Positions 1 to 64,000 of a DNA stretch of 64,000 bases are shown here, one piece after another. The translations under genes were made by a program, and so were the position numbers. Numbering within the stretch: the stretch's first letter is position 1; each line of letters begins with the position of its first letter. This stretch comes from an uncultured Holophagae bacterium (GTDB lineage: Bacteria > Acidobacteriota > Thermoanaerobaculia > Thermoanaerobaculales > Sulfomarinibacteraceae). Location of the stretch: the NCBI GenBank assembly GCA_963844865.1, contig CAWJPY010000020.1:48298-112297 (forward strand), given 5' to 3'. The notes under the pieces were generated by a model. It was not told where the DNA came from, did no database searches, and saw only the letters and a list, made by a program, of their open reading frames with translations.

Positions 1-50
1 CAGTGATCGGCGACGGCGTCGGCCCGCAGCGTCGGCGGCCGCGCTCCGCC
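1..50. repeat. Z arm (CAGYG/CGGCG-rich low-complexity module), left end of four-helix-bundle cassette 1, cut by window edge
   Basis: cagtgatcggcgacggcgtcggcccgcagcgtcggcgg. It uses the same word set as the Z arms at 6.5, 10.5, 29.2, 53.3, 58.9 and 63.4 kb. Confidence 0.5.
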
Positions 51-61
51 CGCGGCGCGCT

Positions 62-184
62 GATGCTTTCGAGGCCTTCCCCGAGGGTGCCACCGCTGAC
101 ACTGTTTCCGGTCCCCACGCGGCGCACGGCCGGCACGTGTCGCTCCGGAAAAGTGGCACCAGTGGCACGCCCGGGGGACGCGCC
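62..184 (+). repeat. Y element copy 1 (long imperfect hairpin)
   Basis: Arms are TGCCACCGCTGACACTGTTTCCGG (88-111) and CCGGAAAAGTGGCACCAGTGGCA (145-167). The conserved 3' tail is CGCCCGGGGGACGCGCC. Confidence 0.8.
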
Positions 185-214
185 GAGGCGTAGCGCTTCG
201 GGAGCACCAGACAG

Positions 215-227
215 GGTGCCTGGCACC
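215..227. repeat. solo X-type palindrome GGTGCCTGGCACC with leader cgggagcaccagacag
   Basis: Exact 13-bp palindrome. The leader is shared with other X left ends. Confidence 0.8.
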
Positions 228-250
228 CCCTCTGGCCTCCCCAGCGACCT

Positions 251-646
251 TCAGGTGTTGGGGTGGAGGAGGCGCCAGGTCATCGCCCGCACGTGGTCGA
301 AGCCGTCCATGGCGTTCTGTGCTGCGGACGGACTGACGGCTCCTGTCGCGGCGAGGAGCCGCAGGTGGCTGTATCTCTTGCTCCGGGAGCACCAGAGAGG
401 GTGCCAGGCACCGCCGCAAATGAAGCGAAAGGGATTCTCGGACCGTCTTCGACGGTGCCTGGCACCCCCTTTGGCGAACCTCACGCGTCTCAAGTTCGCG
501 GGCACCGAGCTCGCGGAGCGAATCACCTGATCGCCGATCGGTTTGAGCTGCGCCGGCAGCCTCATCACGAGCTTGATCGCAGCGCCCGCCGCTTCGAGCG
601 CCAAGCGATGAGCAGCGAGACCAGTGCTAGGGATCGCGTTGAGCAT
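251..646 (-). pseudogene. four-helix-bundle protein paralog (23S rRNA IVS protein family) whose conserved core is replaced in frame by an X element
   Basis: The ORF aligns to the intact copy at 53435..53788 (LAAHRLALEAA..DQVIRSASSVPANL and HLRLLAATGAV..FDHVRAMTWRLL). The 27-aa segment AEGHGRSGRDRLHHWRIAYASAKEVDT is replaced by 41 aa encoded by the X repeat (..GGARHRRRRSENPFRFICGGAWHPLWCSRS..). Confidence 0.7.
400..466 (+). repeat. X element copy a (subfamily 2), inside four-helix-bundle gene copy 1
   Basis: GGTGCCAGGCACC (400-412), then 41 nt, then GGTGCCTGGCACC (454-466). Confidence 0.85.
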
Positions 647-791
647 GGTCACCTCCGGGTCGTTCATGCCCCCTCTCACAAGCCGGTGGCCGGCCCAGGT
701 CAAGGGTGCGAAGCACCGGGCTCCGAGCCCGGCTTGCCCTTGACCTGGGCCGGCCACCGGCTACGTTCTCAGACGAACGACCCGGAGTGAC
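647..791 (-). promoter_or_regulatory. long fold-back covering the SD and start codon of four-helix-bundle gene copy 1
   Basis: ggtcacctccgggtcgttc (647-665) is the reverse complement of gaacgacccggag-tgacc (775-792). An inner stem pairs ggcccaggtcaaggg with cccttgacctgggcc. Confidence 0.6.
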
Positions 792-1035
792 CATTGCCGC
801 CGCTCACTGCCGCCGCTCACTGCCGCCGCTCACTGCCGCCGCTCACTGCCGCCGCTCACTGCCGCCGCTCACTGCCGCCGCTCACTGCCGCCGCTCACTG
901 CCGCCGCTCACTGCCGCCGCTCACTGCCGCCGCTCACTGCCGCCGCTCACTGCCGCCGCTCACTGCCGCCGCTCACTGCCGCCGCTCACTGCCGCCGCTC
1001 ACTGCCGCCGCTCACTGCCGCCGCTCACTGCCGCT
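792..1035. repeat. 13-bp tandem repeat (CACTGCCGCCGCT), about 18.8 copies
   Basis: Perfect head-to-tail units from 805. The first unit is degenerate (cattgccgccgct) and the last is partial. A unit of 13 is not a multiple of 3. Confidence 0.95.
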
Positions 1036-1085
1036 GAATGCGGATTCGGACGCGGGCACGGACGCGGCCGCGGACGAGCGAGCGC

Positions 1086-2006
1086 TCACTCCGACTCGGC
1101 GCGCTCCGGCCCGCCCTCCAGGAAGGAGCGAATGGCGGCGCTGACGTCGTCGGGGTACTCGGTGATCACCCAGTGGCTGCCATCGGGGATGCGGTGGATC
1201 GTCAGGTCGGGCACGAACTCGGCGAGGCCGTCGAGATTGCCGGGCAGCAGGGCGGTGTCCCCCATGCCCCAGACGACGAGGGTCGGCACGCGGACCCGGT
1301 AGGATCGGGCGGCCAGGAGCTGGTCGGCCAGGGCCGCCGCCAGCTCGCCCTCCGCCTCGTTGCGGGGCGGCGGTGCGGGCATCGCCCGGTAGTAGTTGAG
1401 CGCTCCGGTCAACGCCCCCGGCTGCGACCAGGATTCTATGTAGGCGGCGCGGTCGGCCTCGGTGAGGGCCTCGGGGCGGGTGGAGCCGGAGATGAGGGCG
1501 TCGAGCAACGGCTGGTAGCCGTTCAGGGCCAGCCTCCCCTCGGCGTCGGGCCGGCGCAGGAAGTGCATGTAGGCGCTGGCGTCGCGCTGCGCCTGGGACG
1601 TGGCGAGCTGGCGCAGGAAGACGATGGGGTGGGGGGCGTTCACGATCACCAGGCGGGAGAGGTACTCGGGGTGGGCGAGGGCGAAGGCCCAGGCGACGGC
1701 GCCGCCCCAATCGTGGCCCACCAGAACCGCGGGCGAGCCACCGGCGTAGTGGTCGAGGAGGCCCTTGACGTCGGCCACGAGGTGGCGGGTGGCGTAGGCC
1801 TCCACAGCGGCCGGTTTCTCCGACAGGTTGTAGCCGCGCAGGTCCGAGGCCACCGCCAGGTGGTCGCCGCCGAAGTCCTCGAGCTGGCGGCGCCACAGGT
1901 ACCAGAGCTCGGGGAAGCCGTGCAGAAAGAGTATGGTCGTCCCGGAGCCCCGGCGGACCACGTGCAGCGTGGTGCCGTAGACATCGACGAACTGGTGCTC
2001 GAGCAT
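1086..2006 (-). CDS. alpha/beta hydrolase, epoxide-hydrolase/haloalkane-dehalogenase-like
   Basis: 306-aa ORF with the motifs LHGFPELWYLWRRQ and VGHDWGGAVAW. Confidence 0.8.
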   Translation of the reverse strand: MLEHQFVDVYGTTLHVVRRGSGTTILFLHGFPELWYLWRRQLEDFGGDHLAVASDLRGYNLSEKPAAVEAYATRHLVADVKGLLDHYAGGSPAVLVGHDWGGAVAWAFALAHPEYLSRLVIVNAPHPIVFLRQLATSQAQRDASAYMHFLRRPDAEGRLALNGYQPLLDALISGSTRPEALTEADRAAYIESWSQPGALTGALNYYRAMPAPPPRNEAEGELAAALADQLLAARSYRVRVPTLVVWGMGDTALLPGNLDGLAEFVPDLTIHRIPDGSHWVITEYPDDVSAAIRSFLEGGPERAESE

Positions 2007-2031
2007 CGGCTTGCCTCCCGTGGCGTCGTCG

Positions 2032-2847
2032 TCAGGCGTGCATGCAGATCCCGGCGTAGCCCACGACCGCGGAGACGTCGCCGGAGATCTCGCCCGAGGT
2101 GGCGTAGGCGACGAGGTGGGCGGCGCGGGCGCCGAGACGGTTGGCCGCCTCCAGGGCCGCGGTGGCCGGGATGATCCCGCACATGGTGATGCGCTCGCGG
2201 CGCACGGTCTCGTACAGCTGGCGCGGGTCCCGGGTCAGCGCGGCGTCGATGGCCGCCCGATCACGGCGGCGGGCAGCCTCGTCGGGCTCGTAGTGGGTCA
2301 TGTCCGAGGAGGCGACCACACCCACCGGCTCGCCGAGCCTGGTGATGACCTCGGCCAGCGACGCTCCCAGCGCCAGGCACTCGCCGAGATCCAGGTGGCC
2401 GAGGCACAGGGGCAGGACCCGGAGGTCGGGCTGGCGTCGGAGGAGGAATGGCAGCTGGACTTCGATGGAGTGCTCTCGATGGTGGGCGAGGGCGTCCGGG
2501 CTGGCCTCGGGGACCTCCTCCAAGAGGAGATCGGCCAGCTCGTGGTCCACCGGCACCCTGCCCAGGGGCGTCGCCCATCCGGTATGGGGCGCCACCGCCA
2601 CAGGGGCCCCGAGCCCCGAGTGGTTGGGGCCCAGGACCACCACCCGCCGCGGCACGTCGAGGTGGCGGTACAGCGCGCCCGCCACGCCGCCGGAGTAGAT
2701 GTAGCCGGCGTGGGGGGCGATGCAGGCTAGGAGCTCGTGCCGGTCCCGGGCGACCGGGACCAGCCGTTCCAGCAGGTGCTCCAGGTCTTTCCGAGCGCCG
2801 GGATAGAACGTCCCGGCGACCGCGGTCTGCCGCACCTCCTCGGTCAT
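2032..2847 (-). CDS. amrB: AmmeMemoRadiSam system protein B (Memo-like)
   Basis: 271 aa with AGTFYPG, IAPHAGYIYSG and LGPNHSG motifs. Confidence 0.8.
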   Translation of the reverse strand: MTEEVRQTAVAGTFYPGARKDLEHLLERLVPVARDRHELLACIAPHAGYIYSGGVAGALYRHLDVPRRVVVLGPNHSGLGAPVAVAPHTGWATPLGRVPVDHELADLLLEEVPEASPDALAHHREHSIEVQLPFLLRRQPDLRVLPLCLGHLDLGECLALGASLAEVITRLGEPVGVVASSDMTHYEPDEAARRRDRAAIDAALTRDPRQLYETVRRERITMCGIIPATAALEAANRLGARAAHLVAYATSGEISGDVSAVVGYAGICMHA

Positions 2848-2905
2848 GCTGTCCCTCCCCGGGGTCTGCTGCCACCCTCCAAGCTAGGGTGCCGGCGGGG
2901 CCTGG

Positions 2906-3316
2906 TCAAGTTGGGCCGCCCGCCGCCAGGCGACGCACCAGTTCCGCGTCGGCGGGCGGCATCGGGAAGCTCTCGAGGTCGTCGGGCCGCACCCAGGCCA
3001 TGGCCTGTCCCTCCTGCGGCCGCGGCCGGCCACCGGTGATGGCGGCCGCGAAGAAGAGCAGGCGGATGACGAGCCCGGGCTCGGAGTGGCTGGCTGTCGT
3101 GATCCGCTCTCCCACCTCCACCGCGATGTCGAGCTCCTCCGCCAGCTCCCGCTCGAGGCCCTGGGCGGGCGCCTCGCCGGCTCGCAGCTTGCCGCCGGGG
3201 AACTCCCACAGGCCCGCCATGTGCCGTCCCTCGGGACGCTTGGTCAGTAGGACCTCGCCGCGCTCGTTGCGAATCACGGCCGCCACGACGGTGAATGACC
3301 TGGAAGCGCTTGTCAT
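2906..3316 (-). CDS. NUDIX hydrolase (MutT-like)
   Basis: Nudix box GGKLRAGEAPAQGLERELAEELDI. The start is placed at ATG 3316 (MTSASRSF). The track ORF extends to 3373. Confidence 0.75.
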   Translation of the reverse strand: MTSASRSFTVVAAVIRNERGEVLLTKRPEGRHMAGLWEFPGGKLRAGEAPAQGLERELAEELDIAVEVGERITTASHSEPGLVIRLLFFAAAITGGRPRPQEGQAMAWVRPDDLESFPMPPADAELVRRLAAGGPT

Positions 3317-3446
3317 GCCTCGTGAATCAGGATTGCAGGCCTGAATCCCCTGGCGCTCATTATGTCCGACCATGGTGGTTTCCCGAAGAGTGAGGAGATG
3401 CTTGGGCGTTCGGCCCTCGGCTCCGAAAGATCGAGATCGGTGGCTG

Positions 3447-4979
3447 TCACTCCCGCGACGCAGTGGTGGGAGCGGCCTCCTCCACCGGCGCGGTCTTCGC
3501 CTTCTCGTTCAGGCTGTCGTCGATGCCCGCGATCCGCTTCACCATCTCCTTGCGGCCCTCGATGTCGTACTGGCTGGTGATGGCGATGGACTCCATGATG
3601 GGCGAGCCGCCCCCGTGGTAGTTGCCCACCATGTTGATGCCGCCCGAAGCCGAGCACAGGACGTCGCCCATGTACATCCAGAACTTGGCCGCGTTCTCCG
3701 GGTGGACGTCGGGGTTGCGGGTGATGTACTTGAGGAGCAGGTCCCGGGTCTCGGGGTTGAGGAGGTCGCCCTCGTAGGGGAAGGTGGCCGGCATGCCGCC
3801 CGAGATGTCGGTGAGGATCTCGGCCTCCCGGTACACCGCCTCGCCGGTGAGGCAGCGGCCCACGTTGCAGTAGATGGAGTGGGGGATGTAGCTGCCGGGG
3901 CCGAAGGGCACCGAGCCCATGCCCGGGATGTACACCTCGGGCTTGCCCAGGTCGGAGGCGGTGTAGCCCGCGGCGTAGCCCAGCTCGGAGGTCATGATGA
4001 TCTCGGCCAGCTTGTCGCGGACGTGGGAGGCCTTGGCGATGCCGTTGTACTCCGCCGCCAGGGCCGCCGTGCCCAGCAGGAGGTCGCCGATGGCCGGCTT
4101 GCAGCCGGAGTAGCTGTGGCGGTGGAAGAGGGCGAAGAGCAGGGCCAGGATGCCGCCCATCTGCCACTCCCCGGCCAGGAACACCCGCTCCCACGGGACG
4201 AAGCAGTCCTCGAAGATCATGTACGAGTCGGTGGCGCCGGGCGCGAAGCCGCGCCTGAGCTCCTTGCGGTCCCGCAGGTTGTGCACCGTCACCACCTGCT
4301 TGAGACCGTCCCAGTCGCCGGGGACGGCGAAGGCCACCGCCCAGTCCGCCTCCTCGGGGCGCAGCTGCCGGGTGGGCACCACCAGCACCTCGTCGGCCAC
4401 CGCGGCCTCGGAGATGTGGACTTTGCAGCCGGACACCACGATCCCGTCGGGACGTCGCTCCGTGATGTGCACGTAGGCGTCGGGATCGGGCTGCTCGGCG
4501 GGCCGCAGCATGCGGTGGCCCTTGACGTCTGTCTGGGCGCAGCAGCCCACCAGGTCCTCGCGCTGGAAACGCTCCAGCCACTTCTTGAAGTTGGTGTGGT
4601 ACGAGGTCTTGCCCTGATTCAGGCGGTCCGCCTCGTAGGACACGTTGTAGATGGCGTTGGTGGCGTCGATGCCCATGCAGCGCTGGATGCAGCCGCCCAC
4701 CTTCTGACACAGGAACCGGGTCATGTCCTGCTTCTTGTGCAGGTCCCCCGTGGACTGGTGGATGTGGGTGAAGCGGTTGATCTTCTCCCCCGTGAGGTGG
4801 GAGATCGCCGTGCACAGGCCCTCGTTCGCGGGCTTGAGCGCCTCATCGAAGGTGGTCCCCATCACCTCCAGGCAGGGCTGCATCATGTCGTCGGTGCGGG
4901 ACACCTTGCTCCCGCCCACGTACAGGTTGCGCTTCATCCGACCCAGGCGCTCGATGTACTGCTCCTTGGTCCTCAGCAT
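3447..4979 (-). CDS. abfD: 4-hydroxybutyryl-CoA dehydratase/vinylacetyl-CoA isomerase-like (AbfD family)
   Basis: INRFTHIHQST, CIQRC and HRHSYSGCK match the AbfD [4Fe-4S] ligand motifs as I recall them. ATG 4979 is preceded by GGGGAGG. Confidence 0.75.
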   Translation of the reverse strand: MLRTKEQYIERLGRMKRNLYVGGSKVSRTDDMMQPCLEVMGTTFDEALKPANEGLCTAISHLTGEKINRFTHIHQSTGDLHKKQDMTRFLCQKVGGCIQRCMGIDATNAIYNVSYEADRLNQGKTSYHTNFKKWLERFQREDLVGCCAQTDVKGHRMLRPAEQPDPDAYVHITERRPDGIVVSGCKVHISEAAVADEVLVVPTRQLRPEEADWAVAFAVPGDWDGLKQVVTVHNLRDRKELRRGFAPGATDSYMIFEDCFVPWERVFLAGEWQMGGILALLFALFHRHSYSGCKPAIGDLLLGTAALAAEYNGIAKASHVRDKLAEIIMTSELGYAAGYTASDLGKPEVYIPGMGSVPFGPGSYIPHSIYCNVGRCLTGEAVYREAEILTDISGGMPATFPYEGDLLNPETRDLLLKYITRNPDVHPENAAKFWMYMGDVLCSASGGINMVGNYHGGGSPIMESIAITSQYDIEGRKEMVKRIAGIDDSLNEKAKTAPVEEAAPTTASRE

Positions 4980-5111
4980 GGCTCGACCTCCCCGACGGGA
5001 TCGCAGTAGTGATTCTTGATGATAGGGGAGTGGTCCCACCCTGTCCAGGAGGGAGGCGGCGGCACGTGGGCATGCCCTCGAGCAAGGGGACGAGATCGCG
5101 TGTACGGCGAG

Positions 5112-5380
5112 CTGCGTCGGCGACAGCGGCAGTTCACAGTGGCCGGGACCGGCGTCAGCGGCCAGCGGCAGCGTCGCCGATCAGCGACCGGGGCAGCGAG
5201 CAGCGACCGCGACCGGCGGCGGCCGGCGGCAGCCTCCGCGACGCCCCGCAGTGATTCGCGACCATCTGCACGGGACGCTGTCGCCGGGCGCCGACCGCTG
5301 CCGCTGGACGCTGGCGCTGAACGCTGGCGCTGCCGCGGTCCGGCGGTCCTGTCGCCGCCGCTGACCACCGTCGTCGCCTG
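5112..5380. repeat. Z fold-back: CAGCG-sense arm (about 5112-5215) facing CGCTG-sense arm (about 5274-5380), with no cargo
   Basis: Left arm has cagcggcag..gtcagcggccagcggcagcg..gatcagcgacc..gcagcgagcagcgacc. Right arm has gacgctgtcgcc..ccgctgccgctggacgctggcgctgaacgctggcgctgcc. Confidence 0.6.
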
Positions 5381-5446
5381 CGGAATAGGGGTCGCGGGGC
5401 GGCAGTTGCCAGGGGCAGGCTCGGGCCAGGCAAGGAGTGGAGCCAG

Positions 5447-6514
5447 ATGAGCGGCGGCCGCGACGTCATCGATCGTCCCCAGGGCCCCCGCCCCGGCGAG
5501 GACCTGGACGTGGGGAAGGTGCTGCCCTTCCTCAGACACGCCCTCCCCGACGTGGAGGACGAGGCGGAGGTCCTGCAGTTCCCGGCCGGCTACTCCAACC
5601 TCACCTACCTGCTGCGCGTCGGCGGGCGCGAGCTGGTGCTGCGGCGGCCGCCACCGGGGAGCAAGCCCGCCAGCGGGCACGACATGAAGCGCGAGTACAC
5701 CATCCTGGACGCGCTCCACGGCCACTACCCGTACTGCCCCAAACCCGTCCTCTACGTCGAAGATCCCGAGGCGCTGGGCTGCCCCTTCTACGTCATGGAG
5801 CGCATCAGGGGGATCATCGTGCGCCGCTCGTTCCCGCCCCGGGCCGCGGACCACGAGACGGTCCGCGCGATCTGCGAAGGCCTGGTGGATGCCCTCGCCG
5901 AGCTCCACCTCCTGGACCGGGACGAGGTGGGGCTGTCCGGCCTCGGCCACCCGGAGGGCTACGTGGAGCGCCAGGTGGAGGGGTGGAGCCGGCGCTACCG
6001 TCGGGCACGGACGCCCGACGTGCCCGACTTCGAGGAGGTCATGTCCTGGCTGGCGCGCTGCAGACCGGTGGAGAGCCCGCGCCCGGCCATCATCCACAAC
6101 GACTTCAAGCTGGACAACGTGGTCCTGGATCCTCAGGACCCGCGGCGCCTCATCGGTGTCCTGGACTGGGAGATGGCCACCGTCGGCGATCCTCTCATGG
6201 ACCTGGGCGAGACCCTCTCCTACTGGATCCAGGACGACGACCCCCCCGAGCTGAGGGGCCTCGCCATGACCCCCACCGACGCCCCCGGGGCCCTGCGGCG
6301 GGAGGAGATCATCCAGCGCTATGCGGCGGCCACGGGCTGCGCGGTGGACCACCTCGACTTCTACTACTGCTTCGGTCTTTTCCGGCTCGCCGTGATCTCC
6401 CAGCAGATCTACTACCGCTACTACAAGGGCCAGTCCCACGACCCGCGCTTCGGGATGCTGGGCTACTCGGTGCGCTGCCTGGAGAGCGTCTGCCGCAGCA
6501 TCGTGGACGCGTAG
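5447..6514 (+). CDS. phosphotransferase (APH/choline-kinase-like) family protein
   Basis: 355 aa with catalytic loop IIHNDFKLDNVVL and VLDWEMATVGDPLMDL. Confidence 0.75.
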   Translation: MSGGRDVIDRPQGPRPGEDLDVGKVLPFLRHALPDVEDEAEVLQFPAGYSNLTYLLRVGGRELVLRRPPPGSKPASGHDMKREYTILDALHGHYPYCPKPVLYVEDPEALGCPFYVMERIRGIIVRRSFPPRAADHETVRAICEGLVDALAELHLLDRDEVGLSGLGHPEGYVERQVEGWSRRYRRARTPDVPDFEEVMSWLARCRPVESPRPAIIHNDFKLDNVVLDPQDPRRLIGVLDWEMATVGDPLMDLGETLSYWIQDDDPPELRGLAMTPTDAPGALRREEIIQRYAAATGCAVDHLDFYYCFGLFRLAVISQQIYYRYYKGQSHDPRFGMLGYSVRCLESVCRSIVDA

Positions 6515-6515
6515 C

Positions 6516-6650
6516 GTCGGCGATCAGCGGCCGTGACCGCGAGCAGCGGCAGCGACGGCGATCCGCGACAGCGGACCGTGCCAGCGGCGGCGGAGTGAAC
6601 GGCGTCGGCGACAGCAACCAGCGACCGCGGCAGCGACCGGGACCGCGCCC
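6516..6650. repeat. Z arm (CAGCG sense)
   Basis: gcgatcagcggcc..gagcagcggcagcgacggcg..cgacagcgg..cagcgaccgcggcagcgacc. Confidence 0.6.
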
Positions 6651-6695
6651 GTGATGATCCACGAGAGGCTTCGAGAGCACCAGAGAGGGTGAGAG

Positions 6696-6762
6696 GGTGC
6701 CTGGCACGCCGTCTTGATTCGACAGGACGCGGATCGCTGCATTCGAAAGCGTGCCTGGCACC
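6696..6762 (+). repeat. X element copy b (subfamily 1, slightly degenerate ends)
   Basis: GGTGCCTGGCACg, then ccgtcttgattcgacaggacgc..cattcgaaag, then cGTGCCTGGCACC. Confidence 0.8.
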
Positions 6763-6794
6763 CGCTCTGGCCTATCCGACGCGTAGGCAACGGC

Positions 6795-6923
6795 GACGCG
6801 CCGATTCTTTCGGCGCGTTCCCCGAGGTTGCCACCGCTGACACTTTTCCGGTCCCCACGCGAGGCGCGGCCGGCACGCGTCGCTCCGGAAAAGTGTCACC
6901 AGTGGCACGCCCGAGGGACGCGC
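6795..6923 (+). repeat. Y element copy 2 (reference copy)
   Basis: 5' mini-hairpin GCGCCGAttcttTCGGCGC. Arms are TTGCCACCGCTGACACTTTTCCGG (6828-6851) and CCGGAAAAGTGTCACCAGTGGCA (6885-6907). Tail is CGCCCGAGGGACGCGC. Confidence 0.85.
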
Positions 6924-6960
6924 TGTTCTCTCGACGGCCGCTGCCCCCGTGAGCAGAGAG

Positions 6961-7027
6961 GGTGCCAGGCACCGTCACGATCGAGCCGAGAAGGGTAGAC
7001 GCCGCATCTTCAACGGTGCCTGGCTCC
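6961..7027 (+). repeat. X element copy c (subfamily 2, right end degenerate)
   Basis: GGTGCCAGGCACC, then 41 nt, then GGTGCCTGGCtCC. Leader is gagcagagag. Confidence 0.7.
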
Positions 7028-7058
7028 CACTCTGGCAAACCCGACGCTTCTTCGAGCG

Positions 7059-8501
7059 TCAATCCCCGGCCCAGATGGGAGGGTGTTTGCCTGCCCACGG
7101 GCGCGCCTCCTCCAATTGCGATGCCAGGCGGAAGAGAGTCGCCTCGTCGCCGTAGCGAGCGACGAACTGGACCCCGATGGGCAGACCATCGCCATTCCAC
7201 GACAGGGGCACCGACATGGCGGGCTGGCCGGTGATGTTGGCGATGGCGGTGTACGCGGCGAAGCGGGCGCCGCGCTCGAAGGCGGCCATGGGATCGTCCT
7301 CGGACTGGGCGAGGGCGCCGAGGGGCAGGGGCGGCTCGGCCAGGGTGGGGGTGAGCCAGACGTCGAAGCTCCGCTGCCAGGCCGCCAGCCGGCGGGCGGC
7401 ACCCTGCAGGCGTTGGACGGCGAGCAGGTAGTCGCCGCCGGTGAAGGTCCTGCCGAGCTCGTACAGGGCCCAGGTCAGGGGCTCGAAGAGCTCGCGCTCC
7501 GGGTGGCCGCCGTGGAGCGCGGCGGCGGCCGCCATGGTGCTGACCACGCTCGAGCTCCACACCACCGTGAAAGCCTGGGCGAGCATGCCGTCGCCGCCCA
7601 GAGAGGGGCTCGCCTCCACCACCTCGTGGCCGAGCTCGGAGCAGAGCGCGGCGGCATCTTCCACCGCGGCAACGCAGTCCGGGTGGGTGGTGTCGTCGGT
7701 GCCCCGTCCCTTGGTGACCGCGATCCGCAGGCGACCGCAGCGGCCGCCCACCTCGGCCGCGAAAGGACGCTCCGGCGGCTCCGGCCAGTAGGGCGCGCCC
7801 ACGTCGGGACCCGAGGTGGCGTCGAGCAGCGCCGCCGAGTCGCGCACCGACCGGGTCAGGGCGTGCTCCTCGACGAGGCCGCCCATGACGTCGCCGAAGA
7901 GGGGGCCCTTGGGGTTGCGCTGGCGGGTCGGCTTGAGCCCGAAGAGGCCGCAGCAGGAGGCCGGGATGCGGATGGAGCCGCCGCCGTCGTTGCCGTGGGC
8001 CATGGGCACCATGCCCGCGGCCACCGCCGCCGCCGAGCCGCCGCTGGAGCCGCCCGGAGTGCGGGCCGGGTCCCAGGGGTTGCGGCAGGGACCGAAGAGG
8101 GCGGGCTCGGTGGTGGGCACCAGCCCGAGCTCGGGGGTGTTGGTCTTGCCCAGGAGGACCAGGCCGGCCCGGCGCAGGCGGAGAACGAGCTCCGAGTCGT
8201 ATTCTGAGACGTAGCCGGCAAATGCGCGCGACCCCAGGGTCAGGCGCGCGCCCCGGCAGGCGGCCAGCAGGTCCTTGACGAGGAACGGGACGCCGGTGAA
8301 GGGCCCTCGGGGCAGGTCCCCCAGGGCCAGCTCGCGGGCCTCCTCGTACATGGGCGTGACCACGGCATTGAGCCGCGGGTCCACCGCGGCGATGCGGGTG
8401 ATCGCGGCCTCCACCAGCTCGTGGGGCGTCACCTCGCCGCGTTCGACCAACTCGGCCTGGGCGGTGGCGTCGACTCCCGCGAGCTCCTGGGCGAGGGACA
8501 T
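7059..8501 (-). CDS. amidase (amidase-signature family)
   Basis: AS motif [30 protein letters not shown]. The start is placed at ATG 8501 (MSLAQELAG). The track ORF runs further 5' to 9017. Confidence 0.85.
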
Positions 8502-8685
8502 GGCGGCTCCTCCTCGAGCGATCCCGGCGTGGGGCACCATAGCAGGACGCGCCATCGCCTTGCGCCTGGACGCGGGATCGAGCAGACTCCGGGGCACGGC
8601 CAAGGCGGTGGCGAGGATCCCCGGCGCCGGTGGGTCGACCGGCGGGTCAGGGTCGACCGGGGGCGGAGAGCCTCCTGGAGGTTGC

Positions 8686-10110
8686 ATGCGACGCTTCGAC
8701 GCGATCGTGCTCGGTTGCGGGCCCGGAGGGGAGCGTGCGGCCATCCAGGCGGCCAGGGCCGGACGCTCGGTGGCGGTGGTGGAGCAGGCCAACGTGGTGG
8801 GGGGGAACCGGGTCAACTGGGGGACCATCCCCTCCAAGACGCTGCGCGAGAGCGCCGTCTTCGTGCGCAACCTGACCCGGAACAAGATGGAGGGCATCCG
8901 GGTCGAGATCGCCGAGGAGATCACGGTCGCCGACTTCATGTATCGCGAGCGCCGGGTGGTGCAGCGGGAGCTGGAGCTGATCAACGAATCCCTGGCCCGG
9001 TACCACGTGGAGGTCATCGAGGGTCACGGGCGCTTCGCCGACACCAACACCGTCACCGTCTCCGCTCCCGACGGCGAGGTGCGGGAGACGCTGGTCGGCG
9101 ACGTCATCGTCATCGCCACCGGATCGCGCCCCAACCGCCCCCGGGACGTGCCCTTCGACGGCGAGCTGGTCTTCGACTCGGAGAGCATCCTGCACCTGCC
9201 GAGCATGCCCCGCTCCATGGTCGTCCTCGGCGCGGGGGTCGTCGGTGTGGAGTACGCCTCCATCTTCGCCGCCCTGGGCATCGCGGTGACCCTGGTGGAC
9301 ACCCGCGATCGGCTGCTGCCCTTCTTCGACAGGGAGATTGCCGGCGTGCTGGCCCACGAGCTGGAGCGGTCAGGCGTCACCACGGTCCACGAGCAGCACC
9401 ACACCACCATCGAACGCGTCACGGCCCCCCGTCCCCACGTGCGCTGCCACACCGATGCCTCGGAGGTGTTCGAGGCGGATGTCCTCCTGTACTGCGTGGG
9501 CCGCCAGGGCAACAGCGACGACATCGGCCTGGACGCTATCGGTCTGACGGCCAACCCCTACGGGCAGCTCCAGGTCAACGAGCACTACCAGACCGCCCAC
9601 CCCCACATCTACGCCGTGGGCGACATCGTCGGCTACCCGGCCCTGGCCTCCACCTCCATGGAGCAGGGCCGGCGCGCCATTCGCCACGCCTTCGCGATCT
9701 CCGGTCCCAACCTGGCCGAGGACGAGCTCCCCTTCGCCATCTACTCCATCCCCGAGGTGAGCTACATCGGCCTCACCGAGGAGGCCCTCATCGAGCGCGG
9801 GGTCGAGTACGTGTCGGGGCGCGGCAACTACGACAAGAACCCGCGGGGGCAGATCATCGGCGACCGCTCCGGGCTGCTCAAGCTCCTGTTCTCCGTGGAA
9901 ACCCTGGAGCTGCTGGGCGCCCACATCATCGGTTACAGCGCGTCGGAGCTCATCCACATCGCGCAGGCCTTCCTGCGCGCCCGGGCCACCGCCGTGGTCA
10001 TCGCCGAGACGCTGTACAACTACCCGACCCTGTCCGACTGCTACCGGCACGCCGCCCAGGTCGCCCTGGCCGAGCACTACCGCCGCACCGGGCGCCAGGC
10101 TTGGGCGTGA
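8686..10110 (+). CDS. sthA: soluble pyridine nucleotide transhydrogenase-like flavoprotein (SthA family)
   Basis: [35 protein letters not shown] and a pyridine-nucleotide-disulfide-oxidoreductase dimerisation end. A GGAGG sits upstream of ATG 8686. Confidence 0.75.
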
Positions 10111-10128
10111 CGAGGCGGCGGGGAGAGG

Positions 10129-10452
10129 ATGGTCGCCACCTGGCTGCTCGTGCTCCTGGGCGGGTTCCTCCTCTTCGAGCTGGCCGAGCACGTTGTGCTG
10201 CCCCTCGTGCTGGCCTGGAAGATGAGGAAGCGGCGGTCCGTGAGCGGCGCCGAGGGCATGGTGGGCAAAGTCGTCCAGGTCAAGGCCTGGCGGGGCGGCG
10301 AGGGACAGGTGATGGTGGACGGCGAGCTCTGGACGGCCGTCTGTACTGCGGAGCTGGAGCCGGGCGATCGGGCGGTGGTGGAGAGGGTCGCGGGGCTCGT
10401 GCTTGAGCTCAACAGGCCTCCGGGAGAGGGACGCGCCGGGCGAGCCAGTTGA
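10129..10452 (+). CDS. NfeD-family membrane protein (C-terminal OB fold)
   Basis: 107 aa with an N-terminal TM helix, then GKVVQV..GEGQVMVDGELWTA..LEPGDRAVVERVAGLVLEL. Confidence 0.7.
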   Translation: MVATWLLVLLGGFLLFELAEHVVLPLVLAWKMRKRRSVSGAEGMVGKVVQVKAWRGGEGQVMVDGELWTAVCTAELEPGDRAVVERVAGLVLELNRPPGEGRAGRAS

Positions 10453-10477
10453 GGGCCGGGGTCCTGTGAAGCGGGGC

Positions 10478-10570
10478 TGTCAGCGGCGGCGACCGCGGAC
10501 AGCGACCGCGATCGGTGTCAGCAATCAGGGACAGCGGCAGCGCTCTGCGACGGCGGTCAGCGGCGGTGAT
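10478..10570. repeat. Z arm (CAGCG sense)
   Basis: gtcagcggcggcgaccgcggacagcgaccgcgatcgg..gacagcggcagcg..ggtcagcggcgg. Confidence 0.6.
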
Positions 10571-10610
10571 CCGCGTCCGGTTGCTGCAAGACCGGAACGA
10601 CCGGGGGGGA

Positions 10611-10714
10611 GCACCTCTCTCGGGCGTTTCACTGGTGACGCTTTTCCGAGGGAGGGCGGACCGCCGCTGCGTCGCCCCCGGTCGGAAAAGTGTCAGCGGT
10701 GACAACCGTGGGGG
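10611..10714 (-). repeat. Y element copy 6 (reverse orientation, diverged 5' flank)
   Basis: Reverse complement reads TTGTCACCGCTGACACTTTTCCGA...TCGGAAAAGCGTCACCAGTGAAACGCCCGAGAGAGGTGC. Confidence 0.75.
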
Positions 10715-10760
10715 TGCGGTGGGAGAAGACCCTGTCGGTGCACCCTGCGATGTCAAAGCC

Positions 10761-10828
10761 GGTGCCAGGCACCCCGTCTTGATTTGAAAGGCACGCGGAT
10801 CGCTCCCTCCGAACGGGTGCCTGGCACC
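10761..10828 (+). repeat. X element copy d (subfamily 1)
   Basis: GGTGCCAGGCACC, then ccgtcttgatttgaaaggcacgcggatcgc..ccgaacg, then GGTGCCTGGCACC. Confidence 0.85.
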
Positions 10829-10847
10829 GGCTCTTTCTCTGCAGACC

Positions 10848-12688
10848 TCAGAACCTGTACTCGCCGTCCCTCACGCGGGCGTGGATGTCGGGAGTGAGGG
10901 GCCGGTACGACGGCTCGCCGGGGAGGAGGACGAAGAGGGGGTCGGCGACCAGGGCCGGGTCGAACGCCTCGTTCCGGAGGCGCACCCGCTTGATCTTGTG
11001 GGTGGGGGTCGACTCGAGGTCGGAGCACAGGCGCAGGAACCTGGGCACCGCGTACGAAGGCAGGTAACGCTCGAGGTGGGAGGCGAGGCCCGCCAGGTCC
11101 AGGTGCTCGGACGTTCCCTCCGGGACGACGGCGATCATGCCGGCGCGCCCGTCTCCGCCGGGCATCGTCACGCCGTAGGCCGCCGCCAGCGCCACGCCGG
11201 GAAAGCTGTTCACCACCTTCTCGACCTCGGTGGTGGAGACGTTCTCCCCCTTCCAGCGGAAGGTGTCGCCGGTGCGGTCGGAGAACTGGACGTGGCCCCA
11301 GCCCATGGGGCGCACCAGGTCGCCGGTGTCGAACCATGCGTCGCCGGCGGCGAAGACGTCGTGCAGGATCTTGGTCTGGGTCGCCTCTGGGCTCGTGTAA
11401 CCGGCGAAGGGGTTGGACGCGGAGATCTCGCCGAGGAGGAGACCGGCCTCGCCGACCTTCACCCGCTCCATCCACCCGCCTGGACCGCGCACCGGTTCCT
11501 CGTTGTCCACGTCGTAGCGGACCACGGCGTAGGGCACCAGGCAGACCCCCACCGTGCGGTCCAGGTTCAGCAGGTTCACGAAGTAGAGGTTGGACTCGGC
11601 GGCGCCGTAGATTTCGTAGACGTGGGTGATGCCGAACCGATGCTTGAAGGTGTCCCAGATGTCGGGGCGCAGGCCGTTGCCGATGACCTTGCGCAGGGGG
11701 TGGTCGCGGTCGTCGGGCCGCGGTGGCTGCTTCACCAGGTAGCGGCAAGCTCGCCCACGTAGCACCAGATGGTGGCGTCGAAGCGCCGCACGTCGTCGAG
11801 GAAGCGGCTGGCGCTGAACTTGCGCTGGATGGCGACGGCGGCGCCCCCCGCGAACACCGCCGGCCAGCTCAGGGCGATGGCGTTGGTGTGGAAGAAGGGC
11901 AGGGGCACGAACAGGGTGTCGCCCGGCTTGATGTCGAGCACCACCCGGCCGTTGAGGTAGCGGGACTTGACCAGCCGGCCGTGGGGGATGACCGCCGCCT
12001 TGGGCATGCCGCCGGTGGTGCCGGAGGTGAAGACGTAGGCGATGGGGTCCGACGGCGTCACCGTGGCCGTGGTGGGCGGATTGCCGCAGGGGCATGAGGC
12101 CGCCGCGGCGACGAGGTCGACGAAGCCCGCGGGCGTGGGTGTCTTGCCCCGGTCGGGCACCCAGAGGAGCGTCTGCTCCTCGCCGGGCGCCAGGTCCGGC
12201 AGCACCTCCTGGAAGGGACCGAGCATCTCCTCGCCGATGACGAAGGCGCGGGCCGGGTTGAGGGCGAGGCAGTGGCGGAGGGAGTCGAGGCGGAGGTTGG
12301 TGTTGATCAAAGCGCTGACGGCGCCGATCTTGGCCAGGGCCGAGTAGATGACCAGCAGCTCCGCCCGGTTCTCCAGGACCACGGCCACCACGTCCCCCTT
12401 GCCGATGCCCAGGGACGTGAAGTGGTGAGCGTGCCGATTCGCCGCCGCGTTGAACTGGGCCCACGTGAGGTCGGTCTGAGGCGATTTGATGGCGGGGTGT
12501 GCGGGGTATGCCGCGGCGTTCTCCTCCAGCATGCTCCCCCAGGACTCCCGGTTCTCAGCGTCCACGCGCGCCATGCTGCGCAGGGCCGGGAGGATGCGGG
12601 GGAGCCGCCAGGAGAGGCGGAGGAGGGCGCCGAGAAAGCGGGGCAAGGACACGCGGGCGGCGGAGCTCGTCTGTGGCGCGTCGTCCAT
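10848..12688 (-). pseudogene. very-long-chain acyl-CoA synthetase / fatty-acid transport protein-like, one frameshift near 11747
   Basis: The N-terminal 318-aa ORF (YVFTSGTTGGMPKAAV AMP motif) ends ..IWCYVGELAATW. The C-terminal part continues in another frame as (C)RYLVKQPPRPDD..FDTGDLV..WKGENVST. One nt is missing between GAGCT and TGCCGC. Confidence 0.8.
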
Positions 12689-12841
12689 CCGTCCCCCTCC
12701 TCGACCCGCCGTCGGCTGCGGCGTGCAATCAATCTAGGGAGCGGCGCGGCAGGCGTCAAGAAGAGGCCGCAGGCGGCCCGTCGCTGCGCTCGGCGGTCAT
12801 CGCAGTGATCAGCGAGGTCTCGCTCCGAGACCAGCGGAGAG

Positions 12842-12908
12842 GGCGCCAGACACGCCGTCTTGATTCGAGAGCCCACTCATCGCTTCATGGGAAAGCGTGC
12901 CTGGCACC
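12842..12908 (+). repeat. X element copy e (subfamily 1, left end degenerate)
   Basis: GGcGCCAGaCACg, then ccgtcttgattcgagagcccactcatcgcttcatgggaaag, then cGTGCCTGGCACC. Confidence 0.7.
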
Positions 12909-12984
12909 CCCTCTGTCATCGCCGGAGCGTCTTCGTGCCACCATGTATCGATCGGCGACGGCGAAGCGAGAGTAAGATCGCGCC

Positions 12985-13775
12985 ATGTCCGACGCATTCG
13001 ACCGGCTCGTTGGCATCATGGACCGGCTCCGGGACCCGGGGGCTGCCCCTGGGACCGGGAGCAGACCCTGGACACCCTCACCGGCTACCTTCTGGAGGAG
13101 GCCCACGAGGTTGTGGACGCGGCCGCCGCAGGCGAGCCCGAACGCCTGCGCGAGGAGCTCGGCGACCTCCTCCTGCAGGTGGTCTTCATGGCCCGCATCG
13201 CCTCCGAGAAGGGCTGGTTCGACGCCTCGGGGGTGTGCGACGCCATCAGCGAGAAGCTGATCCGGCGACACCCCCACGTGTTCGGGGAACGGGAGGTGGA
13301 GGGGGCCGCCGAGGTGGTGCGCAACTGGGAGGAGATCAAGCGCGCCGAGCACGCCGCGGAGCCGGAGTCCTCGACCCTGGACGGGGTACCCCGCTCCCTG
13401 CCGGCCCTCCTCAAGGCCTTCCGCATGACCGAGAAGGCGGCGGCGGTGGGCTTCGACTGGCACAAGCCCGGCGACGTCATGGGCAAGCTCCACGAGGAGG
13501 TGGGCGAGCTCGAAGCCGAGCTGCCGCGCCTGGAGGGGGAGGACCCGGCGCGGGTGCGGGAGGAGCTGGGGGACGTGCTCTTCGTCATGGCGAACCTCGC
13601 CCGTCACCTCGGAGTTGAGCCGGAGACCGCCCTGCAGGCCACCAACACCAAGTTCAAGACGCGCTTCCAGGCCATGGAGGCCGCAGCCCGCGCGTCCGGC
13701 CGCCGTCTGGCCGACATGTCCCTGGCCGAGCAGGACGAGCTGTGGGAGCAGGCGAAGAAGACGGCGGGTTGCTGA
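12985..13775 (+). CDS. mazG: nucleoside triphosphate pyrophosphohydrolase MazG, with one apparent frameshift in a C/G run near 13036-13042
   Basis: MSDAFDRLVGIMDRLRDP (frame a) continues as GGCPWDREQTLDTL..EEAHEV..RRHPHVF (frame b). It has a second MazG domain. Confidence 0.8.
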
Positions 13776-13776
13776 G

Positions 13777-13789
13777 GGTGCCTGGCACC
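13777..13789. repeat. solo X-type palindrome GGTGCCTGGCACC, 1 nt after the mazG stop
   Basis: Exact 13-mer followed by cgctctggcctatccgg, as at 6762-6780. Confidence 0.8.
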
Positions 13790-13822
13790 CGCTCTGGCCT
13801 ATCCGGAGTGACATCTCTCGGG

Positions 13823-13950
13823 CCGCGCCGATTCTGTCGACGCGCTTCCCGAGATTGCCACCGCTGACACTTTCACGACCGCACGTCACGCACGGTCGGT
13901 CCGCCCCACTTCGTGAAAGTGTCACCAGTGGCACGTCCGAGGGACGCGCC
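13823..13950 (+). repeat. Y element copy 3
   Basis: Arms are TTGCCACCGCTGACACTTTCACGA and TCGTGAAAGTGTCACCAGTGGCA. The distal stem is changed in a compensatory way relative to copy 2. Confidence 0.85.
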
Positions 13951-14030
13951 CTTCTCTCGGAGGACGCTGGCCCAAGTGAGCGGATCGCTGCCGCTGACCT
14001 CGGGGTAGGCCCTGAGAGAAGGGAGCGTCG

Positions 14031-15011
14031 CTACTTCCCAGATCGACTCCCCTTGCCATCCCACCAGATCAGGATGAGCCACGCCAGGGCGCCGTAGACG
14101 GCGGCGAAGAGCAGGCCCCAGAGGTGGGTCGCGAGGCCGGTGGCGGCGGCGATGCCCGGCGCAACGCCGAGGGCCGAAAACCCCGCGGTCCACCCGGCTT
14201 CGAGGGTCCCGAGGTTGGCGACGAGGCCCACGGGAAGCAGGTTGGCGAGGGAGCCGGCGGCGGAGCCCGCGACGACGGTCATGGGGGGCCACCGGTACCC
14301 GAGGGCGACGAGCAGGAAGAACACGGACGCCCAGGTGAAGGCCCAGACGAGGAGGGACGCCAGGGCCGCGGCGGCCAGCCGGAGGGGCCGGGCGGTGAGG
14401 GCGGTGACGGCGCGGCGCAGACGGCGGATGCGGCGCGTCCAGCGGCGTCCCCCGAGCCCCCGCGGCGCCAGGAGGCGCACGGCCAGCCGGTCGGCGGCGG
14501 CCAGGGTCCAGGGCAGGGCCAGGGCGGGAGCCAGGAGGGCGGCGGCGACCGCCAGCGCCAGGGGGTGGTCGAGCCTCGACACGGCCAGGAAGGCGCCACC
14601 CGCCCATACGCCCAGCGCGGCCAGGTCCAGGGCGCGGGCGGCGAGGAGCGTGCCGACGCCGGAGGCCAGGTCCAGACCGGCGACGCGACGCAGCAGCAGC
14701 GGCAGGGCCGCCTCGCCGGCGCGGGCCGGCACGAACAGGGTCGCCGCCTGGGCGACGGCCACGGTGAGGACGGCGGGGACGGGCCGCAGCTCGCCCCCGG
14801 GGATGAGCAGCAGCAGACGGACGCCGCGGGCGGCCAGGACCAGGGCCGCCGCCGCCGCCGCAGGCAGGAGCCCCGGCAGGTGGGTGGTGGCGAGGAGCCG
14901 CCACACCGCGGCGGGGCCTGCGACGGCCAGCACGCCCCCCAGGAGGGCCAGCGCCAGCGCGGCGCCGGCCGCTCGCCGCCACCCCCGGTGGCCCGTGCCG
15001 GCGGTGCTCAC
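14031..15011 (-). CDS. polytopic membrane protein, flippase-like/UPF0104 (lysyl-PG-synthase TM-region-like)
   Basis: Many hydrophobic segments. The GTG start overlaps the stop of the upstream GT2 gene (GTGA). Confidence 0.5.
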   Translation of the reverse strand: MSTAGTGHRGWRRAAGAALALALLGGVLAVAGPAAVWRLLATTHLPGLLPAAAAAALVLAARGVRLLLLIPGGELRPVPAVLTVAVAQAATLFVPARAGEAALPLLLRRVAGLDLASGVGTLLAARALDLAALGVWAGGAFLAVSRLDHPLALAVAAALLAPALALPWTLAAADRLAVRLLAPRGLGGRRWTRRIRRLRRAVTALTARPLRLAAAALASLLVWAFTWASVFFLLVALGYRWPPMTVVAGSAAGSLANLLPVGLVANLGTLEAGWTAGFSALGVAPGIAAATGLATHLWGLLFAAVYGALAWLILIWWDGKGSRSGK

Positions 15012-15964
15012 GGTCTCTTGGCCGCGGCGCCGCCGGCCCGTCGCTGCCGGACCACCGCTTCCTCCAGGAGGCGGCGGTTGACGGCGATGAGGTCGGCCAC
15101 GATCCCCACCACCCACACCTGCACGCCGACCACGATGAGGATGACGGCCAGGATCAGGGACTGGACGTGCCCCGCCGGCGAGTGCTGGGCCACGTAGAAG
15201 TACAGGAAGCGTACCAGCAGGGCGAAGCCGACCACGACCGGCACGGCGCCCAGACGGAGGAAGATGCGCAGGGGGTTGTAGAGCACGACGATGCGGGCGA
15301 TGCTCTCCAGGGACCGGATCACGTAGGTGGTGTTGGACGAGAAGAGCCGGGACTCGGAGCGGGAGGGCGGGTTGACCCCAACCGGCACCGAGGCCACCTT
15401 GAGGCCGGCCTCTCCCGCCTGGAGGATGGTCTCCAGGGTGTAGGTGAAGCGGGTGAACACGTGCAGCCTGAGGGCCGCCTCCCGGGAGATGGCGCGGAAG
15501 CCGGAGGTGGCGTCCCGCACCGTGGTGTGGGAGAGCCGGCGCACCACCCAGGAGCCGAGCTTCTGGAGGGCCTTCTTGATGGGGGAGAAGTGGGGCACGG
15601 CGGAGACCTGGCGGTCCCCGATCACCATCTGCGCCTCGCCCGCCAGGATGGGCTCGACCAGCGCCGGGATGTCCTCCGCCCGGTACTGGTTGTCGGCATC
15701 GGTGTTGACCACGACGTCCGCGCCGCCGGCCACGGCGTGGGCGAGCCCGGTGGCGAACGCCACCGCCAGCCCCCGGTGGACCGGGAGACGGACCACCTCG
15801 GCGCCCGCGGCCGCGGCGATCTCGGCGGTCCGGTCTCCAGAGCCGTCGTCCACCACCAGGAGGGCGACCTCGTCGAAGCCCGCGACGCGTCGGGGCAACG
15901 CCGCCAGGGTCTGGGCGAGCTGCAGCTCCTCATTCCACGCGGGGATCTGGATCACCAGCTTCAT
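15008..15964 (-). CDS. family 2 glycosyltransferase (polyprenyl-phosphate sugar synthase-like)
   Basis: MKLVIQIPAWNEE, VVDDGSGDRT, NTDADNQY and C-terminal TM helices. Start is ATG 15964. Confidence 0.8.
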   Translation of the reverse strand: MKLVIQIPAWNEELQLAQTLAALPRRVAGFDEVALLVVDDGSGDRTAEIAAAAGAEVVRLPVHRGLAVAFATGLAHAVAGGADVVVNTDADNQYRAEDIPALVEPILAGEAQMVIGDRQVSAVPHFSPIKKALQKLGSWVVRRLSHTTVRDATSGFRAISREAALRLHVFTRFTYTLETILQAGEAGLKVASVPVGVNPPSRSESRLFSSNTTYVIRSLESIARIVVLYNPLRIFLRLGAVPVVVGFALLVRFLYFYVAQHSPAGHVQSLILAVILIVVGVQVWVVGIVADLIAVNRRLLEEAVVRQRRAGGAAAKRP

Positions 15965-16042
15965 GGTGGTCGGCCGCACGGTACCACAGCGGCGGGGGCG
16001 CCCGGCCGGCAGCCTGCTATCCTCGGCGCGGAGCACCTCGTC

Positions 16043-17035
16043 ATGACGGAGCAGCAACGGTCCTCGCCTGTCGGTCCCGGTCACCGCGACCGGTCCCTCG
16101 GCCTGGCGGTGTTCGGGGTGATCGAGATCCTGCTCGGGATCCTCGGCCTCCTGCTGGTGCCGGCGACCCTCGTGGCCACTGCCGCCACCCGCTCCCTGGG
16201 TGGGGCCGGCGCCGCGCCGGACTGGCGCACCGTCGGGCCCGGCCTGGTGGTGTACACCCTCCTGGGTGTGGCCCTGATCTGGCTGGGTGTGGGCTCCGTG
16301 CGTGCGCGGCGCTGGGCCCAGGCGCTCCTCCTCGCCCTGTCGTGGCTGTGGCTGATCACGGGCGCGCTCGCACTCCTCGTGTCATGGTGGTTGCTGCCGG
16401 GGATCTGGATGAGCATCGCTGGTCTCGGTGACTGGCCCCGGGGGGCGATGCTGCTGGTGGAGATCGGCACCGCGCTCCTGCTGAGCGTGGTCTACGTCGC
16501 GCTGCCGGCGGCGTTCGTGCTCTTCTACCGTTCCGAGGGGGTGATCGGCACCTGCCGCGCCCGCGACCCGGAGCCCTCGATCATTGCCGACAGCCCGCCC
16601 CAGCTCCTGGCCCTGGCCGTGGCCTTCGCCCTCGGCGCACTGTCGGTGCTCCTGATGCCGGCCTACGGCTTCCTGCTCCCGGTGTTCGGACTGGTGCTCC
16701 AGGGTGCGGCGGGAGCCGTGGGTTGGGCGGGCATCCTGCTCCTGCTGCTGTGGCTTACCTGGCGCACCCTCGTGGGAGACCGGAGGGCGTGGTGGGCGGC
16801 GGTTGTCGCCACCATCCTGGCGGGGGTCTCGAGCACGGTGACGGCGTTGGTGGTGCCCGTGGCGGACCTCCTGGCGGCGATGCGGCTGGACCCCCGGGCG
16901 CTCCAGCTCCTGGAGGGAATGGGAACGCCCTCCGCCGCCACGCTGGGACTTCTCAACGCCCTGGGATGGGCGACGCTGCTCGCCTACCTCGTCTACGCCC
17001 GGCGGTGGTTCGAGGATCGCCGGACGACAGGGTGA
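16043..17035 (+). CDS. hypothetical polytopic membrane protein
   Basis: 330 aa from ATG 16043. It has repeated hydrophobic helices (GLAVFGVIEILLGILGLLLVP..). Confidence 0.5.
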   Translation: MTEQQRSSPVGPGHRDRSLGLAVFGVIEILLGILGLLLVPATLVATAATRSLGGAGAAPDWRTVGPGLVVYTLLGVALIWLGVGSVRARRWAQALLLALSWLWLITGALALLVSWWLLPGIWMSIAGLGDWPRGAMLLVEIGTALLLSVVYVALPAAFVLFYRSEGVIGTCRARDPEPSIIADSPPQLLALAVAFALGALSVLLMPAYGFLLPVFGLVLQGAAGAVGWAGILLLLLWLTWRTLVGDRRAWWAAVVATILAGVSSTVTALVVPVADLLAAMRLDPRALQLLEGMGTPSAATLGLLNALGWATLLAYLVYARRWFEDRRTTG

Positions 17036-17715
17036 GCGCCTCGTCTCCGGGCCCTGGGCGCGGCGCCGGCTGCCTGCAGTGGGTGGTGGCCGCGCCCGTC
17101 CTGGCCCTGCTGTCGCCGTTGGCGGTGGGGGTGCGGGCCTGGCGCACCTGGCGGCGGGGGGCGGCGGTGATCGTCGAGCGCGCTCCCCGGGCCATCGTGC
17201 GAGGCGCCGCGGGCCCCATGACCCGCCTGGAGCTGGACGTGGACGTCCCCCACGGCCGCGAGCGCCAGGTGGGGCGACGCCTCACCGACACCGTCGTCCG
17301 CGCGGCCGAGGCGCTGCGCCGCGCCGACGACGCCTATCACCTCACCTACCGGCAACCGCAGCTCGGGGAGACGACGCAGCTCCCCGTGGGACCCCAGGTG
17401 CAGGAGCTGGGGGAGCGCCTCGCCCTCGCCCTGGCCCAGCGCGACCTCGAGGGCCGCACCGTGCTCTGGCTGACCATGGCCCGGCGGCTGTCGCCGGGAT
17501 CGCTGGTGGATCCGTTCACCTACGATCCCGACGCGCCCGGCGAGCCGGAGCCCCTGGTGCTCCGCGAGGGTGTGCGCTGGGCCCTGGCCTCGGCCCGCGG
17601 GACCGCGGCGGCCTCCACCGTCTACCGGCTCGTCTTCTGGGTCCCGGAAGCGGCCGCCGGTAAGGTGGAGGAAGTCCTGGATCGCCTGCAGAGTCACCTG
17701 CGCGCCGGGGAATGA
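17032..17715 (+). CDS. hypothetical protein (one N-terminal TM helix)
   Basis: GTG 17032 overlaps the previous stop (GTGA). High third-position GC. No recognisable domain. Confidence 0.45.
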   Translation: MSASSPGPGRGAGCLQWVVAAPVLALLSPLAVGVRAWRTWRRGAAVIVERAPRAIVRGAAGPMTRLELDVDVPHGRERQVGRRLTDTVVRAAEALRRADDAYHLTYRQPQLGETTQLPVGPQVQELGERLALALAQRDLEGRTVLWLTMARRLSPGSLVDPFTYDPDAPGEPEPLVLREGVRWALASARGTAAASTVYRLVFWVPEAAAGKVEEVLDRLQSHLRAGE

Positions 17716-17754
17716 GGTCCGACGGCCGTCGACGCACGTTGCGACGTCAAACCC

Positions 17755-17821
17755 GGTGCCAGGCACCTCGTCTTGATTCGACAGTACGCACATCGCTTCA
17801 TGCGAAAGGGTGCCTGGCACC
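17755..17821 (+). repeat. X element copy f (subfamily 1, reference copy)
   Basis: GGTGCCAGGCACC, then tcgtcttgattcgacagtacgcacatcgcttcatgcgaaag, then GGTGCCTGGCACC. Confidence 0.9.
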
Positions 17822-17854
17822 GGCTCTCGTGCTCCCCGAAGTGACGCCTTTCGC

Positions 17855-17981
17855 GACGCGCTGATTCTGTCGACGCGTTCCCCGAGGTTGCCACCGCTGA
17901 CACTTTCACAACCTCGAGCCACGCTCCAGCGGATGGTGTCACCCGTGAAAGTGTCACCAGTGGCACGCCCGAGGGAGGGGC
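17855..17981 (+). repeat. Y element copy 4
   Basis: Arms are TTGCCACCGCTGACACTTTCAC and GTGAAAGTGTCACCAGTGGCA. The apex is unrelated to other copies. Confidence 0.85.
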
Positions 17982-18039
17982 TGAGGCGTAGCGCTCCGGG
18001 AGCACCAGAGACTCGTGAGTCGCTGGCCCGCCTGGGCCG

Positions 18040-18118
18040 AACGCTGCCGCCGAACGCTGCCAGCTGCTGCGGACGCTGCTCACGGGCGCTGCTCGCGGAC
18101 GCGGACGCGGGGGTAGGG
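18040..18118. repeat. Z arm (CGCTG sense) with 13-mer gccgccgaacgct (about 1.8 copies) and the end motif gcggacgcggacgcggggg
   Basis: gaacgctgccgccgaacgctgccagctgctgcggacgctgctc..gcggacgcggacgcggggg. Confidence 0.6.
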
Positions 18119-18173
18119 CGGTTGTCCCGGCAGCGCCGATGTGCTCCAATCCCGGGGCACGGGGGAGGACGCC

Positions 18174-19292
18174 ATGGACGTGGGAGTGGTCAAGGATCGA
18201 CGGCGGTTCGAGCACCGGGTGGGCCTGACCCCCGGGGGCGTCAAGGCCATCATCGACCGCGGGCACCGGGTGTGGGTGGAGAGCGACGCCGGGCTGGACG
18301 CCGGCTTCGCCAACGCAGTCTACGAGGCCCAGGGGGCGACCATCGTCTACTCCGAGGAGGAGGTCCTCCTCCGTTCGGAGATGGTGCTGCGGGTGTCGCC
18401 GCCGGATCCGGCCGACTACGGACGCTTCCAGCCCGGCCAAGTGGTGGTGTCCTCCTGGCACCTGGCCGTGGCGTCGGCCGATGCGCTCGCCACCTTGCTC
18501 GAGCGAGAGGTGACGGCCGTGGGTTACGAGATCATCGAGGAGGACGACGGCCATGCCCCGGTGCGCGAGGCCATGAGCGAGATCGCGGGCCGCATCGCGG
18601 TGATCGTGGGGTCGGGCCTGCTGCTGAACGAGTTCGGGGGCAAGGGGCTCGTGATCTGCGGCTCCCCCGGGATCCCGCCGGCGTCGTTGGTGATCCTGGG
18701 GGCCGGCACCCTGGGGCGGGCCGCCACCCGTTTCGCCCGCGGCATCGGCGCCCACGTGGTGGTCCTGGACCGTGATGTCAGCGCCCTGCGCCGGCTGCAC
18801 ACCCAGATCGGCGCCGAGGTGCCCACCATGATGGCGACGCGCCGCAATCTGGAAAAGGCGCTGACCTTCGCCGACATCTTCCTGTGCGCGGTGGCGGTGC
18901 CCGGGGAGCGGGCGCCCCAGCTGCTGACCCGGGACATGCTGGGGCTGATGAAGCCGCGCTCCATCCTCATGGACCTGTCCATTGACCAGGGCGGGTGCTG
19001 CTCAACGTCGCGGCCCACCGACTTCTCCAATCCCACGTACGAGGTGGACGACGTCATCCACTTCTGCGTGCCCAACCTGCCGTCCACCGCGTCCCGGGCC
19101 TCCACCCGGGCCCTCACCAACTCCATGCTGCCCTACCTGGAGGCCATCGTGGACCAGGGGTTCGAGGGGGCGGTGCGCGCCAACTCGGCCCTGCGGCGGG
19201 GCACCTACACCCACCGCGGGAGCTGCGTCCGGCCGGGATTGGCGGCGGACTTCGGCTTGCCCTACGTGGATCTCAGCGAGGCCGAGTCATGA
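18174..19292 (+). CDS. alanine dehydrogenase/PNT-family NAD(H)-binding protein
   Basis: FEHRVGLTPGGV and Rossmann VILGAGTLGRAA. ATG 18174 follows GGGGGAGGA. Confidence 0.7.
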   Translation: MDVGVVKDRRRFEHRVGLTPGGVKAIIDRGHRVWVESDAGLDAGFANAVYEAQGATIVYSEEEVLLRSEMVLRVSPPDPADYGRFQPGQVVVSSWHLAVASADALATLLEREVTAVGYEIIEEDDGHAPVREAMSEIAGRIAVIVGSGLLLNEFGGKGLVICGSPGIPPASLVILGAGTLGRAATRFARGIGAHVVVLDRDVSALRRLHTQIGAEVPTMMATRRNLEKALTFADIFLCAVAVPGERAPQLLTRDMLGLMKPRSILMDLSIDQGGCCSTSRPTDFSNPTYEVDDVIHFCVPNLPSTASRASTRALTNSMLPYLEAIVDQGFEGAVRANSALRRGTYTHRGSCVRPGLAADFGLPYVDLSEAES

Positions 19293-20587
19293 GCTGGATG
19301 GATGTCTACAGGGGGCGCATGACCTCCGCCGAGGAGGCGGTGGGGGTGATCCGCTCCGGCCAGCGGGTGTGGATCCACCCCGGCTGCAACACGCCGGAGC
19401 GTCTGGTGGGCGCCATGGTGGCGCGGGCGGACGAGCTGGAGAACGTGGAGGTGGTGCACATCCTGACCCTGGGGAGAGCGCCCTACGCCGAGCCCGAGAT
19501 GGCCGGCCACTTCCGGCACCGGTCCCTGTTCACCGGCGCCAACGTGCGGGAGGCGGTGAACGAGGGTCGCGCCGACTTCGTCCCCGTCCACCTCCACGAG
19601 GTGCCGTCGCTGATCACGCGTGGGCTCCTCACCATCGACGTGGCCCTGGTCCACCTCTCCCCGCCCGACGAGCACGGCTTCTGCTCCTACGGAGCGGGTG
19701 TGGACGCCACCAAGACCGCCGTGGAGCATGCCGCCACGGTGGTGGCCCTCATCAACCGCCAGATGCCGCGCACCCTGGGAGACTCCTTCGTCCACGTGTC
19801 CAAGCTCACCCACGTGGTGGAGACCGACGAGCCGGTGCTGGAGATGCCCATGACGTCCGGTGTGTCGGAGGTGGCGCGGCAGATCGGGGAGCACGTCGCC
19901 TCACTGATCCCCGACGGCGCCACGCTGCAGATGGGCATCGGCGAGATCCCGGACGCGGTGCTCATGTACCTCGAGGACAAGAAGGACCTCGGCGTGCACA
20001 CCGAGATGTTCTCCGACGGCCTGGTGAGCCTGTTCGAGGCGGGGGTCATCACCAACGAGCGCAAGACCCTCCACCGGGGGAAGATCGTCACCTCCTTCGT
20101 GATCGGGACGCGGAAGGCCTTCGACTTCGTGGACAACAACCCGTTCATGGAGTTCCACCCCAACGAGTACGTGAACGATCCCTTCGTGATCGCCCAGAAC
20201 GAGAGCATGGTGGCCATCAACTCGGCGCTCTCGGTGGACCTCACGGGGCAGGTGTGTGCGGACTCCATCGGCCGGCGGATCTACTCTGGCTTCGGTGGCC
20301 AGCTGGACTTCATGCGCGGCGCGGCCGCCGCCAAGAACGGGGTGCCCGTCATCGCCATGCCCTCGACGGCCAAGGGAGGCGAGATCTCACGCATCGTGGA
20401 TACCCTGGCTGAAGGATCAGGGGTGGTCACCACCCGGGCCGACGTCCACCACGTGGTCACGGAGCACGGCATCGCCCATCTCTTCGGGCGCAGCCTCAGG
20501 GAGCGGGCGCGGCAGCTCATCGACATCGCCCATCCCGACTTCCGGGAGGAGCTGGAGCGCGCCGCCGCCGAGCGCCACCTCCTGTAG
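19289..20587 (+). CDS. acetyl-CoA hydrolase/transferase family (4-hydroxybutyrate CoA-transferase-like)
   Basis: 432 aa. The ATGA overlaps the previous stop. Motifs GIGEIPDAV, SALSVDLTGQVCADS and GFGGQLDF. Confidence 0.8.
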   Translation: MSWMDVYRGRMTSAEEAVGVIRSGQRVWIHPGCNTPERLVGAMVARADELENVEVVHILTLGRAPYAEPEMAGHFRHRSLFTGANVREAVNEGRADFVPVHLHEVPSLITRGLLTIDVALVHLSPPDEHGFCSYGAGVDATKTAVEHAATVVALINRQMPRTLGDSFVHVSKLTHVVETDEPVLEMPMTSGVSEVARQIGEHVASLIPDGATLQMGIGEIPDAVLMYLEDKKDLGVHTEMFSDGLVSLFEAGVITNERKTLHRGKIVTSFVIGTRKAFDFVDNNPFMEFHPNEYVNDPFVIAQNESMVAINSALSVDLTGQVCADSIGRRIYSGFGGQLDFMRGAAAAKNGVPVIAMPSTAKGGEISRIVDTLAEGSGVVTTRADVHHVVTEHGIAHLFGRSLRERARQLIDIAHPDFREELERAAAERHLL

Positions 20588-20764
20588 GACGTTAGCAGTT
20601 AGAAGATAGAAGGCCGCCCGCCCACCCTCGCCACTCCATGCGACGGCGCGAGAGGTGAGGTGTGTCCCCTCCCACCAGCGGCGGTGCCGGAGCAGCGACC
20701 ATGACCGCGACAGCGGTGGCGGCAGTTAACAGCGTCCCCGGCACGTCTCTGAACGGGGTGATCG

Positions 20765-21024
20765 TCATGGTTTCGGGTTGAGCAGGCGCCAAGTCATTGC
20801 CCGCACACGGTCGAAGCGATCCAGCGCGGCCTGCGCCGAGGACCGACTGACAGCTCCCGTTGCGGCGAGGAGCCGCAGATGGCTGACCTCTCGCTTCGGG
20901 AGCACCAGAGAGGGTGCCAGGCACCGCCGCACATGAAGCGAAAGGGATTCTCGAACCGTTTTCGACGGTGCCTGGCACCCGCTCTGCCGCACCGGCCGTG
21001 GCCTTCCGCGAGATTCGCGGCCAC
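20765..21024 (-). pseudogene. four-helix-bundle protein remnant (5' half missing, X element replacement, frame broken)
   Basis: (V)AANLAEGHGR, then X-encoded ..GARHRRKRFENPFRFMCGGAWHPLWCSRSE, then in another frame HLRLLAATGAVSRSSAQAALDRFDRVRAMTWRLLNPKP. Confidence 0.75.
20913..20979 (+). repeat. X element copy g (subfamily 2)
   Basis: GGTGCCAGGCACC, then gccgcacatgaagcgaaagggattctcgaaccgttttcgac, then GGTGCCTGGCACC. Confidence 0.85.
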
Positions 21025-21151
21025 CGGCTACGTTCTCAGACGAACGACCCGGAGGCGACCATGCCGCCGAACGCTGCCGCCGAACGCTGCCCCGGCACCG
21101 TTGCGGGTGGGAGGGGGCACTTCTGACTTCTAACTTCTAACTTCTAACGTC

Positions 21152-22426
21152 TCACTTCCCTGTCACCGCGCGCCGCGCCCGGCCCAGGGCCACGTAGGCC
21201 ACGAGGACCTCGAAGCGGGCCGGCTCGAGAGGGAACCGGTACCGGCGAACGACGGTCGGCCCCCCGCCTGCGGCCACGGCGATGATCGCGGTGCCTGCCG
21301 GCACCCCGTCGGCGGCGGACGCCGTCCCGACGGTGGCGACGCCGACGCCGGCGGAGAAGCGGCGACGCACCGCCTCGGCCATGAGGACAGCCGCCTCGTC
21401 ACTGAGGAGGCCGGCTCGCTCCAGGTCGGCCGGCGGGATATCGAGCCCGCCGCTGACGCTGGGAAGGGTAGGGGCCAGGACACCGCCAAGGTAGACCTCT
21501 CCGACCCCGGCGACCGGGTCCAGGAGCTGGGCCACGGCGCCGGCGGTGCAGCCCTCGGCCGCGGCCAGGGTCGTCCCGTGACGCTGGAGGTCCTCCACCA
21601 CGCTTTCGGCGAAGGTGGTGTCCACCCGCCCCGGGCCCCAGGCGTAGACGTGCCTGCCGAGGCGTTGCCTGGCATCCGCCGCGATGCCTGCGAGCAGCTC
21701 GTTGCCACGGTCGTCGGCGATCCCGCGCAGCACCAGGCGCACGTGGATCTCAGGAAAGGTGGCCCGGTACTGCACCACGAGCTCCGAGCCCTCGGGGAGG
21801 TCCGCGCCGAGGCCCTCGAGCCGGCGTGCCACGTCACTTTCCCCCGCCCCGAAGATCTTGAGCACGGCCACGTCGGGCAGGGCCGGTCGCAGCCGGACAC
21901 GGAGCTCGGGGAGCACCGTCGTCTCGAAGATGTCCACGATCTCCCGGGGGACACCGGGCATGAAGTAGAGCCGGCAGCCGTCCGCGTCCACGGCGAACCC
22001 CACCGCAGTGCCCGAAGGGTTGGGGAGGATGGCTGCGCCTGCGGGGAGATCCGCCTGCTTCTCGTTGTTGGGGCTCATGGGGCGGCCACGGGCGGCGAAG
22101 AAGTCCCGGACGTGACGGAGCGCCTCGGGTGAGCGGACCAGGGGAACGCCGAAGGCCTCGGCCGCGCAGGCGGCGGTGAGGTCGTCACCGGTAGGTCCCA
22201 GCCCCCCGGAGACCAGCACCACGTCGCAGCGTGGGGCCATCTGGCGGAGGGCCGTCACCACCTCCGGGAGGTCATCGCCCACCGAGGTGTGGCGGACCAC
22301 CCGGTAGCCCTCGCCGTCCAGCCGCTCGGAGAGGGCCGCCGCGTTGGTGTCCACCAGCCGGCCCTCGATGAGCTCGTCCCCGATGGTCAGGATCTCGATC
22401 CGATTCGTTCCGCGTGTCAAGGTCAC
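21152..22426 (-). CDS. cinA: competence/damage-inducible protein CinA (MoCF-binding plus PncC-like nicotinamide-nucleotide amidase domains)
   Basis: 424 aa with ILTIGDELIEGRLVDTNAA..VSGGLGPTGDDLT and C-terminal ..GCTAGAVAQLL. GTG start. Confidence 0.85.
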   Translation of the reverse strand: MTLTRGTNRIEILTIGDELIEGRLVDTNAAALSERLDGEGYRVVRHTSVGDDLPEVVTALRQMAPRCDVVLVSGGLGPTGDDLTAACAAEAFGVPLVRSPEALRHVRDFFAARGRPMSPNNEKQADLPAGAAILPNPSGTAVGFAVDADGCRLYFMPGVPREIVDIFETTVLPELRVRLRPALPDVAVLKIFGAGESDVARRLEGLGADLPEGSELVVQYRATFPEIHVRLVLRGIADDRGNELLAGIAADARQRLGRHVYAWGPGRVDTTFAESVVEDLQRHGTTLAAAEGCTAGAVAQLLDPVAGVGEVYLGGVLAPTLPSVSGGLDIPPADLERAGLLSDEAAVLMAEAVRRRFSAGVGVATVGTASAADGVPAGTAIIAVAAGGGPTVVRRYRFPLEPARFEVLVAYVALGRARRAVTGK

Positions 22427-22560
22427 CGTCGTCTCCCATCGATGGGTGCAGCATGCTCCGAGCGGGACCGACGGTCAATCCCGACCGGTTCCGATGAGCA
22501 CTCGTCGCGATATGCCATGGGAATATCTCGACTCGTGGTCCGATATACTTGACGCACACC

Positions 22561-25500
22561 ATGGTCCAGCGAGTCGATTCGGCGCGGCCGCAGTCGGGGG
22601 CGTTGCTGGCCAACCTGGAGGAGACCCGGCGCGAGGTGGTGGTCCCACCCCGCTTCCAGCTTCTCCTCGATGCGGTGGAGCGCTACTACGGTGTCCGCCA
22701 GGTGGCGGACAAGCTCCTCGTGGAGCTCTTCCATCCCCTGCGCAACCTGGATGAGGTGGCGGGGCTGCTCAAGAACCTCACCGGCAGCGCGTTTTCCTAC
22801 TACGAGCGCACCGACGAGCGCGTGCGCTGCGCCGAGCTCATGGATGAGCTGTTCGGTGAGCTGTACGACGGCGTCGAGGACACCACGGCGCTGACAGGCC
22901 TGGTGGGCTCCCATCTGGAGCTCTTCGAGAACCTGCGCCGCTCGCCCCACGCCTCCTCGTACCGGGAGGTGGCGGGCACGATCTTGGAGCGACTGCTCGA
23001 GGTGCAGGCCCGCGACGGGCGGCCGCTGCTCCGCTTCGCCACGCAGCTCCGCCGCGTCGGGCGCAGCCTCCCCGACGACGGCGAGCTGACCGGGTCCTGC
23101 TCCCGCCTCTATGCCGGCGTGGTCAGGCTGGGCCTGGACGTCTTCTGGAGCCAGGTGGACCTCGGCGGATGGGCGGGCGGCCACCCGCCCGAGACGGCGG
23201 CCTCCCTCCGGTCCATCGTGGCCACGCCGCTGGCGCGCGCGGTGTCCACCGCCCGCGCCGCGCTCGCAGGCAGGGAGGATTCGGCGCGCGTGCTGGAGCT
23301 GCCGCACCTGGACGAGCTCCTCGACCAGACGCTGGAGCGGTCCCGTGACCTGCCGGGTGCCATCGAGCGCATCGGCCTGTATGTGCACCTGGCCGGAGTG
23401 CCGGAGCTCACCCACCGCAACATGGAGGTCCTGAGGGCCCTCTACTTCGCCATCGAGAGCGTGTGCGCCTCCGGAAGCGGGGACGACATCGTGCGTGCGG
23501 TGGACCTGATCACCGATCATCTGGCGGTCTGCGAGCCCGCCCACAAGCGGCTGCTCTACAAGTGCCTGGAGAAGCTGGGAGGCGGCATCGCGCGCGGAAG
23601 CGATGACGCGCTGGTCCGGCACTTCGTGGAGCGCGCCATCGCCACCGGCTTCGAGGCGCCGGACATCCGCGGCGTGTCCGAGGAGTGGCAGACCTTCGTC
23701 AACCCGCACCACCTGCCCTGCCTGCGGGCCTGGCTGGCGGTGATCGAGCGCGATCCCATCACCTTCGAGGAGCTGCTGTCGGCGCTGCTCATCAACCTCC
23801 ACTTCCGGGGCGTGTTCGTGGCCGACACGGACCTCTTCCAGCGCGACATCTCGGCGCTCCTGAACAGCGACATCGCCGACGCCTTCAACCTCATCGTCCA
23901 GCTCGTGGGCTACTTCCCGGTGTTCTTCAACGAGGTGGGCTCGGAGGGGGAGCTGCGCGAGGTCTCGACCCGCATCGACCAGCTCCTGCACCGGCGCGAC
24001 CCGGTGATCCACTTCCTGCGCAAGCAGTCCCACGCCGAGAGCAACAACCGCCTGGTGGGGTTTGCCGCCGCGGTGTACCGCTACTGGCGAACCGGCGCCG
24101 CCGAGCCGCTGGCCGGCTATCTTCCCGCGGCGGTGCTCGCGGAGCTGGATCAGGACGCGGACTGGAACCAAGCCACCCACCGCGTTGTGGAGGCCCTGGC
24201 TCGGCAGGGGATCACAGAGGAGAGGCTGGACAAGGTGTCCCTCGCGGACCTGGAGGAGGCCCTCGCCACCAGCGGCGTTGACGACGAGGTGGCCCGGGAA
24301 CGGGTCCTCCTGCTGGTGAGGCTGTACCGTCTGCTGAAGGCCAAGTACTCCTACGATCCCGGGCACCTGCTGGCGCAGATGGAGCTGTCGCCCCTCCTCT
24401 CCCGGGAGGCCCGCGAGCGCTTCGCCGTGGCCTGCGCCCAAGGCGACCACCTCCTGATCGTGAGCGCCGGCAACGGGGTGCTCGAGGAGCTGAAGGACAC
24501 CATCATCGACGGCAAGGTCACCGAAGCCTTCGAGAACATCTACCACAAGCGCCACATCGCGGCCGGCATCCCGTCCATGTACGGCACGTACTCGGAGCCC
24601 AAGTTCGACGCCATGGGCCTGTTCCTGCGCGTCATGCAGTTTTTGAAGCCGCACCTGGAGGGGTGCGTCGCCGACTTCAACTTCCGCTACATGACCAGGG
24701 AGTCCATCCGCGCGGCCCACGGCATCATGGCCGAGATGCTCAGGGGCCTGCGCATCGCCGGCCTCAGGGTCCAGCACCTGACCTCGAAGCTGGGCATCCT
24801 GGAACGGGGCATCGCTCTGGGGACCCTCTCGGCGGCCCAGTTCCTGAACATCCTGGACTTCATGTCGGAAGCGCTCAACGACGTCGTCGAGTCCAACTAC
24901 ATCGCGCTGCATGACACCAATCTGGAGCGCATGGCGCGGCGGTTGGCCGAGGAGTGCGGAGCGGAGGATGCGGCCGGGGACGACAAGGGCAGGCTGTCGG
25001 AGCGCTTCCTCCGCGACGTCATCTCGTCGACCTACGCCATCCAGGAGCTCGACCTCATCCTGCGCCGGATGCGGCAGAGCCTGCGCAGCATGACGGCCTC
25101 CCTGTCGGACGCCATCTGCGCCGTGATCCTCACCTACACCCCGACCCGCCTGGTCTCCCACATCCACGATCCCCTGGCCGAGCACGAGGACCAGCTCTGC
25201 CTCGGCTACAAGGGCTACTCCCTCAAGGTCGTCCGGGCCCTCGGCCTGCCGGTGCCGGACGGGTTCGTGATCTCCACCGAGCTGTTCCGTCTCCTGCCCG
25301 CCCTCGGCTACGAGGACCTCATGGCGGACACCAGGGAGCGGCTGCGCGGCGGCCGTGGCCCGCCTCGAGGAGATCAGCGGCCGCCGCCTCGGTGATCCGA
25401 CGCGACCGCTGCTGCTGTCGGTGCGTTCGGGCGCCGCCTTCTCCATGCCCGGCATGATGGACACCATCCTGAACGTGGGCCTCAACGAGGAGGTGATCGC

Positions 25501-26682
25501 CGGCATGTCGGGGACCCCCGAGGCCGCATGGGGCGCCTGGGATTGCTACCGTCGCTACCTCCAGAACGTGGCCATGTCGCGGGGCGCCGAGCGCGACCAC
25601 TTCGACCAGATCATGCTGCGCTTCAAGGAGCGCCACCGGGTAGAGCGCAAGACCGAGTTCACGCCGACCCAGATGCGGGACATGGCGCTGGCCTACCGAG
25701 ACCTGGCGGCACGCAGGAGGGCGTGGAGCTCACGGACGACCCTCTCGAGCAGCTCACGGAGTCGGTGTTCCTGGTGATGCGGTCGTGGGAGTCGGAGCCG
25801 GCGCGCATCTACCGCTCCCAGCTCCAGCTCGCCGACGCGTGGGGGACCGCCGTCATCGTGCAGCAGATGGTGTTCGGCAACATGAACGCCTCCTCGGGTT
25901 CGGGAGTGGTCTTCACCCGCAACCCCCGCTCCTCCTCCACCGGCATCGGCCTGTTCGGGGACTTCACGCGCTGCTCGCAGGGAGAGGATGTGGTGGGCGG
26001 GCTGGTGCATCCCTATCCCGTCAGCGAGAAGCAGCGCCTGGAGTACTCGCCGCAGCTCGACATCTCCCTGGAGTCCCAGTTCCCGGACATCTACGGGCGG
26101 CTGCGGGCGATCGCGTCGGAGCTCATCAACGAGCACGGCTACGAGCACCAGGAGATCGAGTTCACGTTCTCCTCGGGCGCGGCCGAGGACCTCTCCATCC
26201 TCCAGATCCGCCCGATGCGCCTGTTGAGGCAGCAGGCGCTGCCGGTCTTCGTGGACGCCGAGGCGGCGCGGGCGGCGCTGGTCGCCACCGGCATCGGCGT
26301 CTCGGGGGGCGCCCTGTCGGGCCGGGTGGCGTTCAGCCTGGTCGACGTGCGCAGATGCCGGGAGCAGCATCCCGACGACGGCGTGATCCTGCTGCGGCCC
26401 GACACCGTGCCGGAGGACATCCACCTGGTGCTCGGGGTGGATGGGCTACTGACCGCCCGGGGAGGGTTCACCTCCCACGCCGCCGTCACCGCCAAGCGAC
26501 TGGGCAAGTGCTGCGTGGTCAACTGCAAAGCACTCGTTGTGGACGACACCAACAACCTGGCTCGGATCGGCGGACGGGCGCTCCTCGCCGGAGACCCCAT
26601 CGCCATCGATGGGCTGTCGGGTCGGGTCTATCTGGGCGAGCACGCCGTCACCGAGATGGTGACGCCGGTCCGTGTGACCTGA
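22561..26682 (+). CDS. orphan dikinase: ~900-aa uncharacterised N-terminal region, then a PPDK-type ATP-grasp domain and a phosphohistidine swivel domain, with no TIM-barrel PEP/pyruvate domain and two compensating frameshifts
   Basis: LLLSVRSGAAFSMPGMMDTILNVGLN, GTAVIVQQMVFGN, GVVFTRNP, CSQGEDVVGG and RGGFTSHAAVTAKRLGK. Frame changes fall near 25345-25352 and 25708-25712. An alternative TTG start is at 22549. Confidence 0.75.
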
Positions 26683-26701
26683 GGGGGGCGAGGAGAAGGG
26701 C

Positions 26702-27997
26702 ATGACGCAGACGAGCGCGTTGGGCATCAACGGCCTGGGGAGGATCGGCAAGCTGGCGGTGTGGACCGAGGTGGCCGGCCGGCGCTTCGACAGACTGGTC
26801 GTGAACACCGGCCGCGGGGTGGGGCGCTCCCTCGACGCCCTGGCCCACTACCTCTCGGTGGACAGCACCTACGGCGCCTTGGGCCGATTCCTGCATGGAT
26901 GGGGTGGTGAACGGGGCTGTGTGCGCATTGCGGATCGCGACCGCCAGCTCCTGGACATCGACGGCGTGACCGTGCAGCTCCTCACCCAGCATCGCAACCC
27001 CAAGGACATCGGGTGGGCGGACCACGGGGTGCGCCTGGTGGTGGACACCACCGGCGTCTTCCGGGATCCGACCCATCCCGCGTCCCATCCGGGGGGCAGC
27101 CTGCAGGGCCACCTGGAGGCGGGGGCGCAGGCCGTGCTGGTGAGTGCCGCCTTCAAGCTCTCGGACCGCGGCGCGCGGCTCCCGGAGGAGAGCGTGATGC
27201 TGATCTACGGCATCAACCACCAGGTCTACGACCCCGCGCACCACTCCATGATCTCCGCCGCCTCGTGCACCACCACCGCCCTGGCCCACATGATGCTGCC
27301 CCTGCTCAACCACCAGCTCACCCACCAGATGCTCACCGCCTCCATGTCCACGGTCCACGCCGCCACCAACTCCCAGAGCGTGCTCGACACCGTGCCCAAG
27401 AGCGGGGCCAAGGACCTGCGCAAGAACCGGTCGGTGATGAACAACATCATCCTCACCTCCACCAACGCCGCCCAGGCGCTGGAGCAGGTGATCCCGGAGA
27501 TCTCAACCATCGGGTTCCTCGCGGACTCGGTGCGCATCCCCATCCCGACCGCCTCCCTCATCATCCTCAACTGCACCTTCCAGTCCCGCCTCGACGACTA
27601 CGGCGCCAGCCTCATCAACCGCGGTTCGGTGAACGCCATCTACGCCGACTACGCCCGCGGCCCCGAAAGCGGAGTGGTGTTCTCCAACGACCAGAACGTG
27701 TCCACCGACATGGTGGGCGAGCCGGCGGCGGTGGTCATCGAGGGCTCGGAGACCCACGCCCGGACCGGCTTCACCCACGTGGACCTGGCCGAGCTGGGGC
27801 TGAGTGCCGCCACCGGCGGCCTGGAGCGGGTGGAGGTGCCGGTCACCCACCTCAAGCTGTTCGGGTGGTACGACAACGAGCTCGGCTCCTACACCAGGCG
27901 CATGAGCCAGCTCACCCACTTCGTGGCCGAGCGCCTGGGAATCGAGACGCCCAAGAGCATCACGGCGGCAAAGCCGGTGCCAGGCACCCCGTCTTGA
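26702..27997 (+). CDS. glyceraldehyde-3-phosphate dehydrogenase-like oxidoreductase (atypical, 431 aa)
   Basis: GINGLGRIGK Rossmann motif and a catalytic-Cys region SAASCTTTALAHM. GAGGAGAAGGG precedes the ATG. The last ~8 codons and the stop lie inside X copy h. Confidence 0.7.
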   Translation: MTQTSALGINGLGRIGKLAVWTEVAGRRFDRLVVNTGRGVGRSLDALAHYLSVDSTYGALGRFLHGWGGERGCVRIADRDRQLLDIDGVTVQLLTQHRNPKDIGWADHGVRLVVDTTGVFRDPTHPASHPGGSLQGHLEAGAQAVLVSAAFKLSDRGARLPEESVMLIYGINHQVYDPAHHSMISAASCTTTALAHMMLPLLNHQLTHQMLTASMSTVHAATNSQSVLDTVPKSGAKDLRKNRSVMNNIILTSTNAAQALEQVIPEISTIGFLADSVRIPIPTASLIILNCTFQSRLDDYGASLINRGSVNAIYADYARGPESGVVFSNDQNVSTDMVGEPAAVVIEGSETHARTGFTHVDLAELGLSAATGGLERVEVPVTHLKLFGWYDNELGSYTRRMSQLTHFVAERLGIETPKSITAAKPVPGTPS

Positions 27998-28042
27998 TTT
28001 GACAGTACGCGCACCGCCTCAGCCGAAAGGGTGCCTGGCACC
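27976..28042 (+). repeat. X element copy h (subfamily 1)
   Basis: GGTGCCAGGCACC, then ccgtcttgatttgacagtacgcgcaccgcctcagccgaaag, then GGTGCCTGGCACC. Confidence 0.9.
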
Positions 28043-28053
28043 CGCTCTGGCGT

Positions 28054-28335
28054 TCAGAATTGAAACAGGAGCTTCCAGCCAACGAAGAAGACCGCCGCGT
28101 CGGCGACCACGTGCCCGACCCGCGGCGCGGAAAGGCGCAGCCGACCCCTCTCCACCAGAACGTACCAGAGAGCCGGGAAGAGCACGATCCACGCCTTGCA
28201 GGCGAGGAACGCCGCTCGGCCCAGGGAGGTGCCCGGCCACAGCGCCATGGCGGCGAGGACGCCGAAGCTGGGGACCGGGGCCAAAAGGAGGATCGCGGCC
28301 AGCGCCCGAGCCCTGCCGGCCCGTTCCCGGGGCAC
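28054..28335 (-). CDS. small membrane protein, possibly a 3'-truncated CPBP-like fragment
   Basis: ALAAILLLAPVPSFGVLAAMALWPG..ACKAWIVLFPALWYVLVERGRLRL. It ends abruptly 12 nt from X copy h. The GTG start is a guess. Confidence 0.3.
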   Translation of the reverse strand: MPRERAGRARALAAILLLAPVPSFGVLAAMALWPGTSLGRAAFLACKAWIVLFPALWYVLVERGRLRLSAPRVGHVVADAAVFFVGWKLLFQF

Positions 28336-28349
28336 GTTGCCGGCGGTGC

Positions 28350-29136
28350 TCAGTCGGCCTCCTCGAACAGCGTGGGGGGCAGGGTGGAGGGGCGCGTCAC
28401 CTTCTCGTCGGCGAACACCACGGTGATGGTGCGGAATCGATCGCCGCCCCACTGGCCCTCCGAGAGCAGCCAGCCGCGCACGAACTCGGCCAGCCGTCGG
28501 CGGCAGGTCTCACGCACGAGGTCGATGGTGTCGGGGTCGGCGGCGCGGCGGCTCAAGAGCTCTGGTGAGGCTGCGCTCCAGGTCGGCCATCCGCTCGTCG
28601 GCGTCGAAGCGCAACCACCCGCTCTCACTGTGCTTCTCCAGCCCGGCCGTGTCGATGGCCGGGGGCAGGGTGGGCCGGATGGGGGGGGCCCGGACCAGGC
28701 AGCGGTGGTCATGTACCGTCAGACGCCAGGGTTCGTCGAGCCGGATGTGATAGCGGTAGGTCACCGGGACCCGGATCTCCGAGGTGGTCGTGCCCAGGGG
28801 GAGCAGGTCGAAGAGCACGCGACGGTCGTCGGATCGGGTGAAGGTCTCGGTGGCTTGGACCGCGGTGAGCTCCAGCTTGGTGCCGCCGGACACCAGGTGG
28901 GGCAGGGAGGCGATGAAGGTGGTGGTGATGGTCCCGGTCCGGAACCGGGCCGCGACGTCCGCCGCCTCCTCGGACACCGCCTTCGCGCCCGTTGCGAACA
29001 TGCCGCAGGCCTGCTGGACCGCCAGGTAACCGAGGACGGCGAGCAGCATTCCCACCAGCGGCCAACGCCAGGCGTGCAGTGCAACGTGTCGCCGGGGCGG
29101 CCGCGGCTCCGGCGTGGGTGACGGGCCCGAGCTCAT
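28350..29136 (-). CDS. membrane-anchored hypothetical protein (DUF4230-like guess), one frameshift near 28560
   Basis: The 208-aa ORF (TM WPLVGMLLAVLGYLAV..) continues in another frame as ..DPDTIDLVRETCRRRLAEFVRGWLLSEGQWG..VVFADE. Confidence 0.5.
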
Positions 29137-29170
29137 GATGGAACCATGGTACCCGTACGGCCCGGTTCCG

Positions 29171-29265
29171 CGACAGCGTCAGCGAGCAGGGGCAGCGAGC
29201 AGGGTCGGCCACGGCGGCAGTCATCAGCGACGGCGTTCGGCGGCAGCGTCCGCGGCAGCGAACAG
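29171..29265. repeat. Z arm (CAGCG sense)
   Basis: cgacagcgtcagcgagcaggggcagcgagc..catcagcgacggcg..ggcagcgtccgcggcagcgaac. Confidence 0.6.
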
Positions 29266-29307
29266 AGGCGGTGGTCGGCATGTCCACTCACGGGCAAGGT
29301 CAGACGG

Positions 29308-29373
29308 GGTGCCAGGCAGCATTCGGGTGAATCGATGTGCGTGCTGTCGAATCAAGACGGGGTGCCAGGCACC
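29308..29373 (-). repeat. X element copy i (subfamily 1, reverse)
   Basis: GGTGCCAGGCAgc, then attcgggtgaatcgatgtgcgtgctgtcgaatcaagacgg, then GGTGCCAGGCACC. Confidence 0.8.
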
Positions 29374-29477
29374 CGGTCTGGTGCTCGCGAAGCACCTCCC
29401 TCGGGTGCGACGCTGTCTGATCCCCCGCTGTAGGCCTCGACGGGGGGCGCCCGGCCGCGGCTGTGGCGGGTGAGAGG

Positions 29478-30339
29478 CTACAGGTTGTCGGCCAGGAAGC
29501 GCACCGTCTCCTGCCACGCCTCGGCCGCCGCCTTGGGGTCGTAGTTGCGCCCGGACGGATTGGCGAAGGCGTGTCCCGCATCGGGGTAGACGATGATGGT
29601 GGCGTCCTTGCCGAGGTCGTGGAGCGTGTCCTCGAAGCGTCGGACCTCGGCCGGCGGGATGCTCTGGTCCCGGCCGCCGAAGAAGCCCAGGATGGGCATT
29701 TCGAGCGTTGCGAGCTCGCTCGCGGTCGGTGACCAGGCTGCCGTAGTAGATGATGACGGCGGCCAGGGTGCGCGGCATGGCGAGGGCGGTGCGCAGGGAC
29801 CAGCCGCCGCCGAAGCACCAGCCGATGCTCGCCACCTTCGGCGCCCCGACGTCGTTGGCCAGGTAGCCGTAGGCCTGACGGAGGTTGGAGAGCGCCTGCG
29901 GTGGGTGGTCGTTGGCCGCCATGGCCAGCTCGCGGGCGGCTGCGGGCTCCTCAGCGGTGCGGCCTCCGTACAGGTCCACCGCCAGCGCCGCGTAGCCTTC
30001 GCCGGCGAGGCGCCGGGTCATGGCACGGATGTTGTCGTTGAGCCCCCACCACTCGTGGATGACGAGGAGGCCGGGCAGGTCCTCGGCTCCCTGCTCGGGG
30101 CGGGCCAGATAGCCCTTCACGGACTGCCCGTCCACGGTGGCGTAGACGACCGTCTCGCCGGTCACCGGCACTGCCGGGGCGGCCTCGGAGACGGGGTTGG
30201 CCACCGGTGCGTCGCCCCGGTGCTCCCGGGCCATGCGCTCCACAGTCTCGTTCTGGTTGTCGCCGTCGTCGCCGGCGCCGGCCGACCCGGTCCACATGAG
30301 GGCCAGTGCGACGAGCCCGATCGTGATGGTCTCCATCAT
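29478..30339 (-). CDS. dienelactone hydrolase family protein with signal peptide, one frameshift near 29730
   Basis: MMETITIGLVALALMWTGSAGA..LLVIHEWWGLNDNIR..IGWCFGG, then in a new frame MPILGFFGGRDQSIP..YPDAGHAFANP. Confidence 0.75.
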
Positions 30340-30407
30340 GGTCGTCCTCCGCTTCGCTTGGACGCCCACGACAACAGCGGTCGCGTCGCGTCTGTTCCGC
30401 AGGGAGG

Positions 30408-31516
30408 TCAGGCGAAGTCGCGCAGCCGCACCGGCAGCCGGCGCGGCCCCAGCGGCCGGGCGGGGCGTCGAAGCGGCCGGCGCAGGGCGTGCCGCAGCTG
30501 CGGCAGCGGCCGTCGTCGGTCGAGGTTCCAGTGGCAGAGCTCGTACCAGTCGCGGCCGATCAGCAGCTCGCCGCAGTCGTGGCAGTAGGTGCTGCCGCCG
30601 GCCGGGTCGTGGACGTTGCCGGTGTAGGCGTAGCGGACGCCGTTGCGCCATGGCGATGCGCGCGGGCGCGGGTCAGCGTCGCCGGCGGCGTCGGCGGGAT
30701 GTCCCGCATCTTGTAGTCGGGGTGGAAGGCGGTGAAGTGCAGCGGCACGTCCGGGCCCGAGCTCGTCGACGACCCAGCGGGTCATCGCGTCGAGCTCCGC
30801 GTCGGAGTCGTTCTCGCCGGGGATCAGCAGCGTGGTGATCTCGAGCCAGACGTCGGTCTCGTGCGTCAGGTAGCCAGGGTGTCGAGCACCGGCTGCGAGG
30901 CTGGCCGCCGCAGATCTGCTGGTAGAAGCGCTCGGTGAACGCCTTGAGGTCGACGTTGGCGGCGTCCATGTGGGCGATAGAACTCGCGCCCGCGGCTCGG
31001 CGCAGATCGTAGCCGGCGGTGACCGCCACCGTCGTTGATGCCCCGCTCGCGGCAGGCCTGCGCGACGTCGACGGCGTACTCGAGGAAGATCACCGGGTCG
31101 TTGTAGGTGAAGGCGACGCTGCGGCAGCCGAGCTGCTCGCGCGGCGCGGGCGATGGTCTCCGGGCGCGGCCTGCGTCGGCCAGGGTGTCCATCTCGCGCG
31201 ACTTGGAGATGTCCCAGTTCTGGCAGAACTTGCAGGCCAGGTTGCAGCCGGCGGTGCCGAAGGAGAGCACCGGCGTGCCGGGCAGGAAGTGGTTGAGCGG
31301 CTTCTTCTCGATCGGGATCGACGCAGAAGCCGCTGGAGCGGCCGTAGGTGGTCAGCACGATCTGCGTCGCCCTCGCGCGCGCGCACGAAGCACAGGCCGC
31401 GCTGGCCGTCGCTGCAGCTGGCACAGCCGCGGGCAGACGTCGCACTGGACGCGGCCGTCCTCCAGGCGGTGCCAGTAGCGCGTGGGGTGCAGGTCGATGT
31501 TGGTGTCGGTAGCCAT
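30408..31516 (-). pseudogene. amrS: AmmeMemoRadiSam system radical SAM enzyme, at least ten frame changes
   Basis: Conserved blocks are scattered over all three minus frames: [170 protein letters not shown] and [28 protein letters not shown]. Confidence 0.8.
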
Positions 31517-31664
31517 GCTCGTTCCCCGGGGGCACCGAGGTCCGCTCTCGCGCAACTGGACGACGCCGGGTCCCGATTCCCTCGTTTCACCACACGCCCA
31601 CGTCGGCTCACGCGGCCACTCACCGACCGCCGCCACTGCCGTGGTCGCCGACGCCGCCCGCTGG

Positions 31665-32977
31665 TCAGGAGGAGGAACTCTCCGGTGCCGCCATGATCGT
31701 GCCCCGGACCTCGCCGAAGCCGATCCGCACGCCGTCCTTCTCCGCCGCCATCCTGTCATGACCACGGTGTCGCCGTCCTGGAGGAACTTCCGGGTGCCGC
31801 CCCCGGGGAGCGGATGGGCTTGGTGCCCGCGCCAGGTGAGCTCGAGCAGGTTCCGAGGTAACCGGCGGTCGGGCCGGAGATCGTGCCCGAGGCTAGGAGG
31901 TCGCCGGGGCGCAGGTTGCAGCCGTTGACGGTCATGGTGGGCGAGCTGCTGGAACACGCTCCAGTACATGTGCCGGAAGTTGGAGGTGGCGATCCGGCGC
32001 CGGGCCTCGTCCATGCGCTCGGCTCTGGAGCCACACCTCGAGGTGGATGTCGTAGGCGCCGTCGCCCCGGCCGGGCGCAGGTAGGGGAGGGGCTCGGGAT
32101 CCTGCGCCGGCCCTGCGGTCCGGAAGGGCTCCAGGGCGTCCATGGTCACGACCCAGGGCGAGATGGAGGTGGCGAAGCTCTTGGCCAGGAAGGGCCCGAG
32201 CGGGGACGTACTCCCACTTCTGGATGTCCCGCGCGACCAGTCGTTGACCAGGACCATGCCGAAGATGTGCTCCTCGGCATGCGGCGATGGGCACGGGGTC
32301 TCCGAGCGGGGTTGCCGGGACCGACGAAGAAGCCCATCTCGAGCTCGAAGTCCAGGAGGCGGCTCGGCCCGAAGCACCGGGGCCTCGGCCTCGTCGGGGC
32401 GTGTCTGGCCCCAGGGGCCGGCGGACGCCGCGTGCCGCTGAGACCACGATGGAGCTGGACCGGCCGTGGTAGCCCACGGGGAGATGGCAGCCAGTTGGGC
32501 AGGAGCGCGTTGTCCGGCCCCCGGAACATGGTACCCACGTTGGTGGCGTGCTCGCGGGAGCGAGTAGAAGTCGGTGTAGTCGCCGATGCTCGCGGGCGGC
32601 AACAGCTCGACCGATGCGGTGCGCCACAGGGCCGCGTCGCGCAGACCCTCGTCGTCGCGCAGCCGAGGTTCATCGGCGCGCAGCAGCCGGGTAAGGGTGG
32701 CGCGAGCCTCGCGCCAGGCGGGGCGCCCCAGCTCCATGAAGGCGTTGAGGGAGTCCTCGTGGAAGACCCGGCTTCCCGCCAGCGAAGGACCGTCGAAGAG
32801 CCGGCTCTCGGCCAGGACGGCCAGGTCGAGGACGCAGTCGCCGATGGCCACGCCGACCCTGGGGATGGACGCGACCCGTGGCCGGAAGACCCCGAACGGC
32901 AGGTTCTGGATGGGGAAGTGGCTGTCCGGGGGGACGTCCACGAAGGAGCGCGCGCTGGAGTCGTGTTGGGTCACCAT
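31665..32977 (-). pseudogene. fumarylacetoacetase (FahA-like), at least eight frame changes
   Basis: Blocks in different frames: [179 protein letters not shown] and GVRIGFGEVRGTI. Confidence 0.8.
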
Positions 32978-33001
32978 AGATATGCCTCTTCCCGGGGTCG
33001 G

Positions 33002-33960
33002 TCAGCCGCCGACCAGCCCCATGTCGCGCAAGTGGTCGCGGGGTTCGCTGAACGAGCAGCTGCCGAACGAGGTGACGGCGCGCTGCCGGCCTTCTCGGAT
33101 GGCGGCGACGTCCACCGTCAGGTCCCGCCAGCGCACCTCGCTGTCGGAGAACGCGAAGGCGGCAGGGTCGTCGTCTCCGATGACGGCGGTGAGCGCTTCG
33201 GCGTCGAGCCCGTGCCGGCGCGCGAGCAGTCCGGCAACGAACAGGTTGAGGAAGCCGTGCCCCGCGACCTCGAGCACCGGGTCGACATGGCGCAGCGGAT
33301 GGTGGAGCCCCTGGGTGGCCTTGAGGGGGATGCCGGCGTCGCGGCAGGCCGCCAAGGCGGCGGCCACCGCCTCGGTGGTCGGAACCGCCGCGGCATCGGC
33401 GCCGCCGCAGCGGATCTTGAGGCCCACCGGCGTGCCCTCGCGCGCGCTGTCGGCGACGGCTTCGACGGCGGCGGGCACGCGTTCCTTCCAGTCGCCGAGC
33501 AGGGAGGCCTCGAAGTAGGCGGTGGGAGGGACCTCCCCGAGCTCACGGGTGAGACGCTGGGTGTCGCGGACGACCTCGCCGAGCGTCGCTGGGCCGCCGG
33601 TCGGCGGCAGGCGGGCTTCGAGCTGGTCGCATCGGGCGCGGCCGTGGGCCTTCTCGAGGAACCACCCGACGGACTCGAGGTCGGCGGCGGTGGCGGTGCA
33701 GAACGCTTCCCCGGTCTCTCCGCCCCGGCCGAGGACCGCGAGCGGGACCACCGGTTCGCGGTCATCCAGATTCGCCAGGAGGGCTGCCAGCTCCTCGAGA
33801 CGGCCGGCCGGGCACACGAAGCACGCCAGGAGCCAACCGCTCGGTCCTCGGCGATGCTCGAGGTAGCGCTCGAAGGCCTCCTCGAGGGGCAGCCGGGCAG
33901 GAGGAAAGAGCCCCGCGTAGTCGATGATTTCGGCCAGCAAGGCCTTGGCGCTCATGTGCA
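33002..33960 (-). CDS. conserved hypothetical protein
   Basis: The ORF is intact. Start at ATG 33960 or 33954 (MHMSAKALLAEI..). No motif that I can name. Confidence 0.5.
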
Positions 33961-34084
33961 TCGGTCGCTCCCCGGACGAGCCCGCATCCCCCGCCGGAGG
34001 GCCCCGGACCGACCAGCCCGTCCCGTTGATTCCACACAGGGAAGTGAAAAACGGAAGGCGCAAATTCCCCCGCCGCGCGGACGT

Positions 34085-34777
34085 TCAGGGGGGTGGAAGG
34101 CGTGAGCGGAGCGGGCGGATGCCCGCGATGGTCGCCCACCTCAGGGGGTAGCGCATGGCTCCCCCTCCCACCTGCTGGGTGACCCGCAGCCCGTCCGACG
34201 TCACCGCGTCAAGGACGACCCGTCGGCTCGTCCCGTCGGTCAGGTCCAGCATCACCGTCTCCCCCAGGTGGTCGCCCGCTTCGTCGAAGGGAATGACGTG
34301 GGGAGTCGGGCTCGGATCCGCGTGGTCGACAGAGGATTCCCGATGGGGGGACGGGCCGGGCGTCGGCGGAGGTGAGGGGAGCACCGTGGGGACCGCCGGC
34401 TCTGCAGAAGCGACGGATGGGGCCCGAGTGATCCCGGTCTCGTCGACGGTGACGCGGGCCGCGTCGGCCGCCTGCTGCCGGGACGGCGGGTTGTAGTCGT
34501 CGAGCTCGGCCACGGCGTTCGTCGCCAACGACCCGGCCAGCAGGAAGCTGCCGACCCCCGAGATCACCCAGCCCGAAACGGAGAGCAGAAAGCCGGCCCG
34601 TGCCTCGGGCCAGTACTTGACCAGGAACACCACCAGTGGAATCACCAGCCACGAGAGGAAGAGGACGGCGAGACCCCAGCCGACGCTGATCCGGAACGCC
34701 ACCGTGACGACGACGAGGAAACCCGCCAACGCCGCCAGCCCTCCGACGGCGATCAGCATGTAACTGGCTGTCTCCAT
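34085..34777 (-). CDS. hypothetical membrane protein with a Pro-rich linker
   Basis: METASYMLIAVGGLAALAGFLVVV.. has four hydrophobic helices, then PSPPPTPGPSP and a soluble C-terminal domain. Confidence 0.5.
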   Translation of the reverse strand: METASYMLIAVGGLAALAGFLVVVTVAFRISVGWGLAVLFLSWLVIPLVVFLVKYWPEARAGFLLSVSGWVISGVGSFLLAGSLATNAVAELDDYNPPSRQQAADAARVTVDETGITRAPSVASAEPAVPTVLPSPPPTPGPSPHRESSVDHADPSPTPHVIPFDEAGDHLGETVMLDLTDGTSRRVVLDAVTSDGLRVTQQVGGGAMRYPLRWATIAGIRPLRSRLPPP

Positions 34778-35077
34778 GGGTCCGCTCCCTGTCTCGTGGG
34801 CGACCACTTGTTGGCGTCGGCGGCGAGCGCCGCGGCCCTCGCTGTGCTCTCTTTGGACGACGCAATGGCCGCCACGCCCAGCGACCTCGCGCGTCCCCGC
34901 AGTGTCCCGCTCGTCTCAGTGTACCGAACTCGAATCGGTCTCGGGACGGGGGGTTGTGATCGTGGTCCGATGCCCGCGCCACAGGATGGGGGCGAGGGGA
35001 CCGGTGCTCGCGGTGGCCCCGCTCCACGGGAGGCCGTGGCTCGCTGCCCGGACGGAGGTTCGAGAATCGGTCATAGT

Positions 35078-36724
35078 ATGATGCGTACCCAGCATCGTGG
35101 CGCCGGGGAAGCGAAGAGGAGATCTTCTGTGAGCTCGAGACGTTCCGGTGGTGATGACGTGGCCTGCCTCATCGCGAGCGGGGGCCTGGGGCAGTTGTCG
35201 GCGGCCGACGATCCGCGTCTGGTCGCCGGCGCCCTCAGCTCGTCCCTGCTGGCGATGTGCGTGGTCGACGGCGGACGACGATTGCAGTTCGTCAGTGGCG
35301 CCCTGCTGCGGATGTGGGGATACAGCGAGCCGGACCAGGTGCTCGGGCGCCGTTTCGAAGAGTTCGTCCGGGAGGGTGACCACGCGCCCATATGGGCTCT
35401 TCTCGAGCTCAACGGAGAGGCTCACGGTGACCTCCCCGCGCTCCGCGCGGACGGTTCGGTGTTCTCGGTGGAGTACATGGCGCGGCTGGTCCGCAGCTCC
35501 GACGGCGAGGTTCTGTACGCCATCGCGACCTTCCTCGACGTGACCGAGGACCGGAGGGCCGAGGAGCAGCTCCGACTTGCCCAGCGCATGGAGGCTGTCG
35601 GTCAGCTCGCGGCGGGCGTGGCCCATGACTTCAACAACCTGTTGATGGCCATCTCCAGTCACGCTGATCTCTTGCGGATGAAGCTGGCGCCCGACGCCCC
35701 TTTGGGTCGTCACATTGCCGAGATCAAGGATGCCACCGTGCGAGCCGCGAAGCTGGTGGACAAGATGCTGGCCTACGGCAAGCGACAGATCATGCGGCCG
35801 GAGGAGCTCGACCTGAACACGGTCATCCGTGGGCTGGAGGAGCGGTGCAGACCGATTCTCGGCGACCGGGTCGAATTGGTCCTCGAGCTCGAGGACGATG
35901 TGGGTACGGTCCGGGCTGATCGTCGACAGCTCGAGCTGGTCGTGATGAACCTGGTGGAGAACGCGTGCGACGCCATGCCTTCCGGCGGGAGCATTCGCAT
36001 CAGCACCGCCAAGGCCGGCGATGACAACCACGGAGCGGGCGCCGCGCGCGGGAACGCAGGAGCACGATGCGCCGTCGTCGAGGTGAGGGACGACGGAGAG
36101 GGCATGGACGAGTACGACCTGGCACACGCGTTCGAGCCGTTCTTCACCACTCGTCCCCCGGGTACCGGGCACAGCGGGCTCGGTCTGGCGCAGGTGTGGG
36201 GAACGGTGGAGCAGACCGGCGGCAGCGTCAACCTCGAGAGCTCGAGCGGGGAAGGCACCACCGTCCGCGTCGTGCTGCCCCTGGTCGCTCCTGCGGTGGA
36301 GGAGTCTGATCGGCGGTTGGCTGCGGCCGACGCGTTGCAGACCATCCTGGTCGTGGAAGATGACGAGCGGGTCCGGGCGGCTCTGCGGGAGTCCCTGGAC
36401 GAGCTCGGGTACGAGGTGCTGGAGGCGGGGGACGGCGATGAGGCGGTCCGCGTGGCGGACGGCTGGACAGGGGCCATCGACGCCCTCGTCACCGACCTCA
36501 TCATGCCCGGCATGCCGGTGCAGGAGATGGTGGCCCACATGAGGCAGCGGCGACCCGACCTGCCCGTGCTGTGCATCACCGCCTATCGGGGACAGCAGGG
36601 CAGTCAGGCGGTGGTTGGCGGTTCGCGCTCGGCGGTGCTCCTGAAGCCGTTCTCCCTCAGCGACCTGTCGCGCAGCCTCCGCGGGCTGATCGCCGACGCC
36701 GGGGCGGCGAGCCCCGAGAGATGA
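35078..36724 (+). CDS. hybrid sensor histidine kinase (PAS, HisKA, HATPase_c, receiver)
   Basis: H-box AAGVAHDFNNLLMAI, DDGEGMD, GTGHSGLGLAQV, and receiver ILVVEDDERVR..DLIMPGMP..LLKPF. Confidence 0.85.
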   Translation: MMRTQHRGAGEAKRRSSVSSRRSGGDDVACLIASGGLGQLSAADDPRLVAGALSSSLLAMCVVDGGRRLQFVSGALLRMWGYSEPDQVLGRRFEEFVREGDHAPIWALLELNGEAHGDLPALRADGSVFSVEYMARLVRSSDGEVLYAIATFLDVTEDRRAEEQLRLAQRMEAVGQLAAGVAHDFNNLLMAISSHADLLRMKLAPDAPLGRHIAEIKDATVRAAKLVDKMLAYGKRQIMRPEELDLNTVIRGLEERCRPILGDRVELVLELEDDVGTVRADRRQLELVVMNLVENACDAMPSGGSIRISTAKAGDDNHGAGAARGNAGARCAVVEVRDDGEGMDEYDLAHAFEPFFTTRPPGTGHSGLGLAQVWGTVEQTGGSVNLESSSGEGTTVRVVLPLVAPAVEESDRRLAAADALQTILVVEDDERVRAALRESLDELGYEVLEAGDGDEAVRVADGWTGAIDALVTDLIMPGMPVQEMVAHMRQRRPDLPVLCITAYRGQQGSQAVVGGSRSAVLLKPFSLSDLSRSLRGLIADAGAASPER

Positions 36725-36886
36725 CCGGGACGGTCCGACGGCGCGTCCAGGGCGACCGCTGGCGGTCGTTGGTCGATCAATATCCTCTCGCCGTGGTACC
36801 AAGGGGACGATGGCAGCTACCGCACGGCGCCGAAGGAACGCGGCGTGATCGACCGGTGGCATGCTGGGGAGGGACGTGAGACGACA

Positions 36887-38800
36887 ATGGGAGCCATGAC
36901 TGAGGGCGGTTTGCAGGCACCTGCTCGCGGGGATCCGGGCGGCGGGGAGGAGGCGCCGGCGGCGGCCTCCCAGCCGATGACCACCACCACGGATCCAGGC
37001 TCCGGCGCCCCCGGTTCCGAGGAGAGCTCGGAGACCATCGCTCGCGCCCGCGCCTTCATCCTCCTCCGTTTCACGCTGATCATCGCCACGGCGAGCATGC
37101 TCCTGGCCGAGGTGGGGCCGAGCGGCTTCTTGTGGGTCCCTTTGGCGCTGTTTTCCGCCGCACTGCTCTCCAACGTCGTCGCCGTGTTCTTGCCGCCCAC
37201 CTTCACCGAGCTGCCTCTCTTCACCACGGCCGTGGTCATCGGTGACACCGTCTGGATCACCATCGCCCTGTTGGCCACCGGGAAGTTCACCGCGGATTTC
37301 TTCTATCTGTACTTCTTCGTGCTATTCCTGGCGGCCATGGGGGAGAACCTGCGCCTCATCGTGCTCGGTGCGGTGGTCGTGTGCTCCGCCTACGTGGTCA
37401 CCGTCCTGGCCACCGGCTCCGCGTTTCGGGTGCTGGAGACGCAGTTCCTGATCCGGCTGCCCTTCCTGTTCGCAGTGGCGATCTTCTACGGCTACCTGGT
37501 GGACCGACTTCGTCGCGAAAAGCAGCGGGCGCACGGCGAACGCCTCGTCATCGAGGGCCTGCGCTCCAGCCGCAACTCCCTCGAGGAGGCGAACAGGGCG
37601 CTGCAGTCCGAGATCCGGGAACGGGAGGCAGCCCAGGAGGAGCTGAGGAGGGCCAACGAGCGGCTGCAGGAGCTTTCCGACGTCAAGTCCCGATTCTTCA
37701 CGACCGTGTCCCACGAGGTGAAGACGCCGCTGACCGCCATCAAGAATGCTCTGAGCCTGATCCGGTCACAGCGCGATCCAGGAGCCGAGCGCCAGCTCCT
37801 GGACATGCTCCAGCGCAACGCCGACCGCCTGAACCTCATCATCTCCGACATGCTCGACATGTCCCGCGTCGAGTCGGGGGTGCTTCGGATCCGGGCCGAG
37901 TCGGTGCGCCTTTCTGACCTGGTGCCGCCCATCCTGCAGTCTTTGAGGGACAAGGCGGACGACGCGGACGTCGAGCTCGCGCTCGACGTCCCCGCCTCCC
38001 TGCCCGCTGTGTGGGCCGACCGCCGCCGTGTGCAGCAGGTGGTGACCGACCTGCTCGCCAACGCCATTCGGGCGACGGCTCGCGACGGCAAGGTGACGAT
38101 CAGCGCCCGCCATGTGGGCGGCCGGATCGAGGTCAGCGTGGAGGACACGGGAATCGGCCTCACCCTGGAGGAGCAGCGGCGGGTCTTCGAGCCCTTCTAT
38201 CAGGTGGGCAACAGCCTGGTCGGGCGATCCCCGGGGGCCGGGCTGGGGCTGACCATCTCCAGGGATCTGTGCCGGGGCCACGGCTGCGAGCTGAAGGTGG
38301 AGTCCGCTCCCGGAGTCGGGAGCCGCTTCCACTTCGTGCTCCCCGTGGACTCGCCCCAGGCGACCGAGATCGTGGAGTTCGAGGACGCCATGCGTTCGAC
38401 CTATCGCAGATATCCGTACTTCTCGTTGCTGGTGGTGACCCAGCCCCTGGCCGGCGGCGAGGAGGCGGAGAGGGAGCGCTGGGGGCCCGTGCTGGGCCAG
38501 CTCCGTGACCGGCTCAAGAACGTGTTGCCCCGGGCCCACGACCGCTTCGTGCTGCAACCGGCCCATGGACGGCTGGTCGTCGTGCTCCTGGCAACGCCCC
38601 GCGACGGCGGTCAGGTGGTGCGCAAGCGGGTGGAGGAGGCTCTCACCGCCGACCCGGCGGTTGCGGACGGACAGCCGCTGCCCCCGCCGCGGGTGGCGGG
38701 TCCGTCCTGCTACCCTGACGACGGCCTGTTCGGTGCCCGGCTGATCGAGGTCGCGCTGGCGGCCGCCGAGGGCAGACTACCGGTGGAGGAGGTTTCATGA
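36887..38800 (+). CDS. membrane sensor histidine kinase with an extra C-terminal domain
   Basis: About 6 TM helices and a coiled coil. H-box FFTTVSHEVKTPLTAI and G-box GAGLGLTISRDL. A ~150-aa tail (..DRFVLQPAHGRLVVVLLATP..) is loosely GGDEF-like but lacks GGDEF. Confidence 0.8.
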   Translation: MGAMTEGGLQAPARGDPGGGEEAPAAASQPMTTTTDPGSGAPGSEESSETIARARAFILLRFTLIIATASMLLAEVGPSGFLWVPLALFSAALLSNVVAVFLPPTFTELPLFTTAVVIGDTVWITIALLATGKFTADFFYLYFFVLFLAAMGENLRLIVLGAVVVCSAYVVTVLATGSAFRVLETQFLIRLPFLFAVAIFYGYLVDRLRREKQRAHGERLVIEGLRSSRNSLEEANRALQSEIREREAAQEELRRANERLQELSDVKSRFFTTVSHEVKTPLTAIKNALSLIRSQRDPGAERQLLDMLQRNADRLNLIISDMLDMSRVESGVLRIRAESVRLSDLVPPILQSLRDKADDADVELALDVPASLPAVWADRRRVQQVVTDLLANAIRATARDGKVTISARHVGGRIEVSVEDTGIGLTLEEQRRVFEPFYQVGNSLVGRSPGAGLGLTISRDLCRGHGCELKVESAPGVGSRFHFVLPVDSPQATEIVEFEDAMRSTYRRYPYFSLLVVTQPLAGGEEAERERWGPVLGQLRDRLKNVLPRAHDRFVLQPAHGRLVVVLLATPRDGGQVVRKRVEEALTADPAVADGQPLPPPRVAGPSCYPDDGLFGARLIEVALAAAEGRLPVEEVS

Positions 38801-39198
38801 GCAAGGGCAGAATCCTGGTCGTCGACGACGAGCCAGACATCCTTCAGACCGTTCAGCGGATCCTGGAGCTGGAAGGCTACGAAGTGGTCACCGCCGTCAA
38901 CGGTCTCGAGGGCCTGGGCGCGGCGCGAATGCACAAGCCTGACCTGGTGCTCCTGGATGTGATGCTGCCGGGGGAGAACGGCTATCGGGTGGCCCGTGCC
39001 ATCCGGGAGGACGAGGAGCGCGGCGTCTACGAGCGCCCCATCCCCATCGTGCTGGTCACGGCCCGCGACCTCAGCGCCGACCCCGAACGAGAGAAGATGT
39101 TCATGGACTTCAGCAAGGCCGACCACGTCCTGTACAAGCCCTTCGAGTTCGACCATCTGCTCCGCCTCGTCGATCGCCTCATCGTCTCTGCCGGCTGA
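38797..39198 (+). CDS. CheY-like single-domain response regulator
   Basis: ILVVDDEPDIL..DLVLLDVMLPGENG..YKPF. The ATGA overlaps the kinase stop. Confidence 0.85.
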   Translation: MSKGRILVVDDEPDILQTVQRILELEGYEVVTAVNGLEGLGAARMHKPDLVLLDVMLPGENGYRVARAIREDEERGVYERPIPIVLVTARDLSADPEREKMFMDFSKADHVLYKPFEFDHLLRLVDRLIVSAG

Positions 39199-39216
39199 GC
39201 ATTCGCCACAACAAAG

Positions 39217-39239
39217 GCGGATGCGCGTCGCGCATCCGC
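39217..39239. terminator. GC-rich palindrome between convergent genes (possible bidirectional terminator)
   Basis: GCGGATGCGCG t CGCGCATCCGC. There is no clear U tract. Confidence 0.4.
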
Positions 39240-39314
39240 ATGATGAGGGGAACGGGGGGTCGATCTTCGGTGCGGCCGGGGGCCCGTCTCGAGATGGGCT
39301 CCCTCGGCCGGCGC

Positions 39315-39719
39315 TCAGAGGCTGTGGACCGTGCCGCCGCGGGCGTCGAGCCAGGCGTCGGCGCCGTCGGTGACGGCGACGGCGTGGTCGCCTTCGATCA
39401 CCACGGCGCCGCGCTCGACCTGATCCAGGATCCGTCGCACCTCGGCGATCTCGTACACCTGCTGCAGGCTGCTCTGACTCCCTTCCACGACCCGGACGAC
39501 CGCCTGCTCCGCCGGCGAGGGGGTCGGCGGTGTGCGGCCGGCGGCCTTGGCTGCGAGCTGCTCCCAGCCCGGTCCGACCAGGTTGATCGACAGCGACATG
39601 GTGCCCGCCGCCTGGGTGCCCGCCCACGCCGCCGGAGCCAGGATCACGACGAGGAGGACGATCGCCGTGCACCGGTGGGCGCTGGTGCGGATCGGATCGG
39701 TGGTCGCGGTTGCCTTCAT
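39315..39719 (-). CDS. small secreted hypothetical protein
   Basis: MKATATTDPIRTSAHRCTAIVLLVVILAPAAWAG is signal-peptide-like. AGGAG lies upstream of ATG 39719. Alternative upstream starts exist at 39749 and 39764. Confidence 0.5.
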   Translation of the reverse strand: MKATATTDPIRTSAHRCTAIVLLVVILAPAAWAGTQAAGTMSLSINLVGPGWEQLAAKAAGRTPPTPSPAEQAVVRVVEGSQSSLQQVYEIAEVRRILDQVERGAVVIEGDHAVAVTDGADAWLDARGGTVHSL

Positions 39720-39733
39720 CGCTCCTGTCTTGA

Positions 39734-39748
39734 GCAAGGGTGGTGCCA
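39734..39748 (-). promoter_or_regulatory. candidate sigma-54 promoter (TGGCAC-N5-TTGC)
   Basis: The minus strand reads gaTGGCACcacccTTGCtcaagacaggagcgATG. Caveat: the predicted +1 lies only ~3 nt before ATG 39719, and the motif overlaps an alternative in-frame ATG. Confidence 0.4.
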
Positions 39749-39823
39749 TCCCTCGGGATTCCAATTAAGTGTTGTGAATAATGCACTTGAAATTTCACTC
39801 TCGAAACGCTCTTGATCCTGTTA

Positions 39824-39980
39824 TGTCCGAATTCCGGACATGCCCGGACGGCGTATGGCTCCCCGATCACCGAAACAGCGTGTCGTAGCTCGTCTTTGGC
39901 GACACCGCACTCCTTTCGTGATCCTGTCCGGATTCCGGACACCTCGGGCCTGTCCGGATGGGTGGCGGGATTCCGGTACA
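39824..39980. promoter_or_regulatory. cluster of three TGTCCGGA/TCCGGACA-type inverted repeats (candidate enhancer or operator sites)
   Basis: TGTCCGAATTCCGGACA (39824-39840). TGTCCGGATTCCGGACA (39925-39941). TGTCCGGA-N10-GATTCCGGTACA (39951-39980). Confidence 0.6.
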
Positions 39981-39992
39981 ATTCGCTGGAGA

Positions 39993-41375
<1,383 letters not shown>

Positions 41376-41472
41376 GGCCCCTTCCGATCCTCCTCGCCTG
41401 AGCCGAGCCGGCGCGGTCGCGTATACTGGGCGCGACGGGGTCGAATTCGTCTTCTTTCGAGGCAAAGTCGTG

Positions 41473-43830
41473 ATGGCGTCTGTGCTCGGCGTGACGGTTG
41501 CGAAGACCAGGAAGGGCGCGACGGCGCATTCCCGGCTCGTGCCGCGCTTCACGTCGGCCGTGGGCCGTTGCGTCGCGTCCGGCGCCGCGCGGGGAGCTCC
41601 CGGGTGGGCCGCGCTCCTGTTGAGCTGTGCCGTCGCGAGCGCCCAGGTCGTCAACGGGGGCTTCGAGAGCGGCAACCTCACAGGGTGGGCGGTGGGCGGC
41701 AGAGGGCGCGCCGAGGTCCTCCGGTCGGACAATTTCTCCCCCGGCATCACCCCTCCCGAGGGGAGCTACATGGCGCTGCTGTCCACGACGCCCAGCAGCA
41801 CGTCGGGGGTCGCCGCTGGGGACCTGGACGGAAACGGCACTCAGGAGTACGACCTCACCACCCTCAGCGTGGACATCACGGTGACGGCGCCTCTGCAGAC
41901 GGTGAGCTTCTCCTGGGCGTTCCTCACCAGCGAGGAGAACGAGGCCACGGCCTTCGACGACATCTTCGACGTCACCATCGCAGACGAGCCCGTTCTGAGC
42001 GGAAGCGTGAACAAGCCGGGGGGGATCTCGCCGTATCCGGACACCCCCGCCTACGATGGGGTCGCCTACGGCGTCGACAGCGCCGGTCCGACCGACGGCA
42101 GCGTCTTTGCGAACGGCTCCACGGCCTTCCACTCGGTGTGCATCGCCATTGCCGAGCCCGGCACCTACACGTTGAGCTTCCGAGTGGCGGACCAGGCGGA
42201 CGGCCAGGTCGACAGTGGTCTCCTGATCGACGACGTGCGGGCGCCCTCGTCGTGTGAGGGCATCACCCAGGTCACCGACACCAGCGGCGCCACCCTGCAG
42301 GTCAAGGGAGGAGGCCTGGTGTTCTCGCCCCACTCCAGTCGCGCCGTGGCCGTCAGCGACAACGGCGCCGTGCTGGCCTTCGTCTCCAACGGCAACCTCA
42401 CCGGGGACAACCCCAACGCCGAGAACCAGGTGTTCGTTGCTGAGGGAAGCGTGTTCCGCCGGATCACCACCATGGTGGACGGGCAGGCGGGCCGGCCCAG
42501 CCTGACGAGCAACGGGCGCTGGCTCGCCTTCTCGGCCACCGCCGACGGCAACGAGGACGTCTACCGGGTCGATCTCCGGGACCCCGCGCTGTCCCTCCAG
42601 CAGGTGACCAGCACCACCGGTTGCTCCAACCGTGACCCGACCGTCAGCGACGACGTCCTCGGTGATCGGATCGCCTTCACCTCCGACTGCAGCGGCGACC
42701 AGCGGGTGGTCGTCTGGGACGCCAACGGCGGCTCGCCCGTGGTGCGGTCCAAGGGCGCCGCCGGATGTAGCGCCGAGCGACCCGCGATCGCACAGGACGC
42801 CGACGGGCGGCACGTCGCCTTCCTCTCCGACTGCGATCTGACCGGGAGCAACGGCGACCACAGCGTCGAGGTGTTCCGTTGGGATCTGCTCACGGACAGC
42901 ATCGACCAGCTCACCGACGGCGCGTCCGGCATCGTCAACGACGGGGTGACGGCGAGCGCGGACGGACGCTACCTGGCGTTCGTCTCCAATGCGGACCCCA
43001 CGGGGGAGAACCCGGACGGGGGCCTGGAGGCGTTTCGCCTCGACACCACCAGCGGCGCCACCGACCAGCTCACCGACGGCGGCCCTCTGTCGTTCGCCCT
43101 GGCGGCGGACATCGACGACTCGGGGCGATACATCGCGGTGGAGCGGATGGACTTCCTCAGCTTCGTGTCCCAGGTGGTGTACGTGGACGCCCAGACCGGT
43201 CACGAGACACCGGTGGCCTCCGGGGGACCGTCACTGCCGGCGATCGCGGTGCAGGCGTCCTCCCCGGTGGTGGCGTTCCAGAGTGCGGACGACTACGTGG
43301 GCGACAACGGGGACGGCAACGTGGAGATCTGGAAGGGCGGTGCGGTCTTCACGCCTCCCAAGCCGCCCCTCGAGCTCTGCAGCACGCCAGGCTTGACGAT
43401 CCCCGACAACGATCCGACCGGGGCCTCTGACACCATCACGGTGGGGCAACCGGGCAGGGTCATTGGTCTCGACGTGTCCCTGCGCGTGACCCACACCTGG
43501 GTGGGCGACCTGGTCTTCGTGCTCCGCCACGTGCCCACCGGCAAGAGCGTGACCCTGATCGACCGCCCGGGCATGCCGCCCGGGGGCGTCGGATGCTCCC
43601 GGAACGACATCGAGGCCGTGCTCGACGACGGTGGCGAGCGTCCCGTGGAGGACGAGTGTGCGACGTCCTCACCCGCGATCCGCAGTCCGCCGAGCTTCAC
43701 CCCCAACGAACCCCTGAGCACCTTCGACGGCGACAGCCTCACCGGTGACTGGGTGCTCACGATCTCGGACCACAACCGCCAGGACACCGGGCGGCTGGTC
43801 GAGTGGTGTCTCCTCTTCGAGCAGGACTGA
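41473..43830 (+). CDS. large secreted protein: N-terminal beta-sandwich-like domain, TolB/PD40-type beta-propeller repeats, C-terminal proprotein-convertase P domain
   Basis: Signal-like WAALLLSCAVASAQVVNGGFESGNLTGW. Repeats SNGRWLAFSA, DADGRHVAFLS, SADGRYLAFVS and DDSGRYIAVE. P-domain motif VSLRVTHTWVGDLVFVLRHVPTGKSVTLIDRPG. Confidence 0.7.
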   Translation: MASVLGVTVAKTRKGATAHSRLVPRFTSAVGRCVASGAARGAPGWAALLLSCAVASAQVVNGGFESGNLTGWAVGGRGRAEVLRSDNFSPGITPPEGSYMALLSTTPSSTSGVAAGDLDGNGTQEYDLTTLSVDITVTAPLQTVSFSWAFLTSEENEATAFDDIFDVTIADEPVLSGSVNKPGGISPYPDTPAYDGVAYGVDSAGPTDGSVFANGSTAFHSVCIAIAEPGTYTLSFRVADQADGQVDSGLLIDDVRAPSSCEGITQVTDTSGATLQVKGGGLVFSPHSSRAVAVSDNGAVLAFVSNGNLTGDNPNAENQVFVAEGSVFRRITTMVDGQAGRPSLTSNGRWLAFSATADGNEDVYRVDLRDPALSLQQVTSTTGCSNRDPTVSDDVLGDRIAFTSDCSGDQRVVVWDANGGSPVVRSKGAAGCSAERPAIAQDADGRHVAFLSDCDLTGSNGDHSVEVFRWDLLTDSIDQLTDGASGIVNDGVTASADGRYLAFVSNADPTGENPDGGLEAFRLDTTSGATDQLTDGGPLSFALAADIDDSGRYIAVERMDFLSFVSQVVYVDAQTGHETPVASGGPSLPAIAVQASSPVVAFQSADDYVGDNGDGNVEIWKGGAVFTPPKPPLELCSTPGLTIPDNDPTGASDTITVGQPGRVIGLDVSLRVTHTWVGDLVFVLRHVPTGKSVTLIDRPGMPPGGVGCSRNDIEAVLDDGGERPVEDECATSSPAIRSPPSFTPNEPLSTFDGDSLTGDWVLTISDHNRQDTGRLVEWCLLFEQD

Positions 43831-45581
43831 TGGAGGGGCCGGCTCTTCTCGGCACCGTGCGGAGGGGCGGCTCGGCGCTCCGGCCGGCCGGCGGGGTGGC
43901 ACTTGCGGCCGTACTCGTGCTCGTTGGCGTCGCCATCAGCGCGAGCTCGGCGGACCGTTACGGCCCCGGTACCGGGCCCGACGCCTACGGGTACACCGCC
44001 CTCGACGACAGCGATCCCCGGTGCGCCTACCAGTTCGTGGACATCTCAGGTGGCGGCACCCCGGTCTCCTTCACACCCAGCGGTGCCGAGCCTGCGGCCG
44101 ATGACGGTGGCGCGCTGGTGACCTTGGCCGACGCGTTCGAGCTCTACGGTCAGGCCGTGACCACCCTGGTGATGTCCAGCAACGGCTACCTGGCCGCCGC
44201 GGGTAGCCTCCTGGCCGAGGACGGCGGCGACTTCTCCAACGACTGCCCCCTCCCGGCCGTGCCCGGCAACGACGACGGGGTCGCCGCCCGCATCATGGCC
44301 TATCACGATGACCTGTCGGGAGCCTCCTCCGGAGGCGGCACCCAGGTCGCGTACTTCTCTGTCTGTCCCCGGCCCTCGGGAGCCATCGCCGACGAGCCGT
44401 GCACCATCTTCCAGTGGACCGACTGGGGCTTCCACGACTCGGCCGATGTCGTCGACCTGCAGGCCGTCCTCTACCACACCAGCTTCGAGGTCGTCGTCCA
44501 GGTGGCCGCGGGAGACTCGAGCCAGGGAGGTAGCGCCACCGTGGGTCTGCAAGACGCCGGCGCGCGCACCGCCCTGCTCTATGACTGCAACCAGCCGGGC
44601 GCGATCCCGGGGGGCACGGCGGTGTGCTTCTACGATCCGCGCTTCCCCGTCGGCGGGCCGGTGGCCGACCTCGCTGTGGAGGTCACCGACAAGCAGGAGT
44701 CGGCGGCCGCCGGTGATCCCCTGGTCTACACCATCGGGGTGACGAACATGGGACCGAGCCCGGTGTCCGGCGCCACCGTGGCCGACCAGCTCCCCGACGC
44801 GCTGAGCTGCACGTGGAGCTGCGAGGCTGGTGCCGGTGCCGCGTGCTCCACCACAGGCGCAGCGGGAGATCTGCTGGACACCGGCGTTGTCCTCCCGCCC
44901 ACGGGCGAGGTGGCATACACGGCCACGTGCACCATCGCTGACGACGCCTCCGGCACGCTGGTCAACACCGTGGTCGTGAGCGGCCCGAGGGACGTCATCG
45001 ACCCGGATGCCACGAACAACGCGGCGAGCGACTCCACGACACTGCTCGCCGGCGCCGAGCTGGAGGCCACCAAGACGGCCGGGGGTAGCTTCTTCCCCGG
45101 GGGCCGGGTGGTGTACACGCTGACCATCCACAACCTCGGTGCGGGAGACCAGCTCGACAACCCGGGCGACGAGGTGGTCGACGCGCTGCCCCCCGAGGTG
45201 GAGCTGGAGTCGGCGACCGTCCTCGCCGGCGGCGGTGACTTGGCGGTGGACACCACCTCCGACCTGGTGCGGTGGAACGGCGCCGTGCCCGCGCTCGGTG
45301 AGGTGGCGATCCAGATCGTGGGGACCATCGGACCCGTGGCGGTGGGCACCTCGATCAGCAACCAGGCCGTGCTCGCCTGGGACAGCACTGGCGACGGGAC
45401 CAACGACGCCGCCGGGCTGTCCGACGACCCCTCAGCTCCCGGCGCCCAGGACCCCACGACGTTCACGGTGGGGGAGGAGATCGCGGGGATCCCCACCGCG
45501 TCCGACCTGGGCCTGCTGCTGCTCGCGGTCCTCATCGCGGGCGCGGCCCTGCTCCTGCTCCGCCGCAACCTGGGGCGCTGA
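43830..45581 (+). CDS. surface protein with DUF11-type repeats and an IPTL-CTERM sorting signal
   Basis: DLAVEVTDKQESAAAGDPLVYTIGVTNMGPSPVSGATVADQLP.. and a second repeat. The C-terminus is GIPTASDLGLLLLAVLIAGAALLLLRRNLGR. The ATG overlaps the previous TGA. Confidence 0.7.
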   Translation: MEGPALLGTVRRGGSALRPAGGVALAAVLVLVGVAISASSADRYGPGTGPDAYGYTALDDSDPRCAYQFVDISGGGTPVSFTPSGAEPAADDGGALVTLADAFELYGQAVTTLVMSSNGYLAAAGSLLAEDGGDFSNDCPLPAVPGNDDGVAARIMAYHDDLSGASSGGGTQVAYFSVCPRPSGAIADEPCTIFQWTDWGFHDSADVVDLQAVLYHTSFEVVVQVAAGDSSQGGSATVGLQDAGARTALLYDCNQPGAIPGGTAVCFYDPRFPVGGPVADLAVEVTDKQESAAAGDPLVYTIGVTNMGPSPVSGATVADQLPDALSCTWSCEAGAGAACSTTGAAGDLLDTGVVLPPTGEVAYTATCTIADDASGTLVNTVVVSGPRDVIDPDATNNAASDSTTLLAGAELEATKTAGGSFFPGGRVVYTLTIHNLGAGDQLDNPGDEVVDALPPEVELESATVLAGGGDLAVDTTSDLVRWNGAVPALGEVAIQIVGTIGPVAVGTSISNQAVLAWDSTGDGTNDAAGLSDDPSAPGAQDPTTFTVGEEIAGIPTASDLGLLLLAVLIAGAALLLLRRNLGR

Positions 45582-45615
45582 CCCGCTCACGCGGGACAGC
45601 CACTTCCAGAGAACA

Positions 45616-45750
45616 GCACCTCCCTCGGGCGTGCCATAGGTGACACCTTCCCGTGGCCTCGCGGACCGGCAACGGGTCGCTCGGGGTCGGGAAAGCGTCA
45701 GCGGTGGCAACCGCGGGGAAGGCGCCGACAGAATGGCGCGTCGCGGCGAC
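45616..45750 (-). repeat. Y element copy 7 (reverse)
   Basis: Reverse complement reads gcgccattctgtcggcgccttccccgcgGTTGCCACCGCTGACGCTTTCCCGA...GGGAAGGTGTCACCTATGGCACGCCCGAGGGAGGTGC. Confidence 0.8.
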
Positions 45751-45839
45751 CTCCCGCCCTCCGGGTGGGTCAGAGACCGAGCACTTTGGGCAGGCCAGAC
45801 ACGCTGCACGCCGCCGCTGACTGCTGCCCCTGTCGCTGA

Positions 45840-48472
45840 TTACGGTTGCTGGTCACCGCCGCTGCCGCGGCCACTGTCCCGGTCGCCGGCGGGAGCGACG
45901 GCGACCGGAAGCTCGAGGTCCTGGTTGAACAGGAAGGCGTCCCGGATGTCGACGGACCGCGTGGGCAGGGGGCGGTTCAGCTCCGGCCGCCAGGAGTCTG
46001 CGACCCGTAGCTGGTAGGTGCCCGGGGGAAGGCCATCGACGCGATACAGCCCGAAGCGATCGGTGGCGGCGTCGGCAACCGTCCCGTCCGCGTCGTTGAC
46101 GATCTCCAGGGAAACGCCCGGCACGGGGCGACCGGCGGCGTCGCGGACGCGGCCCGCGATCCCGAACTCCGGTCGCACCGCGAAGTCGACGCGGGTGACC
46201 GCTGCCTCCGCCACCTCGGCCACCACCACGCCGGTGACGGGGGAGAGCTCCAGGGGCAGGTTGTCGGTGTCCAGGCTGACCGTGTAGATCCCGGCCGGGA
46301 GATAGGAGACGTAGAAGCTGCCGCCATCGCCCGTCTGGCCCGCGATGCGGCCGTTGACGAGGATGTTGAGGTGGTCCAGGGGATAGCGCTGGAGGGCCTT
46401 GGGCCCCTGGATCGCGACCCGGCCGGCGATGGCGCCCCGGCCGTAGCGCGAGGACTGGGTCCGGGCCGCGAGCACGCCGCCGCCGGCGAAGGCCAGGTCC
46501 AGGGTCACGCCGAGGGTGATCTGCTGCAAGCGGCGACCGATGATCGCTGCATCCTGGGGGTCGCTGAGGGCGTCCAGGCGGGCCATCACACCTGGGCGCA
46601 CGGGCCAACGAAGGCCGGCCTGGTAGCCGTACCGGCCGTCGGCGAACAAGGCCGCCGACCACCACCTGGGTCGGCCAGGTCCCCATGCTCAGCCAGTTGA
46701 AGGTCACCGAGTAGCGGTCGGGTTCCCGCCGCCGGTGCTGCCGCCGATGGCGAGCTGGGAGTTGTCCGAGGTGGGGAGACGGTACTCCAGGGTGGTCTGG
46801 CCGCGAACGCTGGCGGAGATGGCGTGGCGGTTGGGCAGCAAGCACGTAGCCGTCCAGGGTGTAGTCGCCATCGGCGTCGGGACGTACGAAGAGGTTGGCG
46901 CCACGGAAGGGCCGCCAGCGCAGTGCCGGCAAGAGGTACTGCACGCGCTCGCCTCCCCAGCGCGGCGCTGGCCGACCAGGAAGGCGTCGAATCGCAGGTC
47001 CACCGCATAGCCGAGCTCCAGGTAGTGATCGCCGTAGCGTGCGGTGTCGTCCTGGAGATAGCCAGCCTCAGGTAGCGGGATGGCCGAGCAGCCGCCACGG
47101 GCCGCGGTAGCTCTCGAAGGTGGCGTCGTAGGCGAGGGAACCGCCCTATCGGTGAGACCGAGCCCGAGCGAGGCGATGGCTCCCTCACCGAGCCGAGCAA
47201 CGACGCCGGCCATGCCCTGGGTGGTGTCCAGGCCCCGCTGGGCGGCGGCCTCGAAGGTGAGGTTGCGCGACACCGCCTCCCGCCATTGCACGAAGCCGGT
47301 GGCGCCGTTCGTCGCCGCGAGACGCCGTCGATGTGGTCCTGGAGGACGTTGCCCTGGGCGCCGGCGCCGGCCAGGAACATGCGTGCATGCTCGCCGAGTA
47401 GGTACTGGGATGCCGAGACCTGCTCCTCGTACACCGCCACCGGGATCTGCAGGTTCGAACGGTCGAAGACCAGGACCTCGATGCGGCTGGTCTGGCGGGT
47501 GCCCAGGGGGACGTCCAGGAACTCGTAGGTCCCGTCGAGGCCGATATTCCGGCGGGCTACCGTGATGCCGTCGATGCGCAGCTCGGCGACCCCGCCCGGG
47601 GGACCCGGCCCGCGGAAGGTGGAGATGGGCTGGAGCTGCCGCGGCAGCAGCTCGCGGGGCTCCGGGCCGGGCTGGAAGAGCTCCAGGGGCTGGTTGGTCC
47701 AGCCCACCTGGGCGCCGGTGAAATCGAGGCTGTTGAGGATCGGATGGATCTGGGTGCGCTGCTGGCCGAGGAGCACGAGGGTGTCGTCCCGGACCCCCAG
47801 CCAGGCGTACTCGCGGAAGTCTCGGATGCGATCGAAGTCGCTGGCGTAGCGCATGCGCCAGCGACCGCCGGCAACCCGGCCCCCCAGCATGTTGTCGCTG
47901 CGCCAGCTCCCGTCCCCGGGGTCCTGAAAAGTGTAGTCGGTGTCCGACCACATGTTGGAGAGGCTGGCCTCCGGAGGCCTGACGTCGGGGACCCGGTGCT
48001 CGCCTGACCGGGCAGGGGGGCTGGCCGCGTCGCCACGGGAGATCGAGGACGAGGGCGAACTCGGCCTCGTCGAAGGTGACATTCAGTGGCCAGGCGCGAC
48101 TCGACAGGAGCTGCGCCGGCAGATAGCGGACGCCATCGACCATCCACCATCTCTGCGGCGAACACCTGGACCGTGCCGAGGGGGGTCACCAGGTTGACGC
48201 CGCCGTCGAAGGGGCGGACGTCGATGCCCGCCAGGTCGGCGAAAGGATCGAGGGGAAGGAGGAACTCGTTGCCCACCCGGACGACCTCCAGAAAGCCGAT
48301 CTCGTGCCCATCGCTGATGACGCCCACGACCAGGTGCTGGGGACCTTCAGCGCCGGAGCCGCCCTGCTGGTACTGGATGATGCCGGCGGCGACGCCGCGC
48401 GGCAGCACGCTGAAGATGGACGACCAGCAGCAGGAAACCAGCCAGACGGCCGAGGCGCGTGCGCCGGATCAC
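45840..48472 (-). pseudogene. outer-membrane usher-like protein with C-terminal carboxypeptidase-regulatory-like domains, at least six frame changes
   Basis: Blocks in different frames: RRTRLGRLAGFLLLVV, LPRGVAAGIIQYQQGG..GFLEVVRVGNEFLLPL, VDGVRYLPAQLLSSRAWPLNVTFDEAEFALVLDLPW, WSDTDYTFQDPGDGSWRSDN..GVAELRIDGITVARRNIGLDGTYEF, NLTFEAAAQRGLDTTQG, YGDHYLELGYAVDLRF and GRVRDAAGRPVPGVSLEIVNDADG..GLYRVDGLPPGTYQLRV. Confidence 0.5.
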
Positions 48473-48589
48473 GGGCCCGCGGAGATCGCGAGTGACGCTC
48501 TCCTGTCGCTTGCCTCTCCGGCTGGGGCGAACCTTGCCCGGAGGCGCAGCGGGTTCCGGGCCGGCCTGGCTCACCGGCCGTGGCCGCTC

Positions 48590-49544
48590 TCACCGCCCGC
48601 CTCCCCGACGAGGGGGCCATGTCGTCTGTTCGGCTGCCCGGCATGGGCTCGCCGTGGCCACCGGTGTCGGGGCCGGCGTCGGGCGCAGCACCTCGAAGGC
48701 GAGCGCGCGGTCGATGCGCAGGTCGTCGCCGAGGGTGGCGTTGACGTCGAACACGTAGCGGCCTGGCTCCAGGTCCTCGGTGGGTATGGGCACGCAGGAT
48801 GGTGCGCCGGAAGCCGGGCAGGACCGGCATGGAGGGCAGGGCATCCACTAGGTCATCATGCCCGCGGGCAGCTCGCCGCTGGTGCGGGCCTGCTCGAAAG
48901 CTCGGCTGGTGCTCTACGCCCGGGAAACGGCCGCGCCCCAGACCGCGTACTGCCGTTCAGGCGGACATGGGCGGATCCGGTGCTGGAGATGTCGAAGACC
49001 GCGACCGGACCGTTGGCCGTGGTTTGAACGCTCAGGTCGTTGAGGACACCGCCGGCGCTCCACCTCGCCAACGTAGCCGTACACGGCCACGCCCAGCTTG
49101 AAGGAGACCTGGAAGCCGGGGTCGGATCACTGGTAGGTATCTGCTGGAAGTAGATCATGGCCCGGTGCTCGCCGGGCTCGAGCTGGATCCTCGGACGGAT
49201 CGGAGAAGCGCACCGCCTGCGAGCCCCCGGGCTCGACAGTGAAGCGCAGGGGCGAGATGAGCATCCACTGGTCCAGGGACTGCTCGGTGGGCTCCACGGC
49301 CCGCACCCGGTTGCTCTCGTCCAGGTCCCAGGTCCTCGACGCTGACCGCTACCTCCACCGCCTTGTCGCCGAAGTTGAACAGGCGGATCGTTTCCATGGA
49401 GGGGCGGGGGCCGATCCGGACCTCCATCCGGGGCGGGCTGACAGCGATCTGGGGTGGCGCCAGCCCTTGCTGGCCGGCGGCCGTTGCGGCGAGGCCGGTC
49501 ACACATGCCATGAAGGCACACAGTGCTCCCGTCGTGTTGTGCAT
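48590..49544 (-). pseudogene. periplasmic pilus chaperone-like protein (PapD-like fold guess), several frame changes; 3' end uncertain
   Basis: MHNTTGALCAFMACVTGLAATAAGQ..PPQIAVSPPRMEVRIGPRPSMETIRLFNFGDKAVEVAVSV, then SLDQWMLISPLRFTVEPGGSQAVRFSIRP..PGEHRAMIYFQQ, then GRYVFDVNATLGDDLRIDRALAFEV. Confidence 0.45.
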
Positions 49545-49605
49545 GGATCGATCCCCTCGTTCCGTCCAGGCCGAGTGTACCTCGGAGGTCGGCCGACACC
49601 TGCCG

Positions 49606-50197
49606 TCAAAAGTGGTTGACGGTCAGGATCAGTGTGCCGCTGTACGTGCCGGAGGTGCGGATCCGCGAGAGATCCAGCTCCAGCAGCACCCCCCCCTCGT
49701 AGGTGACGCCGTCGTCCTGCCGGGAGACCAGGCGCGGCGGCAGCGGCCACGGCCCTGACCGCTATTTCGGGCTCCCCGGAGGCTGAGGGCGCCAACCGGC
49801 CGGCGCTCCCGGTGATGCCCACCACCTCCGCCTGCACATCGACGGCGTCTGAGGAGAACGCTCCCGACTCCGCGAGCGGGACCCGAAGGGTCCAGACTCC
49901 CTCCAGCCTCCGCTGGATCTTCATGGTCGTCGTTTCTGCCAGCCCCGCTGTGCCGGCGACCGCGAACCCACCGCCCGAAGCGGGCTGCCCCAGGGCGGTC
50001 ATCAACTCCCGGGGAGAGATGGGCTGCAGGGCGAGCCGCGGTTCGCGCACCTTCAGCGTGACCACATCGGGACGCACGCGCCAGTGGGAAGCGGCGCCCA
50101 GGGGTCTCCTGGGCGCCGGCAAGATCTGCCTGTCCGCGGCCGCCGCGACCGAGGCGAGGAGGAGAAGCACGGCGCAGACCTGGTTCGTCCGTCGCAT
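49606..50197 (-). pseudogene. secreted pilin-like subunit 2, one frameshift near 49750
   Basis: MRRTNQVCAVLLLLASVAAAA... The C-terminus in a second frame reads ..VTYEGGVLLELDLSRIRTSGTYSGTLILTVNHF. GGAGAGGA precedes ATG 50197. Confidence 0.5.
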
Positions 50198-50243
50198 CGT
50201 TCCTCTCCGCCCTGCCCTCGGCCCCGACTTCATGCCCGTCGAC

Positions 50244-50852
50244 TCAAGGCGCCGATGCCACGATGGTGAACGTACCGCCGTAGGTGCCGGAGCTGCGGGT
50301 GGACGTGAGGTCCAGCCCCATGGCGAAGTCGCCGACGGCGGCGTTCACCAGACCCGGCGACTGGATGCTAATGGACGCTGCAGTGGTTGGCCCGGTGCTG
50401 GTGACGCTGTTGGAATCAGCGTCGATCACCGTGACGTCATTGATACCGATCGAGCCGCTGGCGCCGGGGAGCGACGCCTGGTCGGACTGGAGGGAGACGG
50501 AGACGTTGCCGGTGGTGGACAGCGAGCGCACCGCCCAAGCATTCTCCAGGGTCAGGGTGACGTCGCTGAGATTGGAGAGCGGAGAGTCGAGTGTGGGGTT
50601 GGTGATGCCGAGATCCGCGGTGAGGCCCCCCGTGCCGGTGACGTCTCCGAGATCGACTCCACCCGTGCCGTTCACGAGGTCGGTTGCGTCGATGTTGACG
50701 GTCACGTCACTGTAGTAGTACAGGATGATCAGGTTCGGCAGGTTGATGTCCACCGCCATCGTTCCGTTCGCGGTCGCCTGCGCGGAGGCGGTGGCGGGCA
50801 GCAGCGCTGCCAGGGCCAGGGCCGTCATGGTTACGAGAATTGCCTTCTTCAT
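50244..50852 (-). CDS. secreted pilin-like subunit 1
   Basis: MKKAILVTMTALALAALLPATASA signal peptide. The C-terminus ..GDFAMGLDLTSTRSSGTYGGTFTIVASAP is paralogous to subunit 2. GGGAGGA precedes the ATG. Confidence 0.55.
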   Translation of the reverse strand: MKKAILVTMTALALAALLPATASAQATANGTMAVDINLPNLIILYYYSDVTVNIDATDLVNGTGGVDLGDVTGTGGLTADLGITNPTLDSPLSNLSDVTLTLENAWAVRSLSTTGNVSVSLQSDQASLPGASGSIGINDVTVIDADSNSVTSTGPTTAASISIQSPGLVNAAVGDFAMGLDLTSTRSSGTYGGTFTIVASAP

Positions 50853-50936
50853 CGTGTCCTCCCATTCTTTCTTGTAGGTTGTGCTCACTTGATGCACTCT
50901 GGATGCGCCCTGTGTGGCGCTCGCCTGCACAGTTCA

Positions 50937-50951
50937 GCAAGAGCGATGCCA
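50937..50951 (-). promoter_or_regulatory. candidate sigma-54 promoter (TGGCAT-N5-TTGC) upstream of the pilin-like operon
   Basis: The minus strand reads gatcTGGCATcgctcTTGCTgaact. The predicted leader to ATG 50852 is ~73 nt. Confidence 0.45.
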
Positions 50952-51015
50952 GATCCTGCTCAAGGTCTCGGCCGGTGAATGACGCGGTGCGTCATCTTTG
51001 GAACAGGATCTGTCC

Positions 51016-51028
51016 CATTCCGGGAATG
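51016..51028. promoter_or_regulatory. palindrome CATTCC-G-GGAATG, embedded in tgtcccATTCCGGgaatgac
   Basis: It shares the ATTCCGG core with the repeats at 39824-39980. It lies ~65-80 nt upstream of the 50951 promoter candidate. Confidence 0.35.
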
Positions 51029-51202
51029 ACGGCGGGCGGAGCGTGCGGGTGATCGGTCGCACAGCCGGGGAGGAGGGTGCGGGCTACAGTGGGTTGGACA
51101 GGATCGACTCGGGCGTGCGAGGGCTTGCGGCGCGCACGTTGGCACGATCGGCGGCGCGCGCCGGCGTCGGACCGGCGGCGGCTTTGCCAGGGAGGACCTT
51201 CA

Positions 51203-51934
51203 GTGGCACAGGCGGTGCGACGCGCCCTCATCATCCCGGCGCGAGAGGACGGCGAAACGGATCTCTACCGGCGGCTCTTGCCGGCCCTGGGGAATCTCGA
51301 GTGTGAGGCGTCCCGGCTGCCGGGGGGCGTCAGCCCCTTCCAGGAGGTGGAGCGCACCTCCTACGATCTGGTGATTCTCGGGTATCCCCTCCAGCGCTGC
51401 GAGCTGCCGGCCCTCCTCAAGTCCATCCGGTGGCGGGAGTCGTCCTGCCGCAACGCAGCGGTGCTGGTGCTCGCCGAACGCATCGCCCTCTCCCGGGTCA
51501 AGCTGTTGGTGAATCGGGGCATCAACCGTGTGCTCCCCGACGACGCCACCGACTGGGAGCTGGAGAGCGTCCTCCGAGACCTCTTGAAGGTCGAGCCTCG
51601 ACTGGACCTCTCCCTGCCGGTGAAGCTGGAGCTGTGGCTGGCGGGGAAGACCGAGCGTGTCGTCGCCCAGTGCGACAATCTCTCCGCCTCGGGCATGCTG
51701 ATCCGTGGCCGTTGGGAGGTGGAGATCGGATCTCCCGCGACCTTCGAGCTCACGCCCCCCGGGCAGCCCAGCCCCATCCGCGGCACCGCGGAGGTGGTGC
51801 GCCCGACGCTGCGCGAGCGCGAGGGTCTCGTCGGATTCGGGATCCAGTTCGTGTACTTCGAGGGTGACGGGCAGCAGCGGCTGGCGTCGTTTGTCAACCG
51901 CCAGCGAGCGTCTGCTTCCGGTTCCGCGCGGTGA
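51203..51934 (+). CDS. PilZ-domain protein with a receiver-like N-terminal domain
   Basis: GTG 51203 follows GGAGGA. The C-terminal part ..RLDLSLPVKLEL..AQCDNLSASGMLIRG fits the (D/N)xSxxG PilZ motif. Confidence 0.6.
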   Translation: MAQAVRRALIIPAREDGETDLYRRLLPALGNLECEASRLPGGVSPFQEVERTSYDLVILGYPLQRCELPALLKSIRWRESSCRNAAVLVLAERIALSRVKLLVNRGINRVLPDDATDWELESVLRDLLKVEPRLDLSLPVKLELWLAGKTERVVAQCDNLSASGMLIRGRWEVEIGSPATFELTPPGQPSPIRGTAEVVRPTLREREGLVGFGIQFVYFEGDGQQRLASFVNRQRASASGSAR

Positions 51935-52025
51935 TCGGGTCCCGCGGCCGGCCCGTGGGCCGGGTGCGGCAGAGCCTGAGCCGCCGGCTTGACCGTTGAC
52001 GGCCGACGGAGCAGACTCGCACACC

Positions 52026-53309
52026 ATGAACGAGCTGGTCCTGATCGTGGACGACGAGCCCGGAATCCTCACGACGCTGTCGGGCATCCTGAGCGACGAG
52101 GGGTACCGCACCCTGACCACCACCAGCGGCGAGGAGGCGATCGAGCTCTACCGCCGTGAGCATCCGGACGTGGTGTTCCTGGACATCTGGCTGCCGGACC
52201 GCGACGGTCTCGAGACCCTGGAGGCGCTGCGCCAGCTGGACCCGGGGGTGGCGGTCATCATGATGTCCGGGCACGGCACGTCGGCGACGGCCGTGAAGGC
52301 CGTCAAGATGGGCGCCCACGACTACCTGGAGAAACCGCTCTCCTACGATCAGGCCGTCGATGCGGTGGAAAGCGCCCTGGGCAGGAGGTCCGGTGACCTG
52401 CACGCCAACGGCCTCGCGCAGGCCGCGGGCGACCGCGCCTACCAGCAGCCCCCGCGGCTGCCACTGCTCCAGCCCACCGACCGGCCGCAACGCACCATCC
52501 GCTCCAGCTCCGTGATGTACGGGCTCGGGCTGCATTCGGGCATGCGCACCGGGATGGTGATGCAGCCCCTGCCACCCGACAGCGGGATCCACTTCCTGAC
52601 GCTGCCTCGGGGGACCGAGATTCCGGCCCACATCACGTCGGTGGCGGAGACCGACTATGCCACCACCCTCACCGGCGGCGGCGACAGCATCCGCACCGTG
52701 GAGCATCTCCTGTCGGCGCTCCACGCCTACGGGATCAGTAACCTCCTGATCAAGGTCCACGGCGAGATCCCCGTGCTCGACGGGTCGGCCCTGGAGTTCT
52801 GCGACCACTTGGACGAGATCGGCGTCGTGGATCAGCCCGCTCCCCGCCAGGAGATCGTCATCGACCGCGTCTATGAGGTCGGGGACGGGGACCGGACGCT
52901 GTCCATCGAACCAGCGGACTCGTTCTCCGTGTCCTACCTGCTGCGTTACCCGCCGCCGGTGGGGGAGCAGCGCCACGACTTCACCCTCGATGACCCCGCG
53001 GAGTACCGGGCGCGGATCGCGCCGGCGCGCACCTTCGGCTTCATGCGTGACCTGAAGATGATGAACGAGCTCGGGCTCGGCTCCGGGGGTCGCCTGGACA
53101 ACTTCGTCCTGGTGGGCGAGGACGAGGTGATCAACACCGAGCTCCGGTTTCCAGACGAGTTCGTCCGTCACAAGATCCTCGACATCATCGGGGATCTCTA
53201 CCTGTTGGGCTACCCGGTCCGGGGGAGGGTGACGGCGCGCCTGACCGGCCATCGCCACAACATCGCCCTGCAGCGTGCGATCCTCGAGCAGGCCGGCCAG
53301 AGGGCTTAG
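52026..53309 (+). CDS. lpxC: response-regulator receiver domain fused to UDP-3-O-acyl-GlcNAc deacetylase (REC-LpxC)
   Basis: REC: LVLIVDDEPGIL..FLDIWLPDRDG..MSGHG..EKPL. LpxC: GLGLHSG, TVEHLLSAL, FVRHKILDIIGDLYLLG and TGHRHNIAL, so the metal and catalytic residues appear present. Confidence 0.85.
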   Translation: MNELVLIVDDEPGILTTLSGILSDEGYRTLTTTSGEEAIELYRREHPDVVFLDIWLPDRDGLETLEALRQLDPGVAVIMMSGHGTSATAVKAVKMGAHDYLEKPLSYDQAVDAVESALGRRSGDLHANGLAQAAGDRAYQQPPRLPLLQPTDRPQRTIRSSSVMYGLGLHSGMRTGMVMQPLPPDSGIHFLTLPRGTEIPAHITSVAETDYATTLTGGGDSIRTVEHLLSALHAYGISNLLIKVHGEIPVLDGSALEFCDHLDEIGVVDQPAPRQEIVIDRVYEVGDGDRTLSIEPADSFSVSYLLRYPPPVGEQRHDFTLDDPAEYRARIAPARTFGFMRDLKMMNELGLGSGGRLDNFVLVGEDEVINTELRFPDEFVRHKILDIIGDLYLLGYPVRGRVTARLTGHRHNIALQRAILEQAGQRA

Positions 53310-53434
53310 CAGCGTCCTCGTCAGCGATCGGGGGCAGCGACAGCGATCGGCGACGGCGGCCGCGGCAGTCAACAGCGTCGGCGATCAGCGCACAGCGCCC
53401 GTCGCCCCCGGTACGTCACTGAAAGTGGAGGCCG

Positions 53435-53788
53435 TCAGGCGTGCGGGTTGAGGAGGCGCCATGTCATCGCCCGCACGCGGTCGAAGAGATCCAGGGCGGT
53501 CTGTGCCCAGGATCGATTGACGGCTCCTGTCGCGGCGAGGAGCCGCAGGTGGGTGTCGACCTCTTTAGCGGAGGCATACGCAATCCGCCAGTGGTGCAGC
53601 CGGTCCCGACCGGACCGACCGTGGCCTTCCGCCAGGTTCGCGGGCACCGAGCTCGCCGAGCGAATCACCTGGTCGGCAATCGCCTTCAGGGGCGCCGGCA
53701 ACCTCATTACGAGCTTGATAGCCCCGCTCGCAGCTTCGAGCGCCAAGCGATGAGCAGCAAGGCCGGGTTGGGTGTTGGCATCGAGCAT
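53435..53788 (-). CDS. four-helix-bundle protein (23S rRNA intervening-sequence protein family; Avd-like fold)
   Basis: 117 aa: MLDANTQPGLAAHRLALEAA..ADQVIRSASSVPANLAEGHGRSGRDRLHHWRIAYASAKEVDTHLRLL... SD GGAGGTG lies 4 nt before ATG 53788. Confidence 0.8.
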   Translation of the reverse strand: MLDANTQPGLAAHRLALEAASGAIKLVMRLPAPLKAIADQVIRSASSVPANLAEGHGRSGRDRLHHWRIAYASAKEVDTHLRLLAATGAVNRSWAQTALDLFDRVRAMTWRLLNPHA

Positions 53789-53974
53789 GGTCACCTCCGG
53801 GTCGTTCATGCCTCCTCTCACAAGCCGGTGGCCGACCCATGTCAAGGGTGCTTCGCAGCTGCACAGCAGCTGCGAAGCACCGGACCATCGGTCCGGCCCA
53901 CCCTCGGCGAGGGTGGGCCCTTTACCTGGGCCGGCCACCGGCTACGTTCTCGGACGAACGACCCGGAGATGACC
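53789..53974 (-). promoter_or_regulatory. ~185-nt fold-back that can sequester the SD and start codon of the four-helix-bundle gene
   Basis: On the minus-strand RNA, GGUCAUCUCCGGGUCGUUC (53974-53956) can pair over 19 bp (one G-U) with GAACGACCCGGAGGUGACC (53807-53789). Perfect internal hairpins are GTGCTTCGCAGCTGC-aca-GCAGCTGCGAAGCAC and GGCCCACCCTC-ggc-GAGGGTGGGCC. Confidence 0.6.
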
Positions 53975-54000
53975 ATGCCGCCGATCGCTGCCGCCGATCG

Positions 54001-54573
54001 CTACGTCTGTCCGTCTCCGACCACGAGCATGGCGAGGCGGGAGGCGCCGCCGGAGAGGTCCCTGTGCAGCCGGAGGGGCGCCGGGATCTCCCTGAGGTCC
54101 GCCTGCGCCGGGCACTCCAGGCAGGCCAGGGCGCCGGGCGCCAGGAGGTCGCGGGCAAACGCGTGGGCGAGCGCTGAGAGCCCCTCCTGCCAGGACGTGA
54201 AGGGTGGATCCGCCCAGGCGAGGTCGAAGCGCTGGTCGCGCTTCAGGAGCGTCGTCAGTGCCGAGGCAACGGGCCTGAGCAGGATCTGCGCGTGCTCCCG
54301 CTCGACGCCGAGAGCCTCCCGATTGGCCTCGATCAACCTCGCCGCCGAGCGTTGTCGCTCCACGAACACCACCCGCGCCGCGCCGCGGGAGAGGGCCTCG
54401 AACCCCACCGCTCCGGAGCCCGCGTAGAGGTCGAGGAACGAGGCGCCGGTCACGCGGTCTGCGAGGACCGCGAAAGCCCGCTCGCGAAGGGCGTCGGGGG
54501 TGGGTCGCAGCGCCGTCCCGCGGCCCGGCCCCCGCAGGCGGCGCGACCGCCACTCGCCGCCGGTGATTCTCAT
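54001..54573 (-). CDS. rsmD: 16S rRNA (guanine966-N2)-methyltransferase RsmD
   Basis: 190 aa with LDLYAGSGAVGFEALSRGA and WADPPF. Confidence 0.85.
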   Translation of the reverse strand: MRITGGEWRSRRLRGPGRGTALRPTPDALRERAFAVLADRVTGASFLDLYAGSGAVGFEALSRGAARVVFVERQRSAARLIEANREALGVEREHAQILLRPVASALTTLLKRDQRFDLAWADPPFTSWQEGLSALAHAFARDLLAPGALACLECPAQADLREIPAPLRLHRDLSGGASRLAMLVVGDGQT

Positions 54574-55235
54574 CCCGTCTCCGGGTCGACGCGAAGGATG
54601 ACGTTGCTGCGGGCATCGACCGGTACCAGCTCATGGATGCCGGTGCCGTCGTGCTCCAACACCAGGGTGCCGTCCTCCCGCACCTCCCGGACCGTGGCTC
54701 CCGTGCCATTGCGCAGCTCGACCCGATCGCCCCGCTTTGGCCTCCAGGAGGCCAGCTCGGGGATCCGCTCGGGACCCCAGATGACGCGGGCTTCGACGTC
54801 GTCCAGGGTGGCTGCCAGGCGAGCCGTGACCAGATCCAGCACGGCGACCGACGAGTAGCGGACCTGGACGGGAGCATCGGGCCCCAGGTGCAGCAGGATG
54901 AGACCGTTGCCGCCGTTCCCCCGCGCGCCGTGGTGCCGCCTGGCCTCGGCCAGCTCGTCGGCGTCCCGCTGCAGCGCTGCCAGGTAGCCGGCGTACTCGT
55001 CCTGGTCCAGAAGCTGCTGGCGCAGGAGCACCCGGACCGAGCCCTGGTGGACCGAGACCACGGCGACGCGGTTGTCGAACAGGGTCACCCGCACCTTGCG
55101 TCCGGTCACCTCCAGGGTCCGCTCAACGATGGGAGACGGGGCCTGTTGAGCGTTCGCGTCTCCCGGGAGCAGGATGGCGGCCGTCAACGCAAACAGGACG
55201 AGGAGCGGGCCTCCGCCCCATCCGGTGATCCTCAT
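54570..55235 (-). CDS. secreted hypothetical protein
   Basis: MRITGWGGGPLLVLFALTAAILLPGDANAQ signal peptide. ATGA overlaps on both sides, consistent with an operon with the CCA-enzyme gene and rsmD. Confidence 0.55.
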   Translation of the reverse strand: MRITGWGGGPLLVLFALTAAILLPGDANAQQAPSPIVERTLEVTGRKVRVTLFDNRVAVVSVHQGSVRVLLRQQLLDQDEYAGYLAALQRDADELAEARRHHGARGNGGNGLILLHLGPDAPVQVRYSSVAVLDLVTARLAATLDDVEARVIWGPERIPELASWRPKRGDRVELRNGTGATVREVREDGTLVLEHDGTGIHELVPVDARSNVILRVDPETG

Positions 55236-57880
55236 GGAGCCTCCCCTCCCTCCTGGTCGTGGCGTGTGGCGGCCAGAGCATACTCCAAGGCTTGCTCCGG
55301 CACGATCTCGCCGTCCGCGATGGCGTCCCGGGTGCGGCGGAGGGCGAGCCCCACGTGAGGGCCGGGAGACACCCCGGCCGCCAGCAGGTCCTTCCCGCTC
55401 ACGGGTGGTTTGAGCCGGACCGCCGTCACGAGCGCGTCGGCGACGCGACGGCGGAGCTCCATCTCGAGTCCTGCCATGGCCAGCAGCACAGCCTCCGGGC
55501 GTTGCCGCTCCACGACGCCCACCAGGAGGGAGCGCAGCACGGCTCGGCGTGCGGCGGCCCGAATCACGGCCACGCTCGCGGGCAGCTCGAGGATGCGCCG
55601 CCGCTGATCGCCGGCCAGGGACAGGCGCGCCGCCAGTCGCCGCTCGGCGCCGGGGGCGGCGTGGAGGGCGAGGCCGCCGAGCATGAGGAGCCAGGGCAGG
55701 GGGGAGGGGCCCAGCCCCTCCAGGAGATACCAGTGGAGCTGCCCCTCCAGGGCGAAGAGATAGGAGCGGGTGTCCTCGGTCCACGCAACGTCGGGCACGA
55801 TGGCAGGCAGCACCTCCAGCTCGGCGAGCAACGCCACCGCCCGGGTGGGATGGGGCTCGTCGAGCAGATGAGCCAGCTCCCGGCGCAAACGTTGGCCCGA
55901 GATGCGGTCGAACACCCCTTCCCGGACCGCCGTGCCGATCAGGTGGCGCGTGTCGGAGGCGATGGTGAAGCCGAGCCGCCGGGCGTAGCGAACGGCGCGG
56001 ATGGCCCGGGTCGGATCGTCGATGAACGACAGCGAGTGCAGGACTCTGATCTCCTTCTTCTGCAGGTCCTTGCGCCCGCCGAAGAAGTCCACCAGTTGGC
56101 CGCGCCTCTCCCCGGAGAGGCCGACGGCGAGGGCATTTACGGTGAAGTCGCGACGGTACAGGTCCTGGCGGATGAGGGAGGTGGCCACCTCGGGCAGCGC
56201 GGCCGGGGTCCGGTAGAACTCGGTGCGCGCCGTGGCGACGTCCACCCGGTTGCCGTCCGGGAGGATCACCACGGCGGTGAGGAAGGGTGCGTGGGGGTGG
56301 CAACGACCCTGGCAGGCTTCCGCGAGCGCCTTGCCGTAGGCGATGCCGTCGCCCTCCACCACCAGGTCCACGTCCTCGTTGGAGCGCCCGATGAGGAGGT
56401 CGCGCACCATGCCCCCCACCAGGTAGACCGCGGTCTGCTGGCTGTCGCCCACTCGCTGAGCGATGCGCAGCACGTCGCGCACCCAGGGGGGGCCGACCTC
56501 GTCGAGGAGGCGGCTCACCCGCTGGGTGACGGGCCGGGCCCCGGCCATGCGGTGGTCCAGCGAGGCGCCGCGGGTGCGCTGGCCTTCGAAGAGCCGCCGG
56601 AACAGCTCCATCCGGGTGACGATGCCGACGGGGCGATCCCCCTCCTGGACCACGACGAACCGGTGCGAGCGCTCCAAGAAGAGGTCCCGGAGCTGACGCA
56701 ACGGCGTGGTCCCGGCCACCGTGGGCACGTCCGGCTGCATGACCGCCGTCACCGGCCGGCCACCCATGCCGTGGCTGACGGCGCGGTCCAGGATCTGGCG
56801 GGTCACCATGCCCGTGAGCTCACCAGTCGTCGGGTCGCGGACCGGCAGTGCGTTCACCCGGAGCTGGTTGATCCGCTCCTTGGAGGCGTCCACCGTGCTG
56901 CCGGCGTCCACCGTGAAGATGTGCCGGACCGCGATGTCGGCGGCGGAGACCGGAGGCGGCATCTCCTCCTCGAGGAGGTGCAGCACCTCCTCCCGCAGCT
57001 CCACCGGCATGCGCCCGGTGACCCTCGCCGACGCCGCGGTGGGGTGGCCGCCGCCACCGAGGCGCTGGGCGACACGTCCGACGTGCAGGCCCTCCAGGCG
57101 TGAGCGCAGGATCAGGTTGACGTGGGGCGGACGCACCAGCATCACCACGCCCACCGGGATCTCGAACGTCTCCATCCAGCGGTGGACGACGTACGCCGCC
57201 TCCTCGTGGTAGCGCTCCACGTCCACGATCGCCAGGGAGACCGGGACCTCGTGGACCACGATCTCCTCGGAGGCGTCGACGATGGCGTTCAGGAGCTGGA
57301 GCTGATCGGGCGCCAGCGTCTTCATCACCCAACGCCGCACCCATTCGAGAGAGCCGCCCTGCTCCAGGAGGCGGGCCACGACCCGGAGGTCGGCGGGCGT
57401 GGTCTCGCGATAGGCGAGGCCTCCGGTGTCCTCGTAGATGCCGAGGAGCAGCAGCGAGGCTTCCTCGGGGGTCGGGGGGAGCCCGCTCTCGTCCAGGAGC
57501 TGGGCGACGATGGTGCAGGTGGCACCCACCGGCCGCGACACGACCTCCCGGGCACCGAGCTGATCGGCCTCGGTCACGTGGTGGTCGATGAGTGTGACGG
57601 GACAGTCGTCGCGCCGGATGAGCTCCCACACCTCGCCCAGACGGGCCGGGCTCCGGGTGTCCACCACCACGGCGTGCTCGAGGGTCTCCCGGCGCGCCTG
57701 GCGCAGCTTGAGCTCCGGGTAGGGGAAGTTGGTGTCGGCGACGAAGCGGCGCACAGCCGCCTCCTGGGATCCGGGGAACAGGACCCGGTAGCCGGGGTAC
57801 AGGCGCACCGCACAGACCGCGGCGGCGAAGGCGTCGAAGTCTGCCGACAGATGGGTTGTGATGACCCGCACGGGGCTCAT
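55232..57880 (-). CDS. multidomain tRNA nucleotidyltransferase/poly(A) polymerase family protein (DHH-DHHA1, CBS pair, CCA-adding head)
   Basis: LIDHHV, GGGGHPTAAS, two CBS-like segments, GGMVRDLLIGRSNEDVDLVVEG and RRDFTVNALA. Confidence 0.8.
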   Translation of the reverse strand: MSPVRVITTHLSADFDAFAAAVCAVRLYPGYRVLFPGSQEAAVRRFVADTNFPYPELKLRQARRETLEHAVVVDTRSPARLGEVWELIRRDDCPVTLIDHHVTEADQLGAREVVSRPVGATCTIVAQLLDESGLPPTPEEASLLLLGIYEDTGGLAYRETTPADLRVVARLLEQGGSLEWVRRWVMKTLAPDQLQLLNAIVDASEEIVVHEVPVSLAIVDVERYHEEAAYVVHRWMETFEIPVGVVMLVRPPHVNLILRSRLEGLHVGRVAQRLGGGGHPTAASARVTGRMPVELREEVLHLLEEEMPPPVSAADIAVRHIFTVDAGSTVDASKERINQLRVNALPVRDPTTGELTGMVTRQILDRAVSHGMGGRPVTAVMQPDVPTVAGTTPLRQLRDLFLERSHRFVVVQEGDRPVGIVTRMELFRRLFEGQRTRGASLDHRMAGARPVTQRVSRLLDEVGPPWVRDVLRIAQRVGDSQQTAVYLVGGMVRDLLIGRSNEDVDLVVEGDGIAYGKALAEACQGRCHPHAPFLTAVVILPDGNRVDVATARTEFYRTPAALPEVATSLIRQDLYRRDFTVNALAVGLSGERRGQLVDFFGGRKDLQKKEIRVLHSLSFIDDPTRAIRAVRYARRLGFTIASDTRHLIGTAVREGVFDRISGQRLRRELAHLLDEPHPTRAVALLAELEVLPAIVPDVAWTEDTRSYLFALEGQLHWYLLEGLGPSPLPWLLMLGGLALHAAPGAERRLAARLSLAGDQRRRILELPASVAVIRAAARRAVLRSLLVGVVERQRPEAVLLAMAGLEMELRRRVADALVTAVRLKPPVSGKDLLAAGVSPGPHVGLALRRTRDAIADGEIVPEQALEYALAATRHDQEGGEAP

Positions 57881-57910
57881 TGTAGGGCAGAGCGCGGCGG
57901 CGCCGGGCGC

Positions 57911-58861
57911 TCAGAGGCGGTCGAGAGCGTCAGTCATCGCGCGACGCAGCGCGCGGGCGTGGAGGACGACGGCGCCCACGTGGGACGTGGCCACCACCCG
58001 GAGCTCGGATCCCGGCCAGTGGCGGTGGATCTCCCGCGCCGAGCTCGGACGGACGATGGCATCGTGGCGGGCCCCCACCAGGATCGCGGCGGCGGGTCGC
58101 CGCGGCGGGGGCAGGTCCAGGACGTCGCCCCGGGCGAGGAGATCCCGCATCTGAACCCGCGCGTCGCGCCCCAGCTCCCTCTCCAGGGCGGGCCAGTCCA
58201 CGGCCCGCGACAGCATCCCGTCCACGAAGACCTCGGCCGGGCTGCGGGAGGGCAGGCAGGGCACCACCGAGATCTCCAGGGGGCTCAGCGCGGCCGCCAT
58301 GGCAGCCACCTGGGCCCCCATGCTGACCCCGGTGACCTGGATCCGCGCGACGCCGGCGCCGGCGAGCCAGGCGATCAGCGCCAGCGCCTCCTCCATCGCG
58401 GCCCGGGCCATGACCGCCAGGTCCGCCACCGTCGTGCCCGGCCCCCGGGAGGGACGTCGCGCGCCGTACATGGGGTTCTCGAGGATCAGGGAGGCGACGC
58501 CGCGGCGCAGCAGCGGCCGGGCGAAGAGGCGACGGCGGCGGGCGAAGCCTTCGTCGCCGCTGGCCGCCAGGTGCAGGCACACGGAGTGGGCGCCGAGGGT
58601 GGGGGACGGGCTCCACAGCTCCACCAGGGCAGTGCGGGAGGCCTCGGGGAGACGTTCGGCCAGGGGGCTGGGGAGTGAGCCGCGGCGCACGAGTCCGCCC
58701 GGGACCTGGTTGTCCGGCTCCCATTGAAGCGCAATGGGGGCCGCTCCTTCGATGGGAGTGGGGGAGAGCGCCCAGTCCAGGACCTTCCGATCACCGAGCC
58801 CTCGGCTGAAGAACGGGCGCCGGGCGGTCACCAGCGCGGCGATCAGGTCCAGGAGCGCCAT
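57911..58861 (-). CDS. alpha/beta hydrolase (ABHD18/DUF2048-like guess)
   Basis: 316 aa from ATG 58861 with nucleophile elbow GVSMGA. Confidence 0.55.
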   Translation of the reverse strand: MALLDLIAALVTARRPFFSRGLGDRKVLDWALSPTPIEGAAPIALQWEPDNQVPGGLVRRGSLPSPLAERLPEASRTALVELWSPSPTLGAHSVCLHLAASGDEGFARRRRLFARPLLRRGVASLILENPMYGARRPSRGPGTTVADLAVMARAAMEEALALIAWLAGAGVARIQVTGVSMGAQVAAMAAALSPLEISVVPCLPSRSPAEVFVDGMLSRAVDWPALERELGRDARVQMRDLLARGDVLDLPPPRRPAAAILVGARHDAIVRPSSAREIHRHWPGSELRVVATSHVGAVVLHARALRRAMTDALDRL

Positions 58862-58896
58862 GCCCGATTGTAGGGCGATCTTCTCCCGCGTCCGAG

Positions 58897-58970
58897 AGCA
58901 GCGACGGCGACCGCGATCCGCGGCAGCGACAACGTCAGCGATCAGCGTCGGCGGCAGCAGTCGGCGGTCT
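58897..58970. repeat. Z arm (CAGCG sense)
   Basis: gagcagcgacggcgaccgcgatccgcggcagcgacaacgtcagcgatcagcgtcggcggcagcag. Confidence 0.6.
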
Positions 58971-59009
58971 CGCGCATCCGAACGAGCGGGACACGGGCAC
59001 CGAGAGAAC

Positions 59010-59097
59010 GGCGCGTCCCTCGGGCGTGCCATTGGCGACACTTTTCCGAGGTCTCGGGGAGGGCGCGGGGAAGACTTCGCGTCGCGAGAGGTGTCGC
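59010..59097 (-). repeat. Y element copy 8 (reverse; 5' arm of the long stem deleted)
   Basis: The reverse complement keeps gacacctctcgcgacgcg.. and GGAAAAGTGTCGCCAATGGCACGCCCGAGGGACGCGCC. It lacks GCCACCGCTGACAC. Confidence 0.7.
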
Positions 59098-59115
59098 TTC
59101 GGATAAGCCAGAGCG

Positions 59116-59181
59116 GGTGCCAGGCAGCATTCGGATGAAGCGATGTGGGTGCTATCGAATGAAGACGGGGTGCCTGGCACC
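59116..59181 (-). repeat. X element copy j (subfamily 1, reverse)
   Basis: GGTGCCAGGCAgc, then attcggatgaagcgatgtgggtgctatcgaatgaagacgg, then GGTGCCTGGCACC. Confidence 0.8.
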
Positions 59182-59210
59182 GGCTTTGGCGTCGCGAGGT
59201 GCATCGACGG

Positions 59211-59223
59211 CGTGCCTGGCACC
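59211..59223. repeat. solo X-type palindrome (cGTGCCTGGCACC) with trailing ctgtctggtgctcccg
   Basis: It is the reverse complement of the cgggagcaccagacagGGTGCC module seen at 201-227. Confidence 0.75.
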
Positions 59224-59241
59224 CTGTCTGGTGCTCCCGAA

Positions 59242-59276
59242 GGGAAAGAAAAGACCCGGGCGGATGCCCGGGTCTT
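59242..59276 (-). terminator. rho-independent terminator of groESL
   Basis: The minus strand reads AAGACCCGGGC-atcc-GCCCGGGTCTT followed by TTCTTTCCC, ~25 nt after the groEL stop. Confidence 0.75.
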
Positions 59277-59299
59277 GGATGTCGGAATCGTGAACGGGA

Positions 59300-61352
<2,053 letters not shown>

Positions 61353-61501
61353 GGGTTGGGTCGCACTTTTGATAACTTGGCACTCAGATCCCGGCCCGCA
61401 TCCGGGAGGGAACGGGTCCCTTCGGCCGCCCGCCACCAGGGCCACTCACCGGGGGAGATAGGGTATGGTGACCGCGTGCGAGGATCTGGTAGGAGGTGGA
61501 T

Positions 61502-63436
61502 ATGCGAGCTCGTCGGTGGTTCGTGGTGTCATTGGTTGCGGTGGTGAGCGTGGGATCGGCGCAGGCCGCCCTGTCCGAGCTTCCTCCCTACAGACCGGAC
61601 GGCAACGCGGAGCGCGGGAGCATACCGGCCGTGTACCGGTTCGATCTCGGCGCCCTGTATGAGTCGGACGAGGCCTGGGCGACGGCGCTTGCCGACGCCA
61701 AGCAGGGGCTGACCGAGCTCGCGGCCTACCACGGGAGGCTCCACGACCCGGAGGCCCTGGCGACCTACCTCGACCGCTACTTTTCACTGGAGCTGGCCAT
61801 CCACCGGCTGACCCTCTACGCCAACCTCGAGCAGGTCACCGACACCACCGACCAGCGGGCCATGGCCCGCCACCAGACCGCACTCAACCTCACCGACGCG
61901 ATCATGAACGAGGGCACGGTGATGCGGGAGGCGATCCTGGCCCTGACGCCGGCGGAGGTGGAGAAGGCCTATGAGCAGGCGCCAGGGTTGAAGCGCTTCG
62001 AGCCGGCGATCGCCGAGCTGAGGCGGCGGGCGGACCGGGTGCTGGACCCGGAGGCCGAGCGGGTGCTGGCGCTGGCCGGAGACAACCTGTGGGCCGCCAT
62101 CGACCTCAACGAGCTCCCGTCCGACAACGAGCGGGCGTTCCAGTCGTTGATCTCGGAGATGCCGCTGCCCTCCATCGCCGACGGGCAGGGCAACCAGGTC
62201 CAGCTCACCTTCGGCAACTATCCGCTGTACCGGGCGGCGGCCGATCGCCGGGTGAGGCGAGAGGCGGTGGCCGGGGTGTTCGGGAGCCTCAAGAAGTTCG
62301 AGAGCACCTTCGCCGCGGCCCTGGCGGGACAGGCGCGCCGAGACGTGTTCATGGCCCGCGCCCGTCACTACGACACCGCTCTCGAGGCCTACCTGGACAA
62401 GGACGACATCGATCCCCAGGTCTATGAGAACCTGATCGCGACGGTCCGCGCCCACGCCGACGCCCTGCATCGCTACGTCGCTCTGCGCAAGCGGGTCATG
62501 GGCCTGGACGATCTCCACATCTACGATCTATACGTGCCCATGGTTGAGGGAGTGGACAAGGACCTTCCGTTCCCAGGGGGGGCCAAGCTGATCCTGGAGG
62601 CGCTGGCGCCCCTCGGGCCCGAGTACCTCGAGACCGCCGGTCAGCTCATCGATCCCAACAACGGCGCCATCGACGTCTATCCATCCGCCCACAAGGAGAG
62701 CGGCGCGTTCTCGTCGTCGGTCTACGGAGTCCATCCCTACATCAAGCTCAACTACATGGATCGCTACGACGACGTCTCGACGCTGGCCCACGAGCTCGGG
62801 CACGCCGTGCACAGCGAGCTGGCCGACTCCCATCAGCCCTACCTGACGTCCCGCTATGTCCCGTTCCTGGCCGAGGTCGCGTCCACCTGCAACGAGATGC
62901 TGCTGTCTCAGTACATGACCGCCCACGCCGACTCCAAGGCCGAGCGCGCCTGGTTGCTGTCCGAGCTGGCCGAGACCATCCGCACCACCATCTACCGCCA
63001 GACCATGTTCGCGGAGTTCGACCTCGCCGTGCACAAGCTCGCCGAGGCGGGTGAGCCGATCACGGCGGAGCGCCTGGACGGCATCTACGGTGACCTGGTG
63101 CGGTCCTACTACGGGCCAGGCTTCACTGTCGACGCCGACGACAGCGTCGAGTGGGCCTACATCCCCCACTTCTACTACAAGTACTACGTCTACAGCTACG
63201 CCACCGGCCTGGCCTCGGGCATCGCCATCGCCCAGCGCGTGGCCGACGACGTGCCGGGTGCGCGGGAAGGCTACCTGGGGATGCTGGAAGGGGGCAGCTC
63301 GAAACCGCCGCTGGAGCTGCTGAAGGGCGCCGGGGTCGACCTCACCAAGCCCGACGCCATCGCCGCCGCCCTGGACCTCTTCGACCGCACGGTGACCGAG
63401 CTTGGGGAGTTGCTGCAGGAGAAGGAGCAGCGGTAG
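61502..63436 (+). CDS. pepF: M3-family oligoendopeptidase F with signal peptide
   Basis: MRARRWFVVSLVAVVSVGSAQA, a zincin HELGHAVH motif, and TAGGAGGTGG before ATG 61502. Confidence 0.85.
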   Translation: MRARRWFVVSLVAVVSVGSAQAALSELPPYRPDGNAERGSIPAVYRFDLGALYESDEAWATALADAKQGLTELAAYHGRLHDPEALATYLDRYFSLELAIHRLTLYANLEQVTDTTDQRAMARHQTALNLTDAIMNEGTVMREAILALTPAEVEKAYEQAPGLKRFEPAIAELRRRADRVLDPEAERVLALAGDNLWAAIDLNELPSDNERAFQSLISEMPLPSIADGQGNQVQLTFGNYPLYRAAADRRVRREAVAGVFGSLKKFESTFAAALAGQARRDVFMARARHYDTALEAYLDKDDIDPQVYENLIATVRAHADALHRYVALRKRVMGLDDLHIYDLYVPMVEGVDKDLPFPGGAKLILEALAPLGPEYLETAGQLIDPNNGAIDVYPSAHKESGAFSSSVYGVHPYIKLNYMDRYDDVSTLAHELGHAVHSELADSHQPYLTSRYVPFLAEVASTCNEMLLSQYMTAHADSKAERAWLLSELAETIRTTIYRQTMFAEFDLAVHKLAEAGEPITAERLDGIYGDLVRSYYGPGFTVDADDSVEWAYIPHFYYKYYVYSYATGLASGIAIAQRVADDVPGAREGYLGMLEGGSSKPPLELLKGAGVDLTKPDAIAAALDLFDRTVTELGELLQEKEQR

Positions 63437-63512
63437 TGACCGTAGCAGCGGCGGCGGTCAGCGACGGCGTCAGCGGCAGAGAACGGTGACAGCGAGGAGC
63501 GGCGGGCAACGA
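63437..63512. repeat. Z arm (CAGCG sense), left of Y copy 5
   Basis: gtagcagcggcggcggtcagcgacggcgtcagcggcag..gacagcgagg. Confidence 0.6.
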
Positions 63513-63513
63513 C

Positions 63514-63656
63514 GTGACGCCTCTCGCGACGCGCCGATTCTGTCGGCGCCTTCGCCGAGGTTGCCACCCCAGACGATGTTTCGAAGCCAGCGTTCAGCCA
63601 GGGCCGGTCGTCCCGCACCCGAACATCGTCGGGAGTGGCACGCCCGAGGGACGCGC
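63514..63656 (+). repeat. Y element copy 5 (variant arms with full compensatory replacement)
   Basis: Arms are TTGCCACCCCAGACGATGTTTCGAA and GAACATCGTCGGGAGTGGCA. The flanks are conserved (gcgccgattctgtcggcgcc..ccgagg and CGCCCGAGGGACGCGC). Confidence 0.85.
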
Positions 63657-63671
63657 AGTCCTCGGCGGCGC

Positions 63672-63800
63672 CTCACGGGCGCTGCCTGCTGATTGCTGAT
63701 TGCTGCCCGTGCTCTCTGCCCCGGCCGCTGCGTACCGGCGCTGCCCACTGCCGCTGTGCGTGAACGCGGATGCGGGCGCGGGCGTGGACGGGGGAGGGAG
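63672..63800. repeat. Z arm (CGCTG/GCTGCC sense), right of Y copy 5, with end motif gcggatgcgggcgcgggcgtggacggggg
   Basis: gggcgctgcctgctgattgctgattgctgccc..ccgctgcg..gcgctgcccactgccgctgtgcg. The end motif resembles 1040-1078 and 18095-18118. Confidence 0.55.
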
Positions 63801-63885
63801 CGCGACGATCGGGCGGACGTGTCCGGCATCACGGTTTGTTGTAGCTGGCGTATCACGTTGTCGGCTGAGGACATACACTGGACAG

Positions 63886-64000
63886 GTGAGTGCAGTGGGC
63901 TTCGGGGAGCGCGCCCGTCAGGAGGCGGAGCGCTACGGCACCGATCCCTGGGTGTTCGTCCGCGAGCTGCTCCAGAATGCGCGCGACGCGGGGGCCCGCA
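63886..64000 (+). CDS. 5' end of a GHKL/HSP90-like ATPase-family gene (partial, runs off the window)
   Basis: VSAVGFGERARQEAERYGTDPWVFVRELLQNARDAGAR. ELLQNAxDA is the Bergerat-fold N-box. The start codon is uncertain. Confidence 0.45.
   Translation, partial: MSAVGFGERARQEAERYGTDPWVFVRELLQNARDAGAR

Follow-up and report, generated by a model that had tools for sequence, protein, structure and literature searches.

A receiver domain of NtrX descent is fused to the only LpxC of an acidobacterial genome, with an orphan NtrY as its likely kinase

The only LpxC found in the acidobacterial genome analyzed here is part of a fusion protein, REC-LpxC, in which the receiver domain (REC) of a response regulator precedes the deacetylase. 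Lipid A synthesis is controlled at LpxC, which is also a major target for antibiotics. The anatomy of REC-LpxC, its status as sole copy, the descent of its receiver from NtrX, the pattern of gene co-loss at the ntrY locus and the promoter elements are shown by sequence and comparison. That NtrY is the kinase, that phosphorylation changes the output of LpxC and that it activates the enzyme are inferences. Taken as a whole, an NtrX-derived REC-LpxC under phospho-control by NtrY is the account toward which the evidence tips, and no experiment exists for any member of the family.

The gene lies in a window of 64,000 nucleotides, the whole stretch of DNA that was analyzed, and its features are collected in Table 1.

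Table 1. Features of the REC-LpxC gene and its upstream region, in window coordinates
Feature	Position	Strand	Remarks
PilZ-domain gene	51077..51934	+	upstream neighbour, kept in closest relatives only
-35-like hexamer TTGACC of the fusion gene	51989..51994	+	conserved upstream of 13/20 fusion genes
-10-like hexamer CAGACT	52012..52017	+	8 nt before ATG; conservation
REC-LpxC coding sequence	52026..53309	+	427 aa plus stop, stop-free frame
Receiver domain (REC), residues 5-114	52038..52367	+	Pfam PF00072 Response_reg, E 1.8e-31
Phospho-acceptor Asp53 codon	52182-52184	+	within receiver domain
Linker, residues 123-154	52392..52487	+	alignments, AF2 model
LpxC deacetylase domain, residues 155-420	52488..53285	+	Pfam and TIGR00325

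An earlier note, made from the sequence alone, had described a canonical receiver followed by a full LpxC domain with its catalytic and zinc-binding motifs, and both claims held. Besides the match to PF00072, the receiver has the acidic pocket D9/D10, D53, S81 and K103 in register, and its AF2 model shows the (beta-alpha)5 order of elements. The LpxC domain matched PF03331 over positions 1-267 of the 268 in the profile (Pfam; E 6.3e-84, 282 bits with a cut-off of 27) and passed the NCBIfam lpxC equivalog TIGR00325 with 244 bits against a cut-off of 187. The motifs quoted in the note are present, and alignment with the P. aeruginosa LpxC (5u39) identified the catalytic Glu-His, the Thr, the His-Lys-x-x-Asp zinc motif, the second Asp and the general-acid His. 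The zinc ligands (two His and one Asp) are thereby all accounted for, as are the catalytic residues Glu, His, Thr, Lys and Asp. Across 51 aligned fusion proteins, which are 30-89% identical, the receiver residues D10, D53, S81 and K103 were invariant and D9 and E11 nearly so; E226, H227, H382, K383, D386, D390 and H409 of the LpxC domain were likewise invariant, and T336 nearly so. The possibility that the receiver might lack its phospho-acceptor Asp was thus not borne out. From sequence and comparison we infer that both halves are functional, the deacetylase activity and the phosphorylation being themselves inferred.

The linker, which had been estimated at about 50 aa, is roughly 30 aa long here. 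Its sequence differs between lineages, and in close relatives it ends with a PPxLxLL-like motif. In the AF2 model of the full-length protein (mean pLDDT 91.5, pTM 0.75), both domains were predicted with confidence, as were linker residues 141-154, and residues 126-134 appeared disordered (pLDDT <50). A complex prediction of the receiver (1-125) with the LpxC domain (150-427), each from one alignment, scored 0.20 with the mark at 0.32 and gave no verdict either way on docking. The earlier note had also considered that the fusion might be an artefact of a missed stop or frameshift between two genes. This can be dismissed because homologues are colinear with REC-LpxC over its entire length, and the occurrence of the fusion at full length across many genomes shows that it is real. 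An alternative TTG start at 51996 falls within the predicted promoter and is unlikely to be the true start.

REC-LpxC was the single LpxC match in this genome (4.74 Mb, 93% complete), and the search for a second, stand-alone lpxC brought up no other. The genome also encodes lpxD and lpxA (contig C5), lpxB (C21) and lpxK (C6) of the Raetz pathway. Within the limits of a 93% complete genome, REC-LpxC is therefore its only committed-step enzyme of that pathway. The full-length fusion occurs in 31 of the 41 genomes of the same order, at 66-78% identity, and is the sole LpxC match in 24 of these 31. Stand-alone LpxCs, 40-46% identical to the fused LpxC, were found in 17/41 genomes of the order, and seven genomes have both. 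In an even sample of the phylum, which included the unpublished genomes G064, G191 and G089 (none with the fusion), 27 of 401 genomes encode it, distributed over eight families of the same class and three families elsewhere; the three unpublished genomes enter into no other result given here. Furthermore, the fusion is the sole LpxC in 22/23 additional fusion genomes from nine other families. By the names of its homologues, the group belongs to Acidobacteriota/Thermoanaerobaculia. A contig scan that left out the lineage of this genome and was swamped by ordinary LpxC matches revealed a few fusions in 'Deltaproteobacteria' and Nitrospiraceae metagenome-assembled genomes (MAGs) and no cultured host of the fusion. 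The fusion is common in metagenomes, and no characterization of it was found in the literature searched; the concern that it might be both common and already characterized therefore applies only in its first half. As a separate observation, the stand-alone LpxCs of two genomes that also have the fusion (G012 and G027) form long branches.

Where does the receiver come from? Its best NCBIfam match is NtrX (NF051870). In the receiver tree, fused and NtrX receivers formed one clade with support of 96/94, the fused receivers being supported by 94/84 and the NtrX receivers by 100/97, and the acidobacterial short forms were nested among long forms. These long forms came from a search over 1.8 billion representatives for REC-LpxC proteins, which recovered the short REC-LpxC together with at least 15 clusters of proteins of 650-736 aa. 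The long forms, found in other phyla, consist of REC, sigma54 AAA+, AAA lid, HTH_8 and LpxC, in this order, and middle forms consist of REC, HTH_8 and LpxC. One long form was labelled NtrX by its source. Named members derive from 'Deltaproteobacteria' MAGs, Nitrospinota, Candidatus Entotheonellia and Spirochaetota, and one ESM Atlas cluster is mostly Binatota. The AAA+ domain of the long forms lacks GAFTGA and the Walker B Glu, both of which are retained by the free acidobacterial NtrX. In a tree of 134 LpxC domains, all fused domains fell into one clade (SH-aLRT 99) against 73 stand-alone LpxCs, and within it the long and short forms interleave, implying at least five separate shortenings.

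The protein studied here retains only REC and LpxC; Pfam detected no AAA+ or Fis-type HTH domain. Lacking both, it is a descendant of NtrX rather than an NtrX, as sequence and comparison show, and we read it as the minimal remnant of an ancient in-frame NtrX::LpxC fusion from which AAA+ and HTH have since been lost. The direction from long to short rests on the architecture; the root of the tree is itself no proof. The opposite direction would need AAA+ and HTH to be re-inserted between REC and LpxC in the exact order of NtrX, which is not credible. A point against our preferred explanation is that fused and NtrX receivers differ at alpha-1 positions 15-17.

The progressive decay of domains in this family, with AAA+ degenerate and AAA+ and HTH repeatedly lost, could also suggest that the receiver is an unphosphorylated vestige of the NtrX fusion with only a structural or solubility role. 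We regard this as very unlikely. The four receiver residues D10, D53, S81 and K103 never vary among the 51 proteins, even at 30% identity, and D9 and E11 hardly do; over that same span the AAA+ motifs decayed. Moreover, the receiver is the sole part of NtrX that is never lost in complete members of the family. A receiver kept for phosphorylation therefore remains our preferred reading.

Fused and stand-alone genes also differ in their promoter elements. Of the 20 fusion genes compared, 13 share the upstream pattern TTGACC-N17-18-(C/G)A(C/G)ACT-N6-8-ATG. No Shine-Dalgarno sequence precedes the fusion ATG, and since the -10-like hexamer sits so close to it (Table 1), the mRNA is probably leaderless. 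Conservation and the match to the consensus make it likely, with transcription starts unmapped, that the fusion is transcribed from its own sigma70-like, housekeeping-type promoter. An operon with the upstream PilZ gene is unlikely, as the conserved promoter lies within the 91-bp gap between the two genes. Stand-alone lpxC is preceded in 17/17 loci by a sigma54 -24/-12 element, TGGCACG-N4-YYGC, situated 25-30 nt before its Shine-Dalgarno sequence and start codon. Allowing one mismatch at most, this element was absent from all 19 scannable HD_5/DUF4390 gaps of fusion-only genomes; the genome-wide background at this threshold is 0.0017 per 80-nt window. The sigma54 promoters are predictions from conserved consensus matches without mapped transcription starts. 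At loci of one family (f2), TGTGG-N7-9-CCACA repeats are present farther upstream than the sigma54 element, where an activator would be expected to bind, and these are possible, no more than candidate, NtrX-like activator sites without binding data. At six loci (L053, L058, L060, L032, L066 and L067), the repeats and a third half-site, CCACAG, lie 60-100 nt upstream of the sigma54 element.

The locus of stand-alone lpxC provides evidence on the kinase. In 16/16 intact loci the order is lpxC-DUF4390-ntrY-ntrX-TPR with an HD_5 gene divergent from it. The kinase encoded there is NtrY-like, with NtrY_N, HAMP, PAS, HisKA and HATPase domains, and adjoins an NtrX-like bacterial enhancer-binding protein (bEBP). 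The lpxC-DUF4390-ntrY-ntrX synteny extends to other families of the class, and the NtrY-like kinase is single-copy in 40/41 genomes of the order. All 22 fusion-only genomes of the order, including this one, have the divergent HD_5 gene and DUF4390-ntrY without lpxC and ntrX, followed by TPR in the 19 genomes in which TPR was detected. The seven genomes with both LpxCs retain the complete lpxC-DUF4390-ntrY-ntrX locus. One genus is intermediate (G026 and G038): it has the fusion and also retains ntrX together with the sigma54 promoter. What remains of lpxC at the original position in G026 (L059:4693-5367) is only 27% identical and probably a decaying relic, and the contig of G038 (L057) ends before the old lpxC position. 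Likewise, no NtrX adjoins the NtrY-like kinase in 18/20 additional fusion genomes that belong to other families. In the present genome, ntrY is intact (G000 C6:467217-469382; 721 aa; HAMP, HisKA, HATPase), with 36 bp between its stop codon and the TPR gene. On the NtrY tree, the pattern takes no fewer than two ntrX losses and three lpxC losses. The co-loss may therefore have occurred repeatedly, in two to three independent events, and an independent-pairs test of ntrX/lpxC co-loss did not reach significance with so few events.

Since lpxC and ntrX were lost and DUF4390-ntrY was kept in fusion-only genomes, NtrY is likely to be the kinase, and the search for a cognate kinase thus led to an orthologue on another contig and not to the kinases near the gene. 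The kinase-contact residues point in the same direction: at these 11 positions, the fused receiver reads GITLILPLSYD and the NtrX pattern is GIL[LV]ILPLSYD, which ranks the fused receiver first for NtrX likeness among the 47 receivers of this genome. The phosphorylation itself is inferred from the co-loss pattern and these residues. The runner-up at the contact positions, with nearly the same score, is the receiver of a REC-ECF-sigma protein of 321 aa with Sigma70_r2 and r4 (G000 contig C5:70193-71158; L186:4194-5159, +). It is full length in only 3/41 genomes, this one and its two closest relatives, which rules it out as a general replacement of NtrX, and its receiver was not NtrX-like in a careful receiver tree.

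Could another donor phosphorylate the receiver, NtrY serving a different regulator? The candidates would be the kinases 11-17 kb upstream, some other orphan kinase or acetyl phosphate. In favor of this, the fusion never adjoins ntrY in the order (here they lie on different contigs, ntrY on C6 and REC-LpxC on C20), the genome contains dozens of receivers and kinases, and the REC-ECF-sigma protein has similar kinase-contact residues. Against it, no nearby kinase travels with the fusion, NtrY is intact without an adjacent regulator in about 40 fusion genomes, and the REC-ECF-sigma protein is too rare, as noted above. The earlier note had implied a link to the signaling genes of the neighbourhood, namely two kinases and a bEBP, which together with a single REC occupy 34.8-41.4 kb of the window. 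That link failed: no linkage is conserved, the neighbouring receivers are unrelated to the fused one, and we rejected these genes as partners. The PilZ gene, also pointed out in that note, is kept only in close relatives. Gene neighbourhoods were rebuilt by applying a crude GC3-based gene caller to genome regions; outside close relatives, that of the fusion shows no conservation, which makes the fusion an orphan regulator. We thus consider another donor unlikely and retain NtrY as the preferred kinase.

We propose the following mechanism. In the ancestral arrangement, which relatives still have, lpxC heads a sigma54-dependent operon, lpxC-DUF4390(PlrP-like)-ntrY-ntrX, so that NtrY and NtrX would set the level of LpxC by transcription. 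In this genome, the stand-alone lpxC and ntrX are gone, and a sigma70-like promoter of its own would drive the fusion gene. An envelope-related signal would be sensed by the DUF4390 protein and NtrY, and the retained orphan DUF4390-NtrY would most likely phosphorylate Asp53 of the receiver. LpxC would then be modulated as a protein, through either its activity or its stability, with the cell's housekeeping LpxC serving as the output domain of a response regulator. The suggestion in the earlier note that LpxC is under two-component control is thus supported by comparative evidence, the phosphorylation and its effect on the enzyme being inferred. We lean slightly toward activation rather than repression: the only effect open to a bEBP at a sigma54 promoter is activation, so that the ancestral sign was positive. 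The sign remains uncertain, however, because the alphaproteobacterial NtrYX represses lpxC. A bolder reading, which we consider slightly less likely than not, is that an envelope sensor, the PlrP-like DUF4390 protein with NtrY, phosphorylates the committed enzyme of lipid A synthesis across a whole Gram-negative lineage, and that this loop repeatedly displaced sigma54/NtrX control and the tailed stand-alone LpxC. If true, no earlier case of two-component control acting on LpxC itself would be known, and a regulator would here have become part of its own target.

The last step of the mechanism could be of another kind. Phosphorylation may set the abundance or location of LpxC rather than its catalysis, for instance by a phospho-dependent delivery to a protease that replaces the lost C-terminal tail. 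REC-LpxC ends 7 residues past the LpxC domain, without the tail of stand-alone LpxC. The C-terminus lies 12-20 residues after the catalytic His in all 20 fused LpxCs examined, whereas all 31 stand-alone acidobacterial LpxCs have an additional tail of 30-40 aa, which in the order of this genome ends with small non-polar residues. Enterobacterial LpxC is controlled by proteolysis (PMC12444477), and the E. coli LpxC degron for FtsH is known to be a non-polar C-terminal tail (ref. B22 in PMC3333781). On the other hand, nothing shows the acidobacterial tail to be a degron, and receiver-enzyme fusions such as CheB and PleD are known to act on activity. We consider this alternative possible but rather unlikely; it shares the kinase-to-receiver step with our preferred explanation, from which it differs only in the last step.

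Control by phosphorylation of the NtrX-derived receiver would have both precedents and differences in known systems. NtrYX affects lpxC transcription in Rhodobacter sphaeroides and Caulobacter (PMC7240162, PMC12444477), and the DUF4390 protein PlrP is the third component of a subset of NtrYX systems, PlrP-PlrS-PlrR of Bordetella (PMC13001219). The fused receiver groups with those of NtrX, this genome keeps DUF4390-ntrY, and NtrYX is already tied to lpxC expression and the cell envelope in the two former organisms. However, the known effect of NtrYX on lpxC is transcriptional, indirect and repressive, whereas REC-LpxC has no AAA+ or HTH, its output is an enzyme and not transcription, and its gene is away from ntrY. 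In Desulfovibrio vulgaris, lpxC is the one mapped target of the regulator DVU2934, whose operon also encodes a kinase and an HD-GYP protein (PMC3333781). DVU2931/DVU2934 is thus likewise a two-component system that serves lpxC alone, with an HD-GYP protein at its side, and the ancestral acidobacterial locus resembles it in having a sigma54 promoter before lpxC, a kinase, a bEBP and the divergent HD_5 gene. It differs in binding DNA upstream of a separate lpxC, as opposed to the covalent receiver here, and orthology to DVU2934 is not established.

In CheB, PleD, WspR and RpfG, as in REC-LpxC, a receiver at the N-terminus is joined through a flexible linker to a catalytic domain at the C-terminus, and phosphorylation-dependent enzyme control would be expected by analogy. 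The output of REC-LpxC is, however, an unrelated zinc amidase that acts in lipid A synthesis, and evidence for an autoinhibitory contact is lacking. Control by FtsH/LapB/YejM in E. coli relies on a C-terminal degron and a protease (PMC12444477, PMC13333357); compared with that target, the fused LpxC has no C-terminal tail and has gained a receiver. LpxC-FabZ proteins (NF009667) are likewise natural fusions of LpxC to a second domain, but their partner is a C-terminal metabolic enzyme instead of an N-terminal signaling domain, and REC-LpxC reached only 193 bits with this model (cut-off 465), over the LpxC part alone.

Reviews describe the control of LpxC by proteolysis, transcription and metabolite feedback (PMC12444477, PMC13333357). 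The words 'receiver' and 'fusion' do not occur in these two recent reviews of LpxC regulation, and neither a description of REC-LpxC nor protein-level phospho-control of LpxC was found in the literature searched. The REC-LpxC family would add direct phospho-control to the known regulation of LpxC. With a likely sensor named, it becomes testable what NtrY-type kinases sense and why they are tied to the envelope. The order offers a natural series, with the ancestral operon, both systems or the fusion alone, in which a transcriptional circuit was replaced by a covalent one.

Several minor observations concern the loci described. The gene that is always divergent from the lpxC or DUF4390-ntrY operon encodes GAF and HD_5 domains and is HD-GYP-like (L185:3845-5419; G000 C6:465052-466626, -). 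It echoes the HD-GYP regulator of the lpxC-regulating operon of D. vulgaris and hints at a link to c-di-GMP. In one family of the class, a third arrangement was seen (L069; G322:C1:1446800-1461700), in which stand-alone lpxC is directly followed by TPR, with no ntrY or ntrX within 7 kb on either side. In the present genome, lpxA and lpxD (G000 contig C5:387013-389330; L012-L014) are each split over two adjacent frames, which match family positions 1-183 and 182-253 for lpxA and 1-92 and 90-324 for lpxD; these are either frameshifted genes or assembly indel errors. Directly downstream of the fusion and convergent with it, at window positions 53435-53791 (-), lies a small gene whose product belongs to the 23S rRNA intervening-sequence proteins (PF05635, E 1.2e-15). 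Farther on, at 55232-57880 (-), an 882-aa protein is encoded with DHH, DHHA1, CBS and poly(A) polymerase/CCA-adding head domains, whose gene is kept beside the fusion in the closest relative.

Follow-up and report, generated by a model that had tools for sequence, protein, structure and literature searches.

The window analysed here, the whole 64-kb stretch of DNA, holds three copies of a gene of the PF05635/TIGR02436 family, one intact (53435-53788, minus strand) and two degraded, and each copy has inverted low-complexity sequence on both sides (Table 1). The first-pass annotation had described three cassettes wrapped in inverted repeats; all three are indeed present and so wrapped, but only the gene of copy 3 is intact, those of copies 1 and 2 being interrupted by MITEs. 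Neither rRNA nor any other Rfam family was found in the window at gathering score. Copy 2 lies between convergent genes for an acetyl-CoA hydrolase (+) and CinA (-) and copy 3 between convergent genes for a receiver-LpxC protein (+) and RsmD (-), in agreement with the earlier statement that the cassettes stand outside rRNA. Their placement in convergent gaps is true of copies 2 and 3 but is no rule: both neighbours are convergent in 25 of 79 related loci, a count that rests on crude GC3-based gene calls, and PF05635 genes in other phyla sit within co-directional operons.

Table 1. Features of the three cassette copies, in window coordinates.
Feature	Position	Strand	Evidence and remarks
Copy 1, 3' side, cut by window edge	1..235	-	CAG-type arm (1-57), MITE-B (60-190), half MITE-A (200-235)
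Copy 1, disrupted ORF	251..646	-	MITE-A inside at 392-474; no Pfam match
Copy 1, 5' hairpin	644..795	-	Fold energy and covariance model
Copy 1, 5' arm, 13-mer CAGTGAGCGGCGG x18.5, perfect units	795..1034	-	Tandem-array scan
Copy 2, 3'-side outer layers	20588..20697	-	GTTAGAAG-type 7-mer array, then GTGTCCCCTCCCACC... arm; inverted-repeat list
Copy 2, ORF remnant, residues about 48-116	20771..21024	-	Broken by MITE-A at 20899-20993
Copy 2, hairpin 5' arm remnant and 13-mer CAGCGTTCGGCGG x2.3	21018..21091	-	93% identity to copy 3 counterpart
Copy 2, 5'-side outer layers	21085..21158	-	Complement of 20651-20697 arm, and ACTTCTA x5.7
Copy 3, 3' arm	53310..53405	-	Sense strand CGCTG-rich, + strand CAGCG-rich; extends to receiver-LpxC stop codon
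Copy 3, intact 117-aa PF05635/TIGR02436 ORF	53435..53788	-	Profile matches, AF2 four-helix bundle, Foldseek
Copy 3, 5' hairpin	53786..53977	-	Fold energy and covariance model
Copy 3, 5' arm, 13-mer CAGCGATCGGCGG x2.1	53976..54002	-	Adjoins RsmD stop codon; tandem-array and inverted-repeat scans

Copies 1 and 2 are pseudogenes in which MITE-A (~95 nt, with GGTGCCWGGCACC boxes at its ends) stands in place of the codons around helices 2-3, with an identical right junction in both, and in copy 2 the stretch that would run from halfway along the 5' hairpin arm to inside the ORF is missing as well. In tblastn searches the copy 3 protein matched positions 257-646 (59% identity, E = 5e-36) and, in two pieces, 20771-21024. 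Copy 3 has 18-nt inverted flanks that match at 94% (53323-53340 with 53985-54002), while the flanks of copy 2 are in three layers, 25, 47 and 40 nt long and matched at 92%, 81% and 80%, respectively. The 3' arm of copy 3 contains 5-7 CAGCG per 100 nt and pairs with 53976-54002 in both the inverted-repeat list and the MFE fold of the whole cassette; its ORF has an alternative 124-aa start 21 nt upstream. Read 5' to 3' on the sense strand, the established anatomy of the cassette is a CAG-unit arm, a 150-190-nt hairpin, the 117-aa ORF and a complementary CTG arm.

The copy 3 ORF scores 58.1 bits against PF05635 (cut-off 33.8) and 59.6 bits against TIGR02436 (cut-off 24), and the AF2 model of its product, a monomer, consists of four helices with a pLDDT of 92.6. 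Foldseek gave TM-scores of 0.82 to Xcc0516 (2GSC) and BT_0352 (2RLD) and of 0.77 to Avd (4DWL) and the DGR RNP (8UB7), which bears out the assignment from sequence to the IVS family of four-helix bundles related to Avd. A homopentameric ring is a trait of this family. The conserved family motif, RxxxSxxxNxxE (PMC3936711), is present in the copy 3 protein as IRSASSVPANLAEG (residues 42-55), and in the alignment of related proteins R43, S47 and E54 are invariant and N51 is nearly so. The protein is basic, with 15 Arg+Lys vs 9 Asp+Glu as counted from its sequence.

The dominant structure of the cassette, overlooked in the first-pass annotation, is the hairpin immediately 5' of the ORF, which pairs the Shine-Dalgarno sequence and the start codon. 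In copy 3 the outer stem pairs GGAGGTGACCATG, comprising both of these signals, the inner stem bears CCCTTGACA and the apex is made of three small hairpins. The copy 3 hairpin has a fold energy of -172 kcal/mol (z -15.1) and scores 111.5 bits with the covariance model; for copy 1 these values are -123.5 kcal/mol (z -12.0) and 140.5 bits. The hairpin stands ahead of all ~87 related copies, with 94% of cells paired and 27 of 40 pairs changed on both sides; none of 500 shuffles reached as high a value, and slid controls were 27-47% paired. Covariance-model matches in 0.89 Mb fell solely directly 5' of IVP ORFs. Its conservation with compensatory changes and its obligate linkage to the ORF are established, and we rejected an independent hairpin MITE, as no ORF-less, solo copy was found by the model in the same 0.89 Mb. 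Searches of Rfam 15 returned no family at gathering score, and the permissive matches were at chance level (E at least 0.12). The 3' arm of the hairpin holds a TTGACA box along with the Shine-Dalgarno sequence and start codon. Consensus scans for sigma-70 promoters and terminators found nothing at the cassettes; promoter-like conservation is limited to the -35-like box, and of the TA-initiated -10-like hexamers the better one is found on the other strand. Because the sigma-70 scan passes none, we treat the TTGACA box as a hypothetical promoter. We also rejected the variable stem of the hairpin as an IS110-type guide to the flanks (8.24 shared bases for cognate vs 8.13 for non-cognate pairs).

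Each arm consists of CAG units (CAGNNN(N) in the Thermoanaerobaculia) arrayed 6-7 nt apart, a spacing found in 71% and 64% of gaps vs about 1% in the ORF. Their polarity is fixed irrespective of neighbour orientation, with CAGCG:CGCTG ratios of 500:6 upstream and 19:331 downstream. Terminal complementarity above shuffled sequence had been proposed for the cassettes, and the flanks of copies 2 and 3 do beat mononucleotide shuffles (z 13.8 and 5.3, respectively), but this pairing is generic to the repeat class: overall, cognate arms score 40.2 vs 34.8 for non-cognate arms, a small excess. Since the arms of copy 3, with a match score of 32, do no better than mixed pairs, whose two arms come from different cassettes (mean 34.8), the complementarity is a property of the repeat class and not of copy 3, and we rejected a copy-specific terminal complementarity. 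Motifs shared by both arms were seen in copy 1 (CAGTGA) and in copy 3 (CAGCGATCGG). Further, CAG/CTG arms also flank other repeats in the window and one empty pair lies at 5110-5370; the arms may therefore be part of the intergenic repeat flora of the genome and not of the cassette. Sense-strand RNA pairing should favour G.U over A.C mismatches, but the counts show no such bias in the arms (G.U 15 to A.C 10, and 136 to 145) or in the hairpins (105 to 131), and this asymmetry was discarded as a discriminator between RNA and DNA.

The first-pass annotation supposed a large family from three copies, and this proved correct: at least 420 confirmed stretches occur among species representatives, and single Thermoanaerobaculia MAGs hold 18-21 copies. 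ORFs are intact in 85 of 87 related copies with a dN/dS of 0.15-0.22 (about 0.16), substitution rates that indicate that the IVP protein is under purifying selection. The neighbours of 80 copies comprise 164 Pfam families in 136 proteins, none of them recurrent, and no transposase, integrase or reverse transcriptase recurs beside these ~80 copies. That no reverse transcriptase is nearby, as stated earlier for the window, also holds more widely: the three window copies adjoin named enzymes and no RT family is found in two or more of the 136 neighbours. Comparison of the cassette with the window gave just the other cassettes and low-complexity arms and no template/variable repeat pair, and the cassette subfamily had no match in plasmids, viral contigs, PADLOC or PHROGs.

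A comparison of related genomes, suggested at first pass as a search for empty gaps, revealed no clean empty gap, though the unit does vary between strains. In strain L091 a MITE-A/B composite occupies the place of cassette 3 between flanks that are 98.3% and 98.1% identical to those of the window. This is a whole-gap replacement and not a clean insertion, so that no junctions or target duplication are defined at the site. The 13-mer array of copy 2 has 8 units in strain L171 vs 2 in the window, the CinA-side contig of L171 ending inside the repeat. Such strain polymorphism establishes the gain, loss or replacement of cassettes between strains. The window cassettes end in low-complexity arrays, and the sole ORF of the unit is the four-helix bundle. 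In the MAG CAWCLO, 21 copies share a ~1.1-kb unit with a 19-bp terminal inverted repeat (CACTGCTGTCCAAAACAGA / TCTGTCTTGGACAAGAGTG), and no target-site duplication is evident at the ends of this unit.

We also sampled 18 PF05635 loci from other lineages, including the Xanthomonadales, cyanobacteria and Gemmatirosa, and found 14 to be enclosed by complementary 7-8-mer arrays (z 5-19), with a purine-rich heptamer array on one side and its complement on the other. These 14 are independent lineages, each with its own heptamer, and at several loci in other phyla the 5' array touches or overlaps the annotated start codon. The control was a 50-kb stretch of a heptamer-rich Nostoc plasmid with 46 genes, of which just one, the IVP gene itself, was enclosed in this way. 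PF05635 genes were found inside the tight operon junctions accB|accC, cmr2|cmr3 and cas6|cas4. The Xanthomonadales gene is single-copy and fixed between accB and accC, and looks domesticated rather than selfish.

Our best explanation, which we hold with about even confidence, is that the window copies are a dispersed, selfish IVS-type cassette that resides outside rRNA and folds so that its ORF is occluded. Arms and hairpin would together form a self-folding module, which may be why the insert is tolerated in tight intergenic gaps. In transcripts that read into the cassette, the ribosome-binding site would be hidden in a long helix, itself a likely substrate for RNase III by analogy with the 23S IVS. 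Translation of the ORF would require either processing or a transcript initiated within the hairpin, at the TTGACA box, following the fold-back logic of IS10 and IS200. Taking the Avd of the DGR ribonucleoprotein as a model, we infer that the protein binds the nucleic acid of its own cassette, most obviously the hairpin or the periodic repeats, and that it is required for the persistence or spread of the cassette. Counting against the selfish-cassette reading are the symmetry of G.U and A.C, the lack of a promoter match, the near-generic arms, the occurrence of CAG/CTG arms around other repeats and as an empty pair, the replacement type of polymorphism and the fixed Xanthomonadales gene.

A rival explanation is a foldback element that acts at the level of DNA, in which the arms are inverted subterminal arrays of binding motifs, the hairpin is a cruciform or single-stranded site for a recombinase encoded elsewhere, and the protein is an accessory or passenger. 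Subterminal, inverted arrays of short binding motifs are known from hAT/Ac and eukaryotic Foldback elements. The symmetry of wobble-type mismatches between strands, the defined inverted-repeat ends of the ~1.1-kb unit in 21 CAWCLO copies and the nested layers with other MITEs inserted within them all fit such an element, as does the common right junction of MITE-A in copies 1 and 2, which is what the in-trans spread of an already disrupted copy would leave. However, the surroundings of 80 copies contain no recurrent transposase or integrase, and target-site duplication was not seen. Strong purifying selection on nearly every ORF is unexpected for a passenger, and the hairpin buries precisely the RBS and start codon, a translational feature. 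We consider this explanation unlikely.

An ordinary host gene family, its hairpin being an autoregulatory 5' UTR, its arms heptamer microsatellites made by slippage and its copies the result of duplication rather than mobility, would account for the gene fixed between accB and accC in Xanthomonadales, for the CAG arms around other repeats in the window and for heptamer arrays being genome-wide, as with the 186 GGGAATC arrays of Xanthomonas, 70 of them in inverted pairs (PMC4692102). It seems distinctly improbable given 80 copies with unrelated neighbours, a site that differs between strains and the presence of pseudogenised copies; moreover, 14 of 18 independent lineages are enclosed, each by a different heptamer, and on the heptamer-rich plasmid complementary arrays enclose the IVP gene alone of 46. 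A retroelement satellite, whose Avd-like protein would serve an RT encoded elsewhere and whose complementary arms would be created and renewed by fold-back self-priming of an RNA intermediate, is very improbable: the structural match to Avd, including Avd within the DGR RNP, and arms that co-vary slightly more within than between cassettes (CAGTGA in copy 1, CAGCGATCGG in copy 3) speak for it, but there is no RT among recurrent neighbours, no template/variable repeat pair in the self-comparison, no relative in viral contigs, and no poly-A or other retro-signature in the cassette sequences inspected.

The selfish-cassette reading can be widened, as a tentative proposal that we think possible rather than probable, to one widespread unrecognised element made of PF05635 and inverted 6-8-nt arrays, with the ORF looped out on a repeat-built stem. 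The abundant pairs of heptamer arrays that have no ORF would then be either its derivatives, decayed or non-autonomous, or else the regulon of the protein; the GGGAATC arrays of Xanthomonas, the heptamer repeats of cyanobacteria and, in the window, the empty CAG/CTG foldback (5110-5370) are candidates. The ring protein would read periodic repeats, and the 23S IVS would be a special case that landed in an rRNA helix. A model for such recognition is TRAP, which reads spaced triplets.

To our knowledge, the PF05635 IVS proteins, a family of thousands of members homologous to the Avd of DGRs, have been without a known function since the 1990s. In the loci compared, the gene stands nearly always between complementary arrays of fixed polarity with its RBS buried in a helix, and the repeat-arm wrapping in 14 of 18 genes from other lineages makes the function of the family open to testing. 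The hairpin and the repeat arrays are concrete candidate ligands where previously there were none. The bacterial heptamer tandem repeats, a second old puzzle, are here joined to the IVS protein family, and the same arrangement offers a possible explanation for how gene-sized inserts are tolerated in operon junctions (accB|accC, cmr2|cmr3, cas6|cas4) and rRNA helices.

Among known systems, the 23S IVS shares with these cassettes the protein family, an ORF between complementary arms and an RBS region inside the stem. In Coxiella, the S23p ORF is preceded by tandem heptamers, at the first of which RNase III cuts, and the ORF-bearing 23S IVSs of Coxiella and Leptospira are regarded as selfish, degraded ORFs being common (PMC4990558). 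The cassettes likewise have heptamers 5' of the ORF in strain-variable number; unlike the 23S IVS, they lie between protein genes at tens per genome, possess an additional conserved hairpin of 150 nt that separates the ORF from the 5' arm, and carry an ORF under purifying selection rather than decaying. The protein resembles the Avd of DGRs in being basic and a four-helix bundle (TM 0.77, rmsd 1.9 A), yet identity is 12-14% and the cassettes have neither an adjacent RT nor template/variable repeats. Inverted heptamer pairs of unknown function have been described as GGGAATC in Xanthomonas and GGGGAYT in Nostoc, in a paper whose main text ties the heptamers to no protein and mentions none of XCC0516, accB and accC (PMC4692102). 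With units of 6-8 nt in two close, convergent, intergenic arrays, the cassette arms are inverted tandem-repeat pairs of this kind; both are tandem 7-mers of strain-variable length and always of convergent polarity, with the G- or purine-rich array 5' on each strand, whereas the arrays here enclose a PF05635 gene. MITEs, REP/BIME clusters and Correia elements share with the present unit a palindromic, nested, extragenic and strain-variable character and a frequent location at the 3' ends of genes, but this unit bears a conserved ORF under selection and its hairpin never occurs apart from that ORF. Finally, fold-back inhibition of transposase translation is known from IS10/IS50. IS200 and ISPpu9 have 5' structures that occlude the RBS (PMC4513863, PMC8450116). 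The cassette, too, hides the RBS of its own gene in a 5' stem-loop, although this gene is no transposase, the putative promoter would lie inside the hairpin, and the stem, at about 65 bp with 27 covarying pairs, is much longer.

Directly 5' of the IVP ORF, the four-helix-bundle gene known from 23S rRNA intervening sequences (IVS), lies a long hairpin that the first-pass annotation overlooked. Its outer stem pairs GAACGACCCGGAGGTGACCATG, which comprises the Shine-Dalgarno sequence and start codon, with its complement, and is followed by a purine-rich internal loop, an inner stem of ~27 bp harboring the invariant TGTCAAGGG / CCCTTGACA, and a variable apex. We sampled the best 80 relative loci from species-representative genomes along with 10 from the contigs of one protein and found the hairpin in every copy, since the only two loci missed by a first string search (L011 and L086) also yielded one to a covariance model. 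Among 30 hairpin representatives (<=93% identical), 94% of cells are paired and 27 of 40 pairs have changed on both sides; none of 500 shuffles reached these values and slid registers were 27-47% paired. The covarying part comprises the 16-17 nt from the TTGACA box to the stem base. Across 0.89 Mb, the covariance model built from the hairpin alignment matched only directly ahead of IVP ORFs, with no solo hairpin and none ahead of another gene, and Rfam holds no family resembling it. We tested whether the variable stem acts like a guide and rejected this role. Read from the strand that does not encode the ORF, the palindrome has the form TTGACA-N16/17-TAnnnn, in which the TA is invariant across copies and the -10-like spacing is better than on the ORF strand; this arrangement suggests a possible outward transcript into the tandem array.

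Features of the three cassette copies, other repeats in the window and comparison loci
Feature	Position	Remark
Copy 1 ORF remnant	257-646	pseudogene, MITE-A inside
Copy 1 hairpin	644-795	-123.5 kcal/mol, z -12.0
Copy 2 ORF remnant	20771-21024	pseudogene, MITE-A inside
Copy 2 13-mer array	21062-21091	
Copy 3 ORF	53435-53788	minus strand
Copy 3 hairpin	53786-53977	-172 kcal/mol, z -15.1
Opposite-strand boxes, example	53918-53960	
MITE-A	392-474, 6696-6762, 6961-7027, 10761-10828, 17755-17821, 20899-20993, 27976-28042, 29308-29373, 59116-59181	
MITE-B	60-190, 6815-6920, 10610-10710, 13777-13994, 45582-45782, 59010-59050	
Empty foldback	5110-5370	
13-mer pair	18036-18061	
Receiver-LpxC gene	51996-53309	
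PF05635 gene, Xanthomonas and Dokdonella	L172 2425-2872; L175 2490-2924	accB/accC interval
Direct heptamer arrays, Pseudanabaena galeata plasmid	L184 595-802 and 1161-1280	

The window has a G+C content of 70% and is most closely related to MAGs of Thermoanaerobaculia / Candidatus Sulfomarinibacteraceae (Acidobacteriota). As proposed from the sequence, the copy 3 ORF clearly belongs to PF05635 and TIGR02436 by profile search, and its product is structurally related to Avd, the accessory protein of diversity-generating retroelements (DGR). The AlphaFold2 model is a confident four-helix bundle (pLDDT 92.6) whose top Foldseek matches are Xcc0516 (2GSC) and BT_0352 (2RLD), with a TM of 0.82 each, followed by Avd (4DWL, TM 0.77) and then Avd in the DGR ribonucleoprotein (8UB7). 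The protein is basic (Arg+Lys 15 vs Asp+Glu 9 by direct count) and carries the published family motif RxxxSxxxNxxE (PMC3936711), while the family has been described as functionally uncharacterised (PMC11270868, PMC10053308). The two other copies claimed in the window were recovered but both are pseudogenes, their mid-gene part having been replaced by MITE-A with an identical right-hand junction; copy 2 has additionally lost the stretch from the middle of an upstream-hairpin arm into the ORF. MITE-A is a ~95-nt element with two GGTGCCWGGCACC boxes at its ends, 54 nt apart, for which we counted 22 box matches in the window vs 0.4 expected, and its insertion point in copies 1 and 2 is a small palindrome of the IVP ORF. 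MITE-B, a ~110-nt hairpin element (…CCGCTGACACTTTTCCGG … CCGGAAAAGTGTCACCAGTGGC…), frequently adjoins MITE-A and CAG-type arms.

The cassette is a dispersed, strain-variable unit. The large family anticipated from three copies comprises at least 420 confirmed stretches, and the Thermoanaerobaculia MAGs CAWCLO and CAVZOK hold at least 21 and at least 18 copies, the 21 and 18 being those within the best 80 of the at least 420. The ORF is intact in 85 of 87 cases, with a dN/dS of 0.15-0.22 across all divergence levels. The 136 nearest neighbours at the best 80 of the at least 420 loci represent 164 Pfam families, of which only common response regulators recur, and no reverse transcriptase or transposase is among the families seen at least twice. 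The repeated unit of CAWCLO, ~1.1 kb long, is bounded by a defined inverted repeat, beyond which lie more 7-mer arrays. We also observed in CAWCLO (L014-L088) an extra lower-GC segment of 130 nt (…GAAGTTTCCCACCTGACAACACGTGGTTTACGGGTTGGTTTTTGGCA…), which the window copies lack, ~330 nt upstream of the hairpin, where it separates the CAG arm from the outer inverted repeat; this segment possibly represents a promoter or small RNA.

Comparison with relatives, which the first-pass annotation had recommended, revealed turnover. At the cassette 3 site, a metagenomic strain contig (L091) has flanks 98.3% and 98.1% identical to the window, and its receiver-LpxC/RsmD gap holds, instead of the 691-nt cassette, 506 nt of unrelated repeats made up of MITE-A, MITE-B and the CAG/CTG arms belonging to them. 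Relative to the stop codons, the break falls 15 nt inside LpxC and 3 nt beyond RsmD. At the copy 2 site, the same metagenome retains the outer cassette layers with eight 13-mers vs two in the window. The receiver-LpxC gene, a response-regulator receiver domain fused N-terminally to LpxC, is kept in ~80 metagenomic relatives (64-99% identity), and its last five codons differ between the strains through the cassette/replacement boundary.

Within the window the flanking genes converge and the cassette flanks are inverted, both as first described, and the 13-mer array of copy 1 is perfect over 18.5 units. A convergent gap is not the rule, however, as crude gene calls show two convergent neighbours at only 25 of 79 loci and a convergent downstream neighbour at 57 of 83. 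The arms enclosing the cassette are arrays of CAGNNN(N) units of fixed polarity, given that CAG-to-CAG distances of 6 or 7 nt make up 71% of gaps upstream and 64% downstream vs ~1% within the ORF. Over 81 copies, the 250 nt before the hairpin contain 500 CAGCG vs 6 CGCTG and the 250 nt after the stop codon 19 vs 331, independent of neighbour gene orientation. The reverse arrangement, CTG...CAG, is essentially never seen, and cargo orientation is unconstrained because a CAG...CTG pair is identical on both strands. Arm complementarity averages 40.2 within a cassette, a slight gain over the 34.8 between cassettes (p 3e-4), and both values are far above the 18.0 of shuffles. The minimum-free-energy fold of the 701-nt copy 3 sense strand joins both cassette ends, but with an arm score of 32 its terminal pairing is no better than that of generic low-complexity 'Z-type' sequence, the comparison by which the first-pass annotation had proposed to judge it; arm pairing is a property of the repeat class. 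Arms of the CAG/CTG kind also lie beside other repeats in the window. One 'empty' foldback between two plus-strand genes (CAGCG-rich arm, ~40 nt spacer, CGCTG-rich arm, no cargo) may be either a cassette that has decayed or a repeat-class member in its own right. Further, the 13-mer GCCGAACGCTGCC of the cassette 2 array occurs twice 3 kb away, adjoining MITE copies and without an IVP gene.

The wrapping extends to other phyla. Using a fragment of Xcc0516 as the Xanthomonadales query, we located orthologues of it in Xanthomonas and Dokdonella. They sit in the accB/accC interval, on the same strand as both genes and at a position fixed across the order, and are enclosed by (GGGAATC)n or (GGGGAAT)n together with the complementary array (Dokdonella flank match 31 nt, 90%). 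Plasmids from cyanobacteria, Gemmatirosa and Azospirillum supplied 16 further PF05635 genes. In 14 of 18 loci (z 5 to 19) the ORF is preceded by a purine-rich tandem array of 7-8-nt units and followed by the complementary array; the units differ from locus to locus (AGTAGGG, GAGGGCAG, AGGAGATA, CAGGTGA, GGGAAAA and others), and in several the 5' array touches or overlaps the annotated start codon. As a control, we examined the 46 annotated genes on 50 kb of a Nostoc plasmid rich in heptamers, of which the IVP gene alone has complementary flanks (z 15 vs an all-gene median of 0.07); the remaining inverted array pairs there are empty. These PF05635 genes occupy tight junctions, namely cmr2|cmr3, cas6|cas4, nrdB|nrdA, parA|parB and integrase|hypothetical. 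The arm rule is broken on a Pseudanabaena galeata plasmid, where the IVP gene in the cas6/cas4 junction has ~15 upstream AAAAGCT heptamers and 14 downstream AAAAGCC heptamers that are direct and not inverted, with a complementary GCTTTTA array farther upstream. In Xanthomonas, 186 GGGAATC arrays have been reported, including 70 arranged as convergent inverted pairs, with function unknown and no protein linked (PMC4692102), and our full-text literature searches found no paper connecting the IVS protein family with heptamer repeats.

We hypothesize that arms and hairpin form a self-folding module, and it is for this reason that the insert would be tolerated in gaps and operon junctions. In transcripts reading in from outside, the ribosome-binding site would be locked within a long helix that, by analogy with rRNA IVSs, may be a natural RNase III substrate, and translation of the ORF would require a transcript starting within the hairpin, or processing. 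The Avd-like protein would bind the cassette's own nucleic acid. IS10 and IS50 follow the same fold-back translation logic. It is also known from IS200 and ISPpu9 (PMC4513863, PMC8450116). However, neither arms nor hairpin are biased toward G.U over A.C, and the cassette scan found no consensus promoter. Both results count against a purely sense-RNA mechanism, and a foldback element acting at the DNA level and mobilised in trans is therefore a serious rival. It is less likely that the gene is a domesticated regulator amid generic microsatellites.

The covarying hairpin occluding the ribosome-binding site and the cross-phylum repeat-arm rule make two old puzzles, the function of PF05635 and the heptamer repeats, accessible to tests. 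The observation of IVS-like cassettes in the first-pass annotation stands and its interpretation is supported in part. We rejected the cassette as a 23S IVS because it lies outside the defining rRNA location, but it is built like one. The Coxiella 23S IVS likewise has a repeat array 5' of an IVS-family ORF, with a variable number of GACAGAT heptamers ahead of the S23p ORF, and RNase III cutting at the first repeat removes the Shine-Dalgarno region (PMC4990558).
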